Shown here: positions 1 to 64,000 of the stretch, one piece after another
Layout of the letters: each line of letters starts with the position of its first letter
Position numbering within the stretch: the first letter of the stretch is position 1
DNA from: Arenicellales bacterium
Lineage (GTDB): Bacteria; Pseudomonadota; Gammaproteobacteria; Arenicellales; Poriferihabitantaceae
Direction of reading: 5' to 3'
DNA: 64,000 nt
Assembly (NCBI GenBank): GCA_963422685.1
Contig: OY730442.1
Coordinates: 2,317,839-2,381,838, forward strand
The notes under the pieces: model-generated
Told to the model about the DNA's origin: nothing
Seen by the model: only the letters and a program-made list of their open reading frames with translations
The model's database searches: none
Translations under genes and position numbers: made by a program

Positions 1-35
1 AATTATTAATAATTTGATAATTCGTCAACACGACC
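1..35. mobile_element. Right end of a MITE (second copy of the element at 29745-29975), truncated by the window edge
   Basis: Positions 1-37 are identical to 29941-29977, including the terminal inverted repeat ATTCGTCAACACGACC followed by TA. Confidence 0.8.
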
Positions 36-37
36 TA

Positions 38-137
38 ATCCACCTTCAGCGTCAGCTTTTTTGCGGTCTTGTTGTCTTCAATGCCAAAGCGGATAGCCTC
101 CTCGGCGCCAGTCGGTATGTTTGATAGCTGTGCGCGG
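38..137 (-). pseudogene. Start-less divergent copy of the 3' end of the adjacent pilin gene
   Basis: Translates as RAQLSNIPTGAEEAIRFGIEDNKTAKKLTLKVD*, against RGQISNIPDDAE-TIRFGVTNDKAAKKLTLKVDK in the CDS (nt 192-288). Confidence 0.8.
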
Positions 138-164
138 CGCGGTTTATGCTATATGCTTTTGTTC

Positions 165-752
165 TCACTGGATTTCGATTCTGGCGTATTTATCCACCTT
201 CAGCGTCAGTTTCTTTGCGGCTTTGTCGTTTGTAACACCAAAGCGAATAGTCTCGGCGTCATCCGGTATGTTTGATATCTGTCCGCGCGCATCAAAATGC
301 AGCTTCAGCGCCGTGGGGACGCTTTTGATTTGTGGTATCAGCGTCACCCCGGTGCTGCCCTGGGCCCTGAGTATGGGTTCATTCGGGCACTGGGCCGGGG
401 GGGGTGAGACGGTGATACGCCGTATGTGGTTGTCATCACAATCCAGAAAGGCAACCCAGCCGTCGTTCCATTTTTTTTGGTTGGTGCGGCATAAGTCGGC
501 GTCCTTGCTGGCGCATATCACGGCTTGCTGTGAAGACGCCCGCGCCGCGCCGCGCGTCAGCCGGATGGTGCTGCTCAGCGCCTCGGCGGTTTTGTCGATG
601 CGGGCATTGCCTAAAAATCCGATAAAGGCCGGCGTGACCAGGCCGGCGATAACGCCAATGACAACTAGTACGATCATGACCTCAATCAGAGTAAACCCGG
701 ACAGGCCCAACGATGAATTTGCAGGTTTTGTATCAGGCATATTCTGTGGCAT
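165..752 (-). CDS. FimT/GspH-family type IV minor pilin / pseudopilin
   Basis: Prepilin cleavage/methylation motif G|FTLIEVMIVLVVIG; VICAS...C...W..GW..F pattern typical of FimT. The start could be 752 or 740. Confidence 0.8.
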   Translation of the reverse strand: MPQNMPDTKPANSSLGLSGFTLIEVMIVLVVIGVIAGLVTPAFIGFLGNARIDKTAEALSSTIRLTRGAARASSQQAVICASKDADLCRTNQKKWNDGWVAFLDCDDNHIRRITVSPPPAQCPNEPILRAQGSTGVTLIPQIKSVPTALKLHFDARGQISNIPDDAETIRFGVTNDKAAKKLTLKVDKYARIEIQ

Positions 753-894
753 AGACGGTGGATATTCCCGTGCCGTTTCGCACAAAAATTGTATCCCATG
801 GGTATGGATGCAAAGGTTTCAATTTGTAACAATATTTGTAAAACCAGGGATTCGCCTGCCAACCCATATTCCCCGAATATGCCCGGATATGACC

Positions 895-923
895 TAGACC
901 GCAAAACCAGGCACCCCTATAAT
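895..923 (+). promoter_or_regulatory. Sigma70-like promoter for tRNA-Thr
   Basis: TAGACC (895-900), 17-bp spacer, TATAAT (918-923), 17 nt upstream of the tRNA. Confidence 0.6.
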
Positions 924-940
924 CCAATTCTACAGGCCAT

Positions 941-1017
<77 letters not shown>

Positions 1018-1580
1018 TTTCACCGGCCGGCGGCCAGGCACCGGGGCCTGTCCCTACGTTTTGGCACGGTGCGTATTCCGGGCCGCCTCTTTCCGGCACT
1101 ATTTCACTGGTCGGCGGCCAGGCGCGATTGTAATATATTTTGCAGGTCGTCAACGAGTTGCACCGATGCACGATATCCGACAACAACAACATAACGTAGG
1201 GACAACCCCCCGTGGTTGTCCGGGCCAGGCACCGGGGCCTGGCCCTACGTTTTGGCACGGTGCGTATTCCGGGCCGCCTCTTTCCGGCACTATTTCACCG
1301 GTCGGCGGCCAGGCGTGGTTGTAATATATTTTGCGAGTCGTCAACGAGTTGTCCGGGCCAGGCACCGGGGCCTGTCCCTACGTTTTGGCACGGTGCGTAT
1401 TCCGGGCCGCCTCTTTCCGGCACTATTTCACTGGTCGGCGGCCAGGCGCGATTGTAATATATTTTGCAGGTCGTCAACGAGTTGCACCGATGCACGATAT
1501 CCGACAACAACAACAACATAACGTAGGGACAACCCTCCGTGGTTGTCCGGGACAGGCCCCGGGGCCTGTCCCTACGGTTG
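1018..1580. repeat. Tandem chimeric repeat of about three units (tRNA 3' end + RAYT gene fragment + GTAG-REP hairpins)
   Basis: Units at about 1035-1225, 1226-1358 (internally deleted) and 1359-1576; REP doublets at about 1195-1249 and 1522-1576. Confidence 0.85.
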
Positions 1581-1594
1581 GGGCCGTTTTTCCA

Positions 1595-3748
1595 TCAGCC
1601 GGCAGACAGGAACTGCTGCACCTTGTGCAGCGCCACAATGCTTTTGGCGTCATCCATCTCTCCCGAGGCGATCATGGCTTCTGCCGCGCACATTCCGAAC
1701 CAGTGAATTTCAATGAATTCATGGGCTTCATGGGCCGGCTCACCGGCGGCCAGGTCGGTGGCCAGATAGATATGCAGTCTTTCATCGCAGAACCCCGGTG
1801 TGGTCAGGGTTGATCCCAGGGATTCCCATTGGTGCGCGGTAAATCCCGTTTCTTCTCTGAGCTCGCGCCGGGCGGCGGCCAGCGGGCTTTCATGCGCGGC
1901 CAGCGTCCCGGCAGGAAATTCCCAGATCCAGCCGCCTGCGGCAGGTCGAAACTGCCTGAGCACGCAAATCCGGCGGCTGTCATCTATGGCGACGATGACC
2001 GTCCCACCGGGGTGGCGAACTACTTCGGCGGCCATGAGCTCACCATTGGGCGATCGGGTCGTTTCCAGCCCAAAGTCCACCACGTGGCCAGCATAGATGG
2101 TGCGGCGATTTGGTTCATTCGCGAAGGTGATCAGGGACGGCGCATAGCCCCGGGGTGCATGATAGCCGAGTAAATTGAAAACCGTGGCCGCCACGTTGGC
2201 CAGGCCGCCGTCCATGCCGTGATTCAGTTGATATGCCGGGTCACTGGCACTGTCGACGATGACGAATGGCACCGGATTCAGCGAATGGGAAGTGCGCACA
2301 ACTTTATTGCCAGCCTTTTCCACGAACATTTCTTCGGCGTTGCCGTGGTCTGCGGTGAGGATCAAAAGGCCGTTATACCGTTGAATGCACTCGACTAACC
2401 GCCCAAGACAGGTGTCCACGCAGGCCAGGGATTGAACCGTGGCGGCAATGTCCCCGGTATGCCCCACCATATCGCCATTGGCGAAATTTATTCTGCCGAA
2501 GTCGTATTTCCCGGATTCGATCAATTCGATGGTGGCGTCGGTGATTTCCACGGCCTTCATTTCCGGCGCCTGGTTGAATTCACAGTTATCGGACGGGATT
2601 TCCACATAGGTTTCCAGCGATGGGTCAATGCAGCCGGAACGATTGCCGTTCCAGAAATAGGTGACATGCCCGAATTTCTGGGTTTCGCTTACAACGAACG
2701 TGCGCAGGCCGGCTGCGCACATATATTCGCTCATGGTACGGTCGATTACCGGCGGATTGACCAGATAGTTTTCCGGTACATGCAGGTCGCCGTCGTATTG
2801 CAGCAGGCCGCAAAAATACACATCGGGATACGCGCCGCGGTCAAATTCGGCAAATTCCGGATCTGACATCGCCCGGGATATTTCAATTGCCCGGTCGCCG
2901 CGAAAATTAAACAGAACCACGCCATCGCCCGCTGCCATTTTCCCCACCGGGCCATGCTTGTCAACCACCACGAACGGCGCAAGATACTGGTCGGAAAGGT
3001 TCGGGTCGGCATGATATTGCCGCCTCACTTCTTCCAGTGCGCTAGCGGTTTCCGAACCGATTCCAGCGACATTCGCCAAAACATGGGTGTCGAATCCCCG
3101 CTTTACCATGTCCCAGTCCGCTGCGTATCTATCCATGGTAATGGCCATGCGGCCGCCGCCAGAGGCAATTCGATAATTAAAACGCCCGGTTTGATTGATC
3201 TGATCCAGCATGTCCTGAAGCTGGCCGATATAGACCGGGGCGGACCTGGGCGCCACGTCACGACCGTCCAGCAATACATGGATGCATACCGACGGGATTG
3301 CGGCTTCCTGGCAGCGGTTGAGCAGTTGCAGCAAATGATCGATATGCGAATGGACGTTGCCGTCGGACAGCAAGCCGAGAAAGTGGATGGTGTTGCCATG
3401 TTTGCCGCGACATTCGATTTCCTGCCAGCACTCGCTTGTATAGAGGCGGCCGCTGGCAAATGCCGCGTTGACCAGTTTTGCACCCTGGTCAACTATGCGT
3501 CCGCAGCCCAGGGTGTTGTGCCCCACTTCACTGTTACCCATATCAGTATCCTCAGGCAGGCCGACATGGGTGCCGTGGGCATGCAGCCGGGTGCTTGAAC
3601 CGGATTGCAGTAATCCATCAATGACTGGCGTTTTGGCCAAAAACAATGCGTTGGCCGGGCCGTCTTCAGCCAGTCCCACACCATCGGCCACCACCAGCAA
3701 CAACGGGCCTTTTCTGCCTTTGAATGTGACCAGTTTCGTCAGTTGCAT
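1595..3748 (-). CDS. gpmI: 2,3-bisphosphoglycerate-independent phosphoglycerate mutase fused to a C-terminal Nudix hydrolase (ADP-ribose pyrophosphatase-like)
   Basis: iPGM motifs DGVG, GNSEVGH, SDGNVHSH, NFRGDRA, ETQKFGHVT, NGDMVGH, TADHGN; Nudix box GTLAAHESPLAAARRELREETG in the last ~170 aa. Confidence 0.9.
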   Translation of the reverse strand: MQLTKLVTFKGRKGPLLLVVADGVGLAEDGPANALFLAKTPVIDGLLQSGSSTRLHAHGTHVGLPEDTDMGNSEVGHNTLGCGRIVDQGAKLVNAAFASGRLYTSECWQEIECRGKHGNTIHFLGLLSDGNVHSHIDHLLQLLNRCQEAAIPSVCIHVLLDGRDVAPRSAPVYIGQLQDMLDQINQTGRFNYRIASGGGRMAITMDRYAADWDMVKRGFDTHVLANVAGIGSETASALEEVRRQYHADPNLSDQYLAPFVVVDKHGPVGKMAAGDGVVLFNFRGDRAIEISRAMSDPEFAEFDRGAYPDVYFCGLLQYDGDLHVPENYLVNPPVIDRTMSEYMCAAGLRTFVVSETQKFGHVTYFWNGNRSGCIDPSLETYVEIPSDNCEFNQAPEMKAVEITDATIELIESGKYDFGRINFANGDMVGHTGDIAATVQSLACVDTCLGRLVECIQRYNGLLILTADHGNAEEMFVEKAGNKVVRTSHSLNPVPFVIVDSASDPAYQLNHGMDGGLANVAATVFNLLGYHAPRGYAPSLITFANEPNRRTIYAGHVVDFGLETTRSPNGELMAAEVVRHPGGTVIVAIDDSRRICVLRQFRPAAGGWIWEFPAGTLAAHESPLAAARRELREETGFTAHQWESLGSTLTTPGFCDERLHIYLATDLAAGEPAHEAHEFIEIHWFGMCAAEAMIASGEMDDAKSIVALHKVQQFLSAG

Positions 3749-3767
3749 GGTGATATGACCCGGGGGT

Positions 3768-4400
3768 TCAGGCTGGTTTATAGTTCATCCGGCGTATTGA
3801 CAACGGCGCCAGTGACAGCAATTGTCGGCGCAGCGCCTGCAGTGCTTTACCGCGATGGCTGTGTTGATTTTTAATCGCTGGTGAAAGTTCGGCTGCGGTG
3901 CAGCCCAGTTCGGGGACGTCGAACACCGCATCATAACCGAAGCCATTGGCGCCAGCGGCCGACTCGGCGATTCGGCCCGGCCAGACGCCGTGGCAGATGA
4001 TCGGCGCGGGATCGTCGGCCGTCTTTACCATGGCAATGACACAATGAAAACGCGCACCGCGTTTTGCTGTGGCCACGCCATCAAGTGCACCCAGCAGCTT
4101 GTCGATATTATCCCGGTCGGTGGCGGATGCTCCGGCATATCGCGCAGAATAGATGCCGGGTTTGCCGCCGAGATAGTCCACTTCCAGCCCGGAATCATCG
4201 GCGATTGCGGCCAGGCCGGAATGCAGGCTGGCATGGCGGGCTTTGATCAGCGCATTTTCGACGAAACTGCTGCCATTTTCATCGGCGTCAGCGATACCGT
4301 ATTCAGACTGGGCGGAAATTTTATAATCCGAATCGCTTAACAGGGCCTGGAGCTCTTTGAGTTTGCCCGGATTCCCGGTGGCGAGAATGATCTTCATCAT
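3768..4400 (-). CDS. rdgB: dITP/XTP pyrophosphatase
   Basis: LATGNPGKLKE, ENALIKAR, DDSGL, PGIYSARY, FGYD and SHRGKAL motifs. Confidence 0.95.
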   Translation of the reverse strand: MMKIILATGNPGKLKELQALLSDSDYKISAQSEYGIADADENGSSFVENALIKARHASLHSGLAAIADDSGLEVDYLGGKPGIYSARYAGASATDRDNIDKLLGALDGVATAKRGARFHCVIAMVKTADDPAPIICHGVWPGRIAESAAGANGFGYDAVFDVPELGCTAAELSPAIKNQHSHRGKALQALRRQLLSLAPLSIRRMNYKPA

Positions 4401-4415
4401 CAGCAAACAGCGGTT

Positions 4416-5165
4416 TTACGGCAGCGCAAATCCGGTTCGCCGCGAATTGTTTTGCAGGCTGATGCGCTGCGTTGCAAACAAACACCGGCAGGCGCGATGG
4501 GCATGATCCAGCATTTCATTCATAACCGCCCGGGAGAAAGGCGTACCTTCCGCAGTGCCCTGAATTTCGACATAGCCGCCATGGTCGTCCATCACTACAT
4601 TCATATCGGTCCCGGCATCGCTGTCTTCGGCATAATCCAGGTCGGTCACCACCTGGCCTTTATAAACACCGACGGATACGGATGCAATCGCGCGATGCAG
4701 CGGATTTTTTTTGATCCGGCCATCGGCAATCATCCGGTTCACTGCATCAACCAATGCCACATACGCGCCGGTTATTGATGCGGTGCGGGTGCCACCATCG
4801 GCCTGCAGCACATCGCAGTCCATGGTTATGGTGCGTTCGCCCAGTAATCTGGTATTAATCGCGGCGCGAAGAGAACGGCCTATTAATCGCTGTATCTCCA
4901 GGGTGCGCCCGGATTGTTTGCCGCGGGTGGACTCTCTGGCCGTGCGTGTGCTGGTTGCGCGGGGCAGCATACTGTATTCCGCCGTGAGCCATCCCTGTCT
5001 GGAATTCCGTAAAAAATGCGGAACCCGGTCTTCGACGCTGGCGTTGCAAAGCACCCGGGTATCACCAAAACAAACCAGAACCGAACCTTCGGCATGTTGG
5101 GTGTAATGGCGAATAATACTGACCGGACGCATTTCGTCCAGACCACGGTTGCCGGGGCGGGTCAT
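4416..5165 (-). CDS. rph: Ribonuclease PH
   Basis: [53 protein letters not shown]; start placed at MTRPGNR. Confidence 0.95.
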
Positions 5166-5339
5166 TGGCGCATTAAAATTCAGTAAAGGGCCGGGAATTA
5201 TACATGACACAGCTTTGTTATCGTGATCGCCAGGGTCGAAAGCAGTGCCCCGGAACGGCTGCCGTGCATTTTCCGCAAGAACAGCGAAAGTTTGTGCGCC
5301 TGTTGGTCAGGCGGGACATCATACGATCTGTTACGGCGG

Positions 5340-5840
5340 CTAAAACTTCTTCTGATACATAACGCCGCTGTGATATCTGCCAAACTTTCTCCCGACTTCA
5401 TCGAACCTTCCAACCGGCCTGAACCCCAGCCGTTCGTGCAAATCAATTGACGCCGGGTTCGGCAGGGTAATGAACGCATACGCCCGGTGAATATCTTCTG
5501 CGGCAATCCGGTCCAGCAAGGCACTATACAGCTTTCCTCCGCGGCCAGCCGGTTTTACCTCATGTGCAATGTAAACCGTGGTTTCCGTAGAGCTGTCGTA
5601 GGCGCCCTTGGGCTTAAACCGGGTGTTACAGGCAAATCCGCTAATCCTGTCACTATCCTGGCCAACCAGTATTTTGTACGGCGAGCCGGGGAGGTTAAAC
5701 GTGCCAATCCATTCGGTGCGCCGCGCCAGGCTCCATGGTTCCGTATCAAAATTTACCGCGGTATTTTCGATATACCAGTTGGCGATGGTATTAATTGCCC
5801 CGGCATCTTCAATGGTGCCGTTACGGATATGAAAATCCAC
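5340..5840 (-). CDS. GNAT acetyltransferase, phosphinothricin acetyltransferase (Pat/YncA) family
   Basis: TAVNFDTEP, ETTVYI, GRGGKLY, NPASIDLHERLGF, VGRKFGRY. Confidence 0.85.
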   Translation of the reverse strand: MDFHIRNGTIEDAGAINTIANWYIENTAVNFDTEPWSLARRTEWIGTFNLPGSPYKILVGQDSDRISGFACNTRFKPKGAYDSSTETTVYIAHEVKPAGRGGKLYSALLDRIAAEDIHRAYAFITLPNPASIDLHERLGFRPVGRFDEVGRKFGRYHSGVMYQKKF

Positions 5841-5905
5841 TGGATTATTTCACTATTGGTGAATACTGCGCCGCAGTCGCAGCGGGAAAACCGGTCTCAC
5901 CGTCC

Positions 5906-6868
5906 TTAACATTCGCGACTACAGGCAATCAGGTTAATCATCTCAAACGCGATGGTCGCCGCCGCCAGGGCCGTAATCTCGGCATGATCGTAGGCCGGCG
6001 CAACTTCGACAATATCTGCCGCGATCAAATTTAATCCCTGCAAGCCGCGAATAATGTTGAGCAGTTCCCGGCTGGAAAGTCCGGCAATCTCCGGTGTGCC
6101 GGTGCCGGGTGCATGGGCCGGGTCCAGCACATCAATGTCGATGGATAAATATAATGGATGGTCGCCCACCCGGTCGCGAATGCGTTTAACCACATGCTCC
6201 ACGCCGTGGGTTTGCAATTCATCGCAGTGCACCACCTTGAACCCCAGCGCTGCGTCCCGGATCAGGTCTTCCCGGCTGTAAAGCGGGCCGCGTATGCCGA
6301 CGTGCATGGAGGCGGCATCATTAAACAATCCTTCTTCGGCGGCCCGACGGAAGGGTGTGCCGTGGGTATAGGGCGCACCAAAATAGGTGTCCCAGGTATC
6401 AAGATGGGCGTCAAAATGCACCAGTGCCACCGGCCCGACCTGTTTGTTCACGGCGCGCAACAAGGGTACCGCGATCGTGTGATCCCCACCCAGGCTGACA
6501 ATGGCGGCGGATTTGGCCAATAAATCCGCGGCCGCCGTCTCGATTTGCGCAATGGCTTGTTCGATATTGTAGGGATTGCAGCCGACATCACCTGCATCGG
6601 CCACTTGTAACTGTCGGAACGGCTCGACGGCGTAAGCCGGATGAAAATTGGTGCGTAAATGACGGGAAGCCTGACGAATCGCCTGGGGCCCAAACCGTGC
6701 GCCCGGTCGATAACTAGTGCCCGAATCAAACGGAATCCCCAGCACCGCGACATCGCAACGGGGAACGTCCCGCAGTTCTGGTAATCGGCAAAAAGTCGAC
6801 GGTCCTGCGTAACGGGGAATTATCGTCCCGCTGACGGGCTCAATGGGAGGTGATTTTTTATCATTCAT
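5906..6868 (-). CDS. speB: Agmatinase (ureohydrolase family)
   Basis: GGDHTI, DAHLD, HGTPFRRA, SIDIDVLDPAHAPGTGTPE. Confidence 0.85.
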   Translation of the reverse strand: MNDKKSPPIEPVSGTIIPRYAGPSTFCRLPELRDVPRCDVAVLGIPFDSGTSYRPGARFGPQAIRQASRHLRTNFHPAYAVEPFRQLQVADAGDVGCNPYNIEQAIAQIETAAADLLAKSAAIVSLGGDHTIAVPLLRAVNKQVGPVALVHFDAHLDTWDTYFGAPYTHGTPFRRAAEEGLFNDAASMHVGIRGPLYSREDLIRDAALGFKVVHCDELQTHGVEHVVKRIRDRVGDHPLYLSIDIDVLDPAHAPGTGTPEIAGLSSRELLNIIRGLQGLNLIAADIVEVAPAYDHAEITALAAATIAFEMINLIACSREC

Positions 6869-6961
6869 AAATTTAATTCAGGGAGAAATTTACAGCTTTA
6901 AAACATCAATCTGCCAAACAATCGCTGCGCACCGGATGACAAATCCAATCATAGCCAGACA

Positions 6962-8197
6962 TCAAAACCGGGCAGGCAGAAATGCACTCGCCTCGGCATG
7001 GCGGGGTTTGCCGACCATTGCATTGGCGATCAACAGTCCGGTCTTCGGCCCAAGGGTCAGCCCCAGATGCCCATGACCAAAAGCCAGCCATAAATTATTA
7101 TGCCCGACCGCCGGCCCAATAATCGGCAGCGAATCTGGTGTACTCGGGCGATTCCCCATCCACGGTTCATCCAGAAGCTGTTCCTCCATCGGGAAAATAG
7201 CGTTAATCTGTGGAACCAGATGTAATATCTGCCTGAAGTTCGGCGGAATCTCCCGTGCCACCAGGTCCACTGCTGAAGTTACCCTTAACCCCATCTCCAT
7301 GGGCGTCATCACCAAACCATACCGGGTATCAATTATGCTGCGCCCCAGGGATTTGCCCGCAGCCGGCCGGTACAGCAGATGATAACCCCGTTCAATCGCC
7401 ATGGGCACTGTAACCCCGATGGTTGCGAGCAGGTCCGCCGACTGCGCCCCCATGGCGATAACGACCTCGTGCGCCTCCATCTCCCCGCTGTGCGTTGTCA
7501 CTTTCCAGCCGGATTCGACTTTGCGCAATTGTTGCGCGGTTGCGATGTGGAACCGGCCGCCCAATGAGCGAAAATAATCCGCATAGGCAAGGCACACCTT
7601 GCCGGGATTGGTGACCATCGGCGTACCCGTCAACCAGATTGCTTTGGCGTATTTTCTGGAAATATGTGGCTCCAGTTCCGCTATTTCTGCCGCGTCCAAA
7701 ACCGTATAGCGAATACCGCATTGAGCATAGTATTCGCGCTCGGTTCGAGTCTGGGCAAATTGCGCCCGGGAAGAATACAGCCGTAGCCAACCGGTGTCGC
7801 GAAAATACGTGTCAGCGCCACTTTGTTTCAGCAATTCCAGATGCAGGTCTACCGAATCATGCAGTAAATAACGCAGGGCATTCATCCCATGCTCAAAAGA
7901 ACGCGCATTGCAGCGGGATAAAAACCGCGCCAGGTTGGGCAGCAGTGAAAACAAGTGCGGCCAGTGCAGGTGAAATCGCGGGTCCCGGCCGGCCAAAAGT
8001 CCAGGCAGGTGCCTGAGAATCCCGAGGCTTTGATACGGTGCAATCGCGCTGTTGTTAAATACCCCCGCATTGCCGAAACTGGCCCCCCGGGCGGGCGGCT
8101 GCCGGTCAATCAGGGTCACCGCGAACCCGCTCCTGCGCAACGCCAATGCACAACAAATGCCGACTATGCCGGCACCGATAACAATGACTTTTTTCAT
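6962..8197 (-). CDS. FAD-dependent oxidoreductase, D-amino acid dehydrogenase (DadA-like)
   Basis: VIGAGIVG, ASFGNAG, ERGYH, GNRPSTPDSLPIIG, FGHGHLGLTLGP. Confidence 0.85.
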   Translation of the reverse strand: MKKVIVIGAGIVGICCALALRRSGFAVTLIDRQPPARGASFGNAGVFNNSAIAPYQSLGILRHLPGLLAGRDPRFHLHWPHLFSLLPNLARFLSRCNARSFEHGMNALRYLLHDSVDLHLELLKQSGADTYFRDTGWLRLYSSRAQFAQTRTEREYYAQCGIRYTVLDAAEIAELEPHISRKYAKAIWLTGTPMVTNPGKVCLAYADYFRSLGGRFHIATAQQLRKVESGWKVTTHSGEMEAHEVVIAMGAQSADLLATIGVTVPMAIERGYHLLYRPAAGKSLGRSIIDTRYGLVMTPMEMGLRVTSAVDLVAREIPPNFRQILHLVPQINAIFPMEEQLLDEPWMGNRPSTPDSLPIIGPAVGHNNLWLAFGHGHLGLTLGPKTGLLIANAMVGKPRHAEASAFLPARF

Positions 8198-8343
8198 GTG
8201 TCCGAAGAATACTTTTGCCGGTATTATAGACGCTTACCAACCGGTTTTTACTCTGGCTGCAACCAAAACCACGCCCGCGCCGACCAAACGATTCCTGTCA
8301 CTCAAAATATAACCAGACGACAAAAATATCGGCAGCGCCGGCC

Positions 8344-9102
8344 ATGGACATCTCCCTCATCCACGCAGTCGCGCTGGTCATCCTCGGCGTAATCGCCGGC
8401 ATAATCGGCACCCTGGCCGGCGGCGGATCGAACCTGACCCTGCCCGCGCTCATGGTGATGGGTATGCCCCCGGAAGTTGCCAACGCCACCAACCGGGTCG
8501 GCGTACTGCTGCGCTCGCTGGTCGGTCTCATAGGCTTCCACGCCAACAGCCGACTCGATACCCGGGACATCGGGCCGATACTGGCGCCCACACTAGTCGG
8601 TGGATTGGGCGGCGCGATATGCGCCGCGTTCGCCCCGATCTGGATAGTAAAGCCGCTGTTGCTCGGCGCCATGTTAACTATGTCGCTCGTCATATTGATC
8701 AAGCCCACGGTAATCTCCCCGCCGGAAGGCACCATTCCCAACCGGGTGAAATCCACACCGGCATCGTGGTGGGGCCTGGGTTTCGCCGGATTCTATGGCG
8801 GCCTGGTCGAAGCTGGCGTCGGCTTTATCCTGCTCGGTGCGCTGGCCGGCACCCTGCGCTATCCACTGGTAAACGCCATTGCATTAAAAATTCTGCTGAC
8901 CGTGGCTTTTACCGGTATCGCCCTTGTGGTATTCATTGCCCGGGATCAGGTGCTCTGGATGCCTGGCCTCATCCTCGCCACGGGCACCATGACGGGAGCG
9001 CATATTGCTGTAAAGATCGCAATCAAGGTCAAATCCGCTTGCCTGAAATGGTTTTTATTTGTGATGACCGTGTGCGGTTGCGTCGCGGCATGGCTAAAGT
9101 AA
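8344..9102 (+). CDS. TSUP (TauE/SafE) family membrane exporter
   Basis: AGIIGTLAGGGS, ANATNR, GFYGG, hydrophobic multi-TM profile. Confidence 0.85.
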   Translation: MDISLIHAVALVILGVIAGIIGTLAGGGSNLTLPALMVMGMPPEVANATNRVGVLLRSLVGLIGFHANSRLDTRDIGPILAPTLVGGLGGAICAAFAPIWIVKPLLLGAMLTMSLVILIKPTVISPPEGTIPNRVKSTPASWWGLGFAGFYGGLVEAGVGFILLGALAGTLRYPLVNAIALKILLTVAFTGIALVVFIARDQVLWMPGLILATGTMTGAHIAVKIAIKVKSACLKWFLFVMTVCGCVAAWLK

Positions 9103-9466
9103 CCTTCGGGGTCGGCTTGCGGCGGCCGCAAATAATTCATTGAACAAATCCGGCGTATGCCGTACCGCCCCTGTACCCCTGTGGCAGATTACCAAAAACC
9201 ACGCTTTAAAGTTATACTCGGCGTTCCTTGTAACCCCGGGTCATTTTAGCTACCATGCCGCCTTTTTTCAGGCCGGGAGACGGGCTTGCAGACATCCGGT
9301 CCGTTACCCGGTCGGTATAGATGGGTGCAATGATTTAGCCCTTTTATGTTAAAAAACTAATATTGATTCTGAAGTTTACGATTGATGCCAGAATTGCTGT
9401 GCGCCGCGCAACCCCTTTATATTTATACTTTAAATTTTTAAATTGTTGGCGAGGATGATAGTTTTA

Positions 9467-10618
9467 ATGAAGAAATTTCAGCGAATTCCCGGGGGCCTTG
9501 TCGCCGTTCTGCTGGGCCTGCTGCTGTGGGTGATTAGTTTCACTGCGGCTGCAGACTGGACGCTTAACCTTACCGAAGGGGTGACGGAAATCAGCCGTGA
9601 AGTTTATGGTATGCACATGATGGTGCTGTGGATATGTGTGGTTATCGGCATAATCGTGTTTGGCGCCATGGCCTGGAGCATTATTCATCATCGCAAATCC
9701 AAAGGCCATGCGCCGGCGGCTTTTCACGAAAGCATGAAAGCAGAAATGCTCTGGACAGTGGTGCCATTTGTGATTCTGGTGGCCATGGCAATACCGGCTG
9801 CAAAAACGCTGATTGTGATGGAAGATACCAGCGATGCCGAAGTGACCGTCAAAGTCACCGGACACCAGTGGAAATGGGAGTACGAATACCTGAACGAAGG
9901 TATCCGGTTTTTCAGCAACCTGCATGCCGACAGCAGAGAGGCGGCGGCGCTGCATTCAGGAATCCACCCGGCTTCGGTGGATAATTACCTGCTTGAAGTG
10001 GACAAGCGCCTGGTGCTGCCGGTTGGTAAAAAGATTCGCTTTCTGCTCACTGCGAGCGATGTTATTCATGCCTGGTGGATACCGGCATTTGCAGTCAAGA
10101 AGGACGCTATCCCGGGATTTATCAATGAAATGTGGACCAATATCGATAAAGAAGGCACTTATCGCGGGCAGTGTGCGGAGCTATGCGGCCGGGACCACGG
10201 GTTTATGCCCATCGTGGTTGATGCGGTGTCCGGGTCGGACTACGACGCTTGGGTGACGGCCGAACTTGCAGCGGCTGAAGCAGCCGCTAATTCCGCAGAT
10301 CGCGAATGGAGCATGGCTGAATTGATGGAAAGAGGTGAAAAAGTGTATGCAACCAGTTGTATTGCCTGTCATCAGGCCGATGGTCAGGGTATTGCGGGCG
10401 TGTTCCCCACCCTGGTCGCCAGCCCGGTTATATCCGGCGATATCGCCGCCCACATCGATATTGTCCTGAATGGCAAGGCGGGTACGGCGATGCAGGCATT
10501 TGGCCGTCAGCTTTCCGCCGCTGATCTTGCTTCGGTCATTACCTATGAGCGTAACGCATGGGGTAATGACCGGGGCGACAGTGTACAGCCGGGCGCCATT
10601 GACCAGATGATGAAATAA
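9467..10618 (+). CDS. coxB: Cytochrome c oxidase subunit II with a C-terminal cytochrome c domain
   Basis: DVIHAWW, CAELCGRDHGFMP CuA motif, CIACH heme motif; start uncertain (9443, 9455 or 9467). Confidence 0.95.
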   Translation: MKKFQRIPGGLVAVLLGLLLWVISFTAAADWTLNLTEGVTEISREVYGMHMMVLWICVVIGIIVFGAMAWSIIHHRKSKGHAPAAFHESMKAEMLWTVVPFVILVAMAIPAAKTLIVMEDTSDAEVTVKVTGHQWKWEYEYLNEGIRFFSNLHADSREAAALHSGIHPASVDNYLLEVDKRLVLPVGKKIRFLLTASDVIHAWWIPAFAVKKDAIPGFINEMWTNIDKEGTYRGQCAELCGRDHGFMPIVVDAVSGSDYDAWVTAELAAAEAAANSADREWSMAELMERGEKVYATSCIACHQADGQGIAGVFPTLVASPVISGDIAAHIDIVLNGKAGTAMQAFGRQLSAADLASVITYERNAWGNDRGDSVQPGAIDQMMK

Positions 10619-10666
10619 ACGTTTGGGCCTGCAATCAAAGAAAAGACTTTTTAGAGGAAACAGATA

Positions 10667-12250
10667 ATGAACGCATACGCAACCGACGCTCACCACGATG
10701 CGGATCATCACGGCCCGGCGCCGGGGTTAATGCGCTGGGTTACCACCACCAACCACAAGGATATCGGCACTTTGTATCTGTGGTTCTCCCTGATCATGTT
10801 TTTCATCGGCGGTGCCATGGCGCTGGTGATTCGCTCGGAATTGTTTCAGCCCGGATTGCAAATCGTAGATCCGCATTTCTTTAATCAGATGACCACGCTG
10901 CATGCGCTGGTAATGATTTTCGGCGTGGTGATGCCGGCGTTTGTCGGCCTGGCGAACTGGATGCTGCCGATGATGGTCGGGGCGCCGGATATGGCGCTGC
11001 CGCGCATGAATAACTGGAGTTTCTGGATTCTGCCATTCGGTTTCGCCATGATGCTCTCCACCCTGTTTATGGAGGGCGGCGGGCCAGCGGCGGGCTGGAC
11101 CCTGTATCCGCCGTTGTCGCTACAGTCAGGCAATGCCCTGCCTTTTGTAATTTTTTCCATTCATATGCTCGGTGTTTCATCCATCATGGGTGCCATTAAT
11201 ATCATCGCCACCATCATGAATCTGCGCGCCCCGGGCATGACGTACATGAAAATGCCGCTGTTTGTATGGACCTGGTTTATTACCGCCTATTTATTGATTG
11301 CGGTGATGCCGGTGCTGGCCGGTGCGGTGACCATGTTGCTGACCGACAAATTCTTCGACACCAGTTTCTTCAGCGCCGCAGGCGGTGGTGATCCGGTCAT
11401 GTTCCAGCATATTTTCTGGTTCTTCGGCCACCCTGAAGTGTATATCCTGATCCTGCCGGCATTCGGACTGGTGTCTGAAATCATCCCGACTTTCTCCCGC
11501 AAGCGGCTGTTTGGCTATAGCTCCATGGTATACGCCACTGCGTCCATCGCATTTTTGTCTTTTATCGTATGGGCGCACCACATGTTTACCGTGGGCATGC
11601 CTTTGGTGGGCGAACTGTTTTTCATGTTCACGACCATGCTGATTGCGGTGCCCACCGGGGTGAAAGTATTTAACTGGGTGTCCACCATGTGGCGCGGGTC
11701 GTTGACGTTTGAAACGCCGATGTTGTTCGCTCTGGGTTTTGTGGTGATGTTCACCGTGGGTGGTTTTTCCGGGCTGATGCTGGCCATGACGCCGATTGAT
11801 TTCCAGTACCACGATACGTATTTTGTGGTCGCACACTTTCACTATGTACTGGTGCCCGGTGCGATTTTCGGCATTATCGGCGGGGTGTATTACTGGTTGC
11901 CAAAATGGACCGGCAATATGTATGACGAAAAACTGGGCAAGTGGCATTTCTGGACTTCCACGGTTTTCGTTAATATTTTGTTCTTCCCCATGCACTTTGT
12001 CGGGCTGGCCGGAATGCCGCGGCGTATCCCGGACTATGCAGTGCAGTTTGCCGATTTCAACCAGATTGCCACCATCGGCGCATTCGGATTTGGCTTCTCG
12101 CAAATACTGCTGTTAATCGTGGTGGTCAAATGTATTGGCGGCGGTAAAAAGGCCACCGACCGGGTATGGGAAGGCGCTGAAGGACTGGAATGGACGGTTG
12201 CCTCGCCCGCGCCATACCATACATTTTCTCCACAGCCGCTGGTCAAGTAG
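10667..12250 (+). CDS. ctaD: Cytochrome c oxidase subunit I (aa3 type)
   Basis: TNHKDIG, FWFFGHPEVY, WAHHMF, FVVAHFHY, GMPRRI. Confidence 0.97.
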   Translation: MNAYATDAHHDADHHGPAPGLMRWVTTTNHKDIGTLYLWFSLIMFFIGGAMALVIRSELFQPGLQIVDPHFFNQMTTLHALVMIFGVVMPAFVGLANWMLPMMVGAPDMALPRMNNWSFWILPFGFAMMLSTLFMEGGGPAAGWTLYPPLSLQSGNALPFVIFSIHMLGVSSIMGAINIIATIMNLRAPGMTYMKMPLFVWTWFITAYLLIAVMPVLAGAVTMLLTDKFFDTSFFSAAGGGDPVMFQHIFWFFGHPEVYILILPAFGLVSEIIPTFSRKRLFGYSSMVYATASIAFLSFIVWAHHMFTVGMPLVGELFFMFTTMLIAVPTGVKVFNWVSTMWRGSLTFETPMLFALGFVVMFTVGGFSGLMLAMTPIDFQYHDTYFVVAHFHYVLVPGAIFGIIGGVYYWLPKWTGNMYDEKLGKWHFWTSTVFVNILFFPMHFVGLAGMPRRIPDYAVQFADFNQIATIGAFGFGFSQILLLIVVVKCIGGGKKATDRVWEGAEGLEWTVASPAPYHTFSPQPLVK

Positions 12251-12280
12251 CCTCATTGTAGAAGAGCCTGGACTGAATCA

Positions 12281-12379
12281 ATGGACAGAAGGGTTAGAAA
12301 TACACTGGCGGCGCTGCTTGCGGTGGCGTTGCTGATTTATTTTGGATTTATCTTTTTGGCCGGCAGTGGGCACCTGTAA
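12281..12379 (+). CDS. 32-aa single-TM small protein (candidate cytochrome oxidase small assembly protein), absent from the ORF track
   Basis: MDRRVRNTLAALLAVALLIYFGFIFLAGSGHL*, lying between ctaD and ctaG. Confidence 0.6.
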   Translation: MDRRVRNTLAALLAVALLIYFGFIFLAGSGHL

Positions 12380-12398
12380 ACATCGCTGAGGCGCAAAG

Positions 12399-12926
12399 AT
12401 GTTATCTAACAGATTCCGCATCGCTCACCTGTTTTTAATTCCGCTGGTTATGTTCGGATTCGGCTATTTGATGGTGCCGATTTACAATATATTTTGCGAC
12501 CTGACCGGTTTGAACGGCAAGACTGGCAGCATTTCTGTCCCCCGGGCACAGGCGCTTGAGGTTGATGAAGACAGGCTGGTCAGAGTGGAATTTCTGGGTT
12601 CATTGAATCAAACCGCGCCCTGGGAATTCGGCCCCGAGGTATCCAGCATGATGGTCAATCCCGGGAAATCCTATCGCACCCACTATATCGCTACCAATCA
12701 AATGCCCGCGGTGATGGTGGGGCAGGCCATACCCAGCGTGGCACCATCCAAAGCGGCGTCTTATTTTAATAAAATCGAATGTTTCTGTTTTAACCGGCAA
12801 ACCTTCGCCGCGCACGAGCAGAAACAAATGCCGTTAATTTTTGTTGTGGATGCAAAGTTGCCCGACGATGTCAATACGGTGACACTTTCCTATACATTTT
12901 TTGATGTAAACAGTCAGATCAATTAA
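12399..12926 (+). CDS. ctaG: Cytochrome c oxidase copper chaperone CtaG/Cox11
   Basis: PIYNIFCDLTG and YFNKIECFCF motifs. Confidence 0.93.
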   Translation: MLSNRFRIAHLFLIPLVMFGFGYLMVPIYNIFCDLTGLNGKTGSISVPRAQALEVDEDRLVRVEFLGSLNQTAPWEFGPEVSSMMVNPGKSYRTHYIATNQMPAVMVGQAIPSVAPSKAASYFNKIECFCFNRQTFAAHEQKQMPLIFVVDAKLPDDVNTVTLSYTFFDVNSQIN

Positions 12927-12947
12927 ATATTTTCAGAGGCACAACTT

Positions 12948-13814
12948 ATGTCAGAGGCTGCGCACAATCACTACTACGTCCCGGATGCGGCGAAATGGCC
13001 GATGATCGGCTCCATTGCATTGACCCTCATACTCGGCGGATTTGCATTTTATTTGAACGGTGTGGCCTCGGGATCAATGGCGGCGATACTGGGTTTTGCG
13101 CTTTTGGTGGTGATGTTATTCGGCTGGTTTGGCACGGTCATTGGTGAAAGCGAGAAAGGCGTCTATCAGTCCTGGGAAGACATGTCTTTTCGCATGGGTA
13201 TGAGTTGGTTTATTTTTTCCGAAGTGATGTTTTTCGCCGCATTCTTTGGCGCGTTGTTTTATGCGCGAAAATATTCGGTGCCCTGGCTGCTGGGCGAAGG
13301 GTCAGGAGCTTCGACGCATGCCCAATTGTGGCGCGATTACGCTGAAATATGGCCCACCAACGGCCCTGCGGATATGGGCGGCAGCGATTTTCACATGGGA
13401 TGGTGGCCGCTGCCATTCTTCAATACGGTAATTCTTCTTACCTCTGGTTTGACTGTTTCCTGGGCGCATCATGCGATTAAGTCCAACCACCGCGCACAAA
13501 TTATAATCGGACTGTTTCTCACCGTATCTCTTGGATTCCTGTTTGTGTATTTACAAGGTGTGGAGTATGTGGAAGCCTATCATGCGGGCATGACCCTGGG
13601 CAGCGGGATATACGGCTCCACCTTTTTTATGCTGACCGGATTTCACGGTATGCACGTAACCCTGGGTGCAATCATATTGACGGTGATGCTGTTTCGGGCA
13701 ATGTACGGACACTTCACCCCGGGAAGGCATTTCGCCTTTGAGGCTGCGGCCTGGTACTGGCACTTCGTGGACGTGGTGTGGCTCGGCCTGTTTATATTCG
13801 TATATATACTTTAA
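12948..13814 (+). CDS. ctaE: Cytochrome c oxidase subunit III
   Basis: FIFSEVMFF, FFMLTGFHG, AAWYWHFVDVVWL. Confidence 0.95.
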   Translation: MSEAAHNHYYVPDAAKWPMIGSIALTLILGGFAFYLNGVASGSMAAILGFALLVVMLFGWFGTVIGESEKGVYQSWEDMSFRMGMSWFIFSEVMFFAAFFGALFYARKYSVPWLLGEGSGASTHAQLWRDYAEIWPTNGPADMGGSDFHMGWWPLPFFNTVILLTSGLTVSWAHHAIKSNHRAQIIIGLFLTVSLGFLFVYLQGVEYVEAYHAGMTLGSGIYGSTFFMLTGFHGMHVTLGAIILTVMLFRAMYGHFTPGRHFAFEAAAWYWHFVDVVWLGLFIFVYIL

Positions 13815-13837
13815 CCATTGACCCGATGCGGTGGTAC

Positions 13838-13865
13838 AAAAAGCGCTGCACTGCGGCGCTTTTTT
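13838..13865. terminator. Bidirectional intrinsic terminator
   Basis: AAAAA-GCGCTGC-ACT-GCGGCGC-TTTTTT between convergent genes. Confidence 0.7.
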
Positions 13866-14076
13866 ATTGCCTGAACTGATGCGGCGTAACCCAGCCGAAT
13901 TGTACGCCGATAAATAAAAGAAGCATGATAAACAATGATAATCCCACGCGGACCAACAGCGACTTCACCACCCGTGTGGACGTGGAAGGATCTTTGACCA
14001 GGTAGTAAAACGCGGTAAACAGGCTGGCGATGACGAACAGCAGCAGGGCGATAAGTACTATTTTGAACAGCGGCAT
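13864..14076 (-). CDS. Twin-transmembrane small protein (DUF2909-like) of cox clusters
   Basis: MPLFKIVL...SLFTAFYYLVKD...RVVKSLLVRVGLS...GWVTPH; typical antisense position between cox3 and SURF1. Confidence 0.8.
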   Translation of the reverse strand: MPLFKIVLIALLLFVIASLFTAFYYLVKDPSTSTRVVKSLLVRVGLSLFIMLLLFIGVQFGWVTPHQFRQ

Positions 14077-14124
14077 TTGGTGTCCGGGTGAGCGATTGTG
14101 CGATTTGCCGAAAAGGCAGATTAT

Positions 14125-14850
14125 ATGACCACGAATCCGCTGAAAAGACCAGTCAAATCTGTGGCCGTCATACTGTATGTGGCCTGCTTGTCGTTGTTGT
14201 TGTGGCTGGGCGGATGGCAGCTCAAGCGCGGTTTTGAGAAAACACAGGTCGAGCATTCTTTATCTGTGCATCAGGGTCAAATTTTTGCAATTGACCGGGC
14301 ACCGGCACAATGGCCGCAACTGAATTATAAAATTGTTGAACTACAGGGTAATTGGGTGTCGGGCAAAACATTTTTACTGGACAACCGTGTTTCCCGGGGC
14401 AGGGTTGGATTTGAATTGCTTAGTCCATTTCGGCTTGCCGGGGATGATACGATGGTGCTGGTAAATCGGGGTTGGACGGAGAAGCGCAAGGCTATGGAAT
14501 CCATGCCAATGGGTCATCCGAGCGAATCGATAAAGGTAAAAGGCCAACTCTATTTGCCAGAGAAAGGATTTACCCTGGGTCCGGCTTTGACCATGCAAAA
14601 ATCCTGGCCAAAAACCATTCAATATATCGATCACGTGGCATTGTCAGACGCTATTGACAGTGCTCTGGCGCCTGTGGTGGTGGTCATGGACCCGGGTGCA
14701 AATGGCAGCCCGGATAATGAATTGACTAAGATCTGGGTGCCCTATGTGATCAACGCCTCCCGCCATTATGGTTATGCCGCCCAGTGGTGGGGGCTGGCAT
14801 TGGTGCTGGTCATATTTGGCTTCATCTGGAACCACAGGGACGGAACCTGA
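14125..14850 (+). CDS. SURF1 family cytochrome oxidase biogenesis protein
   Basis: LGGWQLKRG, LLDNR, VLVNRGW, HYGYAAQWW. Confidence 0.9.
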   Translation: MTTNPLKRPVKSVAVILYVACLSLLLWLGGWQLKRGFEKTQVEHSLSVHQGQIFAIDRAPAQWPQLNYKIVELQGNWVSGKTFLLDNRVSRGRVGFELLSPFRLAGDDTMVLVNRGWTEKRKAMESMPMGHPSESIKVKGQLYLPEKGFTLGPALTMQKSWPKTIQYIDHVALSDAIDSALAPVVVVMDPGANGSPDNELTKIWVPYVINASRHYGYAAQWWGLALVLVIFGFIWNHRDGT

Positions 14851-14859
14851 ATTCCTGAA

Positions 14860-15471
14860 ATGGTTATGACATCTGCAAACAGTAGATTATTCCGCTCCAG
14901 GTTAAAACTGGTGTTTGTCTTCTGCCTTTTCCTGGGGCCTTTGCTGGCCGCATTTTTATGGTATTACGGTTTCAGTGCAGTCCTGCTGCCACCCGGAAAA
15001 TCCAATCACGTCCGGTTAATCCAGCCTGTCGCAACCCTGTCGGAGTTTAAAAACGAGCTGCACGACAACGGCAGTATTTCTCTGGAAACGCTGAGACACA
15101 AGTGGACTATTGTGCATTTTATCGGCGCAACCTGCGCGGCCCAGTGTCAGAAACTGCTCTACAACACGCGCCAGACCAGAATGGCGCTGGGCAAAGATGC
15201 GCACCGGGTTCAGCGAATCGCGCTGGTTGGGGATTCAGCGCTGGCCGCAGCAGTGCGAAAGTTACATGCAGATATTGCATTGGTCAAACCATCGGGACGC
15301 GGGCTGGCCGCGCAATTGTCGAAAATTAATTCAATCCACAACCCAGGGTCAGATAATGGCCTGCTGATCGATCCATTGGGCAATGTGATGATGGTGGTTT
15401 CAGTGAGTTTAGACCCTGGAAAATTATTGAAGGATTTGAAAAAGCTGCTTAAACTGTCGCGGATTGGCTGA
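14860..15471 (+). CDS. Cox-cluster membrane-anchored thioredoxin/SCO-like protein
   Basis: N-terminal TM helix, CAAQC motif, RQTRMALGKD, LIDPLGNVMM, KDLKKLLKLSRIG; follows SURF1. Confidence 0.7.
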   Translation: MVMTSANSRLFRSRLKLVFVFCLFLGPLLAAFLWYYGFSAVLLPPGKSNHVRLIQPVATLSEFKNELHDNGSISLETLRHKWTIVHFIGATCAAQCQKLLYNTRQTRMALGKDAHRVQRIALVGDSALAAAVRKLHADIALVKPSGRGLAAQLSKINSIHNPGSDNGLLIDPLGNVMMVVSVSLDPGKLLKDLKKLLKLSRIG

Positions 15472-15593
15472 TATCCGATGTCTGGCGCTTTAAACCTGTA
15501 GCTGTAGCGAAGGATATTTGTACCGGGATGCGGATACTCGCGCTCACTTGTGGTTTTGGCAGTTAGACAGTCGGCATTCAGCTCACCGCAAAG

Positions 15594-16877
15594 TTATTCG
15601 TCCCCGGAATTATCTGCTAAAGCCTCGTCTTTCGCACACTGTTGCATGCTTTCTATGGCGGAACTTGAGGGATGGATTGCGGCGGGTGTACATGCACCCT
15701 GTTGGTCCACCGGGGCAGAGCGCTTTGTCATTCTGTACAGGGCAAATATCCCGGTGAGCAGATGCGCACCGCCCATGCACCAGAAAAAACTGTCGTTGCC
15801 GAAAAAATCCATCGCCGCTGCAATGGCCACGGGCCCAAGCACGGCGCCTGTTCCGCCGGCCAGCACCAATGTTCCGCTGGCCGCGATCATCTGGCCGGGT
15901 TGCAAATGGTCGTTGGTGTAGGCGATACAGATTGAATACAACGGCAGCGCCAGGCCGGCAAATAACGCCACTCCAGCCAGCAGGGCCGTATTGGAATCCC
16001 GGGAAAGCGGGACACAAATAAATGCAGCGGCGGCGCTTAGGAATGTGACTATGGTAAGAATCAAACGTCGGTCGTAACAGTCTGATAATGCGCCGATGGG
16101 CCATTGCAGCAAAATCGTGCCGACCACCGCGGCGGACATGAAGTATGAAATATTTTCCACATCCATGCCGAGCCGCTGCCCGTATACCGGGCCCAATGCA
16201 AAAAAGGTGGCGGTCACCAGTCCAATGACAAACATGCCAAAAATTCCCAACGGGGATATTGCGTAGAGTTCGCGCAGTTTCATGCCCACCGATTGTTCGA
16301 ATGTCGAAGTTGCGCTGGCTGAAAGCAGCAGCGGTACTACGGCGATGGAAATCAGTACGGAACTGAGTATGAACAGGGCATAGTCTTTGGGATCGCCCAG
16401 ATTCAGAAATAACTGGCCGACCCCCACACCCATATAGGTCACCAGCATATACAGGGAAAGCAGCTTGCCTCTGGTTGCATTGGTTGCCCGTTCATTCAGC
16501 CAGCTTTCCGCCACCACATACAGACCGGAAAAACAAAATCCGCTCACCAGGCGCAGCGCAATCCAGACCGATATTTCGATAAAGACTGCATGCACCAGAA
16601 CCGCTGCAGAAGCGAGCGCGGCCAGGGCGGCGAATACACGGATGTGGCCGACCTGCACTACAATACGCGGCGTCATGATCGAACCGCACAAAAACCCCAG
16701 GTAGAATGACGACATGATAAAACCGGTGGTGGTAGCGGTATACCCTTCCTGGTCTGCCCGAACCGCAAGCAATGTGCCTTGCAGACCATCGCCCAGCATC
16801 AAAATGCCAAATCCTGACAACAAGGCCCATGACGAGCGCAAAGCGGACCGCAGGGTGGATGAATGGTCAGCGGGCAT
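15594..16877 (-). CDS. MFS transporter (YcaD-like)
   Basis: GDGLQGTLL, IVVQVGHIR, ESWLNE, QWPIGALSDCYDRR; start set at MPADHS. Confidence 0.85.
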   Translation of the reverse strand: MPADHSSTLRSALRSSWALLSGFGILMLGDGLQGTLLAVRADQEGYTATTTGFIMSSFYLGFLCGSIMTPRIVVQVGHIRVFAALAALASAAVLVHAVFIEISVWIALRLVSGFCFSGLYVVAESWLNERATNATRGKLLSLYMLVTYMGVGVGQLFLNLGDPKDYALFILSSVLISIAVVPLLLSASATSTFEQSVGMKLRELYAISPLGIFGMFVIGLVTATFFALGPVYGQRLGMDVENISYFMSAAVVGTILLQWPIGALSDCYDRRLILTIVTFLSAAAAFICVPLSRDSNTALLAGVALFAGLALPLYSICIAYTNDHLQPGQMIAASGTLVLAGGTGAVLGPVAIAAAMDFFGNDSFFWCMGGAHLLTGIFALYRMTKRSAPVDQQGACTPAAIHPSSSAIESMQQCAKDEALADNSGDE

Positions 16878-17007
16878 TTCCTGATTGTAAGGTAGATATG
16901 GAAATTGCGGGTTGCAGGCGGTGTTGCCGATATTTTTTCCCGACTGAAGTATATCGGAATACAATTCCAGCAAACCCGACCAGTTCCTGAAATCTGCATA
17001 ATCTGCA

Positions 17008-18543
17008 ATGAAAAAACCCAACTTCCTCTTCATCTGCACCGACCAGCAGCGTTCCGACAGTTTGGGTTGCGCCGGCAGCACCATCGCGCACACGCCGAAC
17101 ATCGACACCATTGCCCAATCCGGTGTGCGTTTGACGCGACACATTACACCGATGCAGATCTGTTCGCCGAGCAGGGCGAGTATGTTGACCGGGCGGTATC
17201 CGCGTAATCATCAATTGATTATGAATGGCATGGCCCTGCCCGAATCCGTGCCGGTTTTGACCACGTATCTGGCCGGTGCCGGTTATCGAACCCATAGCGT
17301 GGGCAAGCAGCATCTGCAACCGCTGCTGGCCCCGGCGCACTGCGGAATGCCGGATTCCCGGGCATTTTGGCGCCGCCCCGGGTCGGAAAACTGGCGAGGA
17401 CCCTATTACGGTTACCAGACCGCAGAGCTGTTGCTGGGCGAATCCGATACCGCCCATCTTGCTGGCCATTACGCACAGTGGCTAAACCAGTACCATCCTG
17501 AATCCCTGCAACTGTTGCAGCCATCCAGCGCCGCACAGCCGCCACCGGCAGACCTGGATGAAATCTGGCGCTCGTCCATGCCGGCAGAGCATCATTACAA
17601 TACCTGGATAACCGATCATGCCGTGCAGTTTCTGGAACAACAAAATGATGATGACCAATCCTTCTTTTTGTTCGTTTCTTATCCAGACCCCCATCATCCG
17701 TTTGACCCGCCGGCGAAATATGCGGATCGCTATGACCCGAATGATATGCCGTTACCCCGGGTTGACCCGCATGAGCTGTGCCGCATGCCGCCTTATTACC
17801 GGGAGCTGTACCCCAAAGGCCAGGGTTTTCGCGAGCTCTACTGGGCCGGCAGGATGGATATGGAGGCCGGGTCAATGATTACCACGGAAGATATCAGTGA
17901 TGAATCCATGCGCAGGGCGATTGCCTATACCTACGCCATGATTGAAATGATCGATGACGGTGTGGGACGGATTTTATCGTCGCTGGAGCAGCGCGGTGAT
18001 GCAGAAAATACCTGGGTGATATTTACATCCGATCATGGGGAATTGCTGGGCGATCATGGACTGCTGCATAAAGGCCCTCCGCCTTATCGCCAGCTTACGG
18101 AAGTCCCTTTATTGATGCGCGGCCCCGGCATTGCCGAAGGTGAAATCGTGAATGCTCTGACCAGCCATATTGACCTGGCGCCGACCATACTGGAGCTGGC
18201 CGATGTGCAGGCCGATGACGCAAATTTTGATGGAGTGAGCCTGGCAGCGTTATTATCCGGGGAAGTAAACAACCCGAGATCGTATAACTTTGGCGAGTAT
18301 CATCCTTCCGCCAGAATGGATTTATACAATCAAACGGTAATCACCGACACATGGCGGCTGACGCTTTATCCCCACCATCGCGAATGGGGCGAGCTGTTTG
18401 ATCTTGCGCATGATCCATCGGAGCGAAACAATATATTTGCCGATGCTTCGGCGGGCCGGGTCAGGCAGGCGCTTGGGACCATCCTGGCCACTGCGTTTCC
18501 GCCGCAGCCAACGGTGGAGAATGAATGGCTGTGTAAATGGTAG
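17008..18543 (+). CDS. Formylglycine-dependent sulfatase
   Basis: KKPNFLFICTDQQR, CSPSRASMLTG (CxPxR), PDPHHPF, FTSDHGE. Confidence 0.9.
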   Translation: MKKPNFLFICTDQQRSDSLGCAGSTIAHTPNIDTIAQSGVRLTRHITPMQICSPSRASMLTGRYPRNHQLIMNGMALPESVPVLTTYLAGAGYRTHSVGKQHLQPLLAPAHCGMPDSRAFWRRPGSENWRGPYYGYQTAELLLGESDTAHLAGHYAQWLNQYHPESLQLLQPSSAAQPPPADLDEIWRSSMPAEHHYNTWITDHAVQFLEQQNDDDQSFFLFVSYPDPHHPFDPPAKYADRYDPNDMPLPRVDPHELCRMPPYYRELYPKGQGFRELYWAGRMDMEAGSMITTEDISDESMRRAIAYTYAMIEMIDDGVGRILSSLEQRGDAENTWVIFTSDHGELLGDHGLLHKGPPPYRQLTEVPLLMRGPGIAEGEIVNALTSHIDLAPTILELADVQADDANFDGVSLAALLSGEVNNPRSYNFGEYHPSARMDLYNQTVITDTWRLTLYPHHREWGELFDLAHDPSERNNIFADASAGRVRQALGTILATAFPPQPTVENEWLCKW

Positions 18544-18569
18544 TGGTCTGACGGCGCTGTCAAGGAAGT

Positions 18570-19499
18570 TTAGAAGGAGCGCTCACGGGAGCGAACAATC
18601 TCGCTCATCACCTCATTGTACGGTGCGCGGGTTCCGACCCGGGCCGCGACAATGGGCACCATGCCGTTAATCGCATCAATTTCCGAGCGCCGGCGGTTGC
18701 GGTGATCCTGCAACATGGAAGGCCTGGCTTCGGGCATTTTTTCGCCAAATTGGGTGACGTAGCGTTCAGCATCGTCGAAGGTGAAGGCGATATTTTTGGC
18801 ACGCCCGGCGGCATAGGCTTCCAGTCCACAGGTTCTGGCGATGTTCCAACGGTGCGGGTCGGCCATCAATTCGCGCACATTGCAATTGAACACGGTGCAG
18901 GGTGCGCTGTAGGTGACATTACAGAGAAATTTCTCCCAGAGTAGCGGATTGATATCATCGAATGCTCTGGCGTTGAAACCGGCATTCCGCCACACCGCCG
19001 CCACCGCTTCCAGCCGTTCCGACCAGCCGCCGCGCATCTCGCCCAGGCGGATTAGCGCCATTCCATTGTGATGTACATGCCCGGGCCCAACCATGGACGC
19101 CCCAAATCCTTCGGCCACGCCAAGCAGTATATGATCACTGTCGATGGCAGATTGAATTCTTTCCGCGGCGCCGAGTCCGTTTTGAATGGTGAGAATCAGG
19201 GTATTGCTAGCGATGAGTTCACGCGCGGACCTGGCGGCGGCTTCAACCCCAGATGCCTTGGTTGCAATAATAACCAGGTCGCAAATTCCGATGCCCCGGG
19301 TCGAGGTACAAGCGCCAATTGATGTGACTACTCTATCTCCGCTGGCGCCGCTGACGCGCAGTCCGGCGCGGGCAATCGCATCGATATGATCCTGCCGGAT
19401 ATCCACCACATGGACTTCATTTACACCATCGGCCAGCAGGCCGGCATAAACCGAACCCATTGCGCCGGCGCCGATGATTACTATTTTCAAAACCCGCAA
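18570..19499 (-). CDS. 2-dehydropantoate 2-reductase (ApbA/PanE) family
   Basis: GAGAMG, QNGLG, WEKFLCN, SMLQD, EIDAING. Confidence 0.85.
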   Translation of the reverse strand: MRVLKIVIIGAGAMGSVYAGLLADGVNEVHVVDIRQDHIDAIARAGLRVSGASGDRVVTSIGACTSTRGIGICDLVIIATKASGVEAAARSARELIASNTLILTIQNGLGAAERIQSAIDSDHILLGVAEGFGASMVGPGHVHHNGMALIRLGEMRGGWSERLEAVAAVWRNAGFNARAFDDINPLLWEKFLCNVTYSAPCTVFNCNVRELMADPHRWNIARTCGLEAYAAGRAKNIAFTFDDAERYVTQFGEKMPEARPSMLQDHRNRRRSEIDAINGMVPIVAARVGTRAPYNEVMSEIVRSRERSF

Positions 19500-19517
19500 C
19501 CCCGTAGTATTTAAATT

Positions 19518-21077
19518 TTACTGCACCGGCGAGCCGCCTTCCGCCTCTCTTTTTTCCACGAAGGCATCCAGTTCTTCACCAACAGCATCATCCATCACCG
19601 GTTGTTCATAGGAATCAAGCAGGGAGCGATATATTTTTTCGGCGCGGCGGGTTGCATCCAGGCTGCCCGCCTGCTGCCAGGCTTCGAAATTCTGCCAGTC
19701 AGAAAGAAACGGTGTATAGAACGCGGTCTGGTATCGTTGCATGGTATGCGCACTGCCCAGATAGTGACCGGCCGGGGCCACGCCGCCGATGGCGTCCAGC
19801 GCCAGCTCGGCCGGACTGAAATCAATGGGCCGGATAAATTCCATCAAACCCTGGATCATTTCCGCATCAATGATAAATTTTTCGAATGATGCCGCCAACC
19901 CGCCTTCCAGCCAGCCCAGCCCATGGAAGACAAAATTCGACTGGCTCAACAAGCTCGCCCATAATGACATTTGCGATTCATACACCGCCTGGGCGTCAGG
20001 CGCATTGGCGGCGTTTGCATTGGAGCTGCGATAGGGCAGATTATAACGGCGGGCAAGCTGACCGCTGATGATGATACATTTCGCGCTTTCCGGCGTGCCG
20101 AATGCGGGTGCGCCGGACCTCATGTCAATATTTGAGGTAAAACTGCCATACATCACCGGGGTGCCCGGCCGCACAATTTGTGCGAATGCGATGCCGGCCA
20201 GCGCTTCGGCATTTTGCAGGGTTAATGCGCCGGCCAGGGACACCGGGGCCATGGCGCCCGCCAGAGTGAACGGGGTAATAATCAGCGGCTGGCCCAGTTT
20301 GGCGCATTCGATTATCCCGATCAGCATGGCGTCATCATATTGTCGGGGCGAGTTCGGATTAATCGAACCGAACACTCTGGGCTGTGCAATCAAATCCCGG
20401 TCATCCAGTTGGTGGGCGATTCGCACCATTTGCATCACATCCCGTATGCGCTTGCGGTTATGTGAATAAACCCGCAACGGCTTTTCCGTCATGGTCAGTA
20501 TCGCACGGCTGGTATACAGGTGGCGTATCGGTACGGCGATATCCAGTGGCTCTACCGGGTAGCCCGCAATGACCTGGGCCACGTTGATCTGGTGGGTCAG
20601 TTTCAGGAAATTACGAAAATCCTGGTAGTTGCCAGGACGCCTTCCGCCCGCCAGGTCGGTCGCATTCGGCGGACTGCTCAGGGTGGAGAAATTGATATGA
20701 GGGCCGCCACAAGTCAAAAAATCTTCGGCTTTTCGGCCATGTATTTTAAAATCCGACGGCGCCTGCGCGACTTTCTCCATGATCATTTCCGGGTCAAACC
20801 GGACCACAGGTTCGCCCTCCACCACGTGTGCGCCTGCACGTTTGAGCATGGCGCGGGCCTGGGGCAGTGTAAATGCCATACCGTGCTCGCGCAATACTTT
20901 CAATGAAGCCTGGTGCAGGGTTTCCAGTGTCTGCGCACAGACCAGGTCGAGGGGCTTGAAGGGTAGCTGGTATTGCTGTACCGGATGCTGAATGAAACTG
21001 TCACCCGTTGCGCGGTTTCGTCGCTGCCGGTCCCGGCTCCTGCCCCGCCCCTGCTTCCTGGACGCATTCAATTCCAC
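19518..21077 (-). CDS. Trimethylamine methyltransferase family protein (MttB/MtgB-like, non-pyrrolysine)
   Basis: TPFTLAGAMAPVSLAGAL, GAPAFGTPE, DAQAVYES, GWLEGGL; no in-frame amber codon. Confidence 0.85.
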   Translation of the reverse strand: MELNASRKQGRGRSRDRQRRNRATGDSFIQHPVQQYQLPFKPLDLVCAQTLETLHQASLKVLREHGMAFTLPQARAMLKRAGAHVVEGEPVVRFDPEMIMEKVAQAPSDFKIHGRKAEDFLTCGGPHINFSTLSSPPNATDLAGGRRPGNYQDFRNFLKLTHQINVAQVIAGYPVEPLDIAVPIRHLYTSRAILTMTEKPLRVYSHNRKRIRDVMQMVRIAHQLDDRDLIAQPRVFGSINPNSPRQYDDAMLIGIIECAKLGQPLIITPFTLAGAMAPVSLAGALTLQNAEALAGIAFAQIVRPGTPVMYGSFTSNIDMRSGAPAFGTPESAKCIIISGQLARRYNLPYRSSNANAANAPDAQAVYESQMSLWASLLSQSNFVFHGLGWLEGGLAASFEKFIIDAEMIQGLMEFIRPIDFSPAELALDAIGGVAPAGHYLGSAHTMQRYQTAFYTPFLSDWQNFEAWQQAGSLDATRRAEKIYRSLLDSYEQPVMDDAVGEELDAFVEKREAEGGSPVQ

Positions 21078-21105
21078 GGATTACCGGGGTTTGGCATTGC
21101 CCTGA

Positions 21106-21870
21106 TCATGGGCTGACCCAGCCGCCGCATACATCCAGCACCGCGCCTGTGACGTAGGAAGACTGGTCAGAAAGCAGAAACAAACAGGCGCTGGCGATCT
21201 CCGAAACCTCCCCGGGCCGGCCCAGCGGCACCTGCGCCATCACCCATTTCAACCAGTCAGGATTCTGCTTTGCCCATTCGAGGCTGAGCTCGGTCATGGT
21301 TGCGCCGGGGCGCAGCGTATTGACGCGAATCCCCTGGTCAGCCTGTTCCTTGGACAGGCCCACCGTGAAAGTATCCACCGCGCCCTTGGAGGCGGCATAA
21401 TCGACATAAGTAAACGGGCCGCCATGTCTGGATGCGGCCGAAGAGACGTTGACGATGGAGCCACCCTGTCCGCCATAGCGTTTGGCCATTCTTTTGATGG
21501 CGTGTTTGGCGCACAGCAGCCCCCCCAGAATATTCACCCGGAACAAATTCATCGACACCTCGGGATCGATTTCATCCACCCGGACGCTGTTGCCATTGAT
21601 GCCGGCATTGTTGACCAGCCCGCATACCGGCCCGAGCTTGCGGTCAACCTGATCAAACATCGCTGCCACTTCTGATTCTGTTCCCACATCGGCCCGGGCG
21701 GCGATGGCGTGTCCACCAGCAGCTATAATTTGTTCCACTACACCCTGGGCTTCCTGCGCGGAGCGGGTGTAATTGACGCATACCGACCAGTTCTCACTGG
21801 CAGCGGCCCGGGCGATTTCTGCGCCGATGCCCCGGCTGGCGCCGGTCACTACTAAAACCTTTGATAACAT
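21106..21870 (-). CDS. Short-chain dehydrogenase/reductase
   Basis: TGASRGIG, NNAG, NVSS, YAASK (YxxxK); start at MLSKVL. Confidence 0.9.
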   Translation of the reverse strand: MLSKVLVVTGASRGIGAEIARAAASENWSVCVNYTRSAQEAQGVVEQIIAAGGHAIAARADVGTESEVAAMFDQVDRKLGPVCGLVNNAGINGNSVRVDEIDPEVSMNLFRVNILGGLLCAKHAIKRMAKRYGGQGGSIVNVSSAASRHGGPFTYVDYAASKGAVDTFTVGLSKEQADQGIRVNTLRPGATMTELSLEWAKQNPDWLKWVMAQVPLGRPGEVSEIASACLFLLSDQSSYVTGAVLDVCGGWVSP

Positions 21871-21911
21871 GCAGACAATTCCAGCATAAATAAAATTCAG
21901 GGCGTCCGATT

Positions 21912-23087
21912 CTACCCGTAGGCGCCACGTAGTAAAGGCAGCGCATCGCGGTGCAGATTTAATTTGTCCGCCATGACCCGCATGGTGCTGTAAAAATCGC
22001 CGCGCTCCACTTGCACCCATTGCAGCCAGCGGCGACCCTTGAAAGTGAGCTGAGTGCGACCCTGCAAAATACGATGGTTGTCAAATACCACAATATCCCC
22101 GGGGCGCAGGGTTTTGTTCAGTATTCTGTCCGCGTCTTCGGCCAACTGCACCAGGCGCCGCATCCCGCGATAATAAACCGGGATTTCCCCGCTCGGAATG
22201 CACGCCGGCGCTGCAACCCGATCATTGACGCGCACGCCGCATACGTTGCCGAATTCATCGGTTGATATCACCGGGAACTCTGTAATCAGATCAACGTCGT
22301 CGGCGAAATGGCGGCGAAATGCCTGGTTGTTTCGGGTCAAGGCGGTGAAACCATCCGGGTCTTCCCGGCGCAAGGCTTCGGCAATTTCGAATCTGTCCAG
22401 AAACGTGGACGAGCCGACGCCAGTCATATCGGTTTCCACGCAATGCAGCAGGATGAGTCCGGGCGGCGAAGCGCGATAGGGTTCATCGGTATGGGGTTTC
22501 AAGGCATTAGTGTCATTGGCAATACTCCGCAGGTTCTGGTCAACCACTAAATCCTGGATCAGACCGAAATTGTTTTCCTGGATACAGCCGATTTTTCTGG
22601 CCAGGGTTGTGATTATGCCGGGCTGTGCCGGCGCACCGCGTACAAAACACAATCCATGATCGCGCAGGACGTGTAACAGGTTCAAAAAAGCGGCGTCGGT
22701 ACCGATGACCCTGGAAAATTCCACAGTTGGCGGGTTTTCCCTGAACTCATCCGTCCACAGCCCGGGTGAGAATATGCGCAGACGGCGGGCGCTGTGGTCA
22801 TAACGATATTGTCGCAGCCAGCTTGATGAAAATCGCCCATGATGGCCATCGGACCAGGCGACAAGAACCTGTTCATTATCGTTTCCCGGTGCTGTCTGCG
22901 CATGATTAAGCATAACATTCAAATCCAGTTCGCTCAGACGCAACTGGCGCCGGCCAATGGCCGGCTCACCACAGCGGTCGCAGCGGCAATTGTCGCGCAG
23001 CCAGATGGCGTGGAAGTCGGACCGACAGCCATCGTCCTACTCCAGGATTAACCTGTCACCCGCGGTGGTAATATTGGAAAGAACCAT
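21912..23087 (-). pseudogene. Gamma-butyrobetaine hydroxylase-like Fe(II)/2OG dioxygenase (TauD family), apparently disrupted
   Basis: An in-frame N-terminal extension MVLSNITTAGDRLILE*DDG...WLRDNCRCDRC carries TAG at 23037-23039; HTD motif present; distal LHGR motif reads LQGR. Confidence 0.75.
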
Positions 23088-23340
23088 TGTAAACCCGCAT
23101 TTTTCAGCATCATACTATGTCCTATTGTGTCTGATGTTTCCAGCAAAATCACCCTGACAGCGTATTCAATCCGCAGCCCGCAACCGTGACTTGACTGTGT
23201 GCCCGTGGTTTAATAGGAGCCCGCATCAACAATACTGGGGGTGCCCCAATGACTAGGAATTCTGCTCGCACCAGCCATCGGTTCGTATGCCTGATATTCC
23301 TGCGTTACCTGTACACTGCAAAAAACCGGAGGAAGAAATA

Positions 23341-23760
23341 ATGTTCTTATCATTGCTTGGAATCACGCTGGTCGTTTCACTGGCGGTCTGTTTTATAGTG
23401 GCCAGGCTGTTTGCAAAGCCCATTGACGGCATACTGGGGCGTATTGTCGCAAACGATATCGCCTATGCCTGGACAAAGTACCTTAAATTCGCGATTTACG
23501 TGGTCGGAATAGCCGGAGGAAGCCGGATTTACTATTTCGAGGAGTTCCTGCGTGAACCCACAGAAGATTTTACGCCGCCGGTATTGTCGGCTGACCGCTG
23601 GGTACTGGAAATCTACCGCACCATTATCGAATCTCTGCAAGCTATCGCATGGATGCTGCTACTGTTCTTTATTTTTGCGTTAATTGCCTATGTGATTGTC
23701 CGCGCATTTGAACTGCGGGCCGGTAAAGCGAAAGCCGGCGAATCCGGTCAGGACGGGTAA
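23341..23760 (+). CDS. Conserved-looking hypothetical membrane protein (3 TM)
   Basis: Clean ORF with hydrophobic helices (YAWTKYLKFAIYVVGIAGG, RWVLEIYRTII). Confidence 0.7.
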   Translation: MFLSLLGITLVVSLAVCFIVARLFAKPIDGILGRIVANDIAYAWTKYLKFAIYVVGIAGGSRIYYFEEFLREPTEDFTPPVLSADRWVLEIYRTIIESLQAIAWMLLLFFIFALIAYVIVRAFELRAGKAKAGESGQDG

Positions 23761-24070
23761 TCAGGCGGCAATGTGAGACCGTCTGGACGCCGTTTTGTTT
23801 TTGCGACGCCACAGGTTACCGGGCGGACCAATAAAATATCAAACGTGCGATGGGGTTTTTTCATTAGCGGCTCAAACAGTATCACGATTGCAAAAGCCCG
23901 TAGACCCGTTGGTCTGTCGCGGTGCCAATTCGCGCGAGGCGGGCAGGATTGCTGGTCTTGATGGCGAAGATTTAATCGACGGGTTTGATAATTTATGGCT
24001 GGTATTTGACAGCAATCCGTCAATTCTTCGACATACATATGGAATGTGCAGGCATGACTTCGAGTAGCGG

Positions 24071-25504
24071 TTATTTTTCAATCTGTTCTTTTGAGCTGTA
24101 ATCCGCTGGAATTTTGCTGTTCACCTGTTCGTTCAGCCAGTCAATTGCTGTTTTCTCGTCTTGTTCGATAGCCATTTCCACCGCCCGTTTGGCGCATTCG
24201 AGCAGGTGTTTGGATTGTTTACGCAGGACAAATGATTCGGTTACTTTTTGCTGGATTCGGGTTTGTTTTTTAATCGCAATTATAGGTAAGACAACCTGAG
24301 CAAGTTCGTCCTTGTTGATGGCAGTCAGAATGGTACCACTACACCCTTTCTTGAGTTGCAGCTGTCCAATTATGCTTTTCAATAACACGAGCAAAATTTC
24401 CGAATTCAACACATCAGAATTGATAACATGAAATCCAGTTGAGCAAAGAGCCCCATCATATTTTTCATCTATCAAGGCAATGTTATCCAATGAACCTTCT
24501 ATGGATGAAACAATAACATCTCCTATGACTACCTTACGCCTTGCTCTGCCTGGTAAGTCTTGACCTTCCTCTGTTATACAACCAGTTATTTCGCCATTAC
24601 TGGCAATTTTGGCAAGTTCGATATATCTATACTCTGTTTTATCTTCTGGTTTGAAATTCTTGTCTTTTAAGTAAACCAGATTCCCCAGCGTATCCCAACC
24701 GCCTGCATAGCCTTTTATGGCATTGATTATTTGTTCATATTTCGGTTGATAGTATTCTGCGTCAATGCGTCCGGTTTGTCTTACATCGGAATAGTGTTTT
24801 GTGAACCATAGTCGGTGTTTCGGTTTCCAGTCGGTCAGGCCGAGTTCGGTGAGGAGGAGGGTTTGGGCCTCTTCAACTTTTGATTCTGATGTTTGAATGA
24901 GATTAAAGGATTCGTTAAACGCTGATGTAATTTGTAATTGGAGATCAAGGGAAACTAACGGTATTTCAACTCGCTTGAGTTCTTCGGCATTAACATTCGA
25001 TTGATTTATTGATATTCTCGCCCGCCGTTTTACATCAAGAATGCCATGCTTAGTGTTCAGAAAAGCAGTTAAATATTCCGGTGTAACTTTGTTGGAATCA
25101 GGGACTACACGGACAAGATATGAAGCGAAGACCATGTGTTCGTCGGAGAATTTTCTAAAAATACCAGTTCTGCCAACAAAAGCCTGTGAATTTGTGCGAT
25201 TAAATAGAACATCTTTATCATTTAGCACATAGCTGGTGACTGCGTCGGAACTGATCGGAGCATATTTCAATGTATTCCTATTACACATCATATTGCTGAT
25301 TTCGTTCATTCTGTATATCTTGGTCCCATTTCCCGATTCATTCATTGCAACGGACAAACCGTATTGAGTAGACAACAGTATTTCGCCTATTGGCATATAT
25401 GTAATATTGGGATTTTTATATGGTTGAAAGCACAAGTACTCACTGTCCCAGCGGTAGTCGGGATGTAGGACAGCCTCCGATAAATTTCTGATAGAAGCCT
25501 GCAT
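24071..25504 (-). CDS. Restriction-modification specificity (S) subunit with two target recognition domains
   Basis: Repeated R(W/I)D(S/A)EY motifs, SINQSNVNAEELKRVEIP, SGTILTAINKDEL and helical spacers; AT-rich. Confidence 0.85.
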   Translation of the reverse strand: MQASIRNLSEAVLHPDYRWDSEYLCFQPYKNPNITYMPIGEILLSTQYGLSVAMNESGNGTKIYRMNEISNMMCNRNTLKYAPISSDAVTSYVLNDKDVLFNRTNSQAFVGRTGIFRKFSDEHMVFASYLVRVVPDSNKVTPEYLTAFLNTKHGILDVKRRARISINQSNVNAEELKRVEIPLVSLDLQLQITSAFNESFNLIQTSESKVEEAQTLLLTELGLTDWKPKHRLWFTKHYSDVRQTGRIDAEYYQPKYEQIINAIKGYAGGWDTLGNLVYLKDKNFKPEDKTEYRYIELAKIASNGEITGCITEEGQDLPGRARRKVVIGDVIVSSIEGSLDNIALIDEKYDGALCSTGFHVINSDVLNSEILLVLLKSIIGQLQLKKGCSGTILTAINKDELAQVVLPIIAIKKQTRIQQKVTESFVLRKQSKHLLECAKRAVEMAIEQDEKTAIDWLNEQVNSKIPADYSSKEQIEK

Positions 25505-25506
25505 CC

Positions 25507-26079
25507 TCACCCCTCCACCCAATTTTGCGGATTGTATTTATCCAATTCCCATTTCAGGGGGTTGTTTTTAATATATTCCCGGATGCGGTCTAAATCGTCA
25601 TCGTTGCGAATAACGTGGTCGTAAAAGGAGCGTTGCCATAATTTTCCATCAAAAGACTCCCACCCATCATTCTTGACACCTGTAATATATTTGCAGGTCG
25701 TTAACGATTTGAACCGATGCACGATGTCCGATAACGACAATGTAGGGACAACCCCCTGTGGTTGTCCTTTATCTGGACAGGCACGGGGGCCTGTCCCTAC
25801 ACCCTCGGCACGGGGGCCGTCTCCGACAATGACAATTATGCCGTGGGCGTGATTAGGCATAATCTGGAATTGGTCTGTCTGAATACCGCGATAAAATTTC
25901 GGTAGTTCCTTCCAGGTTCTTTCCACCATTTCCCCTGCGGCATTGGTAATCATGTGGCCATCCATTATTTCACCGAACAATTCGGTTCTGTTCTGCGTAC
26001 AGATGGTCAAAAAATAATATCCTGCCCGGGAATAATCGTAATGCTGTAACCGATTCGGTTTTCTCTCGCGGTTATTCAT
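25507..26079 (-). CDS. REP-associated tyrosine transposase (RAYT; Y1/HUH family)
   Basis: RLQHYDYSRAGYYFLTICT, HUH motif IMPNHAHGII, WQRSFYDHVIR, YIKNNP catalytic tyrosine. Confidence 0.9.
   Translation of the reverse strand: MNNRERKPNRLQHYDYSRAGYYFLTICTQNRTELFGEIMDGHMITNAAGEMVERTWKELPKFYRGIQTDQFQIMPNHAHGIIVIVGDGPRAEGVGTGPRACPDKGQPQGVVPTLSLSDIVHRFKSLTTCKYITGVKNDGWESFDGKLWQRSFYDHVIRNDDDLDRIREYIKNNPLKWELDKYNPQNWVEG
25741..25801. repeat. GTAG-type REP doublet (REPIN-like) inside the RAYT CDS
   Basis: GTAG-GGACAACC-ccctgt-GGTTGTCC and inverted GGACAGGC-acgggg-GCCTGTCC-CTAC. Confidence 0.85.
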
Positions 26080-27667
26080 TGTCGTCCCAAAAACTCAGCT
26101 TCTCACTCTTCGCCCACTTAATAAAAGCTTCGGCGATGCCATCAGGCAATGCACCATTGTGGTTATGAAGATCATGATCAACGATCAGATGCCCATTTGC
26201 ATCCAGCTTGTCTTGACCATTATCGTGTTTCACATAGACGTAATCGCCGGAATTATTTTTACCGCCTTTCTCGGAAACGGCAAAAAATATGGGGTAGTCA
26301 CTGACTTCAGGACAAAGCGGCCCTTTTTCCGAATCCTCATTCCACTTTTGCACACATAGTACGCTGGTCTTGGTGCCGGTATGCGGCTTGAAGGTGTTGC
26401 CGTGCAAGCCGACCACCGCAAGGATACGACCACGCTCTGCGATAAATTCACGGATATGTTTATCGGACGTGTTGTTGAAGCGGCCTTGCGGCAGCACGAT
26501 GGCCATGCGGCCGCCCGGTTTCAAGAAGTCGAGGTTACGCTCAATGAATAGAATATCCCGTCCGACCTTGTTTTGCGCCTTTTTCCTGTCCGCTTTGAAA
26601 CCAAGTTCGTATTGATGCAGGATACGGCTTTCCTTGATGTCGCCTGCGAAAGGCGGATTGGCCATGAGTAAGTCAAACTGGAATTGTTTGTTTTCTCCTG
26701 TTTCCGCTCTCAGCTTTTCCAGCCGTTGAAAGCCATTGCCGTAGGTGTTGATCCATTTTCTGTCCTGTTCGGTTTTGTCGCCCCAGCGGTCAAAGTCCAG
26801 CGTGTTCAAATGCAGAACGTTGGTTTCCCCGTCTCCGGCAATCAGGTTCAGGGTTCGGGCCACCCTGACCGTCTTTTCATCAAAGTCTATACCGAATACC
26901 TTCAGGGCATTTTGTTTGTCGCCCTCCGGGATTTCTTCATTGGTGAACAGATGGCCTGTCAGTTTGAAAATGGTATGCACCGGAAATCCGCAACTGCCTG
27001 ATGCCGTATCAATCATATATTCGCCCCGTTTGGGATTCAGCATTTGTACGCACATATCGATGACATGACGCGGCGTGAAATATTGCCCTTTTTCGCCTTT
27101 GGCGGATTTGTTGACCAGATATTCAAAGGCTTTGTCCACCACCAGCAGATTGGAGTTGAACAACTTCACGTCCTGCAAACTGGAAACACAGACGGCAAGA
27201 TGGCTGTCGGATAGCTCAAAGGTTGCGCTTTCGGGGAACACGCCGCTCCATTGGTTTCTGGCCCGGTTGAACAAATCCTGGATTTTGTTTTTCAGCTCGG
27301 TGTCGGTCTGTCCGGTGCTCCGAAATTCCATGACGCGAAAGCCTTCATCGTCAATACCGCTGACCGCTGTTTTCACTGTTGCATAGTCTGACCCATCAAT
27401 ATAGCTAGGAGGAAGGGGATTACAAGTCGGTGGCGGTTCATGTACGGATGTTTTTGTCACTTGCTTCAGCAAGTAATTGATGATGCCCTTGTCCGGCTGG
27501 CTCTGGTATTCGTCATACAGCTTGGTGAATATGAGCTTGAACACCTCCTCGAATACATCTACCCCGGCATTGGCCAGCACTTCGTCCTCCATTTCCAGAA
27601 TGATGTCTTTCAGGGACTTTCTCTCATTGGCGAGTTTGTCCTTGACAACCAAATCTTTCAGGGTCAA
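26072..27667 (-). CDS. N6-adenine DNA methyltransferase (C-terminal part of a fused endonuclease-methyltransferase), possible TTG restart
   Basis: GQYFTPR, DTASGSCGF (motif I), MANPPF (motif IV), IVLPQG. Confidence 0.8.
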   Translation of the reverse strand: MTLKDLVVKDKLANERKSLKDIILEMEDEVLANAGVDVFEEVFKLIFTKLYDEYQSQPDKGIINYLLKQVTKTSVHEPPPTCNPLPPSYIDGSDYATVKTAVSGIDDEGFRVMEFRSTGQTDTELKNKIQDLFNRARNQWSGVFPESATFELSDSHLAVCVSSLQDVKLFNSNLLVVDKAFEYLVNKSAKGEKGQYFTPRHVIDMCVQMLNPKRGEYMIDTASGSCGFPVHTIFKLTGHLFTNEEIPEGDKQNALKVFGIDFDEKTVRVARTLNLIAGDGETNVLHLNTLDFDRWGDKTEQDRKWINTYGNGFQRLEKLRAETGENKQFQFDLLMANPPFAGDIKESRILHQYELGFKADRKKAQNKVGRDILFIERNLDFLKPGGRMAIVLPQGRFNNTSDKHIREFIAERGRILAVVGLHGNTFKPHTGTKTSVLCVQKWNEDSEKGPLCPEVSDYPIFFAVSEKGGKNNSGDYVYVKHDNGQDKLDANGHLIVDHDLHNHNGALPDGIAEAFIKWAKSEKLSFWDDNE

Positions 27668-28203
27668 GCGTTCGCTGAGTATGTCCTTGAGTGCTTGCGT
27701 TGCCTTAGGGACGCGGTGATGTCTTCACAATAGTTCGGGTCTTTGCGGTGGTAATGGGAAATCTTCTCACCGTTTGTCCATGCACCGATGGGTGCGCCGG
27801 TGGCGTTGCAATAGGAACGAAGCTGGGCCTTGCCGTCTTTCAGCCTGGGCTTTTTTAACTCAACAATGACATAGGCGGTGTCGGAGCGGTCCTTGTCGAA
27901 GATAACGATATCCGCTTTTTTCTTTTCCCGGCCAAAATTGACGGAATATTCAAATGCCAGCCGGTTCTCTGTATAACCGTACTCCTTCATAAGTCGCGCA
28001 GCATAAAGCTGACGGACGATTTCTTCCGGTTTGAGCTAGATTTCCCTGTCCCGAACAACGCAGGTCACAAAAGCGGTTTCCTTGCCTCTGATGGTTTTGG
28101 TGAAGATTTTTCCCCGTAAGGATGCAATTTCATCATCCGAGAACAGGGTGAGATGATCATTGCTGTCTTTGAGTATGGTCTGGAGGGTGTTCGGTGGGGT
28201 CAT
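27664..28203 (-). pseudogene. Disrupted N-terminal PD-(D/E)xK endonuclease (HsdR_N-like) part of the type IIG-like RM gene
   Basis: ATG at 28203; TAG at 28036-28038 (REI*LKPEEIVRQ); ADIVIF...VELKKP nuclease motif; -1 frameshift near 27713-27714. Confidence 0.8.
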
Positions 28204-28515
28204 TACTGTTTAATTCTCCGCTTCGGGTTTTAAGCTGCTTCGGTGGTTGGAGTGCAGACGACCCCGTGAAGTGCAGCGAAATGGGTGGCTGTGCGCAATT
28301 GTGATGTTTCAGCCATACTTATCGTTGGCATTTGTCGCTGCTCTTGAAGAACCTTGGCGCTGTACTGCACAGCTGCCTGATTGTACATGCCCGGTGTAAC
28401 GGATGGCACCACTGTCGATTCTTTGAACCTGCCTTCAATATTCGTATGTCAATTGCCATCAATAATTCAGTAGACTCTGCGGCAAATCCATTTTTTAAAA
28501 TTTCCGATTAACCAG

Positions 28516-29745
28516 GTGTCGGACTCAAGCATTCCAGATCAATCGAAAGTGGTCATCATCGGCGGCGGTGTCATGGGCGCCAGCGTGGCCTGGCATCTGA
28601 CCCGGCTCGGCTGTGGCGATGTGGTGCTGCTGGAACGCGGGCAACCGGGTTGCGGCACCAGTTGGCATTCGGCGGGGAATATTATCCGCATGAGCACCGA
28701 CCCGGCCAGCGTTGAAATCTATACCTATGGCGCACAATTGCTGGCGCAGCTTCATGCTCGTTATGGCATTGGCTGGCGTCAATGCGGGCGGATGATGATT
28801 GCCGGAAGCAAACGGCGTGTTGCTGAATTTGCATCTATTTATCGCACGCTGAATGATGCCGGGGTTGCCATCGAGATGGTTTCGCCGGATAGCGTAAAAG
28901 ACCGGATTCCGGTTATGAACACCGCCGACGTTCTTGGCGCATTGTGGAGTCCCGGAGACGGGCGGGTCAATCCTGCTGATCTGGTTAATGCCTACATTCG
29001 GGAGGCCCGGGCCCAGGGTGCGCAAATCTGCGAGGGGGTTACCGTGCGCCATGCGCTGACCGATAACGGCCGGGTCACCGGCGTGAGTACGGATCAGGGT
29101 AATGTGCGCTGCCAGGTGGTGGTTAATTGTGCCGGCCTGTGGGCCAGAGAACTCGGGCTGCGCAATGATGTCGCCATACCGTTGTATGCGGTGGAGCATT
29201 TCTATGCGTTGACGGAAAACATCCCGGGGGTTTATGCCGACATGCCCACTTTTCGCGACCCGGACGGATTGATCTATGGTCGTGAGGAAGTGGGCGGCCT
29301 GTTGCTGGGATGCTTTGACCGCAATGCGATTCCGGTTAGTCCGGCGGCATTGCCCGAACCTTTCTGTTTCTCATTGCTGGATGAAAATTGGGATCAGTTC
29401 ATGCCGTATATGCAGCAAGGCATTCATCGCATACCGGCGCTGCAGCACGCCGGTATTCGGACGCTGCTCAATGGGCCGGAGTCATTCACCCCCGATGCCC
29501 AGCCGCACCTTGATGAGGCGCCCAATCTGAAAAATTATTTCGTGTTGGCAGGATTGAGTTCGTCCGGGGTAACGTGCTCTGCTGGCATGGGCAGGGCGTT
29601 GGCCGGCTGGATAGTCGAAAAAGATCCAGGTGTTGATATAACAGCCTTCAGTTTGCGCCGCTATCGACCGGAAGATAATGATGAAGCGAATTTACGCCGA
29701 TGTATCCGCAATGCACCGAGCAGGCACTTTGCGATGGCGCACTAG
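28516..29745 (+). CDS. FAD-dependent oxidoreductase, dimethylglycine/sarcosine dehydrogenase N-terminal (DAO) type, without a GcvT half
   Basis: IIGGGVMG, GTSWHSAG, GDGRVNP, FRDPDG, NGPESFTPD. Confidence 0.85.
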   Translation: MSDSSIPDQSKVVIIGGGVMGASVAWHLTRLGCGDVVLLERGQPGCGTSWHSAGNIIRMSTDPASVEIYTYGAQLLAQLHARYGIGWRQCGRMMIAGSKRRVAEFASIYRTLNDAGVAIEMVSPDSVKDRIPVMNTADVLGALWSPGDGRVNPADLVNAYIREARAQGAQICEGVTVRHALTDNGRVTGVSTDQGNVRCQVVVNCAGLWARELGLRNDVAIPLYAVEHFYALTENIPGVYADMPTFRDPDGLIYGREEVGGLLLGCFDRNAIPVSPAALPEPFCFSLLDENWDQFMPYMQQGIHRIPALQHAGIRTLLNGPESFTPDAQPHLDEAPNLKNYFVLAGLSSSGVTCSAGMGRALAGWIVEKDPGVDITAFSLRRYRPEDNDEANLRRCIRNAPSRHFAMAH

Positions 29746-29975
29746 GCCGTGTTGACGAATTGTAGGGACAGGCCCCCGTGGTTGTCCTTCATCATGGACA
29801 GGCACGGGGGCCTGTCCCTACACCCTCGGCACGGGGGCCGGGCGGGTTTGATGTCTGTCAAAATTGATTCAATCCGCGACCAGATCAAATCGGTGACCAG
29901 TATACTCATGACGACCCTCCTCAAAACTGTTGTGGGATACAATTATTAATAATTTGATAATTCGTCAACACGACC
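29745..29975. mobile_element. 231-bp MITE with 16-bp terminal inverted repeats and a TA duplication, carrying a REP doublet
   Basis: GGCCGTGTTGACGAAT ... ATTCGTCAACACGACC (1 mismatch), flanked by TA on both sides; a second copy ends at position 35. Confidence 0.8.
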
Positions 29976-29993
29976 TAGAGGACAACGGGGCAT

Positions 29994-30356
29994 TCAAATT
30001 TCCAGATCAAGCTTCTGCCAAATCTTCTCGACTCTTTTTTTGATGACCAGCCCTTTCTGCCAGCGGTCCGATAGCTCACAGCCATCCCTTGTGGTGATGG
30101 CGTAGGGAGGCGGGCCAAGCTCGCATGGGAAATTCAATACGGCGTCTTCAGCATTACGCGCCCGCCAGTAACGGAATCCCTGCTCCCACCAGGCGGAAAA
30201 CAACCTCTCCCAATACGGATTCTGGGGAAAATCGAGCGGTATCTGCACTTGTTTCCGCGATCCGATGCGCCCCTGAAAAGCGGCAGAACGCTTCAGTATT
30301 CTATCGATCAGGTTATTGGACAGCGTATCGACAGGTTCCGGGAATTCTCTGGCCAC
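29994..30356 (-). CDS. Hypothetical protein (Trp-rich, no recognised family)
   Basis: 120-aa ORF with a GTG start; no motif recognised. Confidence 0.4.
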   Translation of the reverse strand: MAREFPEPVDTLSNNLIDRILKRSAAFQGRIGSRKQVQIPLDFPQNPYWERLFSAWWEQGFRYWRARNAEDAVLNFPCELGPPPYAITTRDGCELSDRWQKGLVIKKRVEKIWQKLDLEI

Positions 30357-30552
30357 CAGAATATGGACAGGTCAGCCACCATTCCCATCTCAGGGACAAA
30401 ATCCATTAAATCCAGCGTAAATACCACGTCATTAGTCAGCGTAAGGCGATGGGTTTAGAGGTATACAGGATCAAAGGGTTCCGCCTGCCCTGAAAAATCG
30501 CAAACCCGGGAGCGGGTTTGCCGCAAAGCTAAAATCCGGGAAAGGCCGATGT

Positions 30553-31338
30553 TCAACCGCCGAGAAATAACCGCCCAACGTCCGGGTTATCCAGCAGCGC
30601 GTCGCCAGTACCCGCAATGGCGGTTTGCCCCGCGACCAGGACGTAGCCGATGTCGGCAAATTCCAGCCCTTTTTTTGCATTCTGTTCAACCAGAATGATG
30701 GTTTTGCCATGGTGTTTTTGCAGGTCGTCAAGAATCTCAAACACCATGTCGATATATTTTGGTTCTAATCCGATGGACGGTTCATCCACCAGCAGCACCT
30801 TTGGTTTCATTACCAGTGCTCTGGAAATTTCCAACAATCGCCTTTCGCCGCCAGACAACACCCTGGCTGGCTGGTTCCTGCGGTTTCTCAGGCGGTCATA
30901 CTTTGCAAATATTTTCTCCGCTTCCGCATACGCTTGTTCAACGTTGTCCTGCATATACCCACCCATAAGCAAATTTTCCGTCACCGTCATATCCGGAAAA
31001 ACCGAATTGTCCTGGAGAATATAGGCGATGCCTGCGGATTTGAGCTTTTCAGCCGGTGAAAGGTGGGTAATATCGGCTCCATTGATTGCTATCTGGCCGG
31101 AAAAGATGCGGCTAAAGCCGTAAACAGCGTGCAGGATGGTGGACTTGCCCGCGCCGTTTGGGCCGATCAGGCAAAGTGATCGGGCCTTGCTGATGAATAG
31201 ATCCAGGTCATGGATGATCTCCATTTTGCCATAGCCTGCGGTAAGTTTTTTGATGGTTAAATGGGGTTCGCCAGGCGCCAGGTTTTGCAATTCTTCGCGA
31301 GTGGGCGCTGTGCCTAAAGCCGAATACTGATCCGACAT
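30553..31338 (-). CDS. Branched-chain amino acid-type ABC transporter ATPase (LivF-like)
   Basis: GPNGAGKS, LSGGERR, LLVDEPS. Confidence 0.9.
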   Translation of the reverse strand: MSDQYSALGTAPTREELQNLAPGEPHLTIKKLTAGYGKMEIIHDLDLFISKARSLCLIGPNGAGKSTILHAVYGFSRIFSGQIAINGADITHLSPAEKLKSAGIAYILQDNSVFPDMTVTENLLMGGYMQDNVEQAYAEAEKIFAKYDRLRNRRNQPARVLSGGERRLLEISRALVMKPKVLLVDEPSIGLEPKYIDMVFEILDDLQKHHGKTIILVEQNAKKGLEFADIGYVLVAGQTAIAGTGDALLDNPDVGRLFLGG

Positions 31339-32081
31339 TATTGTGCTCCCAGATAAGCGTCGATAACCCGCTGGTCGTTCCTGATTTCATCCGCAGTGCC
31401 CTGGGCAAGCAGTTGCCCATGCGCCAGGCAAAAAATGTTTTGCGCCAGCTTCATAATCACTTTCATATTGTGCTCTATCACCAGCAGGGTAATCCCGAAC
31501 TCATGGTTGGATTTGATTAACCGATCAATAATGCCGTTAATCAAGGTGGGGTTAATCCCGGCGGTGGGTTCATCCAGCAGCAGCATTTTGGGTTCGTTCA
31601 TTAGCGCCATGGCCAATTCCAGCAGTTTTTGCTGGCCAAATGATAAATCTCTGGCCTTGAGCCTGCGTTTTTGATACAGCCCGACAAACTCCAGATGTTT
31701 TTCCGCTTTCTCTGTCAATGCTTTCGGCAGCTTTGAAAAAATGGAAAAAATATTGTGGCTGTGGGGTTTATGACTGATCAGCAGATTTTGCACGCAGTTC
31801 AGATTGCCATAGATCCGGGTTTGCTGAAAGGTTCTGAGCAAACCGCGCTTGGCAATGACCGGGACGGGCAGGTCTGAAACTTCATCGCCTTCAAATCGGA
31901 TCGAGCCTTTGTCGATGGGATGGGTGCCGACAATGGAGTTAAACAAGGTGGTTTTACCCGACCCATTGGGGCCGATCAGGCCGACAATTGATCCTTGCTG
32001 AACCGACAGGGAAATATCTTGATTGGCTTTTACTCCGCCAAAATATTTGTAAACCCCGGTGATTTCTAAAATTTTATCCAT
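31338..32081 (-). CDS. Branched-chain amino acid-type ABC transporter ATPase (LivG-like)
   Basis: GPNGSGKT, LSFGQQK, LLDEPTAG, IEHNM, VIDAYLG. Confidence 0.9.
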   Translation of the reverse strand: MDKILEITGVYKYFGGVKANQDISLSVQQGSIVGLIGPNGSGKTTLFNSIVGTHPIDKGSIRFEGDEVSDLPVPVIAKRGLLRTFQQTRIYGNLNCVQNLLISHKPHSHNIFSIFSKLPKALTEKAEKHLEFVGLYQKRRLKARDLSFGQQKLLELAMALMNEPKMLLLDEPTAGINPTLINGIIDRLIKSNHEFGITLLVIEHNMKVIMKLAQNIFCLAHGQLLAQGTADEIRNDQRVIDAYLGAQ

Positions 32082-32086
32082 GGCAT

Positions 32087-33145
32087 TTATTTTGGCAATT
32101 CAATCGATGCTGCTCTGTCGGCCTCGTCAACCACTTCGCCGAATCGTGCCGGATAGCTCTCTCTGAACCAACCCATCAACCCTTGCGGGAAATAAACCAC
32201 GATGACGACGATTAACAACCCCAGGGCAACGTATTGCCAGCCGAGAAAAAATGTCCAGAAACCTTCCTTGAAAACATGAAAAATTGTCGCGCCGATGACT
32301 GGCCCCCATAGCGTGCCTTTGCCGCCCAGTATGGCCATCAATACCATGAAAACGCCAAAGGTCGATCCGGCGAACGCCACTTCTGTGGGTTCAATATAGC
32401 CAATCATATTTCCCATCAGTCCACCGGCAATGCCAACAAAAAAAGCGGAGATCATCCAGCCGGCAATTTTGTATCGCATGGTGGGAATGCCCATGGCTTC
32501 TGCCTTGTCTTCGTTGTCCCGGATGGCATTAAGCGTCAGCCCGAACCGGGTTTGATACGCCCATCGCAAGAACAGGAATGTACCTGTCAATAATGCCAGA
32601 CACAGATAGTAGAAAAATTCCGAGCGGAATTCGGTATCGCCGATATTTTTCGGCCAGGGCGGGGTGGTCATGCCCTGGCCGGCGCCGATCAATTCGATAC
32701 CGCCTGCTATTTCTCCCGCGGCGATGCCAAGTCCAAGCGTACAGATAGCGAAATAATGCCCGCGCAAACCTAAAATACCATAGCCAATCACACCGGCCAC
32801 AATCATGGGCACAATCCCGGCGCACAACAGCCCGACCAGCAGCCCCTGAAAATATTGATCGGAAGTATGGATAAATGTTTTTTCACCGCCGCCCGCAGTC
32901 CATTCGGCCAGAGGGAAAAACAGGCCAATCTGGATGCTTGCGCACAAATACATGCCCACACCGAAAAACAGAATGTTGCCAAAGGTGTTGTACCCCATCT
33001 GCCCGCCCTGCACATCCCAGGTCAGCGCTAGGATGATCAACACCCATAAAAACGAAAACTGCAATTTAAATGCCGGGAAAAGATGCGGTGCGCTCAGCAC
33101 AAAAATCAACAGCCCGCCGTATAAAAGCAAGTTGCGCCCGTTCAT
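32087..33145 (-). CDS. ABC transporter permease (LivM-like)
   Basis: GLRGHYFAICTLG, AIRDNEDKAEAMGI, GGKGTLWGPVIG. Confidence 0.9.
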   Translation of the reverse strand: MNGRNLLLYGGLLIFVLSAPHLFPAFKLQFSFLWVLIILALTWDVQGGQMGYNTFGNILFFGVGMYLCASIQIGLFFPLAEWTAGGGEKTFIHTSDQYFQGLLVGLLCAGIVPMIVAGVIGYGILGLRGHYFAICTLGLGIAAGEIAGGIELIGAGQGMTTPPWPKNIGDTEFRSEFFYYLCLALLTGTFLFLRWAYQTRFGLTLNAIRDNEDKAEAMGIPTMRYKIAGWMISAFFVGIAGGLMGNMIGYIEPTEVAFAGSTFGVFMVLMAILGGKGTLWGPVIGATIFHVFKEGFWTFFLGWQYVALGLLIVVIVVYFPQGLMGWFRESYPARFGEVVDEADRAASIELPK

Positions 33146-34035
33146 TGCAGGTACTGTCGCTTGCGTGATAATTTGAATCGCCTGAACACCAGTATCAGCA
33201 CCAGCAATAAAAACACCGAGCCGATTCGAAACTCCGTTCCCAGGATGTAGTCGGCGAACTCTTCGAATACCCCCAGCCCCATCCCCGACAATGCGACCCC
33301 GGGCAGATTACCCAGACCGGCGATAATGACAATCATGAATGACCTCACTGTATACGGCAGGCCCACATAGGGGTGGAGCGTAAAAGTGATGGCAATCAGT
33401 GCGCCGGCCACACCGCACAGCGCGGCGTTAATGCCGAATGTGGCGGCATAAACCCGTTCGGTATCAACGCCTAAAATTTTCGCGGCGCGAGGGTTCTGGG
33501 CGGTTGCTCTGATCGCCCGCCCCAATCTGGATTTTTTCATATAGAGCACCAAGGCGATGGCGAACAATACACTGACCGCCGCTGAGAATATCTTTGCATT
33601 GGGCAAGGTAACCGACCCGTCAAGCATAATAGTGGTGCCAAAATCAGATTGTGCCACAACCACATCCGCACCGAATAGAAAATTCATTAGCTGCTGGGTC
33701 AGGATGCTGATGCCAAAGGTGGCCAGAATTGATGTGAACAGATCTCTGTCCACCACCCGGTTGATGATTGATTTATATAAACCCCAGCCGACGAAATACA
33801 TGATTATGGGGGATACGATCACACCGAACCCGGGGTGTATGCCGATGCTGTACATGAAGTAGGCGATGTAGCCGCCTAAAATAACCAGCTCACCCTGGGC
33901 GATGTTGATGATATTCATTACTCCCCATTGCAGGGCCATGCCGTAGGCAATCAATGCAAAAAGAATTCCCAGCAAGGCACCATCCACAGTGGCCTGGACC
34001 ATTAATATGGGTGCTTTGAAGATTAGAAAATCCAT
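33142..34035 (-). CDS. ABC transporter permease (LivH-like)
   Basis: GVMNIINIAQGE, GRAIRATAQN, IIAGLGN. Confidence 0.9.
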   Translation of the reverse strand: MDFLIFKAPILMVQATVDGALLGILFALIAYGMALQWGVMNIINIAQGELVILGGYIAYFMYSIGIHPGFGVIVSPIIMYFVGWGLYKSIINRVVDRDLFTSILATFGISILTQQLMNFLFGADVVVAQSDFGTTIMLDGSVTLPNAKIFSAAVSVLFAIALVLYMKKSRLGRAIRATAQNPRAAKILGVDTERVYAATFGINAALCGVAGALIAITFTLHPYVGLPYTVRSFMIVIIAGLGNLPGVALSGMGLGVFEEFADYILGTEFRIGSVFLLLVLILVFRRFKLSRKRQYLQ

Positions 34036-34046
34036 TAAAAAATCAT

Positions 34047-34075
34047 AAAAAATGCCCTCTTTAACGAGGGCATTT
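34047..34075 (-). terminator. Intrinsic terminator or stabilising hairpin between the binding-protein gene and the permease gene
   Basis: Minus strand AAATGCCCTC-GTTAAA-GAGGGCATTT-TTT. Confidence 0.6.
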
Positions 34076-34108
34076 GTAATAGGCTGGCGGTGTTATGGCG
34101 TTATGAAA

Positions 34109-35347
34109 TTACCTTTCTGACCATTTCGGAATGGGGTGAACCAGTTCGGCGGCGGCCCATCTGGTGGGTGCGACCACCAGATTCTGGCAATTATCGCCGT
34201 CGCATCTAACCTGAAACAGCACCATGGGTTTGGCGATATTTTGCCCGGACTCGGCGAATTTCACATTGCCATAAAACGTTTGCATATCTGTGGTGGCCAG
34301 GGCATCCCGCACTTTTTCCTTGTCAAAAGAATCAGCGCGTTCGAATGCGTCTTTATAAACCAGCAGCGCGGCGGAAGATTCCGCGGCCTGATACGGTGGC
34401 GCATAGTCGAACGCGGCGGTGAACTCTTCATCATACCGGGTGCCATTACCGAAAAATTTATCGCTGTAGCTCAAGGATTTATGCCATTGTGCGGCGCACA
34501 GCGCGTACTCGGATTTTTGCCCATGTTGTTCCGCAAGCTTGGAAGCATCGCAATGGGTCATCGCCAGCATGGGTACGTCTACCTGCATTTCCGAAATTTG
34601 CCTGATGGCCGTGAGCGCGCCTTTGGAATGCCCGGACACCACCAATACATCCGGTTTTGTCGCCTTGACTTTGGACAGCGTGGCGGCCATGTCATTCAGT
34701 TCCTTTGGCAGCTTGTCATCGATAATAATCTTCGACCCGGTTCTTTCAGCCGCATCCACAACCCCAAGCCGCACGTCCTGGGAAAATGCATCCTGTTCAA
34801 ATGCCATGGCGATGTTCACCGGATTCCCATCATTTTTTGCAACCGCCAGATCAATGGCCACTTCGAGATATTGATTTGCGGCAGATAATACGGCGAACAA
34901 ATATTTATACCCTTTCGTGAACAATGATCGGGATGCGCCATTGGCCTCAACCATTGGAATCTGATTCTCCTCGGTGACCGGGGCCATTGCCTTGGTCAGG
35001 CCGGAACTGTAGGGGCCAAGCATATACTGCACGCCATCCTGTTTGATCAGCCTTTCTGCAAGCTGGGCGGCGCGCCCGGAGTTGGATTCATCATCGTAGT
35101 AAACGACTTTGAATTTATAGGATTTGCCGTTCACACTGACCCCACCCATGTCGTTTATCCGGTTTACCGCAAACTCATATCCATTTTTGGTATGTTTGCC
35201 ATTAGTGGAATATTTCCCGGTAAGAGAAACCGCCGCCCCCAGGATTATGGTGTCTCCTTCCACCCTGGCGATGGACGTTGATGTGGCGCCAATCAACAGG
35301 CCCAGGGCGGATATGAAGGTTAAAGCCAGTTTATAAATATTTCTCAT
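34109..35347 (-). CDS. Amino acid ABC transporter periplasmic binding protein (LivK/PBP1 family)
   Basis: Signal peptide, LGAAVSLTGKY, YDDES, LGPYSSGLT. Confidence 0.9.
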   Translation of the reverse strand: MRNIYKLALTFISALGLLIGATSTSIARVEGDTIILGAAVSLTGKYSTNGKHTKNGYEFAVNRINDMGGVSVNGKSYKFKVVYYDDESNSGRAAQLAERLIKQDGVQYMLGPYSSGLTKAMAPVTEENQIPMVEANGASRSLFTKGYKYLFAVLSAANQYLEVAIDLAVAKNDGNPVNIAMAFEQDAFSQDVRLGVVDAAERTGSKIIIDDKLPKELNDMAATLSKVKATKPDVLVVSGHSKGALTAIRQISEMQVDVPMLAMTHCDASKLAEQHGQKSEYALCAAQWHKSLSYSDKFFGNGTRYDEEFTAAFDYAPPYQAAESSAALLVYKDAFERADSFDKEKVRDALATTDMQTFYGNVKFAESGQNIAKPMVLFQVRCDGDNCQNLVVAPTRWAAAELVHPIPKWSER

Positions 35348-35539
35348 TATGCAATCCTCTGTTGGTGTTGCGCGTTATTTAACTACTATAAAAAATAAAT
35401 TACAACCATGGTATTGGTGATTGTCGATGCTGCATAAACTGCCCGCTCATGCAGCGCATAATGTGTCCGGGTTCACTGTTTTGTGATCCATCCCTGGCTG
35501 GGAAAGACCATAAATTGACAAATTAAAGTTAAACCAAAT

Positions 35540-35575
35540 GCCGCCAAACCCGGGTTCGCCGCCAAACCCGGGTTC
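35540..35575. repeat. Perfect 18-bp tandem duplication, each unit containing the palindrome AACCCGGGTT
   Basis: GCCGCCAAACCCGGGTTC x2, upstream of TATAAT (35591-35596). Confidence 0.8.
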
Positions 35576-35619
35576 ATTGAATTCACCATTTATAATGTGT
35601 ACACTCCCGCGCTCCCGGC

Positions 35620-35696
35620 AGGCGCGTAGCTCAGTTGGTTAGAGCACCACCTTGACATGGTGGGGGTCGGTGGTTCGAATCCACTCGTGCCTACCA
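35620..35696 (+). tRNA. tRNA-Val(GAC)
   Basis: Anticodon arm CCACC-TTGACAT-GGTGG, GGTTCGAAT T-loop, CCA end. Confidence 0.95.
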
Positions 35697-35768
35697 GATT
35701 CCCCGATTTTTAAATTTTTTAATAACATGCGTTCTTTGGTATGGAACGCCACTGACCTCAATGACCCA

Positions 35769-37667
35769 ATGCCTGAAATATCCCTTGCTGACGGTTCTGT
35801 CCGCGCATACGACAATCCATTAACCATCGCCGATGTGGCGGCTGATATCGGGCCTGGCCTGGCCAGGGCTGCGCTTGCCGGGAAGTTGAATGGTGAACTC
35901 GTGGATACCAGCACGCTGCTTGAGGATGACTGTAAATTAACGATCATTACGTCCAGGGATGAAGAAGGTCTGGCCGTGATTCGCCATTCCACCGCGCATC
36001 TGCTGGCGCAGGCGGTGAAACAGCTTTTCCCCCGGGCGCAGGTGACGATTGGTCCGGTTATCGAGAATGGGTTTTATTATGATTTTTCCTATGCGCCCGG
36101 ATTTTCCGAACATGATCTGGCCGCCATCGAAAAACGTATGATGGAATTGGCCAGGGCGGATTATCCGGTAGAACGATCAATAATGGCCCGGGATGATGCG
36201 GTGCGGTATTTTAAAAATCAGGGCGAGATGTATAAAGCCGAAATCATTGCCGGCATCCCGCAACAGCAGGTGGTCTCCTTATATGGACAGAACGATTTCG
36301 TTGATTTATGCCGCGGGCCCCATGTGCCGAGCACGGGGCATCTGCGCGCATTCAAGTTAATGAAGATTGCCGGGGCGTATTGGCGCGGGGATTCGAAAAA
36401 TGAAATGCTGCAACGAATTTATGGCACGGCATGGGTCGACAGGAAACAGTTGAAATCCTATTTGCTGCAACTCAAACAAGCGGAAAAACGTGATCACCGG
36501 AAGCTGGGAAAACAGTTGAATTTATTCCACATGCAGGAAGAGGCGCCGGGCATGGTGTTCTGGCATCCCAGAGGCTGGGCATTGTACCAGGTGTTACAGC
36601 AATATATGCGCACTGAACAACATAAACGAAATTACCGGGAAATCAATACTCCGCAGGTTGTGGACTTTTCCTTATGGCAGCGTTCAGGTCATGCGGACAA
36701 GTTTGGTGATGATATGTTTTCGGTGCAGTCAGAAGGGCGTGACTTTGCGCTGAAACCGATGAATTGCCCGTGCCATGTCCAGGTATTTAATCAGGGGCTG
36801 AAAAGTTACCGCGATTTGCCTTTGCGATTTGCCGAGTTTGGGTCGTGTCATCGTAATGAACTGTCTGGTGCACTGCATGGCTTGATGCGGGTTCGCGGGT
36901 TTGTTCAGGATGATGGGCATATTTTTTGTACTGAAGATCAAATTCAAAGCGAAGTGGGCGAATTTATTGATTTTCTCCATCATGTCTACCGGGAATTGGG
37001 CTTTACCGATGTCCTCTATCGTCTTTCTACCCGACCAGAGAATCGCGTTGGCGATGAACAAAACTGGGATAAAGCCGAAGCCGCGCTGGCCCAGGCGCTG
37101 GATGATAAAAACCTGCCATGGAAAACGCTGCAGGGGGAAGGTGCGTTCTATGGCCCGAAGATTGAGTTTTCGTTGCAAGACAGTATTGGCAGGATTTGGC
37201 AGTGCGGCACCATGCAGGTGGACTTTGCAATGCCGGGCCGGCTCGACGCGCAGTACGTAGCCGAAGACGGTGCTCGCAAAACCCCGGTGATGTTACACCG
37301 TGCATTGCTCGGTGCATTTGAGCGCTTCATCGGCATTCTGACCGAGCATTGGGAAGGAAAATTCCCGGTCTGGCTTGCGCCTGTGCAGGCGATGGTGATG
37401 AATATTACGGACAAACAGGCGAAATACGTGGAGGGAATCGAAAACAACTTGAAAAAACAGGGGTTCAGGGTGGAATCGGACTTGAGAAACGAAAAGATCG
37501 GCTTTAAAATCCGCGAGCACACGTTGCAGCGCATCCCGTATCTGCTGGTTGCAGGGGAGCGGGAAGTTGCAACAAATTCCATAGCCGTTCGGACGCAGGG
37601 TGGAGAAAATCTTGGAACCATGCCTGTTGAGCAATTCATTACAGATTGTCTGGGTAGTGAGGCTTGA
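35769..37667 (+). CDS. thrS: Threonine--tRNA ligase
   Basis: [41 protein letters not shown]-like MLHRA. Confidence 0.97.
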
Positions 37668-37762
37668 ATATCACAACAGGTGTGGCCGGAGCATTGCACC
37701 CGTCACCAGTCGGCATGGCCTGTTGTCTGGGGGCCAGGCTAACATTAGTTGAGGAAAAAGAT

Positions 37763-38281
37763 ATAGCAAGACAAAAGCAGATTTATATAAACGATCAAAT
37801 TAAAAGCGATCCGGTACGGGTGATTGGCAGCGATGGCAGGCAATTGGGCATAATTTCACGCAGGGAAGCCCTGGATATTGCCGAACAGGCCAGCCTTGAT
37901 CTTGTAGAGATTTCGCCCAACGCGAACCCGCCGGTGTGCCGCGTGATGGACTACGGAAAGTATTTATATAGTCAAAGCAAGAAACGCCATGATGCCAAAA
38001 AGAAACAGAAACAGGTCACCGTTAAAGAGATCAAATTTCGTCCGGGAACGGATGTGGGTGATTATGATATTAAAGTCAGAAAACTGACCGAGTTTCTCGA
38101 AGCGGGAAATAAAACAAAAGTCACCATGAGGTTTAGAGGTCGGGAAATGGCGCATAAGGAACTCGGTCTGGTGATGCTGAATCGGGTTGAGAAAGACCTA
38201 GAAGAGATTGCTGAAGTAGAGCAGATGCCCGCACTGGAAGGTCGACAGATGGTAATGCTGCTGTCGCCCAAAAAGACCTGA
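37763..38281 (+). CDS. infC: Translation initiation factor IF-3 (probable non-canonical ATA start)
   Basis: [34 protein letters not shown]; GAGGA Shine-Dalgarno at 37751 upstream of ATA. Confidence 0.93.
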
Positions 38282-38457
38282 GATAAGGCCGGAGCGGGAC
38301 CAGAGCAAAGCCGGAGCGAATTTAACTCCCCGACAAAAATACATTAAATATTTGTATACAAGGCGAGAAGTAGTCCATTCCAGAACTACCATCGTCATTA
38401 GTTCATTGCAGTCACATGGTTATACAGACAAAAGCGGCTGAAATACTGGAGTAAAAG

Positions 38458-38655
38458 ATGCCAAAACTTAAAACCAATCGGGGTGCTGGGAAGCGCTTCA
38501 AGCGCACAGCCACTGGAAAGTTCAAGCGCTCCCAATCGCATTTACGTCATATCCTGACCAAGAAATCCACCAAGCGGAAGCGCCATCTTCGTTCCGGGGC
38601 GTTGATTAATGCCGCGGACCAGGCCGCTGTCAGGCAACTGCTTCCATACGCCTGA
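38458..38655 (+). CDS. rpmI: 50S ribosomal protein L35
   Basis: [17 protein letters not shown]...[15 protein letters not shown]. Confidence 0.97.
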
Positions 38656-38671
38656 ATCAGAGATCAAGAAT

Positions 38672-39031
38672 ATGCCAAGAGTAAAAAGAGGGGTGACCGC
38701 AAAAGCCCGTCATGCAAAAGTATTGAAGCAGGCCAAAGGTTATCGTGGTGCGCGAAGTCGTTTATATAAAGTGGCCAGGCAGGCAGTGGATAAAGCGGGG
38801 CAATATGCGTATCGTGACCGCCGCCAGCGTAAACGCCAATTTCGCGCATTGTGGGTGGTGCGTATTAACGCAGAAGCGCGCAATAATGGAATGAGCTACA
38901 GCCGACTGATTGCCGGGTTGAACAAGGCGGCCGTCGCGCTGGACCGTAAAGTGCTGGCCGATATGGCGGTTAACGACAAACCCGCATTTGGTAAACTGGT
39001 AGAGCAAGCCAAACACGCCCTGGCAGGCTAA
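38672..39031 (+). CDS. rplT: 50S ribosomal protein L20
   Basis: MPRVKRG...AKGYRGARS...[17 protein letters not shown]. Confidence 0.97.
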
Positions 39032-39151
39032 ATATTTGTAGTATGTAAAAAGGCTTGTCAGGAGTCTTTGTTTTCCGCAGAGGTCTGTGTCACCCCCAGT
39101 ATCTGAATTCGGATTAGATCATAACTATCTGATTCAAAATAGTATCAAATT

Positions 39152-40201
39152 GTGCCTGATCCCCAACTAAACCTGGCCGAGCATTCTTTGGATCAGATCC
39201 GGTCGTCTGCCGGGAGCGCAATTGACCAGGCGCAGTCATTGTCAGATTTGGCAACCCTGCGTGTTCGATATCTGGGTAAAAAAGGCATGATCACCGCACA
39301 GCTAAAACGCATCGGCGGGCTGCCCCCTGAACAGCGCAAAGGATTTGGTCAGGAAGCGAACCTGATCAAAGCGCAGATTGTCCATTGGCTGGAAGAGAAA
39401 CGTGAAAAACTCGAAGCATTGGCGATTGCCAGTCAGCTCGAAAATGAACGAATTGATGTGACTCAACCGGGCAGGGGGCAGGTTGCCGGGACATTGCATC
39501 CGATTTCGCGCTCCCTCAATCGCATAGAAAACATTTTTGACCGCCTGGGATTTGATATTGCTACCGGGCCGGAGATTGAAGATGATTTTCATAATTTTAC
39601 AGCGCTCAACATTCCCGAAAACCACCCGGCACGGGCAATGCACGATACATTCTATATTGATGCAGGCATTGTGTTGCGCACCCATACCTCCACGGTGCAA
39701 ATCCGTTATATGGAAAATCATGCACCGCCGATTCGAGTGATTGCGCCGGGCCGGGTGTATCGTTGCGATTCAGACGTCACTCATACCCCGATGTTTCATC
39801 AATTGGAATGTCTGGCGGTGGACAGGGCGATTACCTTTGCCGACCTGAAGGGTGTGCTAACCCATTTTATTCATGAGTTCTTCGAGCAGGATCTTCAACT
39901 TCGATTTCGGCCTTCTTATTTTCCATTTACAGAACCCTCCGCGGAATTAGACATTGGCTGCCTGTTTTGCCAAAGCAAAGGATGCCGGGTTTGCAGTCAC
40001 AGCGGATGGCTGGAGGTATTAGGCTGCGGCATGGTTCACCCAGAGGTGCTGCGCCATGGCGGCATAGACGGCGAAAAATATACCGGGTACGCATTCGGCC
40101 TGGGGGTAGAGCGGCTAACCATGCTGCGCTATGGGGTGAACGACCTGCGCTTGTTTTTCAGTAATGATCTTGCGTTTCTGCGGCAGTTTCAGGGAATGTA
40201 A
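39152..40201 (+). CDS. pheS: Phenylalanine--tRNA ligase alpha subunit
   Basis: [45 protein letters not shown]. Confidence 0.97.
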
Positions 40202-40203
40202 AT

Positions 40204-42588
40204 ATGTTGATCAGCCAATCCTGGCTAACGGAGTGGGTCGCACCCGAAATAGGTCCAGAAGCACTTGCAGAAAAGCTGACACTGGCCGGATTGGAAGTGG
40301 ATTCAGTGGCGCATGCAGGTCCGGCGCTGGACAATACCCGGATAGTGATTGGGCAGATTGTCTCGGTGAAACCTCATGCAAACGCCACTGAACTTCGGAT
40401 ATGTGATGTCGATGTGGGCAGGCCCGGGAATTTTTCCATTGTATGCGGCGCGGCCAATGCAAAAACCGGTATGAAAACAGCAGTGGCATTATGCGGGGCA
40501 AAGCTGGTGGGTTTTAGCGTGGCTGAGCGTGAGATTCGTGGCGTGAAATCATACGGTATGCTTTGCTCTGCGGCAGAACTCGGGCTCGCAGAAGTATCCG
40601 GTGGCATCCTTGAGTTTGATCAAAGCGCCGAACCCGGCCAAGGTGTAGGCGACTACCTGGATTTGCGGGACAGCGTAATCCAGTTGAAATTGACTCCAAA
40701 CCGCGGGGACTGCCTTGGAATAGTCGGTGTGGCCAGAGAGGTGTCCACACTGACTAACAGCCGACTGAATATTCCGAAAATTCAGAAAATCAGGGCAACT
40801 GTCAACAAGGCCCTGAAAGTGACGCTTGACGCGCCCCAAGCCTGCCCGAGGTATGTGGGCCGAGCGATTACCCATATCGACATGACCGCGAAAACCCCGG
40901 ATTGGATGGCGGAAAGGCTGCGCCGGTGCGGGATGCGCAGCATCAATCCAATAGTCGATGTGACCAATTATGTCATGTATGAACTCGGCCAGCCCATGCA
41001 CGCTTTTGATCTAAAGAAGATTGCGCGCGGGATTGTGGTGCGCAGAGCTGGCAAAGGGGAAAAACTGGCGCTGTTGAATGGCAGTACGGTGGCATTGGAT
41101 ACACATAATCTGGTTATTGCGGACCGGGAAAAATCCATCGCTTTGGCGGGAATAATGGGCGGCGCAAATTCGGCCATTTCAGAAAACACCGTGGAAATTT
41201 ATCTGGAAGCGGCATACTTTTCGTCTGCTGATATACGCGGCAAGGCACGAGAATTTGGTATGCACACCGACGCGTCCCACCGGTTTGAGTGCGGGGTTGA
41301 CAGCGGGCTACCGCTGCGGGCGATGGAGCGCGCAACCCGGCTGGTTCTGCAAATTGCTGGTGGGCAGGCCGGCCCGATTACCCACGCCGTAGTAAAATCG
41401 GCATTGCCCGAAACGCCGAATATCCGTTTCAGCTATGCTGAAATTTCCAGGGTGCTGGGGATATCCATTCCGGTTGATCGATCCACACAGATTATGCAGA
41501 ACCTGGGGATGTCGGTAGCGGCTACTGAAAATGGCTGGATGGTCAGGCCGCCAGGCTGGCGTTTCGATATCCAGGCACAACACGACCTGGTGGAAGAAAT
41601 CGGGCGTTGTTACGGGTTCGACAAGGTGCCGCCCCGTATGCCGTTAGTCCAACCGAGAACCGGCGCACACCTGGAAAAAAATCTCTCGCCGAATGATATA
41701 AAACGAACCCTGGTGCATCGCGGCTATCACGAAGCCATTACCTATAGTTTCGTTGATGCAACCATGCAAAAGCAACTGCTCGGCAAAGGCGGTGCTATAC
41801 GATTGGCAAACCCGATTGCCGAAAATATGTCGGTGATGCGCCAGAGCTTGTGGCCCGGGCTGATGGAAGCGCTGCGGACAAACTTGAATCGACAGGAAGG
41901 TCGGGTCAGGTTATTTGAAATGGGAAACGTTTTTTACAGAGCGAAAAATGCGCTGAAAAGCAGGGAAATTCAACGGGTCGCAGGATTGGTTTGCGGTCAT
42001 TGTTTTCCCAGACAATGGGGAATTGCAGGCATTGAGGCTGACTTTTATGATATTAAGGCTGACCTGGAATCGCTTATCAAACTCACCAGTCTGGCAGGCA
42101 AGTTACGCTTCAGGCCGGGTTCTCATGCCGCATTGCACCCGGGACAATGCGCACAAATCCATATCGGTGGCCAGCAAATTGGATTGATTGGAAAGTTAAA
42201 TCCGGCGCAACAGAAATTGTATGACATAGATAAATCGATTTACTTGTTTGAAGTTGACCTTGATCCATTATCCTGTTTTGTCATACCTTGTTTTTCGGGT
42301 ATTTCAAAATTTCCATCCATGCAACGGGATATTGCAGTCCTGGCGGATGAGTCCGTATCGGTGCAGTCGATTATGGATCTGGTGCGCGCTTCGGCCGGTG
42401 GAATGCTTAAGAAATTGGAATTATTTGACGTGTACAGGGACAGCAACCTGGGGAAAAACAGGAAAAGTTTTGCTTTTAGCTTGACCTTCCAATCAGAATC
42501 AAGCAATCTTATATCCTCCAAAGTCGATCAAGTGACAGAAAAAGTTATCCGCGAACTTGAAGAAAAACTGGATGTGCAGCTTCGATGA
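40204..42588 (+). CDS. pheT: Phenylalanine--tRNA ligase beta subunit
   Basis: AGLEVDS, TPNRGDCL, NYVMYELGQPMHAFD, DLVEEIGR, SKFPSMQRDI. Confidence 0.97.
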   Translation: MLISQSWLTEWVAPEIGPEALAEKLTLAGLEVDSVAHAGPALDNTRIVIGQIVSVKPHANATELRICDVDVGRPGNFSIVCGAANAKTGMKTAVALCGAKLVGFSVAEREIRGVKSYGMLCSAAELGLAEVSGGILEFDQSAEPGQGVGDYLDLRDSVIQLKLTPNRGDCLGIVGVAREVSTLTNSRLNIPKIQKIRATVNKALKVTLDAPQACPRYVGRAITHIDMTAKTPDWMAERLRRCGMRSINPIVDVTNYVMYELGQPMHAFDLKKIARGIVVRRAGKGEKLALLNGSTVALDTHNLVIADREKSIALAGIMGGANSAISENTVEIYLEAAYFSSADIRGKAREFGMHTDASHRFECGVDSGLPLRAMERATRLVLQIAGGQAGPITHAVVKSALPETPNIRFSYAEISRVLGISIPVDRSTQIMQNLGMSVAATENGWMVRPPGWRFDIQAQHDLVEEIGRCYGFDKVPPRMPLVQPRTGAHLEKNLSPNDIKRTLVHRGYHEAITYSFVDATMQKQLLGKGGAIRLANPIAENMSVMRQSLWPGLMEALRTNLNRQEGRVRLFEMGNVFYRAKNALKSREIQRVAGLVCGHCFPRQWGIAGIEADFYDIKADLESLIKLTSLAGKLRFRPGSHAALHPGQCAQIHIGGQQIGLIGKLNPAQQKLYDIDKSIYLFEVDLDPLSCFVIPCFSGISKFPSMQRDIAVLADESVSVQSIMDLVRASAGGMLKKLELFDVYRDSNLGKNRKSFAFSLTFQSESSNLISSKVDQVTEKVIRELEEKLDVQLR

Positions 42589-42645
42589 CCGATGAAACAG
42601 AAACATTAGCTGTACTGTAATAACAGAATAAACAAGAATAAATAT

Positions 42646-42966
42646 ATGACGGTAACAAAGGCAGATTTGGGGAACACGTTATTTGATGAAGTGGGATTGA
42701 ACAAGCGCGAGGCAAAGGATGTTGTGGGATTATTTTTTGAAAAGATTCGCCTGTCGCTTGAGAGCGGGGCCTCGGTAAAACTGTCTGGATTTGGGAGTTT
42801 CGCACTCAGGGACAAGACCTCTCGACCGGGACGCAATCCGAAAACAGGTGAAGAAGTCGCAATTTCAGCAAGGCGGGTGGTAACCTTCAGGCCAAGCCCA
42901 AAATTAAAGGAAAACGTGCTCCAGAACTCGTTTGAATTAACGCAAAGACTAGGGCGTACCAAATAA
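42646..42966 (+). CDS. ihfA: Integration host factor alpha subunit
   Basis: [30 protein letters not shown]. Confidence 0.95.
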
Positions 42967-43349
42967 TGACAATGCTTGATCCGGGCGGCTTTAAATTGCC
43001 ACCGATTCCAACAAAACGATATTTTACAATCGGAGAAGTCAGCAGGCTTTGTGAGGTCAAACCGCATGTTTTGCGCTATTGGGAGCAGGAGTTTCCCCAA
43101 CTGAAACCGGTAAAGCGTCGTGGCAATCGTCGTTATTATCAGCGCCATGAAGTCAAACTAATCCGTCACATCCGCAAATTGTTATATATTGAAGGTTTTA
43201 CTATCAGCGGTGCCAGAATTCGGCTGGAGCAGCTTGCCGCTGAAAATGAGACCACCACTTCCTCCCCGGGAGGGATCAGACAAGACGCCAGTAAGATGGT
43301 TTCTCTATTGATTGCCGAGTTGTCTGAGGTGCAGCAAATCCTGAGCTAA
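42966..43349 (+). CDS. MerR-family transcriptional regulator (ihfA-linked)
   Basis: KRYFTIGEVS...HVLRYWEQEF...KRRGNRRYYQ. Confidence 0.92.
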   Translation: MTMLDPGGFKLPPIPTKRYFTIGEVSRLCEVKPHVLRYWEQEFPQLKPVKRRGNRRYYQRHEVKLIRHIRKLLYIEGFTISGARIRLEQLAAENETTTSSPGGIRQDASKMVSLLIAELSEVQQILS

Positions 43350-43442
43350 TCTGACTTTTCCATCAAGCTTGCTGTCCGCTTTAATTCGTAGTAAATCTGC
43401 TTTAAACTAAAATCCGGCCCTGGACACAGGGGTCAGTATCGT

Positions 43443-43519
43443 CGGGGTGTAGCGCAGCCTGGTAGCGCACCGCAATGGGGTTGCGGTGGTCGGAGGTTCA
43501 AATCCTCTCACCCCGACCA
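43443..43519 (+). tRNA. tRNA-Pro(GGG)
   Basis: CGGGGTG acceptor, anticodon arm CCGCA-ATGGGGT-TGCGG, GGTTCAAAT, CCA. Confidence 0.95.
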
Positions 43520-43687
43520 ATTAGGTCGGTGTCGGTGATGGATGTTTGTTTACCGATACCTGCGGCGCCAGTAATTCTTCCGGTTTTTGCAAAGTTGTTC
43601 TCCTCAAGCGTATAGCCAAAGGACGGCTGGGCTGCCAGCCTGCTCCAGGCGGCGATGTGATAAAATAAACCTCTTTATTCAGGGTAA

Positions 43688-46102
<2,415 letters not shown>

Positions 46103-46148
46103 TGGACGCATACCGCTATTTATGATGAGGTGTTTGTCATCTCTGGCC

Positions 46149-46706
46149 CTAGACAAAATGTTCTTTGGGCTGGGCAAAAACCCGTTCAACCATGGGCCGG
46201 AAAAAAGACAGGGGCCGGGATTTGAAGTCGGGATCAAAACAATTCTGGTCGTAGTTCTCACAAAAGGCTACCGTGTCCTGATACCACCTGTGGTCTTTAT
46301 GTCGCTCCCGGGCATTTCGGTCGCCTCCAAAATAGTGGGCATAGTAATACATCTGGAATAAGCCATGATGCTTCACTATCCAGTACACGCGCCCGGAAAC
46401 ATAGGGCCGCAAAATAGACGCTGCCATTTCACTATGTGAAGCCGGGGCCAGGCCATCGCCAATATCATGCAGCAGCGCCGCCACAACCATTTCTTCGGGT
46501 TCGCCCGCCTGGTATGCGCGAGTGGCGGATTGTAATGAATGTTCCAGCCGGCTGACTCTATAGCCCGAGAATGAGCTTTCCAGCGCTTCAAGTGCGGTCA
46601 TTAAACGGCTTGGGAGTTCGTTGGTGTAGTTTTTTTCCTGCTCGGCAAGGAAGGCATACTCCTCGACTGTACCATCCGCCATATGCACAAATTCTACTGT
46701 ATTCAT
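46149..46706 (-). CDS. HD-domain protein (PhnZ/TmpB-like subfamily)
   Basis: LEHSLQSATRA, ALLHDIG, HSE, IVKHH, YDQNCFDP. Confidence 0.8.
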   Translation of the reverse strand: MNTVEFVHMADGTVEEYAFLAEQEKNYTNELPSRLMTALEALESSFSGYRVSRLEHSLQSATRAYQAGEPEEMVVAALLHDIGDGLAPASHSEMAASILRPYVSGRVYWIVKHHGLFQMYYYAHYFGGDRNARERHKDHRWYQDTVAFCENYDQNCFDPDFKSRPLSFFRPMVERVFAQPKEHFV

Positions 46707-46737
46707 GGTTTTATCTAATCAGATTGTTGTCATGTTA

Positions 46738-47082
46738 TTACAAAATTGAGAGCACATTTTGCGGCGGCCTGCCCACTGCGGCTTTTCCGTTTTTTACCAC
46801 GATGGGCCGCTCCAAAAGTTTTGGATGCCGAACCACGGTATCGATAAGCGCGGCTTCGGACAAGGCTGTGTCGGCCAATCCAAGTTCTGCATAAATATCT
46901 TCACCCCTGCGGATAATGTCATGGATAGAACAACCCAGTTGCATGGTAATGGATGTAAGCGTGTCGGCATCAGGCGGTTGCTCAAGGTAAAGCACTATTT
47001 CGGGCTGGATTCCCTGCTCGTGTAATAACGCCAGCGTCGCCCTGGATTTTGAGCAGCGTGGATTATGATAGATAGTGGTCAT
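46738..47082 (-). CDS. ArsC family (glutaredoxin-type arsenate reductase/YfgD-like)
   Basis: IYHNPRCSKSR, PKLLERPIV, GRPPQNV. Confidence 0.9.
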   Translation of the reverse strand: MTTIYHNPRCSKSRATLALLHEQGIQPEIVLYLEQPPDADTLTSITMQLGCSIHDIIRRGEDIYAELGLADTALSEAALIDTVVRHPKLLERPIVVKNGKAAVGRPPQNVLSIL

Positions 47083-47259
47083 TCAATGCCTCATTCATAA
47101 TGGGTGCCTCTGTTCGCCAGAGTTTTCTTCAGAGGGTTTTCAGGATTTCTTGCGTGAGTGCAGGCAGCGCAATCCCGTAGTGTATATGAGATGCTTGAGG
47201 ATTTGAATTGCCCTGACTTCAGTTGCCGGCACCGGGTTTTATCGAGAACCAGTTTTTCA

Positions 47260-49578
47260 TTAGTTTTTCATTTTTCCGGAAAACCCGGAGCAGGGCGCAA
47301 AAACTTCGGGCTGCGTACCGCGAATAAAAGGCAGGTTTTGCCGTCGCGCACAACGAGTATTTGCGACCAGACCTGATTCAGGATCAATACGGGCAAAGAC
47401 AATATCTTCATTGACCCGTTGGTGGAAAATTTCCAGGTCGATATTTGACATCACATTCTCCCACACCCGCATCGCCCCGCCAGACCCGGAAAGACCGGTG
47501 GGACGATTGTCATCGCGGCCCACCCAAACCACCGTTAGCAGGTTGCCACTGTATCCGGCAAACCAGCTATCCCGGAAGCGGTCGGTGGTGCCGGTTTTGC
47601 CGCGCAAACCCAAGTTTGAGCTAAAACTTCGGGACAGGCCAATCGCCGTACCCTGGAGAACTACCTGCTGCAATGCGAAGTCGATTAGAAAGGCGCTGTT
47701 TCGGTCGATTGCCCGATGCGCCTTGCGCGGGAATTTGGCGATGGATTCTCCCCGGTTGTTTTGAATGCTGCGGATAGTGCGCAACGGCAGACGCAGGCCA
47801 TTATTTGCCAGAGTCTGATACATCTGTGCAATTTCCAACGGCGTATGCCGGCTTGCCCCAAGCAATGTAGAAGGATAGTTTTCGATATTTCGCTCTATAC
47901 CCAGGCGACGCATGGTTGCGATTACCGTGGCAACGCCGATGTCCAACCCTAATCGAACTGTGGGCACATTGTAGGAATGTGCCAGACTTTGATAAAGCGG
48001 CAATGGCCCGCGAAACTGTTTATCGTAATTTTGCGGTGACCACAGCTCGCCCCCTTTCGGCGTCAAAGTCAATGGGCTATCTTCCAGCAGGGTAGCCAGC
48101 GAATATTTTTTTGGCTGTTCCAGCGCGGCCAGATAAATGAATGGTTTTACCAGCGAACCGATCGGGCGCTGCGCATCTATGGCGCGATTAAAACCCGAAT
48201 AACCTTTGATGCGGTCGCCAACCAGCGCCAGTATTTCTCCCTGTTCAGGCTCAACCACAATGACAGCGCCCTGGAGCGTTCCGGCGTTGAAACCCTTTTG
48301 GCGCTCAAGTTTGCCCAGGGTTTCGCTTAAGCCCCGCTGGGCGATTTGCTGAACGCTGGCATCCAGCGAGGTATAAAGTTGAAGGCCGTTAGTTCGCAAG
48401 ACCTCCTCGGAATAGTACTGGCGCAGCTGCCTGTGTAAATAGTCCAGATAAGCGGGAAAGTCACTGCTTGATTCTGGTTGATGCGGAATAATGCCAAGGG
48501 GTGATGCTGACAGGGTGTCGGCAGTATGGGCGCTAATGGCTCCGACCTTTGCCAGCGTGTGCAATACCCGGTTTCGCCTTTTTAACGCACGTTCAGGATG
48601 CCTTCTGGGGTTGTAAAACGATGGCGCGGGAATCATTGAAATTAACAATGACGTTTCATGCAGCTTTAATTGATCAACCGGGCGTCCAAAATAATACTCG
48701 CTGGCCAATGCAAAACCATGCACAGCCCGGTTACCGGATTGACCAAGGAAAATTTCATTCAGATACAGCTCCAGAATTTCAGCTTTGCTGAATCGAACTT
48801 CCATCATGATGGCCATTATTGCCTCCATTGCCTTGCGGGAGATGGTTCGTTTTGGGTTCAGAAACAGATTCTTGACCAATTGCTGGGTCAAAGTGCTGCC
48901 TCCTTGTATGGCCCTGCCGCCGCGGATATTTGTCCACAAGGCGCGCAGTATGGCTTTTGGGTCCACACCAAAATGTGACTGGAAATTTCGATCTTCCATA
49001 ACCAGCAGCGCTTTGATCAATAGCTCGGGCATCTGGTGCAGTTTCAAAGCAATACGGTCCTGATATGGTCCCAATTGCAAACTGCCAATCAAAAGCGGTT
49101 CGATAATAATATAATCAATGCCTCGGGTGGTGGCGTGGTCGGCAACCGATGCAATCGTGTTTCCCCGGAATGTGATGCGCACGGCCTGAGGTTTTTGTCG
49201 ATCAATACCCGTATCAAAGCCTTGCAGGTGTAGGTCCACTGCACTGTCGGAAACCGCGAAATCACCTGGATTCGAAATTTGTCGGACGCGGCGATAGCCA
49301 TTGCCTTGCAACGTTTCTGCCAGCTTGATCGGTGAAAAAACCGCCCCCGGGTTTAACTGTAAAGGACGGGTATATACGTGTGCCGGCTGGGACTGGATGG
49401 CGCCGCTAAAGCGCTGGCGAATTTCCAGGTCGAGATACAGAAGAATGGTGAGTGTGGCAAAAACCAGGCCGGCGCACAGGCGAGTTGAGATAAATAATAG
49501 AAACGTTCCGGTCGGGCCATGTTGAGGCGGATGCCGATCTTTGGCCGCCCTGTTTCTGCGATATTTTTTTCCGGACAA
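47260..49578 (-). CDS. mrcB: Penicillin-binding protein 1B
   Basis: UB2H region, EDRNF, GGSTLTQQLVKN, RKAMEA, YLNEI; transpeptidase motifs SLVK, SYN, KTG. Confidence 0.93.
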   Translation of the reverse strand: MSGKKYRRNRAAKDRHPPQHGPTGTFLLFISTRLCAGLVFATLTILLYLDLEIRQRFSGAIQSQPAHVYTRPLQLNPGAVFSPIKLAETLQGNGYRRVRQISNPGDFAVSDSAVDLHLQGFDTGIDRQKPQAVRITFRGNTIASVADHATTRGIDYIIIEPLLIGSLQLGPYQDRIALKLHQMPELLIKALLVMEDRNFQSHFGVDPKAILRALWTNIRGGRAIQGGSTLTQQLVKNLFLNPKRTISRKAMEAIMAIMMEVRFSKAEILELYLNEIFLGQSGNRAVHGFALASEYYFGRPVDQLKLHETSLLISMIPAPSFYNPRRHPERALKRRNRVLHTLAKVGAISAHTADTLSASPLGIIPHQPESSSDFPAYLDYLHRQLRQYYSEEVLRTNGLQLYTSLDASVQQIAQRGLSETLGKLERQKGFNAGTLQGAVIVVEPEQGEILALVGDRIKGYSGFNRAIDAQRPIGSLVKPFIYLAALEQPKKYSLATLLEDSPLTLTPKGGELWSPQNYDKQFRGPLPLYQSLAHSYNVPTVRLGLDIGVATVIATMRRLGIERNIENYPSTLLGASRHTPLEIAQMYQTLANNGLRLPLRTIRSIQNNRGESIAKFPRKAHRAIDRNSAFLIDFALQQVVLQGTAIGLSRSFSSNLGLRGKTGTTDRFRDSWFAGYSGNLLTVVWVGRDDNRPTGLSGSGGAMRVWENVMSNIDLEIFHQRVNEDIVFARIDPESGLVANTRCARRQNLPFIRGTQPEVFAPCSGFSGKMKN

Positions 49579-49604
49579 TGGATTTTATAGACACCCTGAA
49601 GTAA

Positions 49605-49922
49605 TCAGTCAGCACTTGCAGGATTCAGGGCAGTGCAGCACTGCCAGCAAATTTCAAAGCTACTCGGGTTTAATTCTCCGCATTGCTGGCAAAGCAGTGA
49701 GTCAACCGGATTCGGTCTGGCCGCAAAATCGCGAACAACCCGATTCGCCCGGTGTAAATCCGAATCGCTCTTTATCCAGATCTCGGGATAAATAACCGGA
49801 AGATCACCCAAACCGCCCTGGGCATTGTGATGAAACAGCTCGGCTGCAATGCCCGCCTGCTTTAACTGATCAATCATAAGTTGACCGTCAATCAGCGACT
49901 CAGCGATATAAAGTCTTTGCAC
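49605..49922 (-). CDS. DUF2007-like protein with a C-terminal zinc ribbon
   Basis: LKQAGIAA, YPEIW, CQQCGELN...ICWQC. Confidence 0.75.
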   Translation of the reverse strand: MQRLYIAESLIDGQLMIDQLKQAGIAAELFHHNAQGGLGDLPVIYPEIWIKSDSDLHRANRVVRDFAARPNPVDSLLCQQCGELNPSSFEICWQCCTALNPASAD

Positions 49923-49972
49923 CTGGACGACCGGGCAGCGAAATGGCGGGCAGAATCAGACAAGCACCCCGG

Positions 49973-51037
49973 TCAGGCGGCAATTTCCTCCCCGGGCGAC
50001 CCGGGCCAGGCGAGGATTATTGCCTGTACCAATGTGGCTAATGGTATGGCGAAAAACACGCCCCAAATTCCCCAAAGCCCTCCAAAGAACAATACCGCAG
50101 CGATGATCGCGACCGGATGAATATTGACTACTTCTGAAAACAATAATGGTACAAGCAGATTTCCATCCAGAGCCTGAATAACCAGGTAGGCAATCACCAA
50201 TGTCATCAAATTACCCGTCCAGCCCCATTGAAACCAGCCGATGATGACTACCGGCACGGTCACCACGGCCGCGCCCACATAGGGTATTAATACCGAGATG
50301 CCAACCAGAACCGACAACAGCATGGAATACTGTAGATCAAGGTATGAAAAGGTTATAAATGTCACGAACCAAACCACCAGTATCTCCCAGAACTTACCCC
50401 GGATGTAGTTTCCTATCTGTAAATCCACGTCTCCCCACACACGCACGGCCAGTTCGTTTTCTTTCGGTAGAAACTTTTTAATCCAATTCAGAATAATTTC
50501 TTTGTCTTTCAGGAAAAAGAAAATCAGCAGCGGCAATAACACAACATAAATCATCACAGTGATCACGCTGGCTGCACTGGAGATTGAACTGGTGAGCAGG
50601 TCCTGTCCCAAGTCTGCAAGCTGGGTGCGTAATCCGGTGATAATTTCCTGAACCTGGGCGATAGAAAACAGTTCCGGGTAGTGTTCCGGCAGGGTCATTA
50701 ATGCGGCTTGACCTTTGGTCAACATGCTCGGGATTTGTTGTACAACCTCGGTAAGCTGGTTGTATAAAACCGGCAATAATCCAAACAATATGCTGGTCAG
50801 GAATATCAGAAATGCGAAAAAAACAATCCACACTGAAACGATTCGCGGCACTTTGGCCAGGGTCATTCGGCCGATCAGGCCTTCCAGCAAATAGGCAATA
50901 ACGATTCCGGCGAGAACCGGTGCCAGCATATTGCCGACCAAAGAAATGATCAACAATGTACCAACAAGAATCAATGTCAGATACACCACCTGGGGGTTTG
51001 AAAGACTTTCTTTAAACCAGCTTATGATTCTATCCAT
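49973..51037 (-). CDS. AI-2E family transporter (PerM-like)
   Basis: IAYLLEG, YIRGK, LIPYVGA, QALDGNLLVPLLFSE, HPVAII. Confidence 0.9.
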   Translation of the reverse strand: MDRIISWFKESLSNPQVVYLTLILVGTLLIISLVGNMLAPVLAGIVIAYLLEGLIGRMTLAKVPRIVSVWIVFFAFLIFLTSILFGLLPVLYNQLTEVVQQIPSMLTKGQAALMTLPEHYPELFSIAQVQEIITGLRTQLADLGQDLLTSSISSAASVITVMIYVVLLPLLIFFFLKDKEIILNWIKKFLPKENELAVRVWGDVDLQIGNYIRGKFWEILVVWFVTFITFSYLDLQYSMLLSVLVGISVLIPYVGAAVVTVPVVIIGWFQWGWTGNLMTLVIAYLVIQALDGNLLVPLLFSEVVNIHPVAIIAAVLFFGGLWGIWGVFFAIPLATLVQAIILAWPGSPGEEIAA

Positions 51038-51074
51038 AAATTATATATATCAGTTTTGCGATCAAACCACTACT

Positions 51075-51491
51075 TTAAACCTGGATGATTTCCACACCAA
51101 AAGACATGGCCGCGGTCTTCTCCAGCATCCTGGTTACCGAACAATATTTATCCATTGACAGCGATATGGCGCGTTGTACTTTTTTCTGGTCAAGCTGTTG
51201 GCCGGAAATTCGATAGAGCAAATGAATCCGGGTGAACACAGCGGGCAGGGTGTCAGCGCGGTTCGCCGTTATTTCAATTTCGCAATGACTGGCATGCTGA
51301 CGGGATTTTTTCAGAATCGACATCACGTCGATAGCGCTGCAGCCACCCAGCCCCGCCAGCACGACTTCCATTGGACGGGCTCCGAGGTTTTGCCCGCCGA
51401 CTTCGGCGGAGCCATCCATTTCGATCCTGTGTCCGGCTTCTGTTTCGGCGATAAAATTAACTCCGCTGCGCTGCTTGACCTGTATCTTCAT
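51075..51491 (-). CDS. OsmC family protein (YhfA-like)
   Basis: GARPME, GLGGCSAIDV, KYCSV. Confidence 0.9.
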   Translation of the reverse strand: MKIQVKQRSGVNFIAETEAGHRIEMDGSAEVGGQNLGARPMEVVLAGLGGCSAIDVMSILKKSRQHASHCEIEITANRADTLPAVFTRIHLLYRISGQQLDQKKVQRAISLSMDKYCSVTRMLEKTAAMSFGVEIIQV

Positions 51492-51499
51492 GGCTGATT

Positions 51500-52288
51500 T
51501 CAAGAAAACAATTGACGTAGTTTTGCCCCGGGGTGCTCCGCTCGCATCAACACTTCCCCAACCAAAAAGGCATTAACCTGGTGACTTCGCACCCGCACCA
51601 CATCCCCGGCGGTGTGGATACCGCTTTCGGTTACCACAATTCTGTCCTCAGGAATCTGTTTCACCAGGTTGATTGTGGTATTCAAAGAGGTCTCAAATGT
51701 ATGCAGATTGCGATTGTTTATGCCAATCAGTCTACAGGGCAAATTAAGTGCACGGTCCAAGTCATGCTGGCAGTGAACCTCAACCAGAACATCCAATTGT
51801 AAATCGCTGGCCAATTCAGCCAGTTGCCGCAATGTGACATCATCCAGTGCCGCGACGATTAATAAAATCGCATCGGCGCCAATTACTCTGGATTCATAAA
51901 CCTGATAGGGGCCAATCATAAAATCCTTGCGCAGCACGGGCAGACTGCACACCGACCGTACTTGATTGATATGATCATCGTGACCCAGAAAATACGGCTC
52001 ATCGGTCAGTACGGACAAGCAGGTGGCGCCGTTGGAAGAATAGCTCCTGGCAATTTCGGCCGGATCAAAACTTTTCCGCAGAACCCCTTTACTTGGCGAT
52101 GCTTTTTTTATCTCGCTGATAACGGCCGGTTTCCCCATGCGTATGGTTCTTTCTATCGCATCAATAAACCCCCGAATAGGCACAGCAGACTCGCATCGAC
52201 TGCGCATTTGCGCCAGCGGCATTCGCTTGGTGCGCTGGCTAACTTCTGCTGCTTTGGCCGCCAGGATTCGGTTCAGTATGTCAGACAT
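51500..52288 (-). CDS. trpC: Indole-3-glycerol phosphate synthase
   Basis: ISEIKKASPSKG, LSVLTD, LRKDF, LVEVH, GINNRNL, VTESGI, FLVGE. Confidence 0.95.
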   Translation of the reverse strand: MSDILNRILAAKAAEVSQRTKRMPLAQMRSRCESAVPIRGFIDAIERTIRMGKPAVISEIKKASPSKGVLRKSFDPAEIARSYSSNGATCLSVLTDEPYFLGHDDHINQVRSVCSLPVLRKDFMIGPYQVYESRVIGADAILLIVAALDDVTLRQLAELASDLQLDVLVEVHCQHDLDRALNLPCRLIGINNRNLHTFETSLNTTINLVKQIPEDRIVVTESGIHTAGDVVRVRSHQVNAFLVGEVLMRAEHPGAKLRQLFS

Positions 52289-52525
52289 TTGGGTCGCGAT
52301 TAAACCACAACCAGCTTGCTATCAGCAAACCAATGGTTACAGCAACTCGGGGTCTATTCGGCGGTCAAATTTCTATCGCGATTGCCATGTCAATTCCCGC
52401 TTCGCAATAGTGTGGATTGGATGTTGGGCTGCCCCGGATTAAGTAGATTTATCCAGAGGAGTATGATGAGAAAAAGCAGGCTGAGTTAGTGATGCAACCG
52501 AGATAATCGACAGCATCGTCGCCCT

Positions 52526-64000
<11,475 letters not shown>

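Follow-up and report, generated by a model that had tools for sequence, protein, structure and literature searches.

The tRNA-Thr(CGU) gene near the start of the 64,000-nucleotide stretch of Arenicellales bacterium DNA analysed here (the window; GenBank assembly GCA_963422685.1, contig OY730442.1, positions 2,317,839 to 2,381,838) is followed by an array of repeated units that starts inside the tRNA at position 1002 and finishes at 1575. The locus is, in our judgement, probably a tRNA-linked (TLR-type) tandem repeat, in which a segment of about 191 bp was amplified in place to approximately 3.5 copies. The array is a one-off look-alike of the tRNA-linked repeats (TLRs) of Escherichia coli and not a new mobile element.

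The tRNA-Thr(CGU) gene (941..1017, + strand) is intact with an encoded CCA (ARAGORN; 73.3 bits with the Rfam tRNA model), and a sigma-70-like promoter, TAGACC-17-TATAAT, recognized by consensus match only, lies 17 nt 5′ of it (895..923, +). A 38-nt block at 1002-1039, CCTCTTTCCGGCACCATTTCACCGGCCGGCGGCCAGGC, referred to here as block A, is made up of the final 16 nt of the tRNA (T-stem 3′ strand through CCA) and 22 nt of the trailer. A repeat finder located further copies at 1086, 1277 and 1410 that share 92-95% identity with the first, and the positions and sequences given for these recurrences in a preliminary description of the locus were correct. The tRNA 3′-end portion is matched at 15 of its 16 nt in each of the three further copies, all of which show CTA in place of CCA. 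Using as criterion a copy of the last 16 nt, with one mismatch allowed, within 3 kb, the CGU-Thr tRNA was the sole one among the 39 tRNA genes of the genome to have such copies; the preliminary description had advised a genome search for copies at other tRNAs, and none was found at the others of these 39 genes.

A full unit, as represented by unit 2 (191 nt, 1086-1276, +), contains in order a copy of block A (1086-1123), a 5-nt linker (GCGAT, 1124-1128), a piece C with similarity to the coding sequence of a RAYT-like gene (1129-1195), a REP hairpin H1 (1196-1221), an inverted REP hairpin H2 (1223-1248) and a 28-nt tail (1249-1276). Piece C is 67 nt long in this unit, begins with TGTAATATAT and contains a (CAA)n run. 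Unit 4 (1410..1575, +) is also full except that the tail is missing, and consists of block A (1410-1447), the linker, C (1453-1522), H1 (1523-1548) and H2 (1550-1575); its (CAA)n run (1504-1519, compared with 1180-1192 in unit 2) has one CAA more. H1 reads GTAGGGACAACCCCCCGTGGTTGTCC and the inverted H2 reads GTAGGGMCAGGCCCCGGTGCCTGKCC, ending in CTAC; both are GTAG-tagged REP hairpins, the stems of which are maintained in the array by compensatory changes.

The other two units are shorter. Unit 1 (84 nt, 1002..1085, +) includes block A (1002-1039), H2 (1032-1057) and the tail (1058-1085) and has neither the RAYT coding piece nor H1; here, block A passes directly into the right half of H2, its final 8 nt, GGCCAGGC, also serving as the left arm of that hairpin. 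Unit 3 (133 nt, 1277..1409, +) has block A (1277-1314), the linker GTGGT, a C shortened to 32 nt (1320-1351), H2 (1356-1381) and the tail (1382-1409), while the distal half of C and H1 are missing, the shortened C meeting the H1 end via a GTTG microhomology. The statement in the preliminary description that each copy of the tRNA end is followed by a RAYT piece thus holds for the full units 2 and 4, but not for unit 1, and in unit 3 for just 32 nt. Judging from these junctions, units 1 and 3 look like deletions between short direct repeats (the 8-nt GGCCAGGC and the 4-nt GTTG, respectively), although unit 1 could equally represent the older state, in which case the RAYT piece would have been inserted into a pre-existing trailer REP, as block A ends in GGCCAGGC.

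The array occupies the 3′ intergenic space of a convergent gene encoding an iPGM-NUDIX fusion (phosphoglycerate mutase; 1595..3748, -), the stop codon of which lies 19 nt from the end of unit 4. Among the neighbours is also a pilin gene (GspH/FimT-like, 165..785), whose C-terminal 50 residues have a 52%-identical copy at 32-184 (-); this copy contains two TAG stops, lies beside a MITE end and is a partial duplication or pseudogene.

The body of the array can be traced to a RAYT-like gene of the Y1 (HUH) type (25507..26079, -; 190 aa; Pfam Y1_Tnp, HUH motif NHAHG), which is located between hsdM and hsdS at a distance of 24 kb and is present in a single copy in the 2.9-Mb single-contig genome. 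The donor segment (25681..25800, given on the + strand) corresponds to codons 94-133 and comprises 60 nt encoding LSLSDIVHRFKSLTTCKY and an in-frame REP doublet (H1 at 25742-25767, H2 at 25775-25800). In local alignment, these 120 nt match 1129-1248 in unit 2 and 1453-1575 in unit 4. It had been considered in the preliminary description that the similarity to RAYT might be limited to the REP itself. This is not so: the similarity extends 60 nt past the hairpin doublet, with 54 of 61 positions identical between gene and array to the left of the hairpins, and piece C alone aligns to the RAYT gene with a local score of 85, compared with 14.9 +/- 2.1 for shuffled sequences. The claim that the units hold RAYT coding sequence beyond the REP was therefore borne out. 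To the right of the doublet, anchored alignments of the RAYT gene with the 28-nt tail and with the flank after unit 4 revealed no significant similarity, the only shared words being the 7-mer GGCACGG and the 8-mer GGGGCCGT.

Sequence comparison also makes the direction of copying clear, namely from the RAYT gene to the array and not the reverse, because the gene keeps the family consensus and the array copies are decayed. The gene retains the family peptide LSLSD(I/V)VHRFKSLTT, which is conserved across 28 homologues from several phyla. The array copies, 12% diverged from the gene in the RAYT piece, read ...HRCNSLTT, contain the (CAA)n expansion and have a frameshift with respect to the hairpin part.

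The hairpins themselves are coding sequence in this family. Their translations, VG(T/D/A)GPRACP for H2 and GQPQGV(V/A)PT for H1, recur in most of the 28 homologues, sometimes in several copies, and are conserved across phyla in the form VGxGPRACP and GQPQGVxPT. A homologue with 60% identity from an unrelated assembly (P0069, locus L017, 1501-2097) also has the two hairpins within its coding sequence, GGGCAGGC-N6-GCCTGCCC and GGGCAACC-N6-GGTTGCCC, with stems maintained by compensatory changes. The doublet is a native in-frame part of the coding sequence of this family, and what had been described as a REP together with about 65 bp of coding sequence is therefore one contiguous 120-nt chunk of the gene. 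In addition, members of the family range from 162 to 285 aa in length via additional hairpin copies. The L017 homologue lies in a type I restriction-modification operon with the order hsdM-rhuM-RAYT-hsdS, and the RAYT-like gene of the present genome is likewise found within a type I restriction-modification operon.

Apart from the RAYT coding sequence and the array, the REP doublet occurs at 27 further loci of the genome, all of them inside MITEs derived from IS5. These belong to two related non-autonomous derivatives of the IS5 family with the terminal inverted repeat CTAGGCCGTGTTGACGAAT: a form of about 230 bp, an example of which is found in the window (29745..29975, +), and a longer form of about 580 bp (e.g., genome C1:918100-918700) that has kept a C-terminal remnant of the DDE transposase. 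The longer form carries 19-20 nt of extra RAYT coding sequence, and its right edge is exactly CTAC, as in the array fragment. Since all 27 loci are inside MITEs, the genome has no free REPIN population, and the doublet spreads in it by hitch-hiking in these elements. Inside one MITE (C1:443711-443915), a 27-nt half-REP, ACACCCTCGGCACGGGGGCCTGTCCCTAC, is present in approximately six tandem copies.

The array was found only once. BLAST searches with every module indicated that block A, C and the tail are absent elsewhere in the 2.9-Mb genome, save for C in the RAYT gene, and the composite unit (block A with the RAYT piece) is absent at any other locus or tRNA of the genome. The array is also absent from 30 relatives, in which the tRNA alone is common with unrelated trailers; synteny comparison showed that relatives keep neither neighbour of tRNA-Thr(CGU). 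Exact-pattern scans of public genome and metagenome collections, for which we used the pseudo-att copy, the tail-to-A junction and the C segment with both variants allowed, returned zero other copies. The movement by RAYT cut-and-paste that had been proposed in the preliminary description is not supported by this distribution, in that the doublet occurs only in the RAYT coding sequence, the 27 MITEs and the array, and the composite unit nowhere else. Interpretation of the array as a MITE-like, multi-locus mobile element was rejected because block A, C and the tail are confined to one locus; interpretations as a REPIN population or as att-site accretion were rejected as well.

The pattern of identity among the units points to unequal crossing-over and gene conversion within a tandem array. 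Positions 1032-1191 share 100% identity with 1356-1515 along 160 nt, compared with approximately 92% in the adjoining H1-H2 parts; the identical tract ends at the (CAA)n run. The three tails are all identical, and the divergent copies are those at the edges (the first block A and the flank after unit 4). Furthermore, in a 2013 sample (run X9), unit 1 carries the variants C1027T and T1051G, both of which are states found in other units of the reference, indicating that units have exchanged sequence in different samples of this organism. Homologous exchange among units is, like the putative deletion derivatives, read from the sequence itself.

On this basis, formation of the array as a TLR-type repeat may be envisaged in four steps. 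First, ectopic copying would have placed the RAYT piece in the tRNA trailer, a step that was probably directed either by homology between REPs or by nicking by RAYT at the CTAC edge of the doublet. Second, one illegitimate duplication would have made the tail|CCTC junction. Third, unequal crossing-over and gene conversion would have expanded and homogenized the array, and finally deletions between the short repeats GGCCAGGC and GTTG would have given rise to the units of 84 and 133 nt. What we infer is how the RAYT piece was copied, how the first illegitimate junction was formed and whatever function the array may have. Several observations count against amplification of the TLR type: the first duplication junction, CCGGGCCG|CCTCTTTCC, is without microhomology; the last unit is without a tail, which is unexpected under simple tandem duplication; and the right edge of the fragment is exactly CTAC, the natural boundary of a REP. 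Given this precise edge, RAYT may have catalysed the first step, and nothing in the analysis supports RAYT as the mechanism of amplification.

An unlikely alternative is that the HUH nuclease drove both the formation and the amplification of the array. A single-stranded DNA nick at the GTAG/CTAC edge of the in-gene doublet would release a fragment whose flanking coding sequence varies and which is then inserted into the tRNA trailer, after which REP-to-REP strand transfer, as proposed for BIME clusters, would amplify everything in between, including the copy of the tRNA end. Cleavage by RAYT at GTAG and models of BIME amplification have been published (PMC3733652; bioRxiv 10.1101/2024.07.17.603846). 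Such a process would account for a right edge of exactly CTAC| in both the array and the type-2 MITEs and for left edges that vary (25681 in the array vs. 25721 in the MITEs), as expected of one precise cut and one imprecise end. It is also favoured by a relative of another genus (G013), in which a system of this kind can be active: its genome contains two RAYT-like copies, of which one is split by a frameshift, as well as more than 50 dispersed, free 26-nt REP singlets of the H1/H2 type, of the same sequence and with exact boundaries, so that its RAYT-REP system looks like a classical dispersed one. However, a free REP or REPIN population is lacking in the present genome, where the 27 other copies are all in IS5-type MITEs, and the left boundary of the array fragment, TGTAATATA, has no hairpin or GTAG. 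Moreover, the identical tract extends from the H2 left arm as far as the (CAA)n run and not from REP edge to REP edge, and the repetition of the tRNA 3′ end is left unexplained by RAYT action.

It is improbable that the array is the relic of a larger structure, i.e., of either another complete RAYT copy or an island with such a copy, which once lay at tRNA-Thr and has decayed to 120 nt per unit. In favour of this are the two RAYT copies of G013 and the classic islands, bordered by 54-nt repeats of the 3′ half of the tRNA, that are found at the same tRNA-Thr(CGU) in another relative (G017, C1:3397370-3426583). An old age of the array is also indicated by its 12% divergence from the gene. On the other hand, tblastn near the array detected only RAYT residues ~83-133 and nothing from 1-80 or 134-190, so that the fragment is not the visible remnant of an entire gene, and a decayed full-length second RAYT copy at the array is correspondingly unlikely. 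The sharp edges of the fragment and the lack of an additional att copy downstream and of an integrase nearby also argue against a relic.

Serial site-specific integration, in which a tyrosine integrase would repeatedly insert a non-autonomous circle of about 190 bp with an attP-like copy of block A (a CIME-like mini-element) at the tRNA 3′ end, is quite improbable. It would be consistent with the presence of block A copies at every unit boundary, and the features of block A are typical of the identity blocks of tRNA-integrating elements. However, it is the RAYT piece that closes the array, in place of an att copy and then the original flank; neither a second locus nor a free copy was found in the genome or in the public collections, and no integrase gene lies near the array. 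Five PF00589 (Phage_integrase) matches were detected in the genome, all of them more than 325 kb away, two of which cover the full domain and, judged by their size, look like XerC and XerD; integrase-mediated accretion is thus unlikely given that even the nearest match is at this distance. The idea that att-like tRNA ends were regenerated with each insertion could not be upheld either, considering that there is no terminal att copy and no integrase nearby and that the identity mosaic fits homologous unequal exchange.

The tandem amplification that had been noted in the preliminary description was confirmed both by the four copies of block A and by the depth of unitigs in public sequencing data. 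Every junction unitig was present with zero mismatches in five public runs from four samples (Logan). In runs X1, X2, X4 and X5, depths of the tail-to-A, A-to-C and unit-specific unitigs were approximately 3:2:1, as predicted by the assembly (in X1: tail-to-A 231, A-to-C 155, unit-specific 73-74, flanks 66-78). In X3, the unitigs specific for units 2 and 3 had approximately 0.6x the depth of the flanks, and multi-copy ones were proportionally lower, which is suggestive of a mixed population where part of the genomes lack the 324 bp between the identical tracts, unitig depths being noisy. Two runs with the same species label (X14 and X15) did not cover the locus. Mis-assembly sometimes affects repeats that are shorter than the reads, but with a zero-mismatch unitig of its own for every junction, depths that follow the predicted 3:2:1 and RNA-type contigs that cross the unit 1/unit 2 junction, the chance that the array is a mis-expanded assembly artefact is negligible.

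With regard to expression, three runs of 2013 were taken as RNA libraries based on their behaviour, i.e., poly-T/poly-A contig tails and very uneven coverage. Several of their contigs, which are unstranded, begin inside the tRNA and reach as far as unit 2 (960-1057, 946-1132 and 985-1172), and further contigs cover 1078-1252 and 1356-1431. In the same runs, the depth was approximately 0 over 720-940, and the iPGM gene had a depth of approximately 3 or was absent. It is therefore likely that the array is co-transcribed with tRNA-Thr, in which case it would be transcribed as a 3′ trailer of the tRNA. H2 followed by TACGTTTTGG has a terminator-like score, and the predicted fold of the trailer and unit 2 (z = -3.7) is dominated by the REP stems. 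The GC-rich REP hairpins with their T-runs are probably leaky terminators or 3′ stabilizers between two convergent genes, and because the tRNA 3′ end and trailer recur in every unit, the nucleases that process tRNA 3′ ends could excise unit-length RNAs, as is the case for the TLR RNAs of E. coli.

A more speculative view, which we regard as unlikely, is that the array could be a functional trap locus, whose RNAs, driven by the strong tRNA-Thr promoter, would repress the HUH nuclease in trans. Cuts at each repeat of the tRNA 3′ end and trailer would free two or three unit-length RNAs, and these would pair as antisense RNAs with the RAYT mRNA (codons 94-133) and with MITE transcripts at their REP doublets. 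The predicted duplex of array RNA and RAYT mRNA has an energy of -77.6 kcal/mol, compared with -36 +/- 3.5 for shuffled sequences. RNA-type coverage beginning at the tRNA is in line with this view. The orientation fits such pairing, in that array and RAYT locus correspond + strand to + strand, with the RAYT gene encoded on the - strand, a fit with a 50% chance of occurring. If true, the trap locus would be a bacterial counterpart, in a tRNA trailer, of a transposon-derived antisense cluster; unless the antisense idea holds, a single locus in a single genome remains a curiosity.

The tRNA-linked repeats of E. coli have been known since 1978 and their origin is unexplained. In the unrelated gammaproteobacterium studied here, this layout has arisen independently, with a body traced to a donor gene 24 kb off, which suggests a general route to such repeats: foreign DNA is caught in a tRNA trailer and then amplified by unequal exchange that includes the tRNA 3′ end. 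The array also provides a dated example in which intermediates are visible. The locus shows, moreover, pieces of RAYT coding sequence travelling with the in-gene REP doublet, which bears on the origin of REPs.

Among the known systems, REPIN/RAYT systems and BIMEs share with the array the GTAG-tagged inverted doublet, which is REPIN-like and matches the single-copy RAYT-like gene of the genome. BIMEs are clusters of REPs with repeated linkers. Nevertheless, the doublet lies in frame within the RAYT coding sequence here, whereas REPs flank the gene in REPIN systems; the genome has no dispersed extragenic REPIN population; and the linker between REPs in the array is 137 nt long and holds the tRNA 3′ end together with RAYT coding sequence. 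The att repeats of tRNA-integrating islands and CIMEs resemble the array as direct repeats of a tRNA 3′ end downstream of an intact tRNA, but the intervals in the array are just 84-191 nt, free of genes and of integrase, and no terminal att copy is present. True islands at the same tRNA are found in G017, where direct repeats of the 3′ 54 nt of tRNA-Thr(CGU) lie 13 kb and 29 kb away on the downstream side, as is classic for two islands integrated in tandem; these are 13-16 kb long with a 54-nt repeat, and their structure is unlike that of the array. By analogy with 3′ETS-leuZ, one of the sRNAs derived from 3′ external transcribed spacers of tRNA operons, the array could be the source of a functional RNA from a tRNA trailer, although its pairing with RAYT mRNA is a prediction.

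The preliminary description had stated that no described element has this structure, yet the layout is shared by the E. coli TLRs, 22 of which are distributed over ten loci with one to five per locus (PMC8144298). [quoted passage not shown] As in tyrT, rtT RNA and rrA/rrB/rrF, the units of the array are arranged in tandem directly 3′ of a tRNA and within its transcription unit, the last 16-19 nt of the tRNA are present in each unit, and there are one to five units of approximately 100-190 nt; read-through transcription, likely for the array, is a further likeness (PMC8144298). An Rfam scan of the array (E<=5) returned the tRNA and chance hits only, with no rtT, and the array is therefore an analogue of the TLRs and not a member. 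It also differs from them in its occurrence at one locus compared with ten in E. coli, in a repeated block that adds 22 nt of trailer and in the change from CCA to CTA in the array copies. Finally, the bodies of the E. coli repeats are without a traced origin, whereas the body of the array is traceable to a RAYT fragment with REP hairpins.

Follow-up and report, generated by a model that had tools for sequence, protein, structure and literature searches.

The RAYT gene that lies between the methyltransferase (M) and specificity (S) genes of a restriction-modification locus in this genome is probably cargo: a gene that appears catalytically intact and that occupies a swappable slot in a horizontally acquired, two-gene M.S module. 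RAYTs are the textbook example of a 'domesticated' bacterial transposase, and a subclass with a tendency to lie inside restriction operons, in the orientation of the operon and with no flanking REPs, offers a concrete, testable context for their role. The question may be framed as whether a hairpin-specific single-stranded DNA nuclease aids immunity or whether restriction cassettes serve such genes as vehicles and safe harbours. The occurrence of a REP in frame within a RAYT gene is already known, but about one in eight genes of TnpA_REP subclass 2.4 is located inside a restriction operon. What the present locus itself offers is more modest: the family is known and the operon is decaying.

In the window (the whole stretch of DNA that was analysed, 64,000 nucleotides long), the locus is composed of the following genes:

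27664-28203, minus strand: broken 5′ part of the M gene, with a 55-codon start, a TAG at 28036-28038, an HSDR_N_2 (PD-(D/E)XK) ORF at 27664-27990 and a 1-nt deletion at about 27713/27714
26072-27667, minus strand: methyltransferase part of the M gene, with N6_Mtase and Eco57I domains and with the NPPF and AdoMet motifs present; MTase_I according to PADLOC
25507-26079, minus strand: RAYT gene, predicted TnpA_REP subclass 2.4, 190 aa, with the HUH histidines H77 and H79 and the catalytic tyrosine Y169 in YIKNNP
24071-25504, minus strand: hsdS-type specificity gene (S), intact, 477 aa from the ATG at 25504

The first-pass annotation had the RAYT gene overlapping the M stop codon by 8 nt and ending 2 nt before the S start codon, and every one of these coordinates held when the ORFs were re-derived. 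The overlap, ATGAATAA at 26072-26079, carries both the M TAA and the RAYT ATG, and the RAYT TGA (25507-25509) is separated by a 2-nt gap from the S ATG (25502-25504). GGAGG stands immediately upstream of the S ATG, the Shine-Dalgarno sequence of S being located within the 3′ end of RAYT, and the S start agrees with that of the S gene in a related genome (G003). RAYT is an intact HUH/Y1 gene packed into the operon rather than a disruptive insertion. The GC content of the island is below that of its flanks. Promoter and terminator scans of the locus yielded counts at or below the shuffled expectation, and hence were uninformative.

The earlier description of the locus as a restriction-modification operon stands insofar as M, RAYT and S are packed together, but the operon is not intact, M being split by the TAG and by the 1-nt deletion. 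Intact M homologues are about 700 aa in length, and in the present gene the frameshift separates the methyltransferase part from the N-terminal domain. Because the same two lesions are found, identically, in the sister genome (L112), an independent assembly from another sample, assembly error was rejected as their cause; as read from the sequence, they show M to be a pseudogene with respect to the full nuclease-methylase protein. With this reading frame interrupted, the present copy does not amount to a functional restriction-modification module. Neither is a complete type I system encoded, M and S being present and the HsdR motor absent both from the locus in the window and from related operons; the three hsdR genes of the genome are located elsewhere. 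The best PADLOC model for M is the type I MTase, and membership of M and S in the MADS or BREX systems was rejected on NCBIfam scores far under the cut-off (MAD2, 250 bits against 720; MAD5, 104 bits against 400). In domain content only, the genes resemble BcgI-like type IIB and type I M.S modules, which likewise have an N-terminal PD-(D/E)XK domain (HSDR_N_2) fused to a gamma-type N6 methyltransferase in M, a separate S subunit with two TRDs and no adjacent HsdR motor, although the fusion is broken in this genome.

The RAYT protein is, by its sequence, a TnpA_REP of subclass 2.4 (RAYT group 4) with intact catalytic residues, an assignment based on the diagnostic in-frame REP insertion and on homologues rather than on the published subclass profile. 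It matches Pfam Y1_Tnp at 30 bits, above the cut-off, and NCBIfam REP_Tyr_transpos at 64 bits, under the cut-off of 80. The NHAHG motif (H77, H79) and Y169 are invariant in an alignment of 33 homologues. Homologues span 162-285 aa and have loops of the VGxGPRACP..GQPQGVxPT type, and the position of the RAYT start codon agrees with theirs. The AF2 model has a pLDDT of 78, and its best fold match in the PDB (Foldseek) is 4ER8, the E. coli TnpA_REP bound to REP; the two share the same fold, and Y169 aligns to Y115 of the E. coli protein, although identity is only about 17%. An IS200/IS605 insertion sequence was rejected because the gene is single-copy (one full copy in the genome), lacks flanking hairpins and overlaps its neighbours.

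The REP sequences of the locus are contained within the RAYT ORF:

25741-25801, minus strand: in-frame REPIN, 61 nt, two inverted REP units with a GTAG...CTAC double foot; encodes VGTGPRACPDKGQPQGVVPT
25802-25831, minus strand: degenerate remnant of a third REP, upstream of the doublet; encodes GDGPRAEG

The REP doublet that had been described as translated in frame just after the HUH motif is real: VGTGPRACPDKGQPQGVVPT constitutes residues 94-113 of the protein, 15 residues past NHAHG. The element GGCACGGGGGCC occurs twice, at 25780 and 25807. The REPIN palindrome has 27-nt arms that are 81% complementary, in addition to two perfect 8-bp inner hairpins, and its folding energy as single-stranded DNA is -27 to -29 kcal/mol (z about -5), a value that none of 200 shuffles equalled; two control stretches from the RAYT gene did not fold in the same test. 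In the AF2 model the encoded peptide is a disordered loop between the HUH strand (β3) and helix C (pLDDT below 50 for residues 88-112), and the loop that contains it, residues 85-113, is a β3-αC insertion of variable length. Across homologues, compensatory changes are seen in three of the eight stem pairs and 99% of the cells are paired, which shows that the REPIN is conserved as a DNA hairpin. The trait is nevertheless not special to the present RAYT: an in-frame REP insertion has been published as the hallmark of subclass 2.4 of TnpA_REP (Quentin et al. 2018, BMC Genomics 19:475, PMC6006769), which corresponds to group 4 in the RAYT classification of Bertels et al. 2017. The present gene shares with that subclass the HUH and Y motifs, the placement of the in-frame REP between β3 and αC, double-foot GT[AG]G...C[TC]AC REPs, the absence of a C-terminal extension and a patchy, wide spread over phyla. 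It differs in its surroundings: most subclass 2.4 genes have REPs within 1 kb (PMC6006769), whereas none flanks the present RAYT. In this respect the first-pass annotation was accurate, the sole local REP being the internal one; a search allowing up to three mismatches finds no other for about 3.6 kb in either direction, and the nearest is at 29762.

Relatives of the locus reveal how variable the position occupied by RAYT is. In related genomes, the slot that opens right behind the M 'SFW' codon contains RhuM, RAYT, the two together or no gene at all: it is empty in G003, occupied by RhuM in G001, G002 and G004, by RhuM together with a RAYT pseudogene in G005, by RAYT in G013 and at L113-115, and probably by RAYT at L121. 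The closest relative, L112, has the same M without RAYT. Similarity to its M-S locus stops exactly past the 'SFW' codon and returns in the conserved 3′ end of S, and the cassette downstream of M is wholly different between L112 and the present genome (G000). In L113, which has an M of 701 aa and an intact M-RAYT-S operon, the M tail is duplicated behind RAYT as an insertion scar. RhuM-bearing and empty operons have the same breakpoints without any RAYT. The restriction link is not specific to this operon. The first-pass annotation had named random presence of RAYT, with target-site scars, as the pattern that would speak against its reading; variable slot occupancy, a closest relative devoid of RAYT and the scar in L113 largely conform to that pattern. 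The nuclease-methylase fusion of the present module is lost, and in L116 RAYT has outlasted both M and S. Two of the slot RAYTs are pseudogenes, in G005 through a TAG and in G013 through a frameshift in the REP loop. A single ancient capture of RAYT into the slot was rejected, because slot RAYTs are spread over at least 2-3 clades of the tree rather than grouped in one and the G000 gene is a mosaic around its REP region.

We propose that cargo cassettes are exchanged through recombination at the conserved ends of the M and S genes, and that RAYT would thereby move between genomes within the variable cassette of the operon. The gene would have no promoter of its own and would be expressed off the operon transcript, as the 8-nt overlap upstream and the 2-nt gap downstream suggest. 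Its cognate REPIN would travel inside the ORF, such that flanking REPs would not be needed, and the in-ORF REP may be re-read as a means for a RAYT travelling as a bare gene to bring its own substrate along. The predicted activity of the protein is to bind and cut GTAG-footed REP hairpins in single-stranded DNA, and it would be dispensable for restriction itself. We know of no defence phenotype for RAYT cargo. In its co-oriented, tight packing between hsd genes, the present RAYT is similar to the cargo genes of type I operons (prrC, the rlo genes, RhuM, DarTG), and variable slot occupancy and a duplicated hsd gene end as a junction scar are also features of such cargo (Payne et al. 2024). Unlike these genes, it encodes a transposase-family HUH enzyme, and in the 'guilt-by-embedding' study (Payne et al. 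2024, bioRxiv 10.1101/2024.01.29.577857) transposase-family enzymes were counted as mobility-associated proteins.

Nesting of subclass 2.4 RAYTs in restriction operons is recurrent, a point in favour of the first-pass annotation. A neighbourhood survey found 19 of 160 such loci (about 12%, in many phyla) nested in type I hsd operons, all 19 sharing the strand of the hsd genes and all 19 retaining the HUH and Y..NP motifs, against about 1% expected from the genome share of hsd loci, a rough estimate that takes 3 hsdR genes in 2.9 Mb. No neighbour families of these RAYTs are more common than HsdS and HsdR: the restriction-type neighbours upstream (n = 124) are Methylase_S (9), N6_Mtase (3) and HsdR domains (2), and those downstream (n = 124) are ResIII (7), SWI2_SNF2 (6), HSDR_N (6) and Methylase_S (2). 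The association of the subclass with restriction operons is not random. A tblastn search with M and S of the window over 80 genome loci had returned 3 distant M matches and no M-RAYT-S arrangement, and the absence of a RAYT-restriction link that it implied was overturned by the neighbour census, which is agnostic to family. On the RAYT tree the restriction-modification label is scattered, requiring 20 changes for 22 rows, which shows nesting to be, in all appearance, the product of many independent gains and losses. In word searches, neither Quentin 2018 nor Bertels 2017 mentions a restriction-operon context in its main text, and a literature search with subscription journals outside its coverage found no paper describing an association of RAYT, IS200 or COG1943 with restriction operons.

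Against a role as mere cargo, the roughly 12% nesting and its uniform co-orientation could reflect selection for a function in restriction operons, beyond hitch-hiking, and the other occupants of such slots (RhuM/PDC-S05, Fic, AbiEii-like ATPases and VapC) are defence-associated or toxin-antitoxin genes. RAYT would then be retained by selection as an accessory to restriction or defence operons, acting as a nuclease for single-stranded DNA hairpins that complements a double-strand-specific restriction enzyme, with ssDNA phages, conjugative ssDNA or rolling-circle replicons as examples of its targets. The enriched, always co-oriented nesting, the tight overlapping junctions, the slots shared with defence-associated cargo and the catalytic motifs kept in 19 of 19 nested copies are consistent with such a role. 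We consider it unlikely, however, given that some 88% of the subclass, including the closest homologues, lies outside hsd operons, that nested copies are dispersed over the tree and form no long-lived clade, that RAYT remains after M and S decay, that PADLOC has no matching model for it, and that the published biochemistry of the RAYT family deals with the host's own REPs. Equally doubtful is the wider proposition that subclass 2.4 RAYTs form an unrecognised selected accessory module of restriction-modification operons, in which HUH enzymes would act on single-stranded DNA hairpins, either an invader's or the REP of their own operon, for ssDNA immunity or for control of cassette expression or exchange, the in-ORF REPIN being a built-in substrate or self-marker.

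A regulatory function, in which the REPIN hairpin in operon mRNA or DNA, with or without bound RAYT, tunes the expression of hsd genes or of RAYT itself, draws on the strength of the hairpin and its maintenance by compensatory changes even though the peptide is disordered, and parts of the literature describe REPs as modulating mRNA stability and translation. It is nonetheless quite improbable: the large majority of the subclass stands outside hsd operons and carries the in-frame REP all the same, which means that hsd regulation cannot be what the trait evolved for. There is very little likelihood that RAYT, as had also been suggested, drives exchange of S-subunit cassettes as a specificity switch by cutting and joining at REPs. 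While G000 and its closest relative have wholly different post-M cassettes and the RAYT of G000 is a mosaic around the REP region, the cassette breakpoints fall at the conserved 3′ ends of M and S rather than at REPs, the locus has no REP outside the RAYT ORF, and operons with RhuM or with an empty slot break at the same points in the absence of RAYT. That a dying transposase gene landed here by chance, as a neutral insertion without any continuing role, could account for variable slot occupancy and for the pseudogenised copies in G005 and G013, yet it is hardly credible for an intact ORF with all catalytic residues and a start like that of its homologues, in an arrangement that recurs across unrelated hsd families.

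Beyond the RAYT gene, the window contains 7 REP matches against 0 expected, and the 2.9-Mb genome contains 37 REP units, 23 of which are identical to the RAYT-internal unit. One carrier lies close to the locus:

29743-29977, no strand assigned: TIR-bounded MITE, one of about 12 copies, with a copy of the RAYT REPIN and 19 nt of upstream RAYT sequence

Nearly all REP copies of the genome are located in two TIR-bounded, IS-derived elements, so their amplification needs no RAYT activity, and REP abundance was rejected as a sign of such activity. Among 41 relatives, REPs are found only in those that hold RAYT sequence: 37 in G000, 31 in G013, 12 in G024 and 1 in G026, the last in a RAYT fragment; the remaining 37 of the 41, including four with the same M-S operon, have none. 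Classical REPtrons or REPIN-RAYT systems, as well as E. coli TnpA_REP, were reportedly described by Nunvar in 2010, Bertels & Rainey in 2011, and Ton-Hoang and Messing in 2012. The present system resembles the classical ones in its GTAG-footed REPs, in having one gene copy per genome and in the restriction of REPs to RAYT-holding relatives; it differs in that the REP is inside the ORF, no REPs flank the gene, the gene is in an operon and the REP copies are carried by IS-derived TIR elements and are not free REPINs. Internal REPs are treated as insertions in the published account (PMC6006769), whereas the direction indicated here is from the gene to the extragenic copies. These copies carry 19 nt of adjoining conserved RAYT helix codons, from which it follows that sequence flowed outward from the gene, and the in-ORF REP of this genome acts as a source of the extragenic copies, which descend from it.

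We think it rather probable that the RAYT (TnpA_REP, a REP-associated HUH/Y1 transposase-like enzyme) at this locus is a subclass-2.4 member with intact motifs, and catalytically intact, that would be moved and expressed as cargo of a swappable slot in restriction operons, carrying its putative substrate inside its own ORF and being dispensable for restriction; in the window, the nuclease-methylase fusion of the host module is already gone. The locus comprises four head-to-tail ORFs, all on the minus strand.

ORFs of the window locus
28203-27664, minus strand: broken 5′ part of the methyltransferase gene M
27667-26072, minus strand: methyltransferase body of M
26079-25507, minus strand: RAYT, 190 aa
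25504-24071, minus strand: hsdS-type specificity gene S, ATG at 25504, end at 24071

Everything that the first-pass annotation had observed here was confirmed, because the junctions, the in-frame hairpin and the genome-wide matches all hold. The octamer ATGAATAA contains both the start codon (ATG) of RAYT and the stop codon (TAA) of M, the ORF coordinates place the S ATG 2 nt from the RAYT TGA, no REP unit matches within ~3.6 kb of RAYT, and the REP doublet does lie in frame in the RAYT coding sequence, as a 61-nt palindrome (25741-25801). A GGAGG occurs within the 3′ end of RAYT, and G+C content is 40-50% in the restriction island versus 55-57% in its flanks.

RAYT matches Pfam Y1_Tnp above the cut-off, and its best NCBIfam model, REP_Tyr_transpos, scores 64 bits, below the cut-off of 80. 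Its top match among solved structures is 4ER8, the E. coli TnpA_REP with REP hairpin bound, and the transposases of IS608 and ISDra2 rank next. No variation was seen at H77, H79 or Y169 (YIKNNP) across 33 homologues, and in the alignment with 4ER8, Y169 falls on the catalytic Y115. In the AlphaFold model (pLDDT 78), the HUH strand (77-84) and helix C (116-138) are separated by a disordered, REP-encoded loop (88-112). The genome holding the window (G000) has no other full RAYT copy.

The palindrome is a pair of REP units in inverted orientation, their feet being GTAG/CTAC, and encodes RAYT residues 94-113 (VGTGPRACPDKGQPQGVVPT). Its folding energy as ssDNA is -27 to -29 kcal/mol (z ~-5), unlike two control segments of the RAYT gene, which did not fold. 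An in-frame REP is already a known family trait: in subclass 2.4, which corresponds to RAYT group 4 of Bertels and also has 'double-foot' REPs, in-frame REPs between HuH and Y were described as 'a remarkable and unique feature' (Quentin, Siguier, Chandler, Fichant 2018, PMC6006769). We retrieved 1,625 RAYT homologues, of which the best 120 range from 162 to 285 aa, and length variation is confined to the post-HUH loop. In the close clade this loop has the sequence VGxGPRACP...GQPQGVxPT, and more distant RAYTs carry other palindrome-derived peptides, e.g. VGADLCVCP..GAHTGAPL, VGAGFKPAPT and VGAGLVPA..TTRVAPT. The first hairpin is conserved as DNA: 99% of stem cells are paired, with 12 distinct sequences represented, and compensatory double changes affect three of its eight stem pairs (ACA/TGT, GCA/TGC and GAC/GTC, encoding Thr..Cys, Ala..Cys and Asp..Val). 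Furthermore, ~13 extragenic copies comprise the REPIN (a pair of inverted REP units) plus 19 nt (TTGTCGTTATCGGACATC) encoding LSLSDI, the start of RAYT helix C, a stretch that RAYTs from other phyla also conserve; in G000, sequence has thus moved out of the RAYT gene into the extragenic copies. Maintenance of the hairpin as DNA and this gene-to-outside flow are what our analysis adds to the published trait.

Homologues of M are ~700 aa long, with an N-terminal HSDR_N_2 domain (PD-(D/E)XK) ahead of the N6_Mtase and Eco57I domains, and M is strikingly conserved, at least 81% identity being kept throughout the best 120 of 8,000 matches returned. Source names in the M family (window 26072-28203; homologues P0121-P0240) include Nitrospira and Nitrospirota MAGs, and the ~700-aa HSDR_N_2 plus N6_Mtase family always occurs with a variable S and without adjoining HsdR. 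The best PADLOC model for M is a type I MTase; MAD2 and MAD5 scores far below their cut-offs gave no indication of MADS membership. Because of the domain make-up of M, and because no HsdR stands beside the M-S pair in the window or in relatives, the three hsdR genes of G000 all lying elsewhere, the module resembles a system of two genes, one for a nuclease-methylase and one for specificity. Two lesions break the window M: at 28036-28038 a sense codon has become TAG, and one nucleotide is deleted near 27713. Since both are identical in an independent assembly (L112; M 96% identical), they are real mutations, older than the divergence of the two genomes.

Relatives from the same bacterial family have an M that is 78-85% identical, yet the slot that follows the final conserved codons of M (..SFW) differs.

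Gene content at the slot directly after M, in related genomes (G) and loci (L)
G003: S directly after M
G002: full RhuM gene (L103:7178-8194)
G001: RhuM remnant, truncated (L105:9730-10203)
G004: RhuM remnant, truncated
G005: full-length RhuM (L106:9660-10673) and RAYT pseudogene
G013: RAYT, frameshift in REP loop
G016: Mutator-family transposase IS copies interrupting the M 5′ part and the S gene
L113-L115: intact M(701 aa)-RAYT-S
L121: RAYT between an M 3′ fragment (4-nt overlap) and a 471-aa ORF without Pfam match, presumably S

The slot RhuM genes (PF13310; PADLOC candidate PDC-S05) begin only a few bases from the M stop. Over M, as far as the SFW codon, L112 and the window are 95.7% identical; beyond it L112 differs completely, having a 120-nt spacer and another S, which is decayed, until similarity reappears in the conserved S 3′ end. 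At L113:6540-6650, the RAYT terminus is EKFSFWGE*, which duplicates the C-terminus of M; this is an insertion or recombination scar and has the form of a repeated gene-end 'adapter' on either side of the cargo. L116 (5378-6821), in the same chromosomal neighbourhood as L113 (CbiX ... CobA), has kept RAYT, lost M and retains a 25-aa remnant of S. Slot-resident RAYTs do not form a single clade, and the window RAYT itself is a mosaic: residues 1-84 are 75-82% identical to Poribacteria-type RAYTs versus 48-56% to other slot residents, and the last 30 residues are 73-80% identical to other slot residents versus 47-57% to Poribacteria-type. Taken together, the variable slot contents, the L112 break, the L113 scar, the loss of M in L116, the multiple clades and the mosaic RAYT largely speak against RAYT being an integral component of the operon, by the first-pass annotation's own standard of refutation.

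The association with restriction operons is nevertheless not random. Among 160 subclass RAYT loci (37-71% identity, many phyla), BLAST labelling placed type I hsd genes around RAYT in 19, always on its strand, mostly as M..S-RAYT-R and in a few as M-RAYT-S, often with 4-nt overlaps and sometimes with RhuM, VapC or nucleotidyltransferase cargo alongside. When immediate neighbours were scanned against Pfam without prior assumption (124 per side), the commonest families upstream were Methylase_S (9), N6_Mtase/HsdM_N (3) and HsdR domains (2), and downstream ResIII (7), SWI2_SNF2 (6), HSDR_N (6) and Methylase_S (2). Since hsd loci occupy ~1% of G000, a rough estimate from three hsdR genes in 2.9 Mb, the excess is about tenfold or more against this one-genome baseline. 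HUH and Y..NP are retained in all 19 nested RAYTs. That RAYT has a real role in these operons, either in ssDNA-directed defence or in hairpin-based operon regulation, seems to us doubtful even when both possibilities are taken together. The subclass as a whole is prone to nesting, with rapid turnover, and nesting is not a clade trait, because placing the 22 nested genes on a 166-RAYT tree takes 20 state changes versus 21.0 with shuffled labels; well-supported branches force at least six. Nor is tight, co-oriented packing behind a host gene restricted to restriction operons, because upstream neighbours share the RAYT strand in 107 of 128 loci of the whole set and because, in L119:108-2644 and L118:2167-4675 (P0003 and P0013, among the closest RAYT homologues), RAYT follows a dihydroxy-acid dehydratase gene on the same strand, at 3 nt and ~110 nt, respectively, with a TonB-dependent receptor gene downstream. 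Word searches of the main texts of Quentin 2018 and Bertels 2017 found no mention of restriction operons, and our literature searches found no paper describing RAYT in them.

REP units match seven times in the window (0 expected) and 37 times in the 2.9-Mb G000 genome. They are confined to relatives with RAYT sequence (G000 37, G013 31, G024 12, and G026 one, within its RAYT fragment); the other 37 genomes have none, including four with the same M-S operon but without RAYT. G013 has two closely related RAYTs (L104:9555-10125 and L110:7856-8431), the slot copy frameshifted exactly in the REP loop and the second, located elsewhere, intact with four tandem REPs ~1 kb upstream. Spread of the G000 REP-bearing elements would require an IS transposase rather than RAYT, because nearly all copies are passengers of two non-autonomous elements sharing one terminal inverted repeat, CTAGG(T/C)CGTGTTGACGAATT.

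REP-bearing elements of G000, each carrying a RAYT-derived REPIN fragment
Window 29743-29977, e.g. also C1:439288-439522 (C1, in the G000 genome): MITE, 235 bp, ~12 copies
E.g. C1:918105-918680: internally deleted IS5-like element, ~577 bp, ~13 copies

In the IS5-like element the deletion junction is the site of the RAYT fragment. Tandem repeats beside a tRNA (window 1002-1580) also contain a ~120-bp RAYT fragment (..LSDIVHRCNSLTTCK) and REP units. Finally, C1:1.91-1.98 Mb holds at least nine REP or T2-element copies in ~70 kb, together with two of the three canonical hsdR genes of the genome (1936555 and 1973153), and could be a hot spot for defence or mobile elements.
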